Shown here piece by piece: positions 1-64,000 of a stretch of DNA of 64,000 nucleotides. The notes beneath the pieces were generated by a model. The model was not told the DNA's origin. It saw only the letters and a list, made by a program, of their open reading frames with translations, and did not search any database. A program made the translations under genes and the position numbers. How positions within the stretch are numbered: position 1 is the first letter of the stretch; each line of letters begins with the position of its first letter. Source of the DNA: Octopus vulgaris (taxonomy: Eukaryota); assembly GCA_951406725.2 (NCBI GenBank), contig OX597837.1, forward strand, positions 39,990,001-40,054,000. Reading direction: 5' to 3'.

Positions 1-235
1 GCCGCTTTATAATCATTTTACATATCTGGAATAAAATATTTAGCTGAATCAGGAACAGAAGAGAAAAGTGAAAGAGAGAAAAAGTCTAGTTTTAATCAAT
101 TTTTCGGCGAATATTGATGTTATGTCATTCTAGTTTAACGGCAAGCTCTTATTCAGAAAGACTACAATCGTTTACAATCAGACATTTCTGGAATTCAATG
201 TATTTATTATACGACTACTACAGAGTGCTACAATG

Positions 236-480
236 CAAGAGAAGAAGGAGAAGAAGAAGAAGAAGAAGAAGGAGAAGAAGAAGAAGGAGAAGAAGATGAA
301 GACGAAGAAGAAGAAGACGACGACGACCACGACGACGGAGACGAAGAAGACGAAGGAGAAGAAGAAGACGAAGAAGAAGAAAAAGAAGAAGAAAAAGAAG
401 AAAAAAAGAAGAAGAAAAAGAAAGAAGAAGAAGAAGAAGAAGAAGAAGAAGAAGAAGAAGAAGAAAAAGAAGAAGAAGAA
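236..480. repeat. (AAG)n/(GAC)n trinucleotide microsatellite
   Basis: Direct reading; explains the poly-K/R/L ORFs at 114-499. Confidence 0.95.
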
Positions 481-899
481 CCAATTGATTGACTGACAAA
501 GAGAGAGTGAAACCTTTTTGTTAATATTCAGGTAGGATACGAAGAGAATACAATAAAAATAACAGAAAGATTACCAGAAAATCAGCCGACAAAACAAATC
601 GATGATTTAGTTTGTAGAGGAAATGAAAGAACAATATTGACGCTTCGGATGACGGTCTTTCGTCAGTATATGAAAAAAAGACTTAGACAGAGGTCTGCCG
701 TTAATATCTGGATTCGTCTCATAGGGTCACAGCTTAAGGGGATTTCCGTAGCATATAAGAGCTTGTGATTACAAGACTCACTCCACTGAAAAGGGTCCAC
801 TGCTCGCCCCTTCCTATCTATTGCTAGAATCCATTTTAATAACTGTGTAGTCCGTGGCAACGTGAAATTAAGTGTTTTGTTCAGTAATACAACGTATCG

Positions 900-1120
900 A
901 CCGCTCCGGAAATCGAAACTACACCGGTTGATGACCGGTGTTTATTTCCTTTACGTCTCCTGAACTTTGCGTGTCGATAAAAGAAACCGATATAATGAGT
1001 ACAAGACTTAAAATAAAACAAAACATATGTAATGCGACAGTTCGTTCGAGGAAAACCGTTCAAGCCGGTGCCCCAGCATGACCGCACTCCAATGACTACA
1101 GCAAATAAGCGATAACCGAT
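900..1120 (+). mobile_element. Degenerate 3' half of SINE family A
   Basis: ccggtgtttatttcc...ggtgccccagcatgaccgca...aatgact aligns with the family A tail. Confidence 0.6.
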
Positions 1121-1129
1121 AGGACGCCA

Positions 1130-1325
1130 TGATAGATCGTTTGCTCCTACACGCATTTTTTTCTCTCCTTGTTTTTTTCTGTGTATCTTTCTGTCGAAGA
1201 GCGTAGGCTCGAAACGTAAAAGACTTTTTCTATTTCTATTCCTGAGCGCTATACTAATACATTTGTTTGTTTGTACTCCACCTGCCTTCGTCTTTTGTTT
1301 ATTTTCGTAAACCTTCCCGTTATAT
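1130..1325 (+). mobile_element. ~200-bp Penelope pLTR-like repeat with minimal hammerhead-like motif, copy 1
   Basis: Near-identical to 1560-1765; contains tcttt-CTGTCGA-a-gagc(gtag)gctc-GAAA-cg-TA-aaaga at 1186-1223. Confidence 0.65.
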
Positions 1326-1559
1326 ATATATAGGTGATAAAATAAAAATATATGCATACATACAAACATAAATGTACGTACCAACATCTACATGTATATA
1401 TACATGCATATATAAATAATTATACGTGAGTACAGGACATCACAATAAGACGTAGAAACGGAAAAAAACCAAAAACCAAAAAACAAGAAAACGAAAAACG
1501 AAAAACAAGAAAATGAAAAACAATTATAGGACGAGCTATATATATATATATATATATCA

Positions 1560-1765
1560 TAGACCGTTAGCTCCTACACGCATTTTTTTCTCTCCTTGCT
1601 TCTCTCCTTGTTTCTTTTCTGTGTCCCTTTCTGTCGAAGAGCGTAGGCTCGAAACATAAAATACTTTTTCTGTTTCTATTCCTGAGCGCCATACTAATAC
1701 ATTTGTTTGTTTGTACTCCACCTGCCTTCGTCTTTTGTTTATTTTCGTAAACTTTCCCATACGAT
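1560..1765 (+). mobile_element. ~200-bp Penelope pLTR-like repeat, copy 2 (direct repeat)
   Basis: Direct repeat of 1130-1325; motif at 1631 has GAAACATA instead of GAAACGTA. Confidence 0.65.
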
Positions 1766-2184
1766 AACAAAAGATGGTTGTCTCAAATTCAATCACATTT
1801 CAGTCGTATATAACAGATACAAACCTAAAATTCCAATGCCAGTTACCTGATGTTTAGGAGTATTTTCGAAATGTCTTTGTATGTGCCATGAATAATTATA
1901 AACACATACAACCTCGCTTAATAGCCCTGAAGCAATTTTAAACAAAAGATTATTTCGTACAAATAATAGAAAACGGAAGAAAAACAGAGCAAAAGTCTCC
2001 TGTATAGCGATGTTATCTCTTGGTATGTATGATGTGTCTCTCGAACTCGGGTATAATTAAATATTAACTATGTGCACGGCTCACTTCCAGGGGTAATTAA
2101 ATATAAAATATACACACGACAGATATGAGACGTGCAAGTATTTATACCCTGAACAGAAATGGGTTTATTTTATATTATTTCATG

Positions 2185-4400
<2,216 letters not shown>

Positions 4401-5079
4401 GCATGTCGCTCCAATTTTAGGAGGACATTCGTCAACTTCTTTTTCCCCGAGGCACCTGCGTATAGCGGTAAAAATCTATTTTCAGCCATAGCTTTTACCA
4501 ATTTTGACGGTTGCTAACATGAGTGAAGTCCCTTCTAGCCATAACCAAGCGAAAGTGTGTGTGTGTGTGTGAGGGAGAGAGAGAAGTTGTGTGTTGGTGT
4601 ATGTGTGTGTGTGTGTGTGTGTGTGAGGGAGAGAATGTTTCACAGTGTCTAACAAAAAAAAGTGAAGAAAAAGAATGTGTAAGGAAAAGTGAGAGAGAGT
4701 TTGACAGCGTCTAAGAAAAAGGGAAAAACAAAGTGAGAGAGAGAGAGAAAGAGAGAGAGAGGGGGGAGAGTAAGTAACAACGTTCATAAAAAATAAAATG
4801 TGAAATATGTTTTTTCTGAAACACGAGATATTGTGTTCAAATTTAGGATGTTTTTGAGAGACACTATATTTTATAATCATAGTATATATACTTTCTCACA
4901 CAACAATTACAATGTATTTATCTTAAATCATTCATCTTTCTGCCCCCTTTCTCACACACACATTACTTTGGGTGCGAAAGGGTTTTGTTTTTATTTTACG
5001 CCGAGTAAAAAAGTGTTTTGTTGAGAATTCATTTATTTAACAACAAAGAAACAAAGAGGTAGGTAAAAGTTTGTCAGTG

Positions 5080-5444
5080 AATTACACAATATAAACGGGT
5101 ACGATTTCCAAGGCTTCCACCACACCCCACTCCGTTTTACGGACCACAAAAAGGGTTTCGTAGCATATTAGGAGACCAGAGTAGTTGATTCCACGCAAAA
5201 AAAACCCAATTTTTTTCTTAATGAAAATCGTGCGAGTGTTGATCTACAAATTTACCAAAATTTTCTCCATTCATTTCTGTTTATGAACATGTATGCGTAC
5301 AAAAAACATATACAGTATATATAAACAAATTTCAACGGATTTCGCCCAAATTTGACGTCGATATTACTTAGTTTGGTTTGAAATAAAACTTGATTAGCTT
5401 AATAATCGTAACATAATCCCGGGCAAAGCCGGGTTATACTGCTA

Positions 5445-5445
<1 letters not shown>
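5080..5445 (+). mobile_element. Non-autonomous Helitron, 3' end (5' boundary uncertain)
   Basis: GC hairpin cccgg-gcaaag-ccggg about 9 nt before terminal CTAG|T (5442-5446); same terminus as the element at 38680-39077. Confidence 0.7.
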
Positions 5446-5484
<39 letters not shown>

Positions 5485-5487
<3 letters not shown>

Positions 5488-5644
5488 GGAGTAAACACAT
5501 AAATGTGAAACAAGGTGGAAAAAATGTACTCAAATACCAGTGGTAGAGTAATATGCTTTATTTAAAGCAGCAGAAAATTCAACAAAACTTGTTACTCTGA
5601 GTTTCCCGTTGGTGTTCATCGGACAGTTTTTGCTAGCAAATAAA

Positions 5645-5646
<2 letters not shown>
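5485..5646 (-). mobile_element. Short element inside (TA)n with a minimal hammerhead-like motif (Penelope pLTR-like)
   Basis: Minus strand 5630-5584: aaaactgt-CCGATGA-acaccaacgg-GAAA-ctcagag-TA-acaagtttt; flanked on both sides by (TA)n. Confidence 0.55.
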
Positions 5647-5689
<43 letters not shown>

Positions 5690-5839
5690 TATTTATCCAT
5701 CCATGCATCCATTCATTCATGCATCCATCCATACATACATACATACCAACATACATACATACCAACATACATACATACATACATACATACATACCAACAT
5801 ACATACATACATACATACATACCAACATACATACATACA

Positions 5840-5873
<34 letters not shown>

Positions 5874-6158
5874 CATACAGCATCACAGAATTATTCTCTA
5901 CTACAACTGAACGAGGAGCATATGCTCACATATATTTACCGTGCGGCCATCCCGCCATCCTGCCGAGTTACCTATTCAAAAGACTGTAATTATTAGATGT
6001 TATTTAAGTACATTTTTCTTCTGAGACGACCCTCCATTGATACAAAGTCGCTTTCATTGTTAACTATATAATTAAATTTATTCAAAGAGATTTTACTCCA
6101 AGATTAAGAAAAAATCTTTTAAAATTTTTTATTCATATATTTTTATTTTTTATTCATA

Positions 6159-6540
6159 GGCGCAGGAGTGGCTGTGTGGTAAGTAGCTTTTTTACCAACC
6201 ACATGGTTCCGGGTTCAGTCCCACTCCGTGGCACCTTGGGCAAGTGTCTTCTACTATAGCCTCGGGCCGACCATAGCCTTGTGAGTGGATTTGGTAGACG
6301 GAAATATATATATGAGCGTGTGTGTGTGTATATGTGTGTGTGTTTGTCCCCCTAGCATTGCTTGATAACCGATGCTGGTGTGTTTACGTCCCCGTTACTT
6401 AGCGGTTCGGCAAAAAGAGACCGATAGAATAAGTACTGGGCTCACAAAAGAATAAGTCCCGGGGTCGATTTGCTCGATTAAAGGTGGTGCTCCAGCATGG
6501 CCGCAGTCAAATGACTGAAACAAGTAAAAGAGTAAAAGAG
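6159..6540 (+). mobile_element. SINE family A (tRNA-derived head, CORE-like segment, internal (TA)/(TG) microsatellite, (GAGTAAAA)n tail)
   Basis: ggcgcaggagTGGCTGTGTGG (A box)...GGTTCAGTCCC (B box)...ccttgggcaagtgtctt (CORE-like)...ggtgctccagcatggccgcagtcaaatgactgaaacaagtaaaagag; about 20 copies in the window. Resembles described octopus tRNA-derived SINEs. Confidence 0.9.
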
Positions 6541-6564
6541 TATATATTCATCTTTTATTCTTTG

Positions 6565-6770
6565 AAGGCGCCTGGGTGTTGGGTATTCGACTGATGGGTA
6601 GTCATCTCAGAGAGGTAATGTCGCCATTTCGATTGCCGGCGACGCGTTGTGTTCTTGGGACACGACACAATTTAATAGTGCTCCAGTTCACTCGGCTGGC
6701 AGTAATAGGTTGTTCCTCTAATTCAAAGGGCCTAGCCTTGCCCCATTCTGCGTCACGCTGAAGAAATAGG
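6565..6770 (+). mobile_element. Degenerate SINE (family D-like head and CORE)
   Basis: gcgttgtgttcttgggacacgacac...tgctccagttcactcggctg matches the 27485 copy. Confidence 0.55.
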
Positions 6771-6781
6771 ATAAAGGTATA

Positions 6782-6994
6782 CTCTTTAACACTTTTACTT
6801 GTTTCAGTCATTTCACTGCGGCCATGCTGGAGCACCGCCTTTAGTGGAACAAATCGACGCTAGGACTTATTCTTTGTAAGCCCAGTACTTATTCTATCGG
6901 TCTCTTTTGCCGAACCGCTAAGTTACGGGCACGTAAACACACCAGCATCGATTGTCAAGCGATGTTGGGGGGACAAACACAGACACACAAACAT

Positions 6995-7026
<32 letters not shown>

Positions 7027-7120
7027 GTATATATATACATATATACATACATATATACGACGGGCTTCTTTCAATTTCCGTCTACCAAATCCACTCACAA
7101 GGCTTTGGTCGGTAGAAGAC
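6782..7120 (-). mobile_element. SINE family A, 5'-truncated
   Basis: Reverse complement of family A body and tail. Confidence 0.9.
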
Positions 7121-7307
7121 ATACCGAGACCACGTAGTTGCAAATTTAGTTTCTTAATCATATAATAATGTTTACGCCAATAAATATTTAAAATAGCTAA
7201 GATTATTTTATATAAACTACTTCTAATGTTTATGCTTTACTCCAACTAAATCAGTTTGAAAAAACGAAATATTGCACACACAAGAGATAACAAACGGACA
7301 CGTAACA

Positions 7308-7345
<38 letters not shown>

Positions 7346-7421
7346 TATTATTATTATTATTATTATTACTATTTTTATTATTATTTTTATTATTATTATT
7401 ATTATTATCATTATTATTATA

Positions 7422-7474
<53 letters not shown>

Positions 7475-7528
7475 CATTATTATTATTATTATTATTATCA
7501 TTATTATTATTATTATTATCATTATTGA

Positions 7529-7589
<61 letters not shown>

Positions 7590-7600
7590 GTTATTAATTG
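7308..7600. repeat. (ATT)n microsatellite
   Basis: Direct reading. Confidence 0.95.
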
Positions 7601-8139
7601 TATTAATGTTATTTTTGATCTTAATGCAACAAAGATAATGGTTGATGAAATGTAATTGTAATGAAGGAAAACATTAACATTTCACGCAAGAGAAAAGGCA
7701 AAAAAAAGAAAAGACGGCCATTTTGCTTTTTTGTGTTAACGCCGCGCTGTCTTGACTACGAGACCGACTAACGAATATGGTAAGGAAAACGCATCAAGCT
7801 TCACTGCACCGGACTAATTGTGTTCTGTTATAGAAGACAGACAGAGCAAGACAGGGAGAGAGGTAGAGATAGAGATAGAGAGTGTGGGAGGAAGAGATTG
7901 ACACGCAATTAGATACAACCTGGCAAATGGAAGTTGATATTAAGCCAAAGAAGAACTCATCAAGTATGTGCTAAGACAATTATACCGGTTATTTGTACGA
8001 GACTGAGAGATGGCGGTTGATAGAGAGCCAAGCGAGCAAGCGAGATGACTGATCAAGTGTGCAATGAAGATAATTGCATTGGTTTTGTTGTAATCAAATA
8101 TAAAATGACATTACAGTTACACGCAAAACACATACAGAC

Positions 8140-8363
8140 ACACGCGCACATGCATATGTATGTAAATATATATATATATATATATGCATGTATATATATA
8201 TATATATATATACCATAAAACTATACACATATATATGTGTATATATATATAAATGATATCGTATATATATAAATATATATATACGGTCCTAAATGCCTGA
8301 CATATATATATATATATATGTGTGTATATGTGTGTGTGTGTGTATGTGTGTATGTTTATATGC

Positions 8364-8403
<40 letters not shown>

Positions 8404-8412
8404 TATATGTAT

Positions 8413-8502
<90 letters not shown>

Positions 8503-8675
8503 CATATATATATTTGTATATATGTGTGTGTATATAAACGTATATATATATATATGTATACACATATTTATACACACACACATATATATACACACAAATA
8601 TATACAAATATATCTGTATATATACACACACACACACATAACACACACACATACACATATACACATATATATATA

Positions 8676-8747
<72 letters not shown>

Positions 8748-9110
8748 ATGTTATATTATACCGTTTTATATATATATATATATATATACGTGTGTGCGTA
8801 TATCTACAGGTATCGATTACGTCTTGAACATTATCAGCAAAGGAACCCTTTAGCAGATTTTTCAAGTGTGTGTGTGTGTATGTCTGTGTGTGTTCGTGTG
8901 TGTGTGTATTTAATTGTCAGTGCATGTGTATCAACATATGTTAAGTATGTGTGTATGTAAGTCTGTGTGTATAATTGTGTTTGCGCATGTGCGTGTGAGC
9001 TGTCATGCGTTATGCATGTATACCTTTAAGTGTGTGTGTATGTTTGTGTACGAGTGTGTGTGTATACGTATGTGTATGTGTGTGTGTTTGTGTGTGTATG
9101 TTGACACACA
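8140..9110. repeat. (TA)n/(CA)n/(TG)n compound microsatellite
   Basis: Direct reading. Confidence 0.95.
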
Positions 9111-9231
9111 TATTTGACTCAGTAGGTCTGATACAAATATCGATTTTCTTCGATTAAGCACAAATGAAGGTTTCCAATCGAGATTAGATTAACCCAAGAT
9201 TATTCTGTTTGTGTTGTCGTTTTTCTTTAGC

Positions 9232-9620
9232 TGCAGGTCAGCCCTGATGAGCATTCTTTGTTCAACGTCAGCCCTGATCGAGCATACTTAACTCTTTGTC
9301 GGCCCTGAACGAGCATACTTAACTCTATTGCGGTCCTGAATGAACATTTTAAAATTTAAGATCAGCAACCGATCGAGTGTACTTAAATGCAAATGAGCAT
9401 TAATAAAGTGTTTCTGGTCGAGCATTATTTAACTATAGATGGGCCCCGATCGAGTATTTGCTCTAAGTAATCCTTTAGCGCCATGGTATCCCCGATTGAG
9501 CATTACTGATCCCCGGGTCAGAGCATGTTTAACTCCACGTTATCCCCGATCGCGCATTGCTTGACTTCAGGTGAGCCCTGATCGACCATTGTTAACCCCA
9601 GTTCAAATTATATCAAGCAA
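9232..9620 (+). repeat. Degenerate ~30-bp minisatellite, consensus ~gtcagccctgatcgagcatacttaactc
   Basis: Roughly 10-12 diverged units with recurring ccc(t/c)gatcgagca core. Confidence 0.75.
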
Positions 9621-9633
9621 ATAATTAGATCTA

Positions 9634-9930
9634 CTGTTGTTGGCACTCCGTCGGTTGCGACGACGATTGTCCAAGTTGATCTGATCAACGGAACAGCCAG
9701 CTCGTGAAATTAACGTGCAAGTGGCCGAGCACTCCACAGACACGTGTACCCTTAACGTACTTCTCGGGGAGATTCAGCGTGACACAGAGTATGACAGGGC
9801 TGGCCCCTTTGAAATACATGTACAGCGGCAACAGAAAGAAAGAGTGAGAGAAAGTTGGGTGCCTGAACCACGTGGAGCTTTTAGGTGTTTTCGCTCAATA
9901 AACACTCGCAACGCCCGGTCTGGGAATCGA
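9634..9930 (-). mobile_element. SINE family C (tail type 1)
   Basis: Reverse complement of the 19080-19405 copy. Confidence 0.85.
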
Positions 9931-9959
9931 TATATATATATATATCCATGTGTATGTAT

Positions 9960-10160
9960 ATGTTTGTGTGTCTGTGTTTTTCCCCCCAACGTGTCTTGGC
10001 AACCGATGCTGGTGTGTTTACGTCCCCGTAACTTAGCGGTTCGGCAAAAGCGATCGATAGAATAAGTACTAGGCTTACAAAGAATAAGTCCTGGGGTCGA
10101 TTTAGTCGAATAAACGCGGTGCTCCAGCATGGCCACAGTCACATGACTGAAACAACTAAA
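9960..10160 (+). mobile_element. SINE family A, 3' half
   Basis: caaccgatgctggtgtgtttacgtcccc...gctccagcatggccacagtc. Confidence 0.85.
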
Positions 10161-10808
10161 TGAGTACACATACATACATACATACATACATACATACATA
10201 CAAACATATCTAAAATATCCATTGTTAGCATGGAGGGGAAGAATTTGCAACAATTGCCTAAAGCAAAATATTTCTGATTCTTAGCCAAAGAACCCACTGG
10301 TTTAATCCATGCACCACAGAAATTCATGAGATTTGGAATAAAAGAAAGCCGCAAGGTATACTTAAATTCTTAAGAAGGAATTCTTGCGCGAAAAATAACA
10401 AAGGGAATAAGAACATATTATTTACAATCTTGTCAATGAGAAGTTACTCAAAGAAATGGAAAAAATCTAAAAAAATTTAAACTCTAGCCCGGAAATCAAA
10501 ACGTTAAGTAATACTCGCTTATGCGTTAGGAACCAGTTTTTTTTCTCTTTGAAAAATAAGACCAAATCATACATACATGCGTAGATGAAGACACAGGTAC
10601 AGATAAACATGTAGAGTCTTCTACATTTACATATATACGCACACCTGTACAAGTGTGTATGTATACATATACATACAGAAACACATACACGCATGCTTAG
10701 GGTTCTGAGGAGTAAATATCAGTATATATGTGCATATATATGTGTATGTATGTACTCATACACATCTGCACACGATACACATACACATATACACATACAA
10801 ACGCACAC

Positions 10809-10840
<32 letters not shown>

Positions 10841-10884
10841 TCATACACACCACACTCGTATATGTATAGATAACCTCATACATA

Positions 10885-11079
10885 TTCTTTTACTCTTTTA
10901 CTTGTTTCAGTCATTTGACTGCGGCCATGTTGGAGCACCGCCTTTAGTCGAACAAATCTTTGTTCTTTGTAAGCCTTGTACTTATTCTATCGATCTCTCT
11001 TGCCGAAACGCTAGTTTACGGGAACGTAAACACACCTGCATCGGTTGTCAAGCGATGGTGGAGAGACAACCACAGACAC

Positions 11080-11080
<1 letters not shown>
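10885..11080 (-). mobile_element. SINE family A, 3' half
   Basis: Reverse complement of the family A tail. Confidence 0.85.
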
Positions 11081-13470
<2,390 letters not shown>

Positions 13471-13547
13471 AAATAGTCCGTATGATATTTGAAATCTGCA
13501 ATGAACTTTGTACTGAAATACAGACACATTCCTTAAATAAAGGCTGT

Positions 13548-14453
13548 TCATAAATTATCTTTACAAGTTCCACAACTTAATGTATTGTATCGTCTTTGTC
13601 GAGTAGACTTTACCATTTTCTTTGACCGGCATTTCGTCTGTATATGTCCAATTTTGCCACACTTAGAACAGGTTTTATATTCGAAGGGGCAATCTTTCCT
13701 CAAATGTTGATTTCCGCATCCATAGCACCGATTTGAATTTAAATTTTTCCTTCTTTCTGTACTTTCCTTACACATTTGTACACTATTATTCTTGTCTTCT
13801 ATCTTTCTTGTATCATCTCGAAGGTTTATTATTTGTTGGCATTCCTCAGCCACATTCTGCAAAGTGAGTTTCACATCTTGATTCAACTTTGATAATATTC
13901 TTTTTCTAAGTTCCGCGTCTTCCGTTGCCACTAGCCCTTTAACGAATACTAGGCTCTTGAACATATCTGGCGTTAATTCTTCCAGCTTAAACCTTTCGCA
14001 AGCCTTATTAACCATACCGGAATATGTTACCAAATCGTCGGACTCGTTTTTTCTTCCAATTTAAACATTCCCATCGAATGTTAAACTGCGAACTTTTCTT
14101 GCTAAAAATATTAGTCAAAATATTTATCGTTTCATCAAAACACAACCCCGCGGGCTTTCTCGGCAAAATAAAGTTACAAAATTTTCGTGTTCCGGAGTAG
14201 CAAGCTTTCGCAAGAGGAGCATTTCCTTCCTTTCACTAGGCCATCCCTTGCATTCCTCTCGGAATATGTCTTCGTATCATCTGTAATATGCAGCAAAAGT
14301 AGTTCCTTCATCCGGATTGTAGGGAAATTCTTCGATGGAATTTGCAACACCATCTGCTGAAAATGATTCGGTCGTATTTCTCGACTGCAGTAACAATTCT
14401 GTTAACAACTGCTACTCTCGTTGATTTACGACTGCTTTCAGTAACTCTTCCAT
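13548..14453 (-). pseudogene. gag: Disrupted gag of a Ty3/gypsy (Mag-like) LTR retrotransposon
   Basis: ATG at 14453 (MEELLKAVVNQRE*...FPYNPDEGTTFAAYYR*YEDIF...NFILPRKP), stops and frameshifts, then ORF 14033-13548 with FKSLVFVKGL...ELRKRIL and two Zn knuckles (CYGCGNQHLRKDC, CSKCGKIGHIQTKC). pol is absent. Confidence 0.9.
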
Positions 14454-14469
14454 TTCGGCACTATTCGAA

Positions 14470-14481
14470 ACCTCGTCGCCA
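14470..14481 (-). promoter_or_regulatory. Primer-binding site of the LTR element
   Basis: Minus strand TGGCGACGAGGT one base after the LTR-terminal CA. Confidence 0.8.
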
Positions 14482-14482
14482 C

Positions 14483-14611
14483 TGTTATGTCGCACGTTCG
14501 GATGACCTCTACTTAACTCCGCTCTACTCTCGACCCCGACATCTAGACTTCTCCCTCTATATCTACGTATTGGGCTAATGTACTTCATCGTCTGGGGGCG
14601 TCCACACAACA
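14483..14611 (-). mobile_element. 5' LTR (129 bp) of the gypsy element
   Basis: TGTT...AACA termini, directly followed by PBS and gag ATG; abuts a (TA)n tract. Confidence 0.75.
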
Positions 14612-14780
14612 TATATATATATACATATACATATATACACACACACATGAAAACCCCACTAGAATGGGAGAAAGCGGTAATGATCTGAATGATATGATAT
14701 ATATATGTAAAAAATGTAATATATAAATAAATATCTATAAATATGAACCATCCGATCTTCTGATTACCTCATTTCTTCTA

Positions 14781-14821
<41 letters not shown>

Positions 14822-14823
<2 letters not shown>

Positions 14824-15085
14824 GAGGCGCAGTGGTTAGGGCAGCGGACTCGCGGTTTCGATTCCCAGACCAGGCGTTGTGAGTGTTTATTGAGCGAAAA
14901 CACACAAAAAAAGCTCCACGAGTATCCGGCAGGAGTGGTGGCGGTCCCTGCTATACGCTTTCGCTGCAACTTTCTCTCACTCTTTCTTCTGTTGGCCTGG
15001 TCGCTTAGCCAGCGGGGTGGCGTCATTTGAAGGCAAAAACAATGCGAAGCGCATTGTGACCAGCGATGTGTAGCACCATCTGATA
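14822..15085 (+). mobile_element. SINE family C (tail type 2)
   Basis: ggaggcgcagtggttagggcagcggactcgcgGTTTCGATTCC...ttgagcgaaaacac...caactttctctcactcttt; this tail is also present reversed at ~26385-26480. Confidence 0.85.
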
Positions 15086-15494
15086 ACACGTGTCTATAGT
15101 AGAAGACACGTGCCCAAGGCGCCACGCTGTGGAACTGAAGCCTGAACAATATACTGGAAAGCAAACTCTTAAAAATTTTGTATCTTCTTCCCTAATCTTC
15201 GATTTAGAATTTCTATTCCCGCCTTGTTAGAAACAGACAGATCTCTTTGTACTCATAGAATATAGTTTAAAAGCACGAGGGACAAAATGGCCGAGGTAGT
15301 CCTTAATGTATATGTTACACTTTTACTTTTATATTTGTCCCAACTCGCGTGCAGTGCAATGCTGGAGCACCGCCAATACACGAAGGAACGATAAAATAGA
15401 AAATAAAGAAAAGTACGGCGAGACTGGATGGTGACAGTTATTACAAATTTTGATTGCAGATTAGCGCAACAGGATCTGATCTGGAGACTATACA

Positions 15495-15703
15495 AGAAGA
15501 AGAAGAAGAAGAAGATGTAGAAGAAGAAGAAGAAGAAGAAGAAGAAGAAGAAGAAGAAGAAGAAGAAGAAGAAGAAGAAGAAGAAGAAGAAGAAGAAGAA
15601 GACGAAGAAAATGAAGAAGAAAAAGAAAAAGAAGAAGAAAAAGAAGTACAAGGTCGTTGTCGTTATCATCACTACCACCACCACCACCACCACCACCACA
15701 GCT

Positions 15704-15763
<60 letters not shown>

Positions 15764-15780
15764 GTCATCAGTAGCAGCAA
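15495..15780. repeat. (GAA)n, (CAC)n, (CAT)n microsatellites
   Basis: Direct reading. Confidence 0.95.
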
Positions 15781-15918
15781 CAGAAATGTCTTAATCTCTC
15801 TGTAATTTGAGAAGCTATTCTTAATGAATCTACGCGTGATATTTCTGAGGGAAATTTAAGAATTAACAATGTTTTAAAGTAGCAAATAAATATATCGAAC
15901 GAAGGAGTCATATATATG

Positions 15919-15955
<37 letters not shown>

Positions 15956-15974
15956 GAATACCTATATACCTATA

Positions 15975-16140
15975 TACACGTGTTTCGAAGGTAAGGGCAA
16001 CACGCATTAAGTCGAAACTGCTGAAGAAGGGGAATGTTCCTTGCGTTGTTTGTCTTGTACTCCGCTTCCTTGTTTTGTTTTTATGTTTTCGTTTCTCGTT
16101 GTGTTCTACGTTCGTTTTTTGTGGTGTCCTGTACCCATAT
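15975..16140 (+). mobile_element. Short dispersed repeat (related reverse copies at ~1428-1530 and ~55170-55360), pLTR-like
   Basis: gttctacgt...gtggtgtcctgtac matches the reverse complement of gtacaggacaccacaactagacgtagaac. Confidence 0.55.
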
Positions 16141-16158
16141 ATGCATGTATGTATACAT

Positions 16159-16545
16159 GCGCAGGAGTGGCTGTGTGGTAAGTAGCTTGCTAACCAACCA
16201 CATGGTTCCGGGTTCAGTCCCACTGCGTGGCATCTTGGGCACGGGCCGACCAATGCCTTGTGAGTGGATTTGGTAGACGGAAACCGAAAGAAGCCTGTCG
16301 TATATATGTATAAAAATATATATGTATATGTGTGTGTGTTTGTGTGTGTGTGTTTGTCCCCCTAGCATTGCTTGACAACCGATGCTGGTGTATTTACGTC
16401 CCCGTCACTTAGCGGTTCGGCAAAAAGAGACCGATAGAATAAGAACTGGGCTAACAAAGAATAAGTCCCGGGGTCGATTTGCTCGACTAAAGGTGGTGCT
16501 CCAGCATGGCCGCAGTCAAATGACTGAAACAAGTAAAAGAGAAAA
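16159..16545 (+). mobile_element. SINE family A
   Basis: Near full-length match with a small internal deletion. Confidence 0.9.
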
Positions 16546-16569
16546 GAAAGAGAGATATATATTCCTTTA

Positions 16570-16942
16570 TTCTATTACTTGTTTCCGACAGTTGACTGTG
16601 GCCATGCTATAGTACCGGTTTAAAGGGATTCGGTCGGACAAATGGACCCCAGCACTTATTTATGAAAGCCTAGTTCTTACTCTATCCGATTCTTTTGACG
16701 AACAGCTAGGTTACGGGAGCGTAAACATAACAACACCAACTGTCAAGCACTCTTAGGGAGGGTGGCACCAAACACACACACACATTATATTTATACATAC
16801 GATGGGCTTCATTCAGTTTCCGTCTACCAAGTCCAACCATAAGGTTTTGGTTGGCCCGAGGCTATAGTAGTAGACACTGTGGGACTGAACCCGGAACCAT
16901 GTAGTTAGGAAGCACGCTTCTCACCACAAAAGCATCTGCGCC
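16570..16942 (-). mobile_element. SINE family A, older diverged copy
   Basis: Reverse-complement match with many substitutions. Confidence 0.8.
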
Positions 16943-17002
<60 letters not shown>

Positions 17003-17052
17003 CATACATACATACATACATACCTGCATATATATATATATGTATATATATA

Positions 17053-17452
17053 CTCTTTACTCTTTTACTTGTTTCAGTCATTTGACTACGGCCATGCTGG
17101 AGCACCGCCTTTAGTCGAGCAAATCGACCCCGGGACTTATTCTTTGTAAGCCCAGTACTTATTCTATCGGTGTCTTTTGCCGAACCGCTAAGTGACGGGG
17201 ACGTAAACACACCAGCATCGGCTGTCAAGCAATGCTAGGGGGACAAACACACACACACACACATACATATATATACATATACATATATACGACAGGCTTC
17301 TTTCAGTTTCCGTCTACCGAATCCACTCACAAGGCATTGGTCGGCCCGGGGCTATAGCAGAAGACACTTGCCCAAGATGCCACGCAGTGGGACTGAACCC
17401 GGAACCATGTGGCTGGTTAGCAAGCTACTTACCACACAGCCACTCCTGCGCC
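17053..17452 (-). mobile_element. SINE family A, full-length
   Basis: Reverse complement from ctcttttact to cactcctgcgcc. Confidence 0.92.
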
Positions 17453-18113
17453 TATGTATATATAAATGCGTAGTTGGGGGAGGTTGCGTCCAATATATAA
17501 ATTCTGAAACCAAGAAGAAAAATAAACGAAAAGAAGAAACAAAGAAACAAAGAACGAAAAATAGGAAGAAAGAAAGAAAGGTGGCAGTTGATTCGTTTCT
17601 TTCAGTTAAACACTATATTTCTTCATAAGGACGGCTTTGTTGAGTTTATTTCTAACACCCGATAAGTTATGTATGTAAAATCCATTTACATTTGTGTGAA
17701 TGATAGATGTGGTGACTAGCTATGCATTAATATCTTCCTCAATTCTCTTCAAAATACATTTGAAGCATAAAGATAATCGCGGAAAGGAGTAAAAACGGCA
17801 GACATCTTAAAAACACATACAAAGATCTATTGGTGACGAGAGAAATAATATTTCTTAATTTAGAAGAACTACGAGTGAAGAATGACTCTGTAGAAAACTA
17901 ATATATAATTTCAATGATTCCAATTTTTATCTGAAACCTGTAAATGAGTAAAGAATGAAGTGTTTTCATGACGAAATAATCAATCCATGTCTTGTAGATA
18001 AAACTACTTTTATATTTTTTCTTGTTATTAATAATGAAGTCTTTGTGTTGGATGTATGCGATTTGTATAGGTAAAGTGATATGTATATATATGTATATAT
18101 ATGTATATATATA

Positions 18114-18183
<70 letters not shown>

Positions 18184-18205
18184 TGTGTGTGTGTATGTGT
18201 GTGTG

Positions 18206-18244
<39 letters not shown>

Positions 18245-18254
18245 TTTTTTATTA

Positions 18255-18471
18255 TTTTCTTTGTTTTGAGTCATTTGATTGCGGCAATGCTGGAGTACCG
18301 CCTTTAGCCGAACAAATTGACACCAGGACTAATTCTTTGTAAGTCTAGCACTTATTTTATCGGTTCTTTGTGCCGGATCGCTAGGTTACAGGAACGTAAA
18401 TATACCAACATCGGTTATCAAGCTATGGTGGGGGAGAACATAGACACACAGATACATACATACAAAAGATA

Positions 18472-18517
<46 letters not shown>

Positions 18518-18762
18518 TAGAAAATTTCTAAATTGAATTCTTTTTCCTTGTAAGTTTGGATTTTATTCCCTCAAATAATAATAATTAATATATATATATA
18601 TATATGATGGGCTTTTTTCAGTTTCTGTCTACCAAATCTAATCACAAGGCTTTTGTCGGCTTGAGGCTATAGTAAAAGACCTTTTCCCAAGGTGCCACGC
18701 AATGGGACTGAACCTGGAACCATGTGGTTGGGAAGCAAGCTTCTTACCACAAAGCTGCTCCT
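18255..18762 (-). mobile_element. SINE family A, diverged, with extra insert in its internal microsatellite
   Basis: Tail at 18255-18445, head at 18605-18762. Confidence 0.8.
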
Positions 18763-18778
18763 ATATTCATTCATATCC

Positions 18779-18854
<76 letters not shown>

Positions 18855-18869
18855 CTCTCTCTCTCTCTA

Positions 18870-18962
<93 letters not shown>

Positions 18963-19079
18963 TTATGTGTATATACATACACACATACTTATATTTCTAT
19001 GTATGTATAAATATATGTATATACATGTACTTATATATACGATGTTTTTTATGTCTTCTTCATTGGGAAACAGTCAACA

Positions 19080-19405
19080 GCGATTTCGATTACCAGACCG
19101 GGCGTTGTGAGCGTTTATTGAGCGAAAACACCTAAAGCTCCACGAGGCTCCGGCAGGGGGTGGTGCGATACCTGCTGTACTCTTTCCCCACAACTTTCTC
19201 TCACTCTTTCTTCCTGTTTCTGTTGTACCTGTACTTCAAAGGACCAGCCTTGTAACACTCTGTGTCACACTGAATCTCCCCGAGAACTACGTTAAGGGTA
19301 CACGTGTCTGTGGAGTGATCAGCCACTTGCACGTTAATATCACGAGCTGGCTGTTCCGTTGATTCGGATCAACTGGAACCCTCGTCTTCGTAACCGACGG
19401 AGTGT
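19080..19405 (+). mobile_element. SINE family C (tail type 1), 5'-truncated
   Basis: ttcgattaccagaccgggcgttgtgag...gaatctccccgagaactacgttaaggg...ccgacggagtg. Confidence 0.85.
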
Positions 19406-19503
19406 CACATACATACATGCATGCATACATACATACATACATACATACATACATACATACATACATACATACATACATACATACATACATACTTACATGC
19501 ATA

Positions 19504-19910
19504 GGCGCTGGAGTGGCTGTGTGGTAAGTAGCTTGCTTACGAACCACATGGTTCCGGGTTCAGTCCCACTGCGTGGCACCTTGGGCCAGTGTCTTCTACT
19601 ATAGTCTCGGGCCGACCAAAGCCTTGTGAGTGTATTTGGTAGACGGAAACTGAAAGAAGCCCCTCGTATATATGTATATGTATATATATATATATGTGCG
19701 TTGTTGCGTGTCTGTGTTTGTCCCCCCCCAACATCGTTTGACAACCGATGGTGGTGTGTTTATGTCCCCGTAACTTAGCTGTTCGGCAAAAGAGACCGAT
19801 AGAATAAGTACTTGGCTTACAAAGAATAAGACCTGGGGTCGATTTGCTCGACTAAAGGCGATGCTCCAGTATGGTCGCTGTTAAATGACTGAAACAAGTA
19901 TAAGAGTAAA
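19504..19910 (+). mobile_element. SINE family A, full-length
   Basis: Match to family consensus. Confidence 0.92.
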
Positions 19911-19937
19911 AGCGAATACATACATACATTTATATAC

Positions 19938-20114
<177 letters not shown>

Positions 20115-20139
20115 GTTAGTTTGCATAGATGTGTGTGTG

Positions 20140-20365
20140 TCTTTGGGTTTGTATTTTGATCGTTCACTCCACCAATTGACAACCATTGATGGTGTATTTG
20201 CGGCCCCGTAACTCAGTGCCTCGACAAAAAAGAGCACAATTCAATACGTACCAGTCTTTAAAAAACACCTAAGTACTGGGATCGATTCGTTCAATTAAAC
20301 CCCTTTAAATCATTGCCCCAGTATGACCACATCTCTCTCACTGAAACAAGTAAGATATAAAAGAG
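20140..20365 (+). mobile_element. SINE family A, degenerate 3' half
   Basis: ttgacaaccattgatggtgt...ctgaaacaagtaagata. Confidence 0.7.
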
Positions 20366-20796
20366 AGAATATAATTATTAGCCCTAAAAACACAATCAAC
20401 TGCTAACAGCTAGATCGAACTCACGCCTATAGAATTAATAACCTCATACTTTTACCCATTTCCTACTATAGAAAGAAAGCAGACATTTTTTAAGCGCCGT
20501 ATATTTTTGTTATTGCCATATTGCCCGATCATGCGCATATAATTAATAACCGTATCATACAATCTGAGGAAGGTATCTCTTTGTACCCTTTGTAGTGTAG
20601 TTTTTATAATGTCTAATTAACACAGTTAGTTAAAAAAGCAGATAATTACACTATATTTCATAGCGTGTACGACGTCATTGCAATATTAAAATATAGTATT
20701 TTGTACCAATCAACAAGCATATATATATACATTTCGTTTTTGGATTTGGTTTGCAATATTCTGTATGTGAGTTCGTCTGTTGAAACATATTCTGTT

Positions 20797-21092
20797 GTGT
20801 CTGGGGACAGTCAATCTCTTTTGGTGCCATATAATTTAACACACTCACCGGTAACATTTTCACTCATTTACTTTTTTTTTCTAAAATATTAGTTGCGTCT
20901 TGCAACCTTTTCAAAAATTGTTGATTCTATCCGTTATTCAAGCTGCTTTGACAGGGTCAAGAACTATTGGAAAGGTTGCAAGACGCAATGAAAATGAGTG
21001 GAAATTTTACCGGTTAGTGGGTTAGTGGGTTAGTGGGTTAGGGTTACCGGTTAAATTATGAGGCACTAAACGAGATTGACTCTCCCCAGACG
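20797..21092. repeat. Imperfect ~295-bp foldback (inverted repeat)
   Basis: gtctggggacagtcaatctc...ttgcgtcttgcaacctttt versus aaaggttgcaagacgcaa...gagattgactctccccagac. Confidence 0.85.
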
Positions 21093-21212
21093 AAGAGCAT
21101 AGGCTCGACACCTCAAAGACTTTTCCGCTTCCCGAGTATTAAACTAACACATTTATTTGTTGTCTACACTACCTGTCCTTGTCTTTTGTATTTGTGAATT
21201 CTCCTTATATAC

Positions 21213-21312
<100 letters not shown>

Positions 21313-21321
21313 TTTATAGAA

Positions 21322-21376
21322 GGAGCTTCTACAGGACTAGAACTGTTTCATTCAAAAGAAATCATCAGGAAGCTCC
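21322..21376 (-). ncRNA. Minimal type-I hammerhead ribozyme motif
   Basis: Minus strand: ggagcttc-CTGATGA-t ttc tttt gaa t-GAAA-cag ttctagtc ctg-TA-gaagctcc; intact core, 8-bp helix I, GUA triplet. Confidence 0.75.
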
Positions 21377-21423
21377 CTGATGATTTCTTTTGAATGAAAC
21401 AGTTCTAGTCCTGTAGAAGCTCC
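21369..21423 (+). ncRNA. Second (mirror) hammerhead motif with imperfect helix I
   Basis: CTGATGA 21377-21383, GAAA 21396-21399, GTA 21413-21415. Confidence 0.6.
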
Positions 21424-21503
21424 TTCTATAAAATAAATTAATTTACTCTGCTATGTATTGAGTACCTTATTTACTGTGGTTAATCCCGACTCAACCCGGG
21501 ACC

Positions 21504-21617
<114 letters not shown>

Positions 21618-21642
21618 TGTATGTATATATATATATACATAC

Positions 21643-21679
<37 letters not shown>

Positions 21680-21685
<6 letters not shown>

Positions 21686-21818
21686 ATAAATTTGTTGTTC
21701 AGAATGTGATAAAAAAAACAAGGCTGTGAAGATTTTAGAGCATTTAAAATTGTCCTAAATTCTTCACAACCTTGGTTTTTTTTTATCTCATTCTGAAAAA
21801 AAAAATTATATATGCACA
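21680..21818. repeat. Imperfect ~140-bp hairpin (MITE-like)
   Basis: ttcagaatgtgataaaaaaaacaaggctgtgaagattttag versus ctaaattcttcacaaccttggttttttttatctcattctgaa. Confidence 0.8.
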
Positions 21819-22039
21819 TGCTGATTTTTGACCTACGTTGGACTCACCGAACCTGGAGCTTAACTATGGTCCGTCGATAGCACTTACTCAGCATTACCTG
21901 ACACCTCTGGGTCTCATTGACACCATTACCTCTCATAACCTATATATATATATATATATATAATACTTGGTGATGGTCTTTTGTTTTTGCCGCTTTAACA
22001 CACGCATTATTTACTTGATCTTCAGTTTGTATTTTATTC

Positions 22040-22258
22040 GTATCATATCGAACTGGCAGAATTGTTAAGCTCGCTGGACGAATTTGCTTAGCGGTATTTT
22101 GCCCGTCGCTACGTTCTGAGTTCAAATTCCGCCAAGGTCAAATTTGCCTTCCATCCTCTCCAGGTCGATAAATTAAGTACCAGTGAAACACTAGGGTCGA
22201 TTTAATAGACTGTCCCCTCCCTCCCAAATTGCTGTCTTTGTGAGAAAATTTGAAACCA
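22040..22258 (+). mobile_element. SINE family B
   Basis: ctggcagaattgttaag...GAGTTCAAATTCC...ttgccttccatcct...gtcgataaattaagtaccag; central motif resembles Nin/Deu-type SINE domains. Confidence 0.85.
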
Positions 22259-22269
22259 CTATATATATA

Positions 22270-22378
22270 TATAGTTAATCCAAACATGAAAACACAAAGA
22301 AAAACCCAACAACGCGAGGACGTGGAACAAGTATAGTGTTATTGGACGCTCAGGAAAGGAAACAAAGAAGGAGGATTT
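22270..22378 (-). mobile_element. Partial reverse copy of the 54845-55022 pLTR-like element
   Basis: gttaatccaaacatgaaa...cgcgaggacgtggaacaa...ttggacgctcaggaaag. Confidence 0.75.
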
Positions 22379-22830
22379 ATATACATATATATATATATAT
22401 ATGTATATATGTATTGTCTCGGTCTTTTCCTACTTATTTTTAGATATGTCCGTAGGCGAGATTACTTTATACTTTATTGCACAGATTGACTCCAAAATAC
22501 ATTGCCATCTCCTTGTTTCTCTTCCTTTTTCCCTTTTACAAGTTATTTGTAAATATCCGGTCAGCTTGTGCGTATTACCATATTTGTTTTCCTTCTAATT
22601 TTTTTTTTTTTGGTAATACCTTATTTTGATGTTTCCCTTAAATGTTTTGCTCTGACGAGAATGGTAATACATAACTTTAATTATTATCGTATATGTTAAA
22701 AGGTAGATTGCCTGTATTTGGGTGTGTTGTGTGAACCACTTCTACTCCTATAATTTTCAACCGAATTTCACCAAATTTTATACATGCCTTACAAAAAATT
22801 TTCAACTTCGAAAGATGTCTGTCCTATATA

Positions 22831-22896
<66 letters not shown>

Positions 22897-23444
22897 ACAT
22901 TTATAGGGTAGCGAATATTCGTTAGAAATATCACCACCAGTGGCCTAGCATATATAAATAGTCAATAGACAACATAATCATTTTTTTAAAATAGTGTACT
23001 TTTAAATACAAGACAAAACTACCCTTTAACAGGTAATTTTTACATGCTAGAAGTAGCAGCCAACACAGCCAAAACCACGATTTAATAGGAATTTTCGAAG
23101 TAAATGAAAAATATAAACTTTTATCTTGTTATATATATATATATATATATGTATGTATATTCCTTATGCATTCCAAAACCGAGTTACCGATGTTGACGTA
23201 TGGAGTATCGAAAGATTCAGTACTATTTCAGCTAAGAATTAAATTTCATTGTCCTTCACATATTTGCATTTCAAAAATTTAACCTTATAATCTTTTCCAT
23301 AAATCAAATAGCGTAAACATTTTATACGGCGATGACGTCACATTTTCTACATGTGTGTATACCTTCAAAGACATCAATCATCACGACACACACCTTTACT
23401 CACTCACTCTATCTCTATTTCTCTCTCACGCATACACGCGCATG

Positions 23445-23484
<40 letters not shown>

Positions 23485-24641
23485 CATTTCAAATAGAGGC
23501 AAAAATCCAGTTAATATGGGGGAAGATGAAAGACAGAGATGCCGGGTGACAGAGAAATGCTGATGTTTCATACCTTATATATGCTCTGAGAGAGAGAGAG
23601 AGAGATTGTGTGTGTGTGATTGTGTGTGTGTGTATGTTGCTTATGTATTCGAATATTGGGTTGCCCCTGGAATATTGTTTCACTTTCACTTTTTCATTTT
23701 TAGTTCTAATGTGATAACATTAATATCATTTTATTTCTATTATATTTGAAATAAATGAATAATTTACATCCTAATGTGAACAACATTTCGCATCGACAAC
23801 TTTCTGTCTTTATGGCCACCACAGCAGAATGGTGTGTCATTGTATGTGTTGACTGACATAACGAACGGCTGGAAGTGAAACTCTTGACAAAAAACGAGGT
23901 GGCAGGTCCAAGGTATATATAAATACACAGTTACCAGTTAATCATTATCGCAGCAGTTGCAAGGTTGCAAGCTATTTACAGTTACATATTTGTCCTTAAA
24001 TTAACATTTAATTCACGTGCTTAATGTATATATATTAAGAAATTTATCTACAATAATTATTGTGGCATTTACCGTTAAATTAGCAGTTCATACACGTGCT
24101 TCACTTTGGTTAATTTATACTGCATACAAAAATAAAAATATACTACATACATACAACTGCTTGCAAAAATAGGGATTACTGTATAATTTTTTTTCCATGT
24201 TCATAATCTTTTGTTTACAAGATTGAAGAAATATGTCAGCAAGGAAAGCACGTATTCTCTCCAGAAACATGCATAAAGAAAGGAGGATTGTAGAAAACCG
24301 AAGGCGAGAAACCGAAAAGAGAAGCGAGAAGAGATTTTCTCAAGATCAGCAAAGGGAGGCTGCAGCACATCCCACTTTTTGCTTCTTTCTGACTTTTTTC
24401 ACGATCTTTCAACCGTCCACCTTTTTATCTTTTTAGTCAGCTTTTCTCCCTTTTTATCATCCTGTCTTTCCATTTTAGTTCGTTATTGCATACGGGCAGA
24501 GCCTGATGATTGTGCTAGGACACCAGACGTGTTAAAAATACTATCTGCCATGCTCCCACCTCATGAAACTAATAGTAGCACATAGAGCATATGTTACGTT
24601 TATTAAACAATATTTATCTCTCACCAGATAATGATAATAAT

Positions 24642-24706
24642 AATACCCAAGGCACACAGAGCTGCGCTCGGTAGTGAAGTGAAAGCACGCTATAAAAATA
24701 AAACTA

Positions 24707-24709
<3 letters not shown>
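24642..24709 (+). mobile_element. Last ~68 bp of the R4/Dong 3' UTR, inserted in (AAT)n
   Basis: atacccaaggcacacagagctgcgctcggtagtgaagtgaaagcacgctataaaaataaaactactg is identical to the unit ends at 58585-60312; AAT repeats on both sides. Confidence 0.85.
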
Positions 24710-24768
<59 letters not shown>

Positions 24769-24794
24769 TAATAATAATAATAAAAATAATAATA

Positions 24795-24857
<63 letters not shown>

Positions 24858-24901
24858 TAATAATAATAATAATGATAATAATAATAATAAAAATAATAAT
24901 A

Positions 24902-24946
<45 letters not shown>

Positions 24947-24972
24947 TAATAATAATAATAAAAATAATAATA

Positions 24973-25014
<42 letters not shown>

Positions 25015-25020
25015 TAATAA

Positions 25021-25108
<88 letters not shown>

Positions 25109-25118
25109 TAATAATAAT
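24710..25118. repeat. (AAT)n tract with internal higher-order duplications
   Basis: Motif gat(aat)4aaa(aat)n recurs four times. Confidence 0.9.
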
Positions 25119-25689
25119 TTGGATAAATAAATAGAAGTCGATTAGTGGGTTTACATGTTGAGTTTCCACATCGATTACGCATACCGAATTCACTCAAGAC
25201 CCTAAATATTAGGAGATACTTGCCCAAGGTACCGCGTAATGGGGCCGAATCCGAAACCGCTTGTTTGGTCGCAAACTGAGCTTCGTAACCACGTAACCAC
25301 GTAACCACCACTGGTCACAACTTTTCAGAAAACATTTCAGAAAATTTCTCTTCGATCACAACCAGCCTAGGGCTAACCCAAAACAACAACAACAACAACA
25401 GCAATACGAACAAAAACTACAACAACAACCACAACATCAACTGGAGCATTCTGTAACATAGTATTACAATGGCGATATTGAGTTAAACAGAGATCTGGAA
25501 TGCCTTTTCTCAAACAGAGAAGCGGAAGCACAGCGTCCATCGACAGATTTATAGCGACATATAATTCTTTGCAAATAATACCGAATAAGGCAAGATTTGC
25601 TTTGATAGATAACAATGATAATTTGATAGAAAATGGTCACTTTGAATTCCTCTTTTGAATCAATCATACTCGGATTAACACACTGCATT

Positions 25690-25701
25690 CACAAGTGTAT
25701 A

Positions 25702-25765
<64 letters not shown>

Positions 25766-25834
25766 TATACATATATATATATGTTCATATATATATATAT
25801 ATATGTTTATACATATATATAAATGTTTACATAT

Positions 25835-25868
<34 letters not shown>

Positions 25869-26023
25869 ATATATATGCATATATATATATATATACATAT
25901 ACATACATATATATGCATATATATATATATACGTTTATACATGCATATACATATATATATACGTATACATATATAGATATACACATACATACATACATAT
26001 ATATATACATGTATACATATTTG

Positions 26024-26056
<33 letters not shown>

Positions 26057-26748
26057 GTGTGTGTGTGTGTGCGTGTGTGTTTGTGTATACGTGTTCACGA
26101 AGCTTATAGCGTAAACACATTTGTTCAAATGTCACATTCAAGATGTTAATATAACAAATACCCTGTGTATATTACTTCTGATCCATTATCTGTAAACATA
26201 TTAACATATACATACATACATGCATGCATACATACATGCATGCATACATACATACATACATGCATACATACATACATACATGCATGCATACATACATACA
26301 TACGTACATGCATGCATACATACATACATACATACATACATACTAACATATATACACACATACATATATACTGTATCAGTGTATCGATCAGACTGTCTGA
26401 TGTTGTTACACACCACTGGTCACAATGCGCTTCCTGGCATTGTTGTAGCCTTCAAACGACGCCAACCCAAGGGGTAGGCGGACCAGCCTATGGCGTATAA
26501 GTGATCGAATTCAAGACATTAGCCCCAAACACGACGCCAGACTGTCACGGGTTAATCCAGTTGCGGCCCAGTGGACTGGGACAAAGGTCCAGAAATCAAA
26601 CCATGATCTTCCATGCAAGACGTGCCTTCCCTTTCTTACAGAGCGACTGGGAGAGAGAGAGGAGGAGGAGGAGAGAGAAAGAGAGAGAGAGGCAATTATG
26701 TGGATAAACGAATTAAAAATAAAAGCTTGGATTTGTTATACAATATAC

Positions 26749-26783
<35 letters not shown>

Positions 26784-27100
26784 TGTATGTATGTATGTAT
26801 GTATGTATGTATGTATGTATGTATTATGTATGTATGTATGTATGTATGTATGTATGTATGTATGTATGTATGCATGTATGAATGTATGATTGTATTTATG
26901 TATGTATGTATGTATGTATGAATGTATGTATGTATGTATGAATGTATGTAAGTATGTATGTATGTATGATTGTATTTATGTATGTATGTATGTATGTATG
27001 TATGTATGTATGTATGTATGTATATATGTATATATGTATGTGTGTGTATGTATGTATGTATGTACGCATGCATGCATGTATGTATGTGTGTGTGTATGTA
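25690..27100. repeat. (TA)n, (TACA)n/(TATG)n microsatellite field
   Basis: Direct reading; a SINE C tail fragment lies at ~26385-26480 (-). Confidence 0.9.
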
Positions 27101-27484
27101 AACAGGAATAAAGTAGAGACTTAAGTATTTCAGACGATGAATATTCAGGTAGTAATATATTGATATTCATACCAATAGATCAAACTCACTTAAGATACAA
27201 ACGACAAGGAAAATTAAAGAAAAAGAATTAAGGTGTTATAAGTGCCATTGTTTCTGGAGGCTCGGAAATCCATCATAATGTTAATAGGCCGTAATGGAAG
27301 GAAATTAACATTGTACATATCGAGCCTCAGTCATCAGGGTAGAAAATTAATCTTACATTTCAGGACGACTTGATTCCGCCTATTGACACTTTTGACCCCA
27401 CGGAATTGGTCCCTCATAAAGAGATCGGAGTCTAAGTTCGAATCATTTGAGTGTTAATAAGTGTTTACTATACCAAGAAGTGAA

Positions 27485-27815
27485 AGCGCATGGCTCAGTT
27501 TTTAGAGCGTCGAGCTTTCGATCTTGAGGTTGTGAGTTCGATTCCCAGGCCGGAATGCGTGTTGTGTTCTTGAGCAAGACACTTTATTTCACATTGCTCC
27601 AGTTCATTCAGCTGTAGAAATGAGTTACGACGTCACAGGTGCCAAGCTGTATCAGCCTTTGCTTTCCCCTTGGATAACACTGGTGGCATGGAGAGGGGAG
27701 GCCGGTATGCTTGAGCGACTGCTGGTCTTCCATAAACAACCTTGCCCGGACTTGTGCCTCGGAGGGTAACTTTCTAGGTGCAATCCCATGGTCATTCATG
27801 ACCGAAGAGGGTCTA
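27485..27815 (+). mobile_element. SINE family D (tRNA head plus CORE)
   Basis: gcaTGGCTCAGTTTTAGAGC...GAGTTCGATTCCC...gttgtgttcttgagcaagacacttt. Confidence 0.85.
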
Positions 27816-28529
27816 CTCATACCGAGAATCTCTGGATCTTATCTGTTTCCTACACACACACACACATACAGGGAATTTTTCATCTCACCGTTTCTTTCGT
27901 TCTCTATCCGATTTGTTTATCTCAATCCTTTCTATCGAAGAGTGTAGGAATGAAACGTCAAGGGCGCCTCAAATTTAGATTAAATCAGTGTTTCTCCAAG
28001 GGGAGGCCTATGGAACGGTCGTTCGGACAAGTTGTTTTGAGAAAATTTGGTTTAAATGTTTGACAACTCAGCACCATCCATTGGAGGGGGAGGGCGTTTT
28101 GCTCGTACAGTATATATACGTATATACTTTTACATAAAATAACGATAGGAAATATTTATACCCGTCAACATTGCAAAGCGGGTATTAGTTCATTTGAACG
28201 TATGTGTATGTGTGTACGTTCGTTTATAAGTATATTTGTCGTTATTTTATAATCCTTTAAGAGGTTAAAAAAAAATCAATCAGTTTTCGCTATTATTCTT
28301 CAGAAATATTGTTCTTAAGAGATAGGAAAAAACTTGCGTACCTATAGAACAACTTAAGATATTTCAGTTTTTATATAAAATATAGAAAGACAAAAGAAAA
28401 AAGCTGATGAAAATGTTGACATTTTGTCTTAATGTAGGATTATTCGCCGGTTCGATACTTTTTTTTCTCACTCAATAAACGTTAAGGCATTTAGAATTTA
28501 AAATGAGGCGTACCGTTTAAAACCGTCAT

Positions 28530-31930
<3,401 letters not shown>

Positions 31931-32184
31931 TTAGCATTCTAACACTGTCCATCACGTAATATTAAAACTTGTTTTCCAAAAATTTGTTTTTCCCTACTTT
32001 ATCATATCTCGGTTAATTGGTGCAAAAATTTTCTTGTGAAAACAACCTTTTCGAAAAACATTTAGACACTGACCAATCGTCCACTACGTTCGACCACCGC
32101 GCACCGACTCGCCATCAGATTTTTTAGCATCATCAAACAACAACGCCGGCTATACTTAATATTTATAAACAGAAATCTTATACT

Positions 32185-33000
32185 ACGAAATCATCTTTTC
32201 CTTTCTGATGATGACACAACGTTCTCAGAAACTATGTGTCCGTAGCAATATATTTATATATACTTTTTGAGAAGCATGAAACTCAGACCTATGAACACCA
32301 CCAGTTAACACAAGCCTTTTGGTGTCATAGTTTAGTAGCTCTGGCTGTACATAGTACGTATATACAAAATTGTTATTTGATCTAAATTATCTTTTCCTTT
32401 CTGATGATGGCACAACATAATCAGAAGCACAGTGTCCATAGTTCAGATGCACGCCCACCACTCATTGCCTACCACCAGTCTCTGTAATCATAAAGCAACT
32501 CTGGACGTACATAGTTCATGAAAACAGAACTGCTCTACTTTCCACGATATCTTTTCATTCTGATGATGATATAAGGCTATTTGAAACCATGTATCCATAG
32601 TAACATATTTACATATGTTTTCTTGAGAAGCATCATAGTCAGATCAGTGATCACCACCAGCTACCACCAGCATTTTGGTGTCATAGTTTAGCAGCTCCGG
32701 TTGTACATAGTACTTATAAACTACACTGTTATTCAATCCTAACAAACTTTTCTTTTCTGATGATGACACGACGTTATCAGAAACACATTGTCCATAGTGG
32801 TACATTTCTAATTATTTCTTCAAAAAAGCTTCAGGTGCATGCCCACTACCCACTGCTTACCTCCAGCTTCTGCGCATCATAGAACAACTTTGGTTGTACA
32901 AGGTACATATACACAGAACCGCTCTTCTTTCCAGCTTAATTATTTTCTAATAATGATATGATGCTAACCAAAACGAATGTGCCTAGAGCAGCAAATTTAT
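32185..33000 (+). repeat. Old tandem repeat, ~195-bp unit, 4+ units, alternating A/B structure
   Basis: ttt(c)tgatgatg anchors at 32205, 32401, 32560, 32757, 32947; units 1/3 and 2/4 are most alike. Confidence 0.85.
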
Positions 33001-33120
33001 ATTTATTTTAATAATATAACATCTGAACTTCTATTAGCGATCTATAATTATTAAATTGTATTACTGCTACTATTCTGTACAGTGCGTTGAGCACGCTATA
33101 TTAATTTGATGAATAGACAG

Positions 33121-33245
33121 ACGTGGCTGTGTGGCAAGAAGATTGCTTACCAACTATATAGTTCCGGGTTCAGTCCTACTTTGTGGCATCTTGGGCAAAC
33201 CTTGTGAGTAGATTTGGTACACGGAAACTGAAAGAGGCCCATCAA

Positions 33246-33276
<31 letters not shown>

Positions 33277-33418
33277 TGTATGTATGTATGTATGTATGTA
33301 TGTATGTATGTATGTATGTATGTATGTATGTATGTATGTATGTATGCATGCATGCATGTATGTATGTATGTATGTATGTATGTATGTGATGCTCTCATAA
33401 TATAATAATAATAATGCA

Positions 33419-33498
<80 letters not shown>

Positions 33499-33725
33499 TG
33501 TGTGTGCCTTTGGATTTGTCCCCTACGCCATCACTTGGCAATCGATGTTGGTGCGTTTATATCCCCGTAACATAACGGTTAGGCAAAAGATATCGATAGA
33601 GTAAGAACTAGGTTTACAAACAATAAGTCCCGGGGTCGATTTCTTCGATTAAAAAAAAAACTCCTTTAAGCCTATGCTCCAGCACGGCCGGAGTCAAATG
33701 ACTGAAAGAAGTAAAATAATAAAAG
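33121..33725 (+). mobile_element. SINE family A with expanded internal (TATG)n/(TA)n/(TG)n
   Basis: Head 33121-33240, tail 33510-33725. Confidence 0.85.
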
Positions 33726-34150
33726 AAATTGAAAGAACATATCGAGTGCACCGAAACATCTCGCGCATTCATAATTATTTTAAGTAGTTTATTTTATTCA
33801 GTTTTAGAAAACCTAAACCATGTCTTTCGCAATCCTGCGTCACTTTTAACCCGCACGTTATTAAAATATCAATCCATCTGTCTTCATGCCTTTCTCTAAC
33901 CCCTTATATATTTATATATATTTATGACGTCATAAGAATTGTCATTCAAGAGAATGAGATGTAATTCTTGTTTTGGAATATTGGATTTCGAAGCAAATAT
34001 AGCTATAAATAGTAGAGTGTGAATATTGTATTAAAAAATAATGGAATTTGCATAGAAGAAGACGAAGGCAGCCAATATTTGTGAGTTCTTATTGATATCA
34101 TGATTTACTTCGGATTTCACCATTCCCCAAATAATATACTCCATATATTT

Positions 34151-34662
34151 AAGATGATAAATTACTTTCGAACGCCGAGACGCTGTCAGAGCAGCAGAAA
34201 TATTGGATAAATTACCCTTACAAAGCGAACTCTAACCCATATCCCTTCATGACTCCGTACAAGTGATTTACTATTAAGCTAAACTGCCCGCTGTCAAATC
34301 AATCCTTGATTTTACACGCTATAAAGATAATGTACAACTACGTATATATAAATATAAACGAACTAAATTTGTTTCTTATAACTGCTGAAATGTGTATTAT
34401 AAGGGATATATGAAAAAATGTTGGTCTGTTTGTATATACACACACGTAGTTGTTATATAGTTTTATACCATTTAAAATAACGGATCGATTTGTAAGCGGT
34501 CAGTTTAGCTTAATGGTAAAATATTTGGCCGAGGTCTTCAATGTATGTGGCCTCGAATGCCATGGCTAATTGTGGATAAATTGTTTCGCTTTATAAGGGT
34601 AATTTACCCAATATTTCTGATGTTCTAACGGCGTCTCAGCTTTTGAAGATAAATTATTATCT
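34151..34662. mobile_element. MITE-like element with ~80-bp diverged terminal inverted repeats
   Basis: aagatgataaattactttcgaacgccgagacgctgtcagagcagcagaaatattggataaattacccttacaaagcgaac versus the reverse complement of 34583-34662. Confidence 0.75.
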
Positions 34663-34812
34663 TATTTGTATCTTACAATGCACATTTCAACTCTTATAAA
34701 CAAAAGCTAGTTTATATATGTATATATGCATACATATATGCCACACACTTATATATATATATATAAATTGTACATATACGACAAATATATGTATATATAT
34801 ACATATATATAT

Positions 34813-34852
<40 letters not shown>

Positions 34853-35232
34853 AAAATAAGCAACAAGAATGAATCCGGTAATTTAGTACAATGGTTTTAT
34901 ACTACAACATTTTATTAAAAGCTGTAAATATTACAGCAGATTTAAGATGCCGAGTAATCTTCAGCTAATTTTATATAGGTTTTCCAATAATATAAATTCT
35001 CAGATCAAGTAATAACATCTTTGAGAGGGTAAATATACAGATAAAGATGTAGATATGAATCTTAGGAATATGAGGTCATGTGGTTTGGATGCCAACTGAC
35101 CAAAACTTTGTTTACAACTGACTGTTGTAAGAAAATTTCTTTAGTTTTATGTATATATATATATATATATATATATTTTACACGCTAGGCCACTAGAAGT
35201 GAAAATTTCTATTAATTTCTATTTCCCTTCTG

Positions 35233-35291
<59 letters not shown>

Positions 35292-35523
35292 ATATATGTG
35301 TGTGTGTGTGTATGTATATATATAAATATACATATATATATTAATATAAGGTTTGATTCGTTACGAGATTTTTAGAATAATAATTATTAGATATTTAATT
35401 AATTTCTATGTTGTTATTATAGATATCTTCTCACTATTGATGAAATAAATAAATAGCGGTTTGTCTCTATTGTGTTTCAGGAAGGTCATTCTCTTATTGC
35501 CAAATCCCACGAATTGGTAACCG

Positions 35524-35569
<46 letters not shown>

Positions 35570-35880
35570 GCAGTTTTACTGAACCTTCAGTTTATTTATG
35601 CTAGACCACTGGTGTGAAATCGATGTTAATTAATATCTAATTTCTCACCCTTATTTTAAATTATTTTAAATATATATATATATGTATGTATGTTTGTATG
35701 TATGTATGTATGTTTGTATGTATGTATGTATGTTTGTATGTATGTATATTCTGGGAATAATGATACATAATAGTTTATAAACACAAAGCATTGTCAATAC
35801 ACGGTGATCGCATAAAGGCTTTAAGATTATAAAACATTATCATTTACCGAATTGTCCCTTGTCGCCGCTTCTCAAATCAT

Positions 35881-35944
<64 letters not shown>

Positions 35945-37539
35945 TACGTACGTACGTATGGATGTATATGTTTACATAGGCATGTATATGTATGTATAAA
36001 TGTGTGTGTGATACCGTATGTTGCTATATTATATTATATTATATTATGCAATCAATGAAAATTATAATTAATAATTAAATTCCATTGATCAAAAACTGCA
36101 TAAAAATATTATAGGTGACAACTTACGATACTTGAAGTTACATTTTTCACACTCAAGAATTGTCTTCTCCCGAATGCTTAAATATAATTCTTCGATATAA
36201 AGTAATTTATCTTTTGTTAATCATTACAATTAATTTTACACACACACACACACACACACATACACACACACAGTCACATACACAGCCTGATGACTACATC
36301 TCTCCATCTTTTTCCTTTTTAGCAAATCCACTCAGCTTCACACGCTGCCTTCCTTCCAATTATTTTCATAATAAATTTATTATAATCGCCTTCAATTTTA
36401 TTCGCCACGTTTCCCGCCCCCCATATTCTAATATTGGAAGCGCGTGGCTTAGTAGGTAGGATGTTAGACTCATGATTGTAACATTGTGATTTCGATTCCT
36501 AGACTGGGCGATGCGTTGTTAACTGGAACGACTCATGTACTGAGAAGAGCATTATCGCCGTGAAAACAACATCCATTCATGAATTTATTTATTTATTAAT
36601 TTTTGAATGTATATTTTACCTGTGAATTTATGTGTGTAATCTGGGAATGCACACAATGAGCTTCTCTGCCCTAGGTTTAAGGAAAACACTCGGCGAGAAA
36701 TGGAAAAAAATTTGAAAAAAGAAGGAAAATAATAATAATAATAATATTATTAATAATAATAATGATAATAATACTTTTTATTTTCCATTGTAACGTTCAG
36801 AGTTACATTAAAATTACACCTTACTCAGTCAAGGATGATTGAAATCGATCCAGGTGAGAATCGAACCGTGAATCCAAAGCTGTGAAAAAAAAATACCGCA
36901 CCGTATCAGTTACATTAACAAAAAAGCCAACTTTTCAGCTTTGTTAAAAAGCAAAAAAAAGTAATTAAAAGGAAAAAAAAATGCAATCAATTATTTTAAC
37001 ATGTTAATTAGGTTGTTTTATAAAATGGCAATCACACCATAAAGCAAGACACTTTGTGCTGTAGAGTGCGTCGGCGGCGGCGGGGGAGGGGCTTAGAATA
37101 AAAAACAGGTAAATTGAAAATATAAAAAAATTAAATAAAATAAAAAATAGAATATAAAGCAAAAGAAAAAAAAAGCAATAGAAATAAAAGGTAAGAATCA
37201 AGAAAACAAGAAAAAAAAGTATGATTCTCTAAAGAAATTTAGATAATTTCCCCCCGGATAATTGGGTGAGCAAATATTCACTGAACCGTGAAATTAAGTG
37301 AATATTTAAATTTATCAATGATAGCTTGAAATGTTGTTTATACAATTAAAAAGGATTTGAAATGTTTACGCTGCGTCGTTCACGATCTCCTCCACCATCT
37401 CCGCCTACTCTTCCGTGTAAATGAAAGAATAAAAAAATAAAGAAATAAGTAAATAAAATAATAATAATAATATTAATAATGACGATAATAATGATGACGA
37501 TGATGATGATGATGAGGAGGAGGATGATGATAAATGATA

Positions 37540-38128
37540 GTCTTTTCTACTGGTGGCACAAAGCCTCAGATGTGTGGAGAGGTAACTAGTCGATTATATC
37601 GACCCCAGTACGTAACTGGTACTTATTTAATCGACCCCAAAAGGATGAAAGGCAAAGTCGACCTCGGCGGAATTTGAACTCAGAACATAGCGGCAGACGA
37701 AATACCTATTTCTTTACTGCCCACAAGTGGCGACACACAGAGAGGACAAACAAGGACAGACAAATGGATTAAGTCGATTATATCGACACCAGGTCGTAAC
37801 TGGTACTTATTTAATCGACCCCGAAAAGATGAAAGGCAAAGTCGACCTCGGCGGAATTTGAACTCAGAAGGTAGCGGCAGACTAAATACCTATTTCTATT
37901 TTTTTACTACCCACAAGGGGCTAAACAAAGAGCGGACAAACAAGGACAGACATAGGTATTATGTCGATTACCTCGGACCCAGTGCGTAACTGATACTTAA
38001 TTTATCGACCCCGAAAGGATGAAAGGCAAAGTCGATCTCGGCGGAATTTGAAATCACAACGTAACAGCAGACGAAAAACTGCTAAGCATTTCGCCCGGTT
38101 TGCTAACGTTTCTGCCAGCTCACCGCCT
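37540..38128 (-). mobile_element. SINE family B, concatemer (one head plus three ~180-bp body modules)
   Basis: aaaggatgaaaggcaaagtcgacctcggcggaatttgaac recurs at ~37640, 37823, 38013. Confidence 0.9.
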
Positions 38129-38159
38129 TACTATAAAATAATAATAATAATAATAATGA

Positions 38160-38590
38160 TATGCCCTGGTACAGTTCCAGATAGTGGCTCTCATGGCTTC
38201 TGATCTTAACTGATTGGAAGTGTTATCACGTGCATTGTTTTGTCATGGTAAAAAGATGGGCTACAGCAAATATTCTGTTCAATACCACAGATTTGTTGGT
38301 CAGTTGTTTGACCTTAACCAGTTGACCAATGTCCCTTAGTGGCTGACGAAATGTGCATCGCTTACCACAAGCAGAAGTAGTGGGGGAGCATCATTGCCAT
38401 GTGTTGAAAGGAATTCTTAGAGGTTTGAATAATTCACCTTTGGAAGCATGAGTGTTTCGTTCAACATTCTTAAACAATCCTTACTCAGGGAGCTTTTGAG
38501 AGGGATGGGCTACTCGACCTGAAGAAAATTCTAACTGGGCCCCACCTGTAAGGTCATGTGCAGTTTATCTTGATATGAGATCCCCATGCC
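38160..38590 (+). mobile_element. Element E (AAT-associated non-coding retroposon), 3'-truncated
   Basis: atgccctggtacagt...ggctctcatggcttctgatcttaactgattgg; matches 40174-40733 reversed. Confidence 0.85.
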
Positions 38591-39370
38591 CCAATCCTTC
38601 TGCAAGTGTTTTACATTCACTGTTGATATAATAATCCATACTGATCAGATCTCTGCCACCATTCTTTTTTATTAATGTACTAGCAGTATCGCCCGGCGTT
38701 GCTCGGGCTTGTAAGGGAAATAACTATATAAGCATTTTTAGAGAGTTATAGTCAAAAAATAGCAAAAAAATGCATTAAAAATGGAAAAAAAATGATGGTA
38801 ATTTTTTTTAAAAATCGTTGACTCATCGTAGACATTTTTAGAGAGTTACTTCCCTGATATAATAGCGAAAAAAATGCATTAAAATGGAAAAAATGATGGG
38901 AAATTTTTTTTTAAATCGTAGACTCATCGTAGATTCGCGCTAATACCCAGAAGGGCTCGATATGAATCAAGACTATAAGATACCCGGTTTTGGTTAAACT
39001 GCACCGCAAAATGTGGGAGTAGTTAGGAATCTAAATCGTAGGAGACAGACACACAACCTCTCTTTTATATATAAAGATAACCTGTTTTAGAGTGTAAAGC
39101 TTCGTACCATGTCATTAAATTTCTCATCTTTCTCTCCAGCTTTGATATTTCTTATTTACTCCATCTGAGAATGGACGCACTTATATCTAACCCCTGCTCA
39201 AATATTCATTGCAGCGACTAGATTCCTTGCATTCAAGTCAGAATTCACAACCAATTTTACTCTTTTTAAATATGTCTCTAACCGTTTCTTACATTTCTGC
39301 ATGCAAAATATCCTCCACATTTGAAATCCCCCAATACTTGTATCCAATATCATCTTGCTCCATCATAGTT
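38590..39370 (-). pseudogene. Degenerate R4/Dong LINE fragment (post-RT region), interrupted by a Helitron
   Basis: Minus strand gives GYKYWGI...YLKRVKLVVNSDLNARNLVAAMNI...LRWSK*EISKLERKMRNLMT...[Helitron]...INKKNGGRDLIS, matching the YKYLG...LDRKTRK...RLY..R..GGRGL pattern. Confidence 0.7.
38680..39077 (-). mobile_element. Complete non-autonomous Helitron (~398 bp)
   Basis: Minus strand A|TCTTTATATATAAAAG...cccgagcaacgccggg-cgatactg-CTAG|T: 5' TC, 3' hairpin, CTAG, insertion between A and T with no TSD. Confidence 0.88.
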
Positions 39371-39439
39371 TATCTCGACAGCAGCCGTAATCCACTGCAG
39401 GCGGTATTTTTTTTTTTTTTCAAGCTATTACTTGATAAT

Positions 39440-39615
39440 TTAATTTGCAGGAATGTTATCTTGAAGGTTGGTGAATTTGGTTTTGCAACTCTCGTTTCTA
39501 ATATCTTTCAGTCTCTTGGGTTGCATTTTGGGTGTTGTGCCAAATACAGCTATTTCTACCGGAATAACTGTTCTAGTCTTCCACAGTCACTTGAGCTCCT
39601 CTGGCCAAGTCCTAT
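39440..39615 (-). pseudogene. Degenerate R4/Dong restriction-like endonuclease C-terminus
   Basis: DLA.ELK*LWKTRTVIPVEIAVFGTTPK, similar to the 41248-40984 peptide. Confidence 0.6.
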
Positions 39616-39624
39616 ATATTTATT

Positions 39625-40003
39625 TTTTTTCATTTCATCTAGTTTCAGCTCACGAGCTGTGGCCATGCTGAGGCACCGCCATTCAGTGTTGTTACATGAT
39701 TTTACTTCACGAATGCTTTTTAGCAATTGAAATTTGGTGCATGAGAGAGTTTGATGCAGCTGCCCTCATCTGCACCTCCTGCCATGAAGTTGGTTCATCT
39801 GGGACACCTGACAGGAAGAGGTCCAGCTTTATTTTAAAGACATCCGCATCCACCCCATGCAGATCTCTCAGGTCTTTCGGGGGGGGGGGGGGATATTGAA
39901 GAGCTGTGGACCTCTGAAGCCCAGGCTATCGCAGTATCTTGTCCTACAACTTGATGGCAAATTTGGAGTCCTTGGCACTATGCAGTGGCGCCCAGTTCTA
40001 GTA
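39625..40003 (-). mobile_element. 3' end of a CR1/L2-group LINE (ORF2 C-terminus plus tail)
   Basis: RTGRHCIVP...SLGFRGPQLFNI..KDLRDLHGVDADVFKIKLDLFLSGVPDEP...RAAASNSL, then ggcggtgcctcagcatggccacag...ctgaaactagatgaaatgaaa. Confidence 0.75.
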
Positions 40004-40145
40004 TTTGTGTAACTCTCGATGCCAAGCGCACTGTTTTGTCTACACAGTCATATGTACACTTATACTCGTTTTGCACTAGCTTACTGCATTCACTCAAGAG
40101 ATATTTGATGGTTTCATCTATTTACTGTAGAATCTACATAACTAT
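40004..40145 (-). pseudogene. Degenerate R4/Dong CCHC/RHD region
   Basis: CRFYSK..DETIKYLLSECSKLVQNEYKCTYDCVDKTV resembles CR.C...ETI.H..S.C..LA..EY..RHD.V. Confidence 0.6.
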
Positions 40146-40173
40146 TATATTATTATTATTATTATTATTATTA

Positions 40174-40733
40174 TTGAGTGAGAGAGCAGTTCATGCCATC
40201 AAGGTGACACTGGGGTAAAATATACGAAGCCCAATATACCCATCATGACTACCCGTCTGATAAAGGTACACCAGGCACATGCATCACAACCATATGTGCG
40301 CGACATGGTGATCTCATATCAAGATAAACAGCACATGACCTTGCAGGTGGGGCCCAGTTAGAATTTTCTTCAGGTTGAGTAGCCCATCCCGCTCAAACGG
40401 TCTCTGAATAAGGGTTGTTTAAGGATGTTGAAAGAACCACCCATGTTTCCAGAGGCGAACTATTCAAACCCCAAAGAATCCCTCTCAACACATGGCTATG
40501 ATGCTCCTCCACTACTTCTGCTCGTGATCAGAGATGCACATATCGTCAGCCACTAAGGGACATGCTCAACTGGTTAAGGTCAAACAACTGACAAGCAAAT
40601 CTGTGGTATTGAGCAGAATATTTGCTGTAGCCCATCTTTTATACCAAGACAAAACAATGTACATGATAACACTTCCAATCAGTTAAGATCAGAAGCCATG
40701 AGAGCCACTGCCTGGTACTGCATCAGGGCATTT
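40174..40733 (-). mobile_element. Element E, full length (~560 bp), flanked by (AAT)n on both sides
   Basis: Minus strand aaatgccctgatgcagtaccaggc...ctgctctctcactc(aat)n; six pieces in the window. Confidence 0.88.
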
Positions 40734-40741
40734 ATTATCAA

Positions 40742-40787
<46 letters not shown>

Positions 40788-40788
<1 letters not shown>

Positions 40789-41248
40789 TATGTTTGACTT
40801 TTGCTTTATGTCTGTACAAGTTGGCTCCAAGTCTCACCCAGAGACCTCAAGAGACAACAGGTTGGAAGTTCTGTGCCATATATTTGGGGTTTTTTTTTGG
40901 TGTTGTACTAGTGAATATTTAATACATAAAAATAAAAAAAATAAAAAATAAAAATAAAAAAAAGTTTGTTTTAAACCTTGGGATTACATAGAGAGTATTT
41001 TGCGTATGATATGAGCAGTTCCCATGAGCACTATCTTTTGAATTTCTGCCATTTTGGGGTTTCCTGGTATCTGAGTTAGGTAGCAATCAGTCCCTTTCGC
41101 TATCATTCCCAGGGCACCTATGACAACAGGTATTGTTTTAGTCTTCAGCTTCCACATTTTGCTGATTTCTATTTCAAGATCTTTATATTTGCTCAGTTTT
41201 TGGTAGGTCTTGACATATACGTTTATATCGATTGGGACAGTCATATTA
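40788..41248 (-). mobile_element. R4/Dong LINE 3' end (endonuclease C-terminus, stop, 3' UTR) in (AAT)n
   Basis: MTVPIDINVYVKTYQKLSKYKDLEIEISKMWKLKTKTIPVVIGALG...IQKIVLMGTAHIIRKILSM*, open frame; the UTR ends directly in (AAT)n. Confidence 0.88.
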
Positions 41249-41249
41249 A

Positions 41250-41309
<60 letters not shown>

Positions 41310-41310
41310 C

Positions 41311-41580
41311 ATTCAGTGAGAGAGCAGCGAATGCCGTCAAAGTGACACTGGGGTACAAATATATGAAGCCAAACATACCCCTCATGACTACCCGTCTAAT
41401 AAGGGTACACCAGGCACATGCATCACAACCAAATTTACGCGACATGGTGAACTCATATCAAGATAAACACTGCATGAATTTGCAGGTCGGTGTCCAGTTA
41501 GCATTTTCGCCTGATTAAGTATCTCATCCTGCTTAAAAGGTCCCTAATTAACGGTTCTTTAAGGATGTTGAACGAAATAC
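41311..41580 (-). mobile_element. Element E, diverged 3' half
   Basis: agtgagagagcagcgaatgccgtcaaagtgacactgggg matches the 40174 copy. Confidence 0.85.
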
Positions 41581-41584
41581 ACAT

Positions 41585-42000
41585 TCAATGCAATACCAAA
41601 TAGGTTCATACATTCCATAATCGAAGAATGTGGGATCATATAGTATGCCCTAGGATAATCGATCCATGACATGGCTAAGTTAGGTTTCCTCCTCTTACAG
41701 ACTCAAAGTACTGTTTTGCCTACCTGGAGTTGATTCTTGGTACCTTTGCATTTACGCTTACATGTGTTCTGCTCATGTGGCAGGACTCTATTTTTCCCAG
41801 ATTTTCATACATTGACTCTGCGACTATTCCAGTCAATAATTTCCACCTAAGTGGCAGACAGGATATCGGCCTGTAATTGCCTACCGTATTGCCTTTTTCG
41901 ATATTTTTCAAGCACTGTCCTACGCATTGTCAACCACTCCGCTGTTACTTGGTCGGCATTTAACAAGGTATTGACAAGGTATTCGCGCGTGACATCCAAT
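41585..42000 (-). pseudogene. R4/Dong reverse transcriptase N-terminal fragment
   Basis: [42 protein letters not shown]...KGTKNQL...KPNLAMSWIDY with frameshifts. Confidence 0.82.
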
Positions 42001-42888
42001 AGCCTTGATCTCCATCTGGTCCAGAGGCCTTCCAGTTTCCAATTTTTTTTGCGGATTTCTTTCAATTCCCTAACTAAAATGACTAGTTCTGACTGTTGTG
42101 GACACACTACTGTTTCAGTTCTTGCAACCATTCAGCATCCTTGTCCTTGCTCCAGATGTCACTCCAAAACCTTTGACTTTCAATGTTATCTGGTATCAAC
42201 TGTTCATCTATACACTCTCTATAAGAATATAAGAGAATTATTGACCTCTATATCTGACTCCAAGAAAACGAACATTGGAGTATCTGCACGCTGTACCTTA
42301 AAGAACAGTCGCAAGAGAGGTAAGCCCTGTTCATTGTGCAACAACATGAGTGAAGTGAATTCCATCTGAGATCAAAACAGAAATGTTATGATTTATACAG
42401 AAGGTGGAACATGTAAAGATCCCCATTTGGTGTACGCTGTAGAATGTCCCTTCGTTTTAAGTGTTGTTGTTGTTGTTGCTATTATTGTTATTGATTATCA
42501 TCATAATTATTTTGTGTGGCAGCAGGTAGAAGCATGGACATTTGTTATCACCGATGTAAAACAAGTTATTTCATTTGGTTTCTTGAAGTTTCTTGTGGCG
42601 TAACATGTTTTACATCATTTTTATATCGGGTAGAATTCAGTCAGTAATTACACATTGAGCTAATTAACTGAGTTAATCTCTTTAATGTGTCGTAATTGAA
42701 GCTATATAAATGAAGCAGGAATTCTTTTGGTAATGTCAGACATTTGGCAAAATGCCACTTTTAACGGATCTTTCTATTACATTTTAATTTGCAATTTTAA
42801 TCTAAACACTGGAAGAATTTTGTCAAAGATCCTAAGAACCATACATAATATACAAATTCTGTAACGTATATTTGAATGCCTATGTATG

Positions 42889-43552
42889 TACGTGGTCTGA
42901 TCAATAAGTATCCGGACTGCCGCCATTGTAACGAAGCCGCTTGGCATAGATTGACTCTGAACTCTACTGTGCATGCGCACTAAGTTTTAACGTCCTAGTT
43001 CACTTCCGCTGTCTACAGCAGTGCTTCGAATGTAGGTTTGTAGCGTATGATCGTTGCATTAACCATCAGAGAGAAAGTAGAACAGGGAATCTGCATCGAT
43101 TTTCGCAAAAACCTTGGCGATAGGCGCAGGAGTGGCTGTGTGGTAAGTAGCTTCTTTACCAACCACATGGTTCCGGGTTCAGTCCCACTGCGTGGCATCT
43201 TGGGCAAGTGTCTTCTGCTATAGCCCCGGGCCGACCAATGCCTTGTGAGTGGATTTGGTAGACGGAAACTGAAAGAAGCCTGTCGTATATATGTATATAT
43301 ATATATGTGTGTGTGTATCTGTGTTTTTTCCCCTAGCATTGCTTGACAACTGATGCTGGTGTGTTTACGTCCCCGTAACTTAGCGGTTCGGCAAAAGAGG
43401 CCGATAGAATAAGTACTGGGCTTACAAAGAATAAGTCCCGGGGTTGATTTGCTCGACTAAAGGCGGTGCTCCAGCATGGCCGCAGTCAAATGACTGAAAC
43501 AAGTAAAAGAAGAAGAAGAAGAAGAATACCTGCTCAGGGGCCTACGTAAAGT
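42889..43552 (+). mobile_element. mariner left end (TIR, 5' UTR, first codons), interrupted by SINE A
   Basis: TAcgtggtctgatcaataagtatccggact TIR; EKVEQGICIDFRKNLGD|TCSGAY. Confidence 0.8.
43123..43525 (+). mobile_element. SINE family A, full-length, nested in mariner
   Basis: Match to consensus; the mariner sequence resumes exactly after the tail (ggcgata|cctgctcag). Confidence 0.92.
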
Positions 43553-44086
43553 TTTCAAAATATTTTCATCCTTCTCGACACAATCAAGGAGATCTTGTGC
43601 AAATGAAACCCGAGTGTGCTTTTGCTCAGCTGAAAGCAGTTTTAGCACAAACTTGGCAAACAAGTGTCTCGTTCCCAAATCTTCAGTTATAATGGCCTGA
43701 ACTGAACCGTAATTAATTTACACATCCTCTCATAACTCACGGATGGTGGTTCGACGATTTCCCTTCACAGCTACAAGCACATTTGCAATGTTTTTGACAG
43801 TTCTGCTGGTTGCGGGTCTCCCAGAACGTTCATCGATATCGACATTTTTTCGGCCATCTTGGAAACGTCTGAACCACTCGTACACTTGTGTGCGGCTCAT
43901 ACACTCCTCCCCATACACTTTCTGCCACTTTGCGCAGGCCTCTGAGCAGGTATCACCATAGCAACTTTCTCTGTCATGGTCAAGGCGACGATCACACGCC
44001 CCTTCCAAGTATTGCTGTGCACAACGGAAGTAAGCTAGAACGTTAAAACTTAATGCGCATGCACTACAGATTCCAATCTGTGCCAA
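43551..44086 (-). pseudogene. mariner transposase N-terminal (double HTH) fragment with 5' UTR
   Basis: VYGEECMSRTQVYEWFRRFQDGRKNVDIDERSGRPATS...RRTTIREL*...AKFVLKLLSAEQKHTRV. Confidence 0.9.
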
Positions 44087-44823
44087 TGGGAAAACAGATC
44101 TCCCGCCGATTTCATTAGGCAAATTTGGGGAAGTGTAATTCCCAGTCAATATCAGAGGAGAGCTGGAAGGTTTACTATTTGGTATTAGTGTTCTTAGATC
44201 GAGTGTTATGCTTGTAAGATCTAGGTGGGCGAGATTGTCTAACCGTAGTAATCTATACCCTTATCATTTGCCATATTTGTCTCCGATGACGGAATATCCC
44301 ATACTCTGGGCTATCCCAGAAAAAGCTGCAAGACGTTGAATTCTGTCTTCGAAACTCATTATGCAATTATTAATTGTCTGATAAATAAAGGGGGATATCG
44401 AACGTTCGTAGGCTTTACGTTATGTAAATAAATCGATTTTTGCTGTATTCAAATTCTCTATTTTAATTAATATTACACTACTCAATTTATATTCACATAT
44501 ATCGAATCAGATAGAAACATCTAATTGGACTACTAGAACACCATAATATGGATAGTACTGGTGTCTATTAAACACTAATATTAACGCAAGAAGACCAATT
44601 CCTCTAAATTCACAGATATATGGATAAACTGCAGGAAGCTAAGCTAGGATGTAAGACATCCCTGGAAAGAGCAATCTTTATCTTTACAAAACCTCATATA
44701 TATATGTACTTCTAATATAAGATAAAAATCCCCCCCCCCACCACCACAAAAAAAGATGCCATCAAAGTGGCAGCATATTAAAATACCTTTCAAGGCGAAA
44801 ATTATACACAATTTATAAACAAG

Positions 44824-45223
44824 GGCGCAGGAGTGGCTGTGTGGTAAGTAGCTTGCTAACCAATCACATGCTTCCGGGTTCAGTCCCACTGCGTGGCATC
44901 TTGGGCAAGTGTCTTCTGCTATAGCCTCGGGCCGACCAATGCCTTGTGAGTGGATTTGGTAGACGGAAACTGAAAGAAGCCTGTCGTATATATGTATATA
45001 TATATATATATGTGTGTGTGTGTGCGTATATTTGTGTGTCTGTGTTTGTCCCCCTAGCATTGCTTGACAACCGATGCTGGTGTGTTCGGTTCGGCAAAAG
45101 TGACCGATAGAATAAGTGCTGGGCTTGCGAAGAATGAGTCCCGGGGTCGATTTGCTCGACTAAAGGCGGTGCTCCAGCATGGCCGCAGTCAAATGACTGA
45201 AACAAGTAAAAGAGTAAAAGAGT
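44824..45223 (+). mobile_element. SINE family A, full-length
   Basis: Match to consensus; aaggg(c) repeated at both flanks (putative TSD). Confidence 0.92.
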
Positions 45224-45350
45224 AAGGGCAAAAGAAAAAAAAAATCTATGCCAATATGCTGAGGATAGACTTTAAATCGTCAGTCATGAATCTTGCTTCT
45301 GCTTTTTTCCCGTGGGTGCTTGTAAGGATTTCATTTATTTCTTATCGTGT

Positions 45351-45409
45351 TCTCTACTGAGGAGAGGAAAATCCGTGGGATTAATCCTGAAATTGATTCA
45401 ATATAGAGA
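45351..45409 (+). ncRNA. Type-I hammerhead ribozyme motif
   Basis: tctcta-CTGAGGA-g agga a aatcc gtg ggatt aa tcct-GAAA-ttga t tcaa-TA-tagaga; intact core, 6-bp helix I, self-complementary helix III. Confidence 0.72.
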
Positions 45410-45565
45410 TAATGAATTTATTTTTAAATTCTGTTAGCTTGCCTTCCTCGATTTCAGCACGACGTGTATTTATAGTGAATGCATATTGTAATGTGGTGAT
45501 TGACGATTTAAAGTCTAGTCTCAGCATATTGGCATAGAAATCTTTTTCTTTTGCCCTCGTTTATA

Positions 45566-45649
<84 letters not shown>

Positions 45650-45805
45650 GAATGGAGTAGAAAGAAGATGTTAACAAAATTCTTTTACTCTCGACATATG
45701 TTGCGAAGATAACATGGTTTCATCGAATTTTCCATGTTGACGGTAAACATAGCATAATTCATTCACCTATCGAAATATATATATATATATATATACACAT
45801 ATATA

Positions 45806-45837
<32 letters not shown>

Positions 45838-46289
45838 GGTGCGTGTGGCTGTGTTTGTATGTGTTCGAGGAATCTTGCTAAAGGGCCTTCACTAATCGTG
45901 GTATATTTATTTAGATCAAAATCATAAAGCAATTTCTAAGCCAAAAACTATTATGTCAAGAGACGTGCTTTGTCAAAATGGCCACCATTACTAAAAACAA
46001 TTCTCATTTGATTTACATAGCTTCAATTAAAACTTTCGTTGCAATTGATACACGGAGGAGATTTTCGATTAATTAGCCTCGAAACTAATTAGTAACTATA
46101 TTCTATCAAATATAAAAGCTCTTCGTATAATACTTTAGCAGAAACAAAGAAAAATAGAAGGAAAGCTGTCACTTGAAATAATAACAACAACGATAATAAC
46201 ATGAACAACATCAACAATAACAACTACAAGATTAACAACAAAAACAACTACGATAACAACAACAGCAACAATAATAACAGCAACAGCAG

Positions 46290-46570
46290 AGGAGGCGCAA
46301 TGGCCCAGTGGTTAGGGCAGCGGACTCGCGGTCGGAGGATCGCGGTTTCGATTCCTAGACCGGGCGTTGTGTGTGTTTATTGAGCGAAAACACCTAAAAG
46401 CTCCACGAGCCTCCGGCAGGGGTGGGGGTGGCGACACCTGTTGCACTCTATTGCTCCAACTTTCTCTCACTCTTTCTTCCTGTTTCTTGTCCCCGACTTC
46501 CTGCGCAACCGCTGAGCATGGATGCGCATTCATCCATCCGTCGGGGATTGAGCTGCTTACTCTTCTGCGG
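46290..46570 (+). mobile_element. SINE family C (tail type 3), intact tRNA-like head
   Basis: ggaggcgcaaTGGCCCAGTGGttagggcagcggactcgcggtcggaggatcgcGGTTTCGATTCC. Confidence 0.85.
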
Positions 46571-46694
46571 GTCACATAGTGGGACTGAACCCGGAACCAT
46601 GTGGTTGGGAAGCAAACATGTTAACACACGAAAACAACAAAACCAATTGCTTCACTTTAGGCAAAAAACTAGGAATTTTGTTGAAAAGTTGTAA

Positions 46695-46850
46695 ATGGGT
46701 TGTGTGGTAAGAAACTTGCATCGGAACCACATGGTTCTGGGTTCTGTCCCATGTATGGTACCTCGGACAAGTGACTTCTACTATAGCCTCGGGCCGATCA
46801 AAGCCTTGCGAATGAATTTGGTAGATCGACACTGAAAGAAGCTCGTCCTG

Positions 46851-46921
<71 letters not shown>

Positions 46922-47285
46922 GTCTATCTGTCTGTCTGTCTGTCTATCTATCCATCCATCCATCCATCCATCCATCCATCTGTCTGTCCGTCCGTCTGTC
47001 CGTCTGTCTGTCTGTTTGTCTTTCTATCTATCTGTATATGTGTGTGTCTGTGTTTGTCCCCCACAATCACTTGACAACCGGAGTTGTTGCGTTCGCGTCG
47101 CTGTAACATAGCGGTTCGGCAAAAGAAGACCGACAGAATATGTACAAGGCTTACCAAAAAGAAAAATAAATAAAATTAAAAGGAAGTACAGGGGTCGGTT
47201 CATTCGACTAAAAAAGTTCTTGAAGCCTGTGCTCCAGCAAGGGCGCAGTCCAATCACTGAAACAAGTAAAAGATAAAAAAGATAA
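46695..47285 (+). mobile_element. SINE family A, diverged, internal (TCTA)n/(TCCA)n
   Basis: Head 46695-46845, tail 47045-47285. Confidence 0.8.
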
Positions 47286-48369
47286 AGAAGAAAGGGGAGG
47301 TAATCTTCCCTAATGTAGGTGACAGCCGAGTGGTCAAGGGAAGATAAAGTGTTAGAGGAGAATCCGTAAGCTTACATGTACAAATATTAGCAACTCATGC
47401 ATGTATGCCTATATATATATATTCATTCACATTTGATTACTATTCACCACAGACCAGCTCAGTTCCTATTATGAATGGTTCTAAACAAATATATTTGATA
47501 GAAAGAGTACACAAATCCTTCATTGAGATGAAATAATAACAGTTATGCATCTCCTGCGAACGACTTCAAACCCGGCAGTTCTACTTCATAATAACACTTA
47601 TGCATCCAGTGGGAACAACTTCAAACCCTAAGCTAAGCTCGTCGTCCTAAAATTGTAGAAGAGAGAGCGAGCAAGCGAAAGAGAAGAGGAGAGAGAGAGA
47701 AGGAGAGAAAGGGAGAGAAAGGAAAGAAAAGAGAAATAGATCGAGAAGAGAGACAATGTGAATATTTCATCTATCTTTGAATGATTCTGTTGGATAAAAT
47801 ACGGAAATAATCAGATATATAGAATCAGGGAAATACACTGTAGTTATCAGATGACATTTCGCTCATTTTTACTTTATTACATCAGCGTTAAAGTTTTTGG
47901 GGTTCATCTCTTATATCGAATACGTATATCTAAAATGGCGTCTGTTGAAGGTTTTAAACGTCACGTTGACTTTCTACCTTAAATGTCCGATCAACAAGTT
48001 TAGAAGTTTATCCTGAAATCGCAGAAGGCCCATGCCACCCACAGATACACCAACTGCACATACCAAATATACACAGTGCATTTACGCAATATACATCATT
48101 TATAGGCAGTGACTATATATAAGCCAATTATATACTTATTTGATCTTAAGTCGTATTCAGTTCACGATCGTAAGGCCGTGAGTTCGATTCTAGAAGCTCA
48201 GGATCGACGCTCACCTTTGTCACGGATGGATGTGATCTTTGAAGGTGAACGGCTTTCTTACCCATTCTCCCCCTCCAACTGACACTTCTTGGTTGTTCCG
48301 CTGTGTCAAAGGGTAAGAGTTCGAGGATAGCCTTTCTTTCTCTTTCTGCTCACGAATACACAATACATA

Positions 48370-48765
48370 GTCACTTAAAAACAATTAAGAAAAGCATGAT
48401 ACGTGACTGCAAATGACAGTCGCTTGCGAATAACGGCTCTAGTTTTCTTTTACAGCTGTTTCGCAGCACTGGTTACAGCGGGAGAGTTCCATCTGCGTGT
48501 CTTACCTGTTTCCAACAACAGAAGTACTTGAAAATAATTAGACAAACCATGGTACTTGATAGCACATGATAACTGCATGCGAGTGAACGTTGTAGAACCT
48601 TTTCTTTACAGCTGTTTCGCTGAATCACAAGGGTGAAATACCGAAACTCTCTTTCTCTGTCTTTCTATCTTTCTCTGCTTCCGTTCATAGAAGCACTTAA
48701 GTAACAACATCCCTGTACGTGATAGCATACACTCGCTTGCGAGTGACGGCTGTAATTTTTCATCA
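48370..48765 (+). repeat. Three diverged tandem units (~155-170 bp)
   Basis: cactt...tac(g/t)tga...(t/a)tgcga(a/g)t...tttacagctgtttcgc recurs. Confidence 0.65.
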
Positions 48766-49294
48766 AAGTTAAGCTTACTCTACAATAATGACTCTTATAG
48801 GAATTCTAAAAGGAAATTTGAAATATACCAATTATTTATAGAAGACCAATGGCATAAGTTGACGTGCAGAACGTTGTGTAGCGTTGATGCCATTCTCAAG
48901 AGTATTTCTCATTGAATAAGAACAAGTTATAATCGGAAAGCGGATTAAACCACAATATGATTTCGTAATAGCTACCATAATGAGATTATGATTTTTTAAT
49001 TCCGTATGAAAACTTAAATTTTTGAAGCTATAAACATGTTAATATTTGGTCATGTTGTTTATTGTTTTTCTTTGTTATTTTTTTTCTTTTCTTGGTTTTG
49101 TTTCCGAAGCGGCGTTAACTTTAATAAAGGTTTTTCGCCATTAATATTCAAATCTGAAAGAAACTTTCTCTCAACACACAAAACCATTCTCTCCAAGATG
49201 TCAGTAAATTTGTTTTAATTAGACAGCCGGCTTCAACGAAGTGAAGTGTCTTATCCAGAGAAGTTAATTATATTAGCAGCCAAGCGATAGCCAC

Positions 49295-49669
49295 GACTAC
49301 AGAAACAACCACAACAACGACAGCATCAACAGAAGCAACAACAATGAGAACAACAGCAGCAGCCATCAACAACAGCAACAACTATAACAACAACAACTAT
49401 AACAGCAGCATCAACAACAACTACAGCAATAACAACAACAACTATAACAGCAGCAGCAGCAACAACACGAACATCAGATATAATATCGACCACAGCAGCA
49501 ACAGTAATAACAACAACAACAACAACAACAACAGTAATAACAGAAACAACAGTAGCAGCAGCAGCAACAACAACATCCACAAAAACATTGTCAATAACAG
49601 CAACATCGTCAATAACGAGAGGAGCAACAAAAGTAGTAGTAGTAGTAGTAGTAGTAGTAATTGTAGCAA

Positions 49670-49700
<31 letters not shown>

Positions 49701-49785
49701 TGTAGTAGTAGTACTACTACTACTAGTAGTAGTAATGGTAGTAATAACAGTAGTAGTAGTAATAGTAGTAGTAGTAGTAGTAATG

Positions 49786-49863
<78 letters not shown>

Positions 49864-49866
49864 ATG

Positions 49867-49905
<39 letters not shown>

Positions 49906-50003
49906 ATGGTGGTAGTAGTAGTAGTAGTAGCCGTTGTGTTTGTAGTAGTGTTAGTACCAGCGGCAACAGCATATTAGTATGAGCAGTTGCGGCAACAGCA
50001 GCA

Positions 50004-50056
<53 letters not shown>

Positions 50057-50058
50057 CA
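49295..50058. repeat. (AAC/AGC)n, (AGT)n, (ACT)n microsatellites
   Basis: Direct reading; explains the poly-N/S/V ORFs. Confidence 0.95.
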
Positions 50059-50301
50059 CGTAGACACTTTAATTAACATAATCGACATTAGAGTGAGTGA
50101 AATTATTACCTTTCCTAATTGAATTAACACCGAACCCGCATCCGTTAATTCAAGAGTTTCCTCGCCGTTCCGTCCACCTCTTTTCTTTTTCTTTTTCTTT
50201 ATCCAAAATGTGCCGCAACGTCACATGACCTACCACATGCTCTTTTGTTGTTGTTGCTTGTTTTTGTATTTAGTTCTTGCAGTCGTGAAATAATAATATA
50301 T

Positions 50302-50530
50302 ATTTCTTTACTACCCACAAGGAGCTAAATACAGGGGAGACAAACAAGGACAGACAAACGGATTAAATCGATTACATCGACCCCCAGTGCGTAACTGGTA
50401 CTTAATTTATCGTCCCCGAAAGGATGAAAGGCAAAGTCGACCTCGGCGGAATTTGAACTCAGAACGTAGCGGCAGACGAAATACCGCTAAGCATTTCGCC
50501 TGATGTGCTAACGGTTCTGCCAGCTCGCCA
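50302..50530 (-). mobile_element. SINE family B, full-length
   Basis: Reverse complement of ggcgagctggcagaaccgttagc...gtagtaaagaaa. Confidence 0.9.
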
Positions 50531-50692
50531 TTATTCCCTCCAGTGTCCCGGAGTGACATCACAACCTCAAAGTGCCGCAATGACGGTAAATGTTTGCGGT
50601 TCCTTCATATATTGACCTCAAACCTCGAAACAAACCCAGTCAGTTAATTCGGCTGTTTTCCCGCCATTCTATCCACCTTTTTCTTTACTGTC

Positions 50693-50903
50693 TCTTTTAC
50701 TCTTTTACTTGTTTCAGTCATTTGACTGCGGCCATGCTGGAGCACCACTTTTAATCGAGCAACTCGACCCCAGGTATTATTCTTTGTAAGCCCAGTACTT
50801 ATTCTATCGGTCTCTTTTGCCGAACCGCTAAGTGACGGGAACGTAAACGCACCAGCATCGGTTGTCAAGCAATGTTGGGGGGGGACAAACACAGACACAC
50901 ACG

Positions 50904-50937
<34 letters not shown>

Positions 50938-51106
50938 TACAAAGGGCATTTTTCTTTCAGTTTCCGTTATCCAAATCCACTCACAAGGCTTTGGTCGGCC
51001 CGAGGCTATAGTAGAAGACACTTGCTCAAGGTGCTATGCAGTGGGACTGAACCCGGAACCATGTGGTTGGTAAGCAAGCTACTTACCACACAGCCACTCC
51101 TGCGCC
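50693..51106 (-). mobile_element. SINE family A, full-length
   Basis: Match to consensus. Confidence 0.92.
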
Positions 51107-51890
51107 TTTCTCTTTTTCTTTAACCAAGATGTGCCACAACGTCATATGACCTACAAAATGTTTTTTTTCTTCCATTTTGTTTGTTCTTGAAATCGTGAAA
51201 TAGTAATATCTTCCCTCCCGTGCCGCTGGGTGATATTGCAACCTCAACAGAGCCGCAATAAAAACGGGTACTGCAAGACTTGTAGGGAGATACTCATCCT
51301 TCATGCTGGTTTCAAACTTTGAGAAAAAAAAACCCAACAATTTTAGAGGAAGGATCTTCGAACGATGTCTGTTAATTCGGGTGTTTTCCCGCCGTTTTAT
51401 CCACCTCTTTTCTCTTTTTCTTTATACAAGATGTACAACAATGTTATCTGACTTATCGCATGTTCTTTTTTGTTTTCCTTTTTAGTGTCTCGGGGCGATA
51501 TTACAACATCAACAGTGCCGCAATGAAGGCGGCCGCAAGACTTGTAACAAATTACCCATCCTTAATATTGGTTTCAAATTTTGAGAGAGACCCACCAATT
51601 GCAGATGAGTGGGTGAGTCAGTTACATTAATTTAAGTTTTTAACTGGTATTGATGGCAAGAAACTTTCAAGGGAGCCGAAAAGCGGAAGGGCTTCAGATA
51701 GAAACCCTGATATTCTTTGGAGAGTGTTTCGGCCTTTAACTTCTTACCATGTAAGGGGTCTGAATTGCATCCAATTCATAAATCCCGTGTGCCCCTCGAC
51801 TGACACTTTTTATCCACTTCATTACCTTCATTGTGGTACTGTTGATGAAATATCCCAGGGCAATAAAGGGAATATCTTCTTCTTCTTCTT

Positions 51891-51991
<101 letters not shown>

Positions 51992-52510
51992 GAACAAATC
52001 TATTACTAACAATAACCTTTTTAAAATGCGGTGAGCTGGCAAAACCGTTAGCAGAACCGTTGTCCGGCCTATTAACGATTCTGTCAGTCCGATGACTTTT
52101 TCCACCCCTAATATTGTGTTAATCAATTTCTAAAATAATTTCAAAAAATATTCTTAGTTGACTCCCTATCATTTAGTTGATTTATTCCTTATTCAACAAT
52201 GCTTACCCCATCGTGAACATCGCATTAAGCATATTCGTTCTTCACTGTTCAACGCTAGACTTCAGCCGGAAAGAATAGCTTCCAGTGTAACGATATCTCT
52301 TCCTAAATATTGTCATAGTATTAATGGCTTTAACAACGTTAAGGATATTGGTTAATCTAGTCTGCCGTGTTAACATTACTATCTAATAACTGCAGGTGTG
52401 GAGTGTTAGCAAGGAAAATCTATTTTGGTTCAAAGAAAATACGAAAAGCGCTTCTCCCATCAACCAGGAGCTCTTCTGCGAAATACCGCCATTTTCATAT
52501 ACATGAACTC

Positions 52511-52580
<70 letters not shown>

Positions 52581-52794
52581 CGCTCCCTCGCTCGCTGTCT
52601 GTTCTTTCTCTTCGTCTCCATCTCTCTCTCTGTATACATGTGGAGGTTAGCACAGATATACGACTTACGGTAGACGCGGCGTTCGAATCATGCCGGTGGT
52701 GTTAGTGAACTCTTTTCTTCTCCTCTCCCACTTCCCCTTTCTCACTCCCTCCTGCTCATGCTCCTCCTGCCCCTCATGCTCCTCCTTTATTCTT

Positions 52795-52975
52795 TCTTTT
52801 AGTCTTTTGTGTCATCCATGCTGGAGCACCAATCTGAAGGATTTTAGTCGAGCAAATCGACTCAAGTAATTAGTCTTTAAGCCTACTACTTATTCTATCA
52901 CTCTCTTTTGATAAACCGGGACACAAACACACTGACAGCGGTTGTGAAGCGGTGACGATGGGTAGCAAATACAGA
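52795..52975 (-). mobile_element. SINE family A, degenerate 3' half
   Basis: ccatgctggagcacc...ttagtcgagcaaatcgac...tacttattctatc. Confidence 0.7.
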
Positions 52976-53038
52976 CGCACGCACACACACATACACGCAC
53001 ATATATACATACATATATAGATATAATATGTATATGCA

Positions 53039-53161
<123 letters not shown>

Positions 53162-53645
53162 AATATATACATACATACATATGTATATATATATATCATA
53201 TTCAGAAACACACACACATATACACACACAACACACACGCACACTCAAATGCATATATATATACCAGTATCCAAATCTATTTCCCCCGCCAAAACTAATG
53301 CCGCGCGGAAAAAATTCTTTGAGTATGAGGTAACGCCACCTCTCTTGCATATAACCGAAGTTTTCACGTCTGTTAGCAACTTTTAAGCCTAGAGTACGGA
53401 TGCGCAGTGCGCGCTCAACGGATTTTCCTTTTCACGTAACATGGCTGAAAGCCTCGCCAGGGGCATCACCTTGAAACAAACACAGACATAAATACATACA
53501 CGCACAAGCACACACGCACATACATACACTCAGACAAACACGATTGTAACTCAAAAAATCATGCAATTTGACTCAATTTCATAAATACAAAGATGGGACA
53601 AAAAAATAAAGCAAATAATTATTGCATTAATTTCTAATTCACCTT

Positions 53646-53698
<53 letters not shown>

Positions 53699-53704
53699 TT
53701 GTAA

Positions 53705-53860
53705 ATACGAGGGACTTCTTTTAGTTTTTGTCCACCAAATCCTTCACAAGAACTTTGGTCGGTCCGGGGGTATAGCAGAAGACACTTGCAATAAAAGTAC
53801 CCCGCCGTGGAACTGAACCTGGTACCATGTATTTTCGAGAAGCAAACCTCGTACCACACC
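53705..53860 (-). mobile_element. SINE family A, degenerate 5' half
   Basis: ccaaatccttcacaagaactttggtcgg...actgaacctggtaccatgt. Confidence 0.7.
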
Positions 53861-54424
53861 ATTACATCTATACCTATAACAACGCCACGAATCTCGCATA
53901 TGTGCTCCCTCGTTAGATCGTAAAATGTTACGTTTTATAATTATTTACGAAACGCCGATGTTGAAATGAATTGTAATAGCCTGAAAATTGCTAAGAGCCA
54001 TTGACAGTTCCGAATTTACAAGTTGATTCAATTAGCAATGAACAGTTTGAAAGATTTACGTAAAAGTGAGAATTTTTCGCTTAGATATAAAACCATGACG
54101 CTATCTTTTCTATTCCAGCTTTCAGAGTGGTTAGTTCTCTTATGATATCGTAACCACGAAACCATAACAGTTTGTTCATCGAATATTACATATAGAATAA
54201 ATGGTTCTCTTAAAAAACCCAGAGATTTCTATAAATGATTGCAGAGACTAAGTTGTATTTTATGTTCTCGATGCAAAGATGTATGTCGGAAAAGTGCTAC
54301 CTGTCCAATAAAACTAATATCAGCCATTTAGCTCTTGTTCCTCTGTTTTGTTTTGTATTTTAAATTACTATCTGCTCTCTGGATTTCTAGTTGGGATAGA
54401 TTTTATAGTTGCAGATACCTGTTA

Positions 54425-54680
54425 GAGTGGAAATGCATAGAGTAGGGGCAAGGAGATTGCATTCATAATTACAAAATCATGGTTTTGTTTCCTGGACGGG
54501 TTGCGAGTTTTATTCTTGAGAAAAACAATTCTCTTTTCACGTTGCTCCAGTTCACTTAGCCGTAAGTGGATAAACCCGCAGCGAACTGACATCCCGTTTA
54601 TGTGGAGTGTTTTGCTCACGGATACTTATATACCACGGAGACTGGGTAAGCGGCACGATGAGTCCTACGACTTGAGACAG
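54425..54680 (+). mobile_element. Degenerate CORE-type SINE (family D-like head)
   Basis: ttcttgagaaaaaca...cacgttgctccagttcacttagccgta. Confidence 0.55.
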
Positions 54681-54762
54681 TAATGTCCAGGGAAATTATT
54701 CTCTCTCTCTCTCTCACTCTCTCTCACACACACACACACACGCATACAGACACGTGTTTACA

Positions 54763-54828
<66 letters not shown>

Positions 54829-54844
54829 ACCGCGTGTATACCGT

Positions 54845-55022
54845 TGGCGATATTTTTCCTCCGTCTTCCCTTCTCTGGATCTTTCCTTCTCCTATGTTTC
54901 CGACGAAGAGCTCCGCTTGAAACGTTAAACCCTCCTTCTTTCCTGAGCGTCCAATAATACTATATTTGTTCCACGTCCTCGCGTTGTTGTGTTTTTTGTG
55001 CTTTCATGTTTGGATTAACTTT
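54845..55022 (+). mobile_element. Short pLTR-like element in microsatellite with a degenerate minimal hammerhead
   Basis: gttt-CCGACGA-a gagc tcc gctt-GAAA-cg-TT-aaac at ~54896-54930; partial reverse copy at 22270. Confidence 0.6.
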
Positions 55023-55537
55023 ATACACACACACACACACACACACACAGACACACACACATATATATATATATATAGTGTACTAAATAAAATATATGCA
55101 TACATACAAACATATATGTACGTACCTACATCTACATGTATATATACATGCATATATAAATATATATACACGAGAGTACAGGACACCACAACTAGACGTA
55201 GAACTCAACGATAAACGAAAACGGAAAAACCATTTTTTTACAACAGAAAAAACAAGTACAGGACATACTACACAAGGAAAAATCCCCTATCATCAGCTGT
55301 CACTAGTTCGGCTCTAGCGTGTTTCGAAGGCAAGACAGGACACGACTCGCTAAACAAGTCCTTCCCGCGAGAGAATTAAAATAAAATTGCCTCGCAGAGG
55401 AGTAAAAACAAGCAAGGAAAAAATGTATCACAAACAGGACGTAAAAACGTTACGAATAAGACTACAAAATAAAATACAAGATAAAAATATATGTACAAGA
55501 AAATACAATACGAGAAATAAAAAGAAAATACAATACG

Positions 55538-55647
55538 AGTTCAGTCCCACTGCGTGGCATCTTGGGCAAGTGTCTTCTGCTATAGCCTAGGGCCGACCAA
55601 TGCCTTGTGAGTGGATTTGGTAGATGGAAACTGAAAGAGGCCTGTCG

Positions 55648-55711
<64 letters not shown>

Positions 55712-55942
55712 TGTATGTATGTGTGTGTGTGTGTTTGTGTGTGTTTGTCCCCCTAGCATTGCTTGACAACCGATGCTGGTGTGTTTACATCCCCGTCACT
55801 TAGCGGTTCGGCAAAAGAGACCGATAGAATAAGTACTGGGCTTACTAAAAATAAGTCCCGGGGTTGATTTGCTCGACTAAAAGGTGGTGCTCTAGTATGG
55901 CCGCAGTCTAATGACTGAAACAAGTAAAAGAGAGTAAAAGAG
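55538..55942 (+). mobile_element. SINE family A, 5'-truncated
   Basis: Starts at the B box gttcagtcccactgcgtggc. Confidence 0.9.
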
Positions 55943-55944
55943 TA

Positions 55945-56408
55945 TGTGTATCACCGCATGCCTTTATCGCTTTCTCTCCAGGGAGTAGACCTTTAGTTTT
56001 TGCAGCCTCTCAAGCTAGCTCATGTGCTTAACTGAGCCATTCTCTTTTTGTCGTGGCACTGGATTGCCTCAAGTTCAACACCAATCTGTCCCTCTTGGTG
56101 ACCACAGTTGGGACCAGTAATCCAGATTCCTGAGGACAACTGATCTCCATAGAAGTAGCAAAGTTTCCTTATTTCTGTTCCTGAATGATCTAGGGATCCG
56201 TCCACTTACTCACCAGCAGTGTTGCTATCTTGGCAATATGCACATGTAACGGTGCATCACTACTCATGTGGATTCCCAGGTCATACACCGGTTCTAACTC
56301 TGGGATTTCCCTGACCTCTGCGCCTATGTATTCCGATTGTAGTCTGTGGGCCGATAGCGGGGCACTTGAAACTTACCGGCATTAAACTGCATGTTATTTG
56401 CATCAGCA
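55945..56408 (-). pseudogene. CR1/L2-group LINE ORF2 fragment (RT C-terminal region)
   Basis: ADANNMQFNAGKFQV...YDLGIHMSSD...LRSFRNRNKETLLLLWRSVVLRNLDYWSQLWSP...ELEAIQ...ERLQKLKVYSLERKR, frameshifted. Confidence 0.8.
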
Positions 56409-56555
56409 CATTTTATATATATATATATATATACATATATATATAAAACAAGTAGAAAGATAAACTTTTTCCAGCAAGTAAATATGGAACAGTACATATA
56501 AAGGATGAAATCTTTTTAAGAGCAGAAAAATCTGCCGGCAATAAGCCGTGAGTAT

Positions 56556-56626
56556 CAGTCGTGAGGATCGAACACACCTCTTCGAATAACCGGCTAGAGT
56601 GCTCTACCCTTTAAGCCAAACTGCCA
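56556..56626 (-). pseudogene. tRNA-derived sequence (SINE head or tRNA pseudogene) in (TA)n
   Basis: cagttTGGCTTAAAGGGTAGAGCact...gtgtGTTCGATCCtcacgactg: A and B boxes, partial acceptor pairing, no good anticodon arm. Confidence 0.5.
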
Positions 56627-56661
56627 ACTGGTGAAAACATATGTATATATATATACATATA

Positions 56662-56764
<103 letters not shown>

Positions 56765-56768
56765 AAAC

Positions 56769-56802
<34 letters not shown>

Positions 56803-56821
56803 ATATATATGTATATATATG

Positions 56822-56873
<52 letters not shown>

Positions 56874-57235
56874 CATCATATATCATATATCATATATCCA
56901 TATAATTTTTACAATAGTAGTATAGAAATTAGACCAACATCACGGCAGCTAATAACTTCTCCTCTATGAAACACGAATTTCCAAATATGATTTTCATCAT
57001 TTTTATATGAAGATAAATCTGATTATAAACTGACATACTCCGGCAGCCATATTGAGATCGGATAAGTTTTTATTTTTATTCTTCTAACCATTCCTTGTCT
57101 ATTACGTGACAGCAAGCACATTAGGAATTATATTCTTGCATATTTGATTCCACGGTGCCATTTATAACGACTTGACTCGTATCTGAAAGATAGATAGAAA
57201 ACACACACAAACCAACTGCTAGCACAATAGACAAG

Positions 57236-57600
<365 letters not shown>

Positions 57601-57601
57601 T

Positions 57602-58498
57602 AAATGCCCTGATGCAGTGCCAGGCAGTGGCTCTCATGGCTTCTGATCTTAACTGATTGGAAGTGTTATCATCTACATTGTTTTGTCTTGGTATAAAAGA
57701 TGGGCTGCAGCGAATATTCTGCTCAATACCACAGTTTTGCTTGTCAGTTGTTTGACCTTAACCAGTTGACCAATGTCCCTTAGTGGCCGATGATATGTGC
57801 ATCTCTGTCTCGAGCAGAAGTAGTGGGGGAGTATCCTAGCCACGTGTTGAAAGGAATTCTTTGGGGTTTGAATAATTAAGGCATTGTACCTATAGGAGAA
57901 AATATTATTATTATTGAGTGAGAGTGCAGTGCATGCCATCAAAGTGACACCGGGGTAAAATATACGAAGCCCAGTATACCCATCATGAATACCCGTCTGA
58001 TAAGGTTACACTAGGTACATGCATCACAACCATATGTGCGTGACATGGTAATCTCATATCAAGATAAACAGCGCCTGACCTTGCAGGTGGGGCCCAGTTA
58101 AAATTTTCTTCTGGTCGAGTAACCCATTCCGCTCAAAAGGTCCCCGAATAAGGATTGTTTAAGGATGTTGTACGAACCACCCATTTTCCCAAAGGTGAAC
58201 TATCCAAACCTCAAAGGATTCCTTTCAACAATTAAGTGTTTCGTTTAACATCCTTAAACAGTCCTTATTCAGGGACCTATTAAACGGGATGGGCTACTCG
58301 ACTAGAAAATATCTAACTAGACCCCAATGCGATATCATACGCTGATTTGTTTTTACATAAGATGACCATATCGCGCACATATGGTTGTGATGCATGTGCC
58401 TAGTGTACCCTTATCAGACGGGTAGTCATGATGGGTATACTGGGCTTCGTATATTTTACCCCAGTGTCACTTTGATGGCATGTACTGCTCTCTCACTC

Positions 58499-58500
<2 letters not shown>
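57602..58500 (+). mobile_element. Element E, split by an inverted E copy (5' part 57602-57880, 3' part 58236-58500)
   Basis: Starts aaatgccctgatgcagtgcc after (AAT)n and ends ctctctcactc(aat)n. Confidence 0.85.
57881..58229 (-). mobile_element. Element E 3' half, inverted, nested in another E
   Basis: Reverse complement of the E 3' half; flanked by the direct repeat AATTAAG (57874-57880, 58230-58236). Confidence 0.85.
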
Positions 58501-58578
<78 letters not shown>

Positions 58579-58584
58579 TAATAA

Positions 58585-58815
58585 TTCAGACAAATACATA
58601 ACAAAAACACCAGGACTTACAAACACATATAACATACAGAAAATTGCACTACTAGGCACTGCACACATCCTACGCAGAACATTTTCCATACAATAACCAT
58701 CAGAGCATCACAACAAATCACAGCACATACCCAAGGCACACAGAGCTGCGCTCGGTAGTGAAGTGAAAGCACGCTATAAAAATAAAACTACTGAATAATA
58801 ATAATAATAATAATG

Positions 58816-58897
<82 letters not shown>

Positions 58898-59134
58898 TAA
58901 TAATTCAGACAAATACATAACAAAAATACCAGGACTTACAAACACATATAACATACAGAAAATTGCACTACTAGGCACTGCACACATCCTACGCAGAACA
59001 CTTTCCATACAATAACCATCAGAGCATCACAACAAATCACAGCACATACCCAAGGCACACAGAGCTGCGCTCGGTAGTGAAGTGAAAGCACGCTATAAAA
59101 ATAAAACTACTGAATAATAATAATAATAATAATG

Positions 59135-59204
<70 letters not shown>

Positions 59205-59441
59205 TAATAATTCAGACAAATACATAACAAAAATACCAGGACTTACAAACACATATAACATACAGAAAATTGCACTACTAGGCACTGCACACATCCTACG
59301 CAGAACACTTTCCATACAATAACCATCAGAGCATCACAACAAATCACAGCACATACCCAAGGCACACAGAGCTGCGCTCGGTAGTGAAGTGAAAGCATGC
59401 TATAAAAATAAAACTACTGAATAATAATAATAATAATAATG

Positions 59442-59523
<82 letters not shown>

Positions 59524-59772
59524 TAATAATTCAGACAAATACATAACAAAAATACCAGGACTTACAAACACATATAACATACAGAAAATTGCACTACTAG
59601 GCACTGCACACATCCTACGCAGAACACTTTCCATACAATAACCATCAGAGCATCACAACAAATCACAGCACATACCCAAGGCACACAGAGCTGCGCTCGG
59701 TAGTGAAGTGAAAGCACGCTATAAAAATAAAAATAAAACTACTGAATAATAATAATAATGATAATAATAATG

Positions 59773-59842
<70 letters not shown>

Positions 59843-60312
59843 TAATAATTCAGACAAATACATAACAAAAACACCAGGACTTACAAACACATATAACATA
59901 CAGAAAATTGCACTACTAGGCACTGCACACATCCTACGCAGAACATTTTCCATACAATAACCATCAGAGCATCACAACAAATCACAGCACATACCCAAGG
60001 CACACAGAGCTGCGCTCGGTAGTGAGGTGAAAGCACGCTATAAAAATAAAAACTACTGAATAATAATAATAATAATAATGGTAATAATAATAATGATAAT
60101 AATTCAGACAAATACATAACAAAAACACCAGGACTTACAAACACATATAACATACAGAAAATTGCACTACTAGGCACTGCACACATCCTACGCAGAACAC
60201 TTTCCATACAATAACCATCAGAGCATCACAACAAATCACAGCACATACCCAAGGCACACAGAGCTGCGCTCGGTAGTGAAGTGAAAGCACGCTATAAAAA
60301 TAAAAACTACTG
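58585..60312 (+). repeat. Tandem array of six ~210-bp R4/Dong LINE 3' ends separated by variable (AAT)n
   Basis: Units at 58585, 58904, 59211, 59530, 59849, 60103, each SDKYITK(T/I)PGLTNTYNIQKIALLGTAHILRRT(L/F)SIQ* plus 3' UTR; homologous to IQKIVLMGTAHIIRKILSM* at 40984. Confidence 0.93.
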
Positions 60313-60354
60313 AATAATAATAATAATGATAATAATAATGATAATAATAATAAT

Positions 60355-60565
60355 CCTTTCTGCAATAAGCACAAGACCTGAAATTTGAGGGAGGGGGATA
60401 GTAGATTACATTGACCCCAGTACTCAACTGGTACGTAATTTATCGACCCCGAAAGGATGAAAGGCAAAGTTGACTTCAGCTAAATCAGAACTTGGATCGT
60501 GCCAACGGGCAAAATAGCGCTAAGCATTTCATTTCGTCCAGCGCGCTAACGATTCTGTGAGCTCA
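60355..60565 (-). mobile_element. SINE family B
   Basis: tttatcgaccccgaaaggatgaaaggcaaagttgac. Confidence 0.8.
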
Positions 60566-60567
60566 AT

Positions 60568-60638
<71 letters not shown>

Positions 60639-60689
60639 TAATAATAATAATTATGTGTGCAGTAAGCACTATACCTGAAACATTGGTGC

Positions 60690-60870
60690 CACGACAAAGT
60701 GCTGAGCGCCATTTCGTTAATTTTTTGCATTCTGAGATCAGACTCCCCAGAGGTCGACTTTGCCTTTAATCCTTTCGAGGTCGATGAAACAAGTACCAGT
60801 TGAACGGTTTTGGGGGGGGGTAGGGTGTAGATATAATCGGCTAGCCTCTTCCCCGAAAATTCTGACCACG
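60690..60870 (+). mobile_element. SINE family B, degenerate
   Basis: gaggtcgactttgcctttaatcctttcgaggtcgatgaaacaagtaccag. Confidence 0.7.
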
Positions 60871-60899
60871 TGACTATAATATATTATTATTATTACTCT

Positions 60900-61310
60900 C
60901 CTCCCACTTTTCCATTTTCTTGTCTTCCCCATCCCTGTCCCTCCTCCTCCATTTCCTCTCCTTCCTCCCCCTCTTTCTGCTCCTCTTCTTCCTGGTCCTC
61001 GTCTCCCTCCTATCTTCCTCACCTTCATCTTCTTCCTCCTCCTCTCTCTGCTCCTCCTCTTCATGCTCTTCTTCTTCCTCCTCCTCTTCCTCACCTTCAT
61101 CTTCTTCCTCCTCCTCTTTCTGCTCCTCTTCTTCCTGGTCTTCGTCTCCCTCCTATCTTCCTCACCTTCATCTTCTTCCTCCTCCTCTTTCTGCTCCTCC
61201 TCTTCATGCTCTTCTTCTTCCTCTTCCTCCTCCTCTACCTCACCTTCCTCTTCTTCCTCCTCCTCTTCCTGCTCCTCCTCGCCTCCTCACCCTCTTCCTC
61301 CTCCTCCGCA
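60900..61310. repeat. CT-rich low-complexity tract with a ~120-bp internal duplication
   Basis: ctgctcctcttcttcctggtc(c/t)tcgtctccctcctatcttcc at ~60977 and ~61120. Confidence 0.85.
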
Positions 61311-61808
61311 TTATTTTATTTGTCATCAGCGTAGAGAATCAATAATTCAGATGCCTAGATGCGTCGTCGGGGTATTATCACAAAACATGCATGCGCGCGC
61401 GCGTGTGTGTGCGTCCGAGTGCGTGTGGTGGTGGTGGTGGTGGTGGTGGTGGTGGGTGAATATTCGGATATGTAAGACATGTAAAATCGCGATGCAATAC
61501 AAATGGATTTGATCGATATAATACGTTGATGTCGTAAATAATTGATAAGCAGATCAATGCAAAGCGTAGCTGATGCTTTGGTAATTGTATTCAGTTTAGG
61601 TTTTAGACAGAAGAATCAAATTTCTCAGGCTTCTACGAAGCAGACGACAGAAATACGTTGCCTTATCTTGACAGGCGACAATTATATGGAAAACATGCAG
61701 AATGAGGCTTCTAATAGCTTCGTACTTGCATACATACATGCACACGCAAATACAATACCTAGACATAAGCATATACATATACATGACTATATACATAGAT
61801 AGATACAT

Positions 61809-61913
<105 letters not shown>

Positions 61914-61921
61914 TGTGTGTG

Positions 61922-62034
61922 TATGGTAAAAATGTTACTTTCCAACCACATGGTTCCAGGTTCAGTCCGTATAGTCTCGGGCTGACAAAACCCTTGTGAG
62001 TGGATTTCGTAGAGGGGAAACTGAAAGAAGCTCG

Positions 62035-62100
<66 letters not shown>

Positions 62101-62215
62101 ATGTATAGTAAAAATATTGCTTTCGACCTACATGGTTCCGAGTTCAGTCCGTATAGTCTCGGGCTGACTAAACCCTTGTGAGTGGATTTATTAGAGGGGA
62201 AACTGGAAGAAGCCC

Positions 62216-62270
<55 letters not shown>

Positions 62271-62480
62271 GTGCCTTTTTGTCTGTTTTTGTCCTCTCTT
62301 CACCGCTTGACAACGGGTGTTGGTGTGTTTATGTATTCGCAACTTAGCGGTTCGGCAAAAAGAACCGATAGAATGAGTAGTAGGACTTGCAAAATAAGTC
62401 CTAGGGTCGATATGTTCTATTAAAACCCTTGAAGGCGCTGCTCCAAAATGGCCGCAGTGAAATGATAGAAACAACTAAAA
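61922..62480 (+). mobile_element. SINE family A variant with tandemly duplicated, internally deleted head
   Basis: gttcagtccgtatagtctcgggctgac occurs at ~61960 and ~62140 before a single tail. Confidence 0.8.
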
Positions 62481-62489
62481 GAATTTATA

Positions 62490-62605
62490 TATTGGGTCAT
62501 CCCATAAAAAATCCGAGTTTTTTTACACGCCTTTTATTCTTCAAAATTAAGATAAACAAAGTTCGTTTTCAATGTGAAATATACTCTCCTTCATTTTGTA
62601 CAATG
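62490..62605 (-). mobile_element. mariner right end
   Basis: Minus strand IVQNEGEYISH* then AATAAA and TIR-like ...ttttatgggatgacccaaTA. Confidence 0.65.
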
Positions 62606-62606
62606 C

Positions 62607-62990
62607 GAAATGCTTAACGGTATTTCGTCTGTCTTTACGTTCTGAGTTCAAATTCCACCAAGGTAGACTTAACCTGTCATCCTTTCGGGGTCGATAAATT
62701 AAATACCAGTTACGTACTGGGTCGATCTATTCTACTGGCCCCTCCCTCAAAATTTCTAGAGTAGAAAAGATATTTAAGGCGGCGAGCTGGCAGAATTGTT
62801 AGCATGCCGGGCGAAATGCCAAACGGTATTTCGCCCATCGCTACATTCTGAGTTCAAATTCCTCCGAGATCGACTTTGCTTTTCATCCTTTAGGTGTCGA
62901 TAAATTAAGTACCAGTTGCGTATTGGGGTAGATCTAATCGACTACCCCACTTCCCTCAAATCCCGGGGCTTCTGCTTAGAGTAGAAAAGA
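62607..62990 (+). mobile_element. Two tandem SINE family B copies
   Basis: ttctgagttcaaatt at ~62640 and ~62846; full head ggcggcgagctggcag at 62778. Confidence 0.85.
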
Positions 62991-63562
62991 ATATCTAGAC
63001 GAAAAAATAAACAAAACCAAATATATAGTTCTGGTCCAAATTACTTACTTTTAATATGACTTGGGGCATTTAATATAATTCTAATTTTCAGACCTATTTT
63101 CCAAACTGTTGGGCACGGCTGTATATTCCCATTCTCCAATAACTGAATCAGTCGTGTTGCCCATTACTGATAAATCCTCTGCGCAGCTATTGTGCTTGTT
63201 GTAACAATGTCACACTGTTGTCGATGTTTTCTGCAAGAGTGTCGACGGTTACGCCTTTGTACCAAGTATTGGATAACAGTTGACATTCATAAGTTCATAC
63301 GTTCTCTCACAGTTTTCGTTTTTAATTCTGCATGATCTGAAATCACTCGCGTCACTAAGCAAGCTAATGGGCTGGCCAGTTATTAACCGGCGAGCCGACC
63401 ATACATGCACATACATACATACATACATACATACATACATACATACATACATACATACATACATAGATTTATAATGCATGCATGCATACATACATACATA
63501 CATACATGCATGCATGCATGCATACATACATACGTAAATACATATAAACATACATACATACA

Positions 63563-63594
<32 letters not shown>

Positions 63595-63677
63595 AACATA
63601 CTTACATACATGCATGCAAACATACATACATACATACATACATACATACATAAATATGCCTTTATATACAAATATGT

Positions 63678-63955
63678 GGAGGCACATGGCCTAGTGGATA
63701 GAGCAGCGGACTCGCAGTCGAGGGTTCGAATTTCAGACCGTCAATGATGAAACACCTAAGCTCCACGCGGCTCCGGCAGAAGGTAATGGCGAACTTCTGC
63801 TGACTCTTTCGCCACAACTTTCTCTCACTCTTTCCTCCTGCATCTTGCAGCTCACCTGCGACGGACAGGCCTCGTGTCAAGGTGGGGAGCCTATACACCA
63901 AGGAAACCGCGTAACCGTCCCTTATGAGCGAGGCATGGCTCGAGAAGGAACAAAA
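63678..63955 (+). mobile_element. SINE family C (tail type 4)
   Basis: ggaggcacatggcctagtggatagagcagcggactcgcag...GGTTCGAATT...caactttctctcactcttt. Confidence 0.8.
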
Positions 63956-64000
63956 AACAAACAATATACAAATATATATGTATATATATATATATATATA

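What the first reader, a model, noticed from the sequence alone, without database searches (positions are those of the whole stretch)
44812..45568. Inverted-end ~350-bp element enclosing an intact hammerhead with a self-complementary helix III
Seen: tctcta-CUGAGGA-[extended helix II agga/tcct plus aatcc/ggatt]-GAAA-ttga t tcaa-UA-tagaga at 45351-45409. It sits between ~75-bp inverted repeats that line up fully only after removing the SINE at 44824-45223. Helix III has little or no loop, the pattern of dimer-requiring Penelope-type hammerheads (established for that class). Its sequence is unrelated to the 21.3-kb ribozyme, so it is a second family. Inference: a non-autonomous ribozyme-bearing element that looks like a MITE but is probably retrotransposed.
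Basis: partly seen in the sequence, partly recalled or inferred. Interest (0 to 1): 0.7.

Follow-up and report, generated by a model that had tools for sequence, protein, structure and literature searches.

The report
Penelope-spread hammerhead repeat, not a MITE
This is one aged copy of a widely scattered, protein-less 499-base jumping repeat that carries a predicted self-cutting hammerhead RNA, and its mirror-image ends are the lopsided footprint also left by Penelope-type retrotransposons in the same genome, which likely copied it; the kind is known.

Summary
The hammerhead, the inverted ends and the interrupting SINE are real. It is not a MITE and not a 350-bp element. It is a 5'-truncated, 5'-inverted copy of a 499-bp non-coding tandem unit scattered over the genome, with two sister families (465 and ~492 bp). 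Across the three families the type I hammerhead keeps its core, and 13 of 20 pairs change on both sides. The window copy has the full core but two helix II changes, so 'intact' needs qualifying. Copies end at two fixed sites, mostly in (TA)n; 5' ends and inverted arms vary. In 36 of 39 classifiable inversions one arm ends at each site; an ORF-intact Hydra-like Penelope element in this genome does so in 14 of 14. The window copy follows the rule: its left arm reaches 44707. Mobilisation by a Penelope-type enzyme priming from both cut strands is the likely mechanism. No sequence-matched driver was found, and cleavage and dimer need are untested. New member of a known kind (Penelope-derived non-LTR retrozymes). 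This scan already noted retrozyme-like repeats in this genome and the one-site-per-arm pattern in other genomes.

The parts
44707..45568 (.). Whole insertion: head-to-head inverted copy of a 499-bp hammerhead unit (family A), ~460 bp plus a later SINE
44707..44823 (-).
44824..45223 (+). Later tRNA-type SINE insertion (A-box-like 44834-44844, B-box-like 44877-44887), AAG duplicated at 44821-44823 and 45224-45226; resembles octopus SINEs (recalled, not tested)
45224..45286 (-). Inner part of the inverted arm, unit positions 337-399; 3-nt overlap with the main arm at 45284-45286
45284..45568 (+). Main arm, unit positions 125 to ~410; ends at the proximal 3' site (S) into (TA)n
45351..45409 (+). 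Type I hammerhead; full core; predicted cut after A45403; helix II differs from the family at 45365 and 45388
45392..45402 (+). Self-complementary helix III (5 pairs around 1 nt), likely the dimer interface
45569..45646 (.). (TA)n microsatellite target at the right end

Best explanation
This is a 5'-truncated, 5'-inverted copy of a scattered 499-bp non-coding tandem repeat with a type I hammerhead motif, likely copied into a (TA)n site by the reverse transcriptase/endonuclease of a Penelope-like element acting in trans, and later hit by a SINE. Shown: unit length, dispersal, two fixed 3' ends, variable 5' ends, one end site per arm, covarying hammerhead helices, no ORF. Inferred steps: a tandem or circular RNA of the unit is bound by a PLE protein (probably Hydra clade); both strands of the TA target are cut; one 3'-OH primes at the proximal site S and the other at the distal site L, ~85-95 nt apart; the two cDNAs stop at random points and are joined head to head at 0-4 nt of overlap. 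The hammerhead likely cuts as a dimer through its palindromic helix III, but cutting does not set the 5' ends of genomic copies. This particular copy is probably dead.
For: Family: 1901 and 1589 first-look candidates, 40 scored each; period 499 in L009; 26 of 52 loci longer than one unit, maximum 1.43 units. Main arms end at S or L in 88 of 105 loci of three families; 60 of 105 have an inverted arm; 36 of 39 with both ends classifiable are S+L, Fisher p 8e-8. An ORF-intact PLE family (895 aa; ESM neighbours with HTH_animal/GIY-YIG/RVT_1; Hydra-like by eye against the Craig 2021 supplement) has a type I hammerhead with palindromic helix III, ends at two sites in (TA)n in 20 of 20 loci, and is S+L in 14 of 14 resolvable inversions. 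Hammerhead: 93% of cells paired and 22 double changes within family A, 0 of 500 shuffles; 13 of 20 pairs with double changes across A, B and C. The innermost helix III pair, which closes only 1-2 nt and cannot form in a hairpin, still covaries A-U/G-C (8 vs 6 rows); homoduplex -8.1 kcal/mol, hairpin 0. Inverted 5'-truncated copies and a one-sided tail are published PLE traits (PMC8557442, PMC3846280 passages); two internal RT start sites and extension of both strands are shown in vitro for PAc (PMC11167929).
Against: No coding PLE shares sequence with families A-C: 20 loci with Hydra-like ORFs and 30 GIY-YIG loci gave no terminal-repeat match, and tblastn gave nothing, so the driver is inferred from footprint only. 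Only Hydra-like queries were tried. Loci are the best-scoring 25-30 per search, so they are biased to long, well-kept copies. Three inversions break the rule (2 S+S, 1 L+L) and 21 of 60 had an end at neither site. The S-L distance (82-95 nt) is longer than the published 30-40-bp tail and differs from the 155 nt of the coding family. No cleavage, circular RNA or dimer evidence. Only 29 of 54 family A copies keep core plus G10.1-C11.1. Frangieh et al. saw no strand difference in start-site use in vitro. The A2 rows were hand-picked for intactness.
Confidence: 0.82

Rival explanations
1. The copies are terminal fragments (pLTRs) of an autonomous PLE not found here, rather than a free-standing non-autonomous unit.
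For: Short inverted terminal fragments of coding PLEs look the same; the neighbour at 45646-45775 matches the ends of an ORF-bearing locus, L159.
Against: The sequence wraps from unit end to unit start with no ORF in 46 of 105 loci longer than one unit; longest ATG ORF 41-54 aa; no shared flank beyond the unit in all-against-all coverage.
Confidence: 0.1
2. Same element class, but the inversion arises by self-priming or fold-back of one cDNA or an antisense template (Arkhipova 2013 model), or the element is moved by a non-PLE reverse transcriptase.
For: PMC3846280 proposes self-priming from junction palindromes; PMC7229834 leaves LINEs open as retrozyme drivers.
Against: Fold-back gives no reason for the two outer ends to use different fixed sites in 36 of 39 and 14 of 14 cases; there is no poly(A) or LINE-like tail.
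Confidence: 0.06
3. A MITE (non-autonomous DNA transposon) with terminal inverted repeats that happens to hold a hammerhead.
For: The window copy and 3 others among the 41 best places match from end to end of the query.
Against: Arms vary 16-432 bp, are asymmetric, are absent in 45 of 105 loci, and copies exceed one unit in tandem; no TSD seen at the window copy.
Confidence: 0.02

Closest known systems
Metazoan non-LTR retrozymes (Cervera and de la Pena 2020, PMC7229834: part 1 of 6 and passages read; Li et al. 2026, 10.64898/2026.07.22.740005: part 1 of 5, discussion and passages read)
   Same: Non-coding, AT-rich tandem unit with one type I hammerhead per unit; scattered; lives beside autonomous PLEs, which both papers propose as drivers.
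   Different: Unit 465-499 bp versus ~170-400 nt; copies seen are at most 1.65 units, with two hammerheads in 5 of 105 loci, not long arrays; PLE-type palindromic helix III and long helix II; circular RNA not shown; no cephalopod case found.
EN+ Penelope-like insertion structure (Craig et al. 2021, PMC8557442, passages and supplement rows; Arkhipova et al. 2013, PMC3846280, passages)
   Same: 5' truncation, partial tandems, adjacent inverted 5'-truncated copy, tail at one end, (TA)n targets.
   Different: No ORF; tail 82-95 nt rather than 30-40; the one-site-per-arm rule is counted here, and the passages read state it only as a tail often or optionally at one end.
Hydra-1_Obim hammerhead (PMC8557442 supplement S2 row)
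   Different: Coding element; different sequence (three family motifs absent from the supplement); hammerhead ~100 nt from the end.
PAc Poseidon element (Frangieh et al. 2024, PMC11167929, parts 1-2 of 4 read)
   Same: Two internal RT start sites downstream of the hammerhead; AT-rich targets; hammerhead cutting not needed for insertion, in line with 0 of 45 inverted arms starting within 5 nt of the cut.
   Different: Autonomous; sites 30-40 nt apart and inside the ORF; no strand preference seen in vitro.

Membership tests
Type I hammerhead | Core CUGANGA, GAAA, UH | tested here: met
   Window copy; 35 of 54 family A copies keep the full core
Type I hammerhead | Helices I-III supported by covariation | tested here: met
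Type I hammerhead | G10.1-C11.1 (R-Y) pair opening helix II in this copy | tested here: inconclusive
   Family majority has it (44 of 53 rows). Window copy: G-U plus A-C mismatch in family register (-0.9 kcal/mol) or A-U after an extra G in a slipped register (-8.8). Family C uses A-U
Type I hammerhead | Self-cleavage | not testable with these tools
   Only assembled contigs were available
PLE-type dimeric hammerhead | Palindromic helix III with very short loop | tested here: met
   All three families; feature described in PMC4209133 and PMC6765202
PLE-type dimeric hammerhead | Cleaves as dimer, poorly as monomer | not testable with these tools
   Energy and covariation only
Non-autonomous PLE derivative | Two fixed 3' ends (tail), variable 5' truncation, 5' inversion | tested here: met
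Non-autonomous PLE derivative | No coding capacity | tested here: met
Non-autonomous PLE derivative | Terminal sequence shared with an autonomous PLE | tested here: inconclusive
   No match in 50 Hydra-like loci; other clades and most of >6000 candidates not examined
Non-LTR retrozyme | Type I hammerhead in a short non-coding tandem unit | tested here: met
Non-LTR retrozyme | [quoted passage not shown] 'active') | tested here: inconclusive
   Not met by the window copy; 5 of 105 loci carry two
Non-LTR retrozyme | Expressed as monomeric linear and circular RNA | not testable with these tools
   No raw-read RNA run offered
MITE | Constant symmetric terminal inverted repeats | tested here: not met
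MITE | Fixed short target-site duplication | tested here: inconclusive
   None visible at the window copy; TA-rich flanks hide short ones

The most novel reading that the evidence does not exclude
Three related retrozyme-type families with no detectable sequence link to any coding element are mobilised in trans by Hydra-clade PLE proteins through obligatory two-site twin priming: each cut target strand primes at a different fixed site on the RNA. The conserved 82-95-nt S-L segment would be a portable recognition signal, and the set gives direct genomic evidence for the enzyme long suspected of moving animal retrozymes.
Probability: 0.5. Interest if true: 0.6.

Novelty: new member of a known kind. 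Interest (0 to 1): 0.36.

Why it matters
As an element it is ordinary: hammerheads in PLE ends and retrozymes are published, including an octopus PLE hammerhead with the same 1-nt helix III loop. Its use is as test material. The same one-site-per-arm footprint in coding and non-coding families of one genome ties retrozyme-type repeats to PLE machinery and gives a sharp prediction for the unsolved PLE integration step. Three covarying families also give natural variants for a monomer-versus-dimer cleavage test. Repeat pipelines may mislabel such copies as MITEs.

Tried and rejected
Rfam found no hammerhead; ARAGORN found no tRNA. MFE folding of the window motif does not give the hammerhead fold, z -0.5 to -1.7, so energy alone is no support. 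One search used a helix I register off by one and is superseded. Model R1 could not be run on this genome, so copy numbers remain first-look candidate counts. Driver search: GIY-YIG fragments beside L015 and L018 are unrelated neighbours; a 38-nt hit to L161 is low-complexity; Pfam gave no family for the 895-aa ORF. Cleavage site as 5' boundary: 0 of 45 inverted arms start within 5 nt of the cut and 14 run past it; rejected. A conserved GTAAGT just upstream of the hammerhead suggested an intron; no GT..AG joint appeared in contigs, which cannot show absence. Expression: no RNA holder listed; contigs of runs only guessed to be RNA cover families A and B; no conclusion drawn. One search included three empty rows, so its consensus fold was used only by eye. 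Sequence look-ups in earlier findings were blank for A and B. Lunse et al. 2017 was not held and is cited only through PMC6765202. PMC13282606 (octopus repeat annotation) has no 'ribozyme' in its main text; its libraries, Repbase and Dfam were not seen and may already hold these families. bioRxiv supplements were not available.

Full report
Observation. It is the only type I match in the window, and 0 of 200 shuffled windows gave one at the same, post hoc thresholds. Rfam misses it. The inverted arms are real and continue across a SINE at 44824-45223 that is flanked by AAG. The 21.3-kb motif shares no sequence with it.

Family. A search of the own genome (2.8 Gb; likely an octopus, inferred from literature matches and the recalled look of the SINE) gave 1901 first-look candidates. 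Of the 41 best places, 37 match only the last ~280 bases of the query, not the left arm. Loci that run further show a 499-bp unit that wraps onto itself. In 52 distinct loci (60 fetched, 8 dropped as the same place or a near-duplicate) identity to the reference averages 87%, and 26 are longer than one unit. Two sister families turned up by chance: B (465 bp, 67% to A, 2883 candidates, 30 loci) and C (~492 bp, 2360 candidates, 23 loci after dropping 2 duplicates). None has an ATG ORF above 54 codons. Candidate counts are not copy numbers.

Anatomy of the window copy. The main arm covers unit positions 125 to ~410 (45284-45568) and ends in (TA)n. The inverted arm covers 337-499 and runs from 45286 across the SINE to 44707, 105 bases beyond the reported start. 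The arms overlap by 3 nt at the junction. The apparent 75-bp terminal repeat is only the part that both arms share.

Ends. Main arms stop at one of two sites, S or L, in 88 of 105 loci (43 of 52, 29 of 30, 16 of 23). In A these lie 164-174 and 256-263 nt past the predicted cut; 64 of 105 are followed by strongly TA-rich sequence. 5' ends are scattered. Sixty of 105 loci have an adjacent inverted arm of 16-432 bp; the same test on distant flanks fired in 1 of 105. Of 39 inversions with both outer ends at S or L, 36 have one of each (21 main S, 15 main L, 2 S+S, 1 L+L; Fisher p 8e-8). The other 21 have at least one end elsewhere; the window copy was among them only because the SINE splits its arm, and it is S+L. 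This rules out a MITE.

Autonomous comparison. Intact PLE reading frames exist in this genome. One family has a 3625-bp tandem unit and an 895-aa protein whose Atlas neighbours carry HTH_animal, GIY-YIG and RVT_1 domains; by eye it resembles Hydra-1_Obim in the Craig 2021 supplement. It has a type I hammerhead with a palindromic helix III, and 20 of 20 loci end in (TA)n at one of two sites, ~65 and ~220 nt past the cut. Of 20 regions checked for inversions, 14 were resolvable and all 14 are S+L; 5 had no inverted arm and 1 ran off the stretch. The footprint is the same, but no terminal sequence is shared with A-C in 50 Hydra-like loci. The driver is thus inferred.

Hammerhead. Within family A (54 rows) 93% of cells pair, with double changes in helix I (14 rows), helix II (5) and its extension (2); 0 of 500 shuffles reached this, though related copies inflate such counts. 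Across A, B and C (18 hand-picked rows, 14 distinct) 13 of 20 pairs change on both sides while the core stays fixed. Helix III stays self-complementary in all three. Its innermost pair closes 1-2 nt yet covaries, which a hairpin cannot explain and an intermolecular duplex can (inference; duplex -8.1 kcal/mol). A monomer with four pairs and a 3-nt loop is energetically neutral, so dimer dependence is likely, not shown. Genomic copies are decaying: 35 of 54 keep the full core, 29 also G10.1-C11.1. The window copy keeps the core but differs at 45365 and 45388. Cleavage does not mark 5' ends: 0 of 45 inverted arms start within 5 nt of the cut and 14 pass it, in line with PAc, where cutting is dispensable for insertion.

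Mechanism. Shown: the structure and end statistics above. Inferred: a tandem or circular RNA is bound by a PLE protein, both strands of a TA target are cut, each primes at a different internal site, and the two cDNAs join head to head. Two start sites and two-strand extension are shown for PAc in vitro (PMC11167929), though without strand preference. The rival self-priming model (PMC3846280) does not predict one site per arm.

What is known. Hammerheads in PLE ends (PMC4209133, parts 1-2 of 4), inverted truncated copies and one-sided tails, non-LTR retrozymes and their proposed PLE drivers are all in print. Searches for octopus or cephalopod with hammerhead or retrozyme returned only Craig 2021 as relevant; Penelope with twin priming returned nothing on PLEs. 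The library lacks most subscription papers and repeat databases. Earlier AI notes of this scan describe a 359-bp retrozyme-like family in this genome and one-site-per-arm priming in other genomes (seen after my count); they are unchecked and are not counted as support.

Verdict. Real feature, new member of a known kind, interest 0.36. The added value is the matched S+L footprint in coding and non-coding families of one genome.

Noticed in passing
window 45646-45775 (-): Second PLE terminus sharing the same (TA)n: a small head-to-head insertion whose two parts match opposite-strand places in ORF-bearing Hydra-like locus L159, with a decayed hammerhead 3' half.
   Followed up: partly
window 21307-21507: The 21.3-kb motif is a perfect 132-bp palindrome (21307-21438) with ~70 extra bases on the right arm, between (TA)n tracts: again one short and one long arm.
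   Followed up: partly
L146, L166-L205 (G000 C1:119516000-119525900 and others): Young, ORF-intact Hydra-like PLE family, copies 97-99% alike, tandem unit 3625 bp, long-helix-II hammerhead; further intact frames of ~840 and ~1090 codons in other families.
   Followed up: partly
window 45321-45326; families A-C: A GTAAGT donor-like motif ~35 nt upstream of the hammerhead core is conserved in all three families (mutated in the window copy); possible intron as in D. virilis Penelope.
   Followed up: partly
window 44707-44823; families A-C: The segment between the two end sites is well conserved across families and holds short palindromes; candidate protein-recognition signal.
   Followed up: no
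L004, L010, L027, L028 flanks: Another hammerhead-like repeat family lies in the same TA tracts as family A copies.
   Followed up: no
window 43733-44260 (-): Open frame whose end looks like a mariner transposase helix-turn-helix (recalled motif).
   Followed up: no
window 37588-38076: 190-bp tandem repeat, 2.6 copies, 86% matches.
   Followed up: no

What the first reader, a model, noticed from the sequence alone, without database searches (positions are those of the whole stretch)
58585..60312. Array of six identically truncated R4/Dong 3' ends with variable (AAT)n spacers: a LINE tail turning into a satellite
Seen: six ~210-bp units, each with the last 36 codons of an R4/Dong ORF (IQKIALLGTAHILRRT) and the 3' UTR, separated by AAT tracts of about 110, 98, 110, 104 and 44 bp. 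All start at the same base (gataataa|ttcagac). Spacers share interruptions (an early GAT/GGT and a terminal GAT-AAT-AAT). Diagnostic sites group the units: 1 and 5 share acatttt, 2-4 share aaaatacc, 5 and 6 share an extra A. Established: Dong elements target (TAA)n. Inference: one insertion, flanked by its own target on both sides, was amplified by unequal exchange or rolling-circle reverse transcription of a circularised 3' fragment. Each unit regenerates the target site, so the array can keep growing and attract further insertions.
Basis: partly seen in the sequence, partly recalled or inferred. Interest (0 to 1): 0.75.

Follow-up and report, generated by a model that had tools for sequence, protein, structure and literature searches.

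The report
Dong retrotransposon tails forming mini-arrays
Six back-to-back copies of the last 208 bases of a jumping gene, each set in the (AAT)n repeat that this gene inserts into, likely arose when one insertion was copied by DNA exchange between its flanking repeats; 21 other places in the same genome show the same pattern, so this is a recurring but small-scale route from a jumping gene to a tandem repeat, not yet a satellite.

Summary
In detail: six 208-214-bp 3' ends of a young R4/Dong-like LINE (at least 9,631 genomic copies, about 4.05 kb full length) in (AAT)n. The junction GATAATAAT|TCAGAC occurs 6 times in the genome, all here, so this is local amplification, not repeated insertion or a dispersed mini-element. 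The units share rare derived variants in a non-tree-like patchwork, and the spacers join right-flank interruptions to left-flank ones. Both point to DNA-level unequal exchange, with the AAT tracts likely acting as direct repeats. It is recurrent: 22 of 23 loci with three or more close units contain units with identical breakpoints (up to 16 units). Some are clear recombinants or a duplicated pair of insertions, and a second AAT-tailed repeat does the same. Rolling-circle reverse transcription is not needed, though not excluded as a first step. 'Satellite' overstates 1.7 kb. Read data were uninformative. This is a variant of the known TE-dimer, unequal-exchange route.

The parts
57602..58498 (+). 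Left flank: non-coding AAT-tailed dispersed repeat ('B', SINE-like, at least 16,335 copies) with an inverted piece of B nested inside; its tail is the left target tract
   Evidence: (inverted arms 57903-58068 / 58346-58511)
58499..58585 (+). Left AAT tract S0: [AAT]26 GAT AAT AAT
58586..58793 (+). Unit 1 (208 bp): last 36 codons plus stop (58586-58696) and 3' UTR; variant T97
58794..58904 (+). Spacer 1: [AAT]7 GAT [AAT]26 GAT AAT AAT
58905..59112 (+). Unit 2 (208 bp); variant T23
59113..59211 (+). Spacer 2: [AAT]7 GAT [AAT]22 GAT AAT AAT
59212..59419 (+). Unit 3 (208 bp); variants T23, T187
59420..59530 (+). Spacer 3: [AAT]7 GAT [AAT]26 GAT AAT AAT
59531..59744 (+). Unit 4 (214 bp); T23 and a 6-nt duplication near the 3' end
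59745..59849 (+). Spacer 4: [AAT]5 GAT [AAT]3 GAT [AAT]22 GAT AAT AAT, i.e. right-flank prefix joined to left-flank-type suffix
59850..60058 (+). Unit 5 (209 bp); T97, G177, extra A; mosaic of U1-type 5' part and U6-type 3' end
60059..60103 (+). Spacer 5: [AAT]7 GGT [AAT]4 GAT AAT AAT
60104..60312 (+). Unit 6 (209 bp); extra A
60313..60354 (+). Right AAT tract S6: [AAT]5 GAT [AAT]3 GAT [AAT]4
60355..60570 (.). Right flank: older SINE-like dispersed repeat (mean 76% identity to other copies)

Best explanation
The array is six copies of one 5'-truncated 3' end (208 bp) of a young Dong/R4-type LINE lying in an (AAT)n tract, and it likely grew by DNA-level unequal exchange in which the AAT tracts on both sides served as direct repeats. 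Step 1 (target shown; target-primed reverse transcription inferred from the family): a copy truncated at TCAGAC inserted into an AAT tract and so ended up with about 40-90 bp of AAT on each side. Step 2 (inferred): misalignment of the right tract with the left tract on a sister chromatid or homologue gave a dimer whose spacer joins right-flank interruptions to left-flank ones and copies the private GAT-AAT-AAT junction. Step 3 (copying between units shown; exact order inferred): further exchanges, now also inside the 208-bp units, raised the number to six and shuffled new mutations, while slippage changed spacer lengths. The units are dead, non-coding passengers. Each spacer remains a target for new insertions.
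For: The junction GATAATAAT|TCAGAC has 6 matches in 2.8 Gb, all in this array. The plain AAT junction at the same base occurs at 22 other places, none an array of this unit. Array variants are rare in dispersed C1 copies (T23 1 of 71, T97 0 of 77, G177 0 of 77, extra A 0 of 55) yet shared among units (P=0.0013 if independent). There are three four-gamete conflicts. Spacer 4 equals right-flank prefix plus left-flank-type suffix; the same hybrid spacers occur in L185, L174 and L204. Genome-wide, 22 of 23 loci with three or more close units contain identical breakpoints, each locus with its own; in 11 the first unit shares the breakpoint too. Same-breakpoint dimers exist as intermediates: 4 of 65. 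L179 is a duplicated pair of two different insertions; L178, L173, L175 and L177 have units with one neighbour's 5' end and another's 3' variants. Repeat B behaves the same way in 9 of 12 loci examined.
Against: No crossover or copy-number difference between individuals was observed; the two read calls could not resolve the locus. The first duplication cannot be told apart from an RT-made or circle-made dimer by sequence alone. Two of the three four-gamete conflicts involve the tail type and two involve the extra A, both slippage-prone characters that could recur. The U4 duplication is common in the family (13 of 55), and the tails fall into two classes, which a second founder would also explain. 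No control with AAT-flanked non-retroposon DNA was run, and repeat B probably uses the same enzyme.
Confidence: 0.72

Rival explanations
1. Hidden double insertion: two independent copies A and B inserted in tandem, exchange between their homologous 3' ends multiplied B's 5' junction, and A was later lost by recombination between AAT tracts.
For: This route is visible elsewhere: 11 of 23 arrays begin with a differently truncated unit, and hybrids exist (L173, L175, L177, L178). In the window, U1-U3 have the standard 3' end with a [AAT]7 GAT tail, whereas U4 and U6 have altered ends with a [AAT]5 GAT [AAT]3 GAT tail.
Against: No trace of an A copy upstream. One 6-nt slip converts one tail type into the other. 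Spacer 4 and the loss of A need AAT-AAT exchange anyway. No unit carries the common subfamily variants T164, A102/G108 or C78.
Confidence: 0.11
2. The reverse transcriptase made the first concatemer: on reaching the 5' end of a short RNA it jumped back to the RNA's own AAT tail (or copied a circular RNA) several times; DNA exchange only shuffled the array later.
For: This family does reiterate its 5' ends: 6 of 88 junctions carry 17-76-nt tandem copies that start at the breakpoint, four of them in truncated copies. End-to-end template jumping is reported for the related R2 enzyme (mentioned in a passage of PMC2718515; the primary paper was not read). Some tail interruptions are shared between dispersed copies.
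Against: It cannot produce derived variants shared by non-adjacent units, L179, or A/B hybrids. It needs an extra partial jump to give U1 the same junction in all 11 homogeneous arrays. In L204 the spacer keeps the end of a genomic (AAG)n left flank. No dispersed copy carries the junction.
Confidence: 0.1
3. A DNA circle formed by recombination between the two AAT tracts was amplified by rolling-circle replication and reinserted at the locus.
For: It also predicts a hybrid spacer and one junction. Some arrays are very homogeneous (L184, 16 units; L169, 14 units).
Against: It predicts near-identical units and spacers and some reinsertion at other AAT tracts; here there are two spacer types, a patchwork of variants, and no ectopic copy of the junction. 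Array sizes form a graded series from 2 upward.
Confidence: 0.04
4. Assembly artefact: one or two units expanded by the assembler, or two haplotypes joined.
For: Not excluded by reads; one of the other arrays (L184) abuts an N gap.
Against: All six units differ from each other, with structured sharing of substitutions; 21 other loci show the pattern with their own breakpoints and with recombinant structure.
Confidence: 0.03

Closest known systems
TE tandem dimers expanding by unequal exchange (McGurk & Barbash 2018, PMC5932611; abstract, section 7, part 1 of 2 of section 15 and passages read)
   Same: Target preference regenerates the site and gives tail-to-internal dimers of non-LTR elements with different 5' truncations; dimers can expand (hobo to about 16 copies). 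Most close pairs here and 11 of 23 arrays fit this.
   Different: That paper states that non-LTR elements do not provide their own substrate for unequal exchange, and the word microsatellite does not occur in its main text. Here the (AAT)n target on both sides likely acts like an LTR pair, so one insertion would suffice; the units are 70-340-bp tails, not whole elements.
Dong / R4-clade elements targeting (TAA)n (PMC7998251 and PMC3812793, passages read; octopus Dong-R4 in PMC9115989, passages, and PMC13282606, first third and passages)
   Same: RT plus C-terminal CCHC knuckle and restriction-like endonuclease motifs, no N-terminal zinc finger, (TAA)n target, about 4 kb; Dong-R4 is the largest recently active LINE group listed for an octopus.
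   Different: The passages I read describe no same-breakpoint arrays of 3' ends; supplements were not read.
Tandem R1 arrays in Drosophila rDNA (PMC2718515, passages read)
   Same: Head-to-tail copies separated by a regenerated target.
   Different: There they are attributed to repeated insertion into a 14-bp TSD; here repeated insertion is excluded for this locus by the private junction.
Microsatellite-bounded tandem duplications at sea-urchin Sp185/333 genes (PMC3091723, passages read)
   Same: Tandem segments bounded by microsatellites, proposed to drive the duplication.
   Different: 4.5-kb gene segments at one cluster; here a retrotransposon creates the two-sided microsatellite boundary by inserting, at thousands of sites.

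Membership tests
R4/Dong clade | Reverse transcriptase domain of RLE-type non-LTR elements | tested here: met
   Pfam RVT_1 E=7.9e-33 in the 813-aa ORF of natural copy L116, which ends in the window's peptide; all 5 PDB sequence hits are R2-type retrotransposon proteins, best E=5e-37
R4/Dong clade | C-terminal CCHC knuckle and restriction-like endonuclease | tested here: met
   CRIC...HIISSC and RPD...D...KE.EK motifs read in P0001 (motif names recalled); alignment to R2 proteins runs to residue 794; zf-RVT hit is below the Pfam cut-off
R4/Dong clade | No N-terminal zinc fingers (unlike R2 and Utopia/NeSL) | tested here: met
   First Cys at residue 539 of the 741-aa reading frame of full-length copy L126
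R4/Dong clade | Diverged N-terminal Myb/SANT-like domain (PMC7998251) | tested here: inconclusive
   Conserved four-helix domain, pLDDT 85. Several Myb/SANT-type chains score Z 4.3-5.3 (Zeste rmsd 2.8 over 67 residues; ISWI SANT; R2), tied with unrelated folds and below Z 8; Foldseek none at E<=0.001; Atlas Myb lead 0.84
R4/Dong clade | (TAA)n target | tested here: met
   AAT run after 87 of 89 3' ends and before 61 of 88 aligned 5' ends of C1 copies (some misses are internal deletions or breaks in the alignment)
R4/Dong clade | RT phylogeny with named Dong, R4 and Rex6 references | not tested
   No named Dong or R4 sequence was returned; the nearest 120 listed proteins (up to 61% identity) are mostly unnamed, the named ones from coral, fish, shrimp and beetle
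Satellite DNA | Long contiguous array of many monomers | tested here: not met
   6 units, 1.7 kb; the largest related array has 16 units and abuts a gap. The search covered exact 11-mers and periods up to 411 bp in one assembly only
Satellite DNA | Exchange or homogenisation between monomers | tested here: met
   Shared derived variants and four-gamete conflicts; array-wide private variants in L169 and L184
Non-autonomous mini-element (SINE-like derivative) | Dispersed copies with the same private 5' end | tested here: not met
   0 copies of the junction outside the array; the breakpoint is not special, a neighbouring junction was commoner among the listed C1 matches

The most novel reading that the evidence does not exclude
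A microsatellite-targeting LINE builds its own tandem repeats: insertion turns one AAT tract into an LTR-like pair, and the still-active Dong endonuclease nicks every spacer (or its RT reiterates short templates), so array growth is driven by the element's enzyme and such arrays are seeds of new satellites whose turnover tracks LINE activity.
Probability: 0.2. Interest if true: 0.65.

Novelty: new variant of a known kind. Interest (0 to 1): 0.4.

Why it matters
How dispersed retrotransposons become tandem repeats is usually inferred from old satellites. This genome shows the intermediate stages side by side for one young family: single insertions, pairs with different breakpoints, same-breakpoint dimers, recombinant trimers, a duplicated dimer, and arrays of 6, 14 and 16 units. 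It suggests a route missing from the scheme I read: a microsatellite target flanks the insertion on both sides and can replace an LTR pair or a second insertion. The roughly two dozen loci make the rate and mechanism testable with long reads from a few individuals. The locus itself has no evident function.

Tried and rejected
Six independent insertions at a truncation hotspot: rejected. About 22 of at least 9,631 copies share the breakpoint and none shares the junction. A dispersed mini-element: rejected. Units copied from different source subfamilies: not supported, as the variants are rare in 71-77 dispersed copies. Read checks: laid four runs on 58200-60700 but skipped the repeats, and no piece spanned a spacer. 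One search found G177-bearing words at depths of hundreds to thousands (so G177 exists elsewhere in the family), and no piece carried both G177 and the extra A. Neither call says anything about unit number. An all-against-all BLAST timed out and was replaced by mapping to one natural full-length copy. The fold search of the N-terminal domain gave no decisive match. Open reading frames in the window were mostly simple-repeat frames; the output showed no host exon near the array, but introns were not modelled. Literature searches returned no paper whose listing or read passages describe same-breakpoint arrays of Dong 3' ends; subscription journals, Repbase and supplements were not covered. Earlier findings of this scan: none by sequence; those by place concern other elements.

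Full report
Observation. The six units, their lengths (208, 208, 208, 214, 209, 209 bp), the spacers (111, 99, 111, 105, 45 bp), the common start GATAATAAT|TCAGAC and the 36-codon peptide are as described. Written in triplets, the left tract is [AAT]26 GAT AAT AAT and the right tract is [AAT]5 GAT [AAT]3 GAT [AAT]4. Spacers 1-3 are [AAT]7 GAT [AAT]22-26 GAT AAT AAT, spacer 4 is [AAT]5 GAT [AAT]3 GAT [AAT]22 GAT AAT AAT, and spacer 5 is [AAT]7 GGT [AAT]4 GAT AAT AAT. The variable characters are T23 (U2-U4), T97 (U1, U5), G177 (U5), T187 (U3), an extra A (U5, U6) and a 6-nt duplication (U4).

The parent element. An 18-mer of the unit occurs 9,631 times. I fetched 80 of 87 merged regions around the first 100 listed matches, which held 92 copies. 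Full length is about 4.05 kb (L126). Natural copy L116 has an 813-aa frame with RT (Pfam E=7.9e-33), a CCHC knuckle and endonuclease motifs, and it ends in the window's peptide. All five PDB sequence hits are R2-type proteins. There is no N-terminal Cys, and a conserved four-helix N-terminal domain gives only tied, low Z-scores to Myb/SANT-type chains. AAT runs follow 87 of 89 3' ends and precede 61 of 88 aligned 5' ends. This matches the description of Dong in PMC7998251 (passages), and Dong-R4 is the largest recently active LINE group listed in PMC13282606. Clade membership by tree was not tested.

One origin. The plain junction AATAATAAT|TCAGAC is found at 22 dispersed places, none an array of this unit. 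A neighbouring junction was commoner among the listed C1 matches, so the breakpoint is ordinary microhomology. The GAT-containing junction has 6 matches, all in this array. Five further independent insertions at a breakpoint used by about 22 of 9,631 copies would have odds near 1e-13 (my arithmetic). Independent insertion and a dispersed mini-element are therefore rejected.

Copying at DNA level. Among dispersed copies T23 is seen in 1 of 71, T97 in 0 of 77, G177 in 0 of 77, T187 in 3 of 77, the extra A in 0 of 55 scored tails and the duplication in 13 of 55; 15 of 92 copies were dropped for indels or truncation and 37 tails were not scored. Seven substitutions falling on only four sites has P=0.0013 under independent mutation weighted by the family's site rates. 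T97 against the extra A, T23 against tail type, and the extra A against tail type each show all four gametes; the extra A and the tail type could recur by slippage. The units differ from the majority by 1.2 substitutions on average, against a median of 2 for 71 dispersed copies, so the array is young but not new.

Genome-wide. There are 204 close same-strand pairs (period up to 347 bp). A triple pattern (period up to 411 bp) listed 60 matches: 23 loci of this family including the window's, plus one unrelated repeat. All 23 were examined. In 22, at least two units share a breakpoint, a different one at each locus; the exception is L170, and L173 and L176 are the weakest calls. In 11 loci the first unit shares it as well (L169 with 14 units, L171, L174, L179, L180, L183, L184 with 16 units next to a gap, L185, L186, L188 and this one). 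In the other 11 a differently truncated copy leads. L178 shows unit 2 with the 5' end of unit 3 and the 3' variants of unit 1; L173, L175 and L177 are similar. L179 is a 118/122 pair duplicated as a block. Neither structure can come from copying one RNA. Spacers in L185 and L174 join the right-flank prefix to the left-flank suffix, and L204 keeps the end of a genomic (AAG)n flank. Among other close pairs, 0 of 25 and 4 of 40 (40 of the 48 remaining listed pairs were fetched) have identical breakpoints; three of the four share private variants. So most pairs are independent insertions into a neighbour's tail, and a minority are duplicates. In L180 a 198-nt copy without the array's variants sits between 126-nt units, which fits a later insertion into a spacer. 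The non-coding AAT-tailed repeat B that forms the left flank (16,335 matches) gives same-breakpoint arrays in 9 of 12 distinct B loci examined, from the first 20 loci returned. B probably uses the same enzyme, so it is a replicate and not an independent control.

Mechanism. Shown: the target, the single junction, copying between units, hybrid spacers, recurrence. Inferred: that the first duplication used the two AAT tracts as direct repeats, and that the exchange is unequal crossover or template switching. Against a simple story: 6 of 88 junctions show short tandem reiterations of the 5' end, so the enzyme or the repair step can repeat sequence at insertion, which keeps an RT-made first concatemer alive (0.10). 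The two tail classes keep a lost second founder alive (0.11). Reads did not resolve the locus, so unit number rests on the assembly.

Comparison and novelty. McGurk and Barbash (PMC5932611) describe dimers formed by target preference and expansion by unequal exchange, and state that non-LTR elements bring no substrate of their own. The review PMC12628747 (passages and part 1 of 2 of section 6) lists the same routes. Microsatellite-bounded duplication is proposed for sea-urchin genes (PMC3091723, passages). The combination, a microsatellite-targeting LINE whose target likely acts as an LTR pair and yields same-breakpoint tail arrays at many loci, was not found in searches; supplements and most subscription papers were not seen. 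Verdict: real, recurrent, mechanistically ordinary in its parts, a new variant of a known kind; a mini-array rather than a satellite. Interest 0.40.

Noticed in passing
L133:1850-2170 (read on the minus strand), L089:4440-4580, L103, L116, L126:639-730: Tandem reiteration of the element's 5' end starting at the breakpoint in 6 of 88 copies. L133 has 41-nt units x4 preceded by 21-nt units x6 or more; L089 repeats 76 nt that include upstream target DNA. This may record RT jumping or repair slippage at the 5' junction.
   Followed up: partly
L184 (G000:C23:1870200-1879400): 16 near-identical 132-nt units with (AAC)/(AGC) spacers abutting an assembly gap; the array may be longer than assembled.
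   Followed up: partly
L177 (G000:C10:41195000-41199400): The repeated unit contains an inverted piece of the element's own 3' end, a fold-back structure amplified three times.
   Followed up: no
window 57602-58498; also 38161-38588, 40176-40738, 41312-41585: Repeat B: non-coding, AAT-tailed, variably 5'-truncated, at least 16,335 copies; likely a Dong-mobilised SINE-like partner. Here an inverted B piece is nested in B and gives a 166-nt inverted repeat.
   Followed up: partly
window 40984-41457 (minus strand); L061, L134: 3' end of a second, distinct Dong-like family (...QKIVLMGTAHIIRKILSM), often nested with the first.
   Followed up: no
window 24643-24709: Solo 67-nt 3' tip of the same element before a long AAT tract.
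   Followed up: no
window 43730-44260 (minus) and 13548-14060 (minus): A mariner-transposase-like fragment and a gag-like fragment with CCHC knuckles, by eye from translations (labels recalled, not searched).
   Followed up: no
window 37588-38076, 61856-62219, 62605-62927: Older tandem copies (81-86% alike) of short repeats with periods of 182-206 bp.
   Followed up: no
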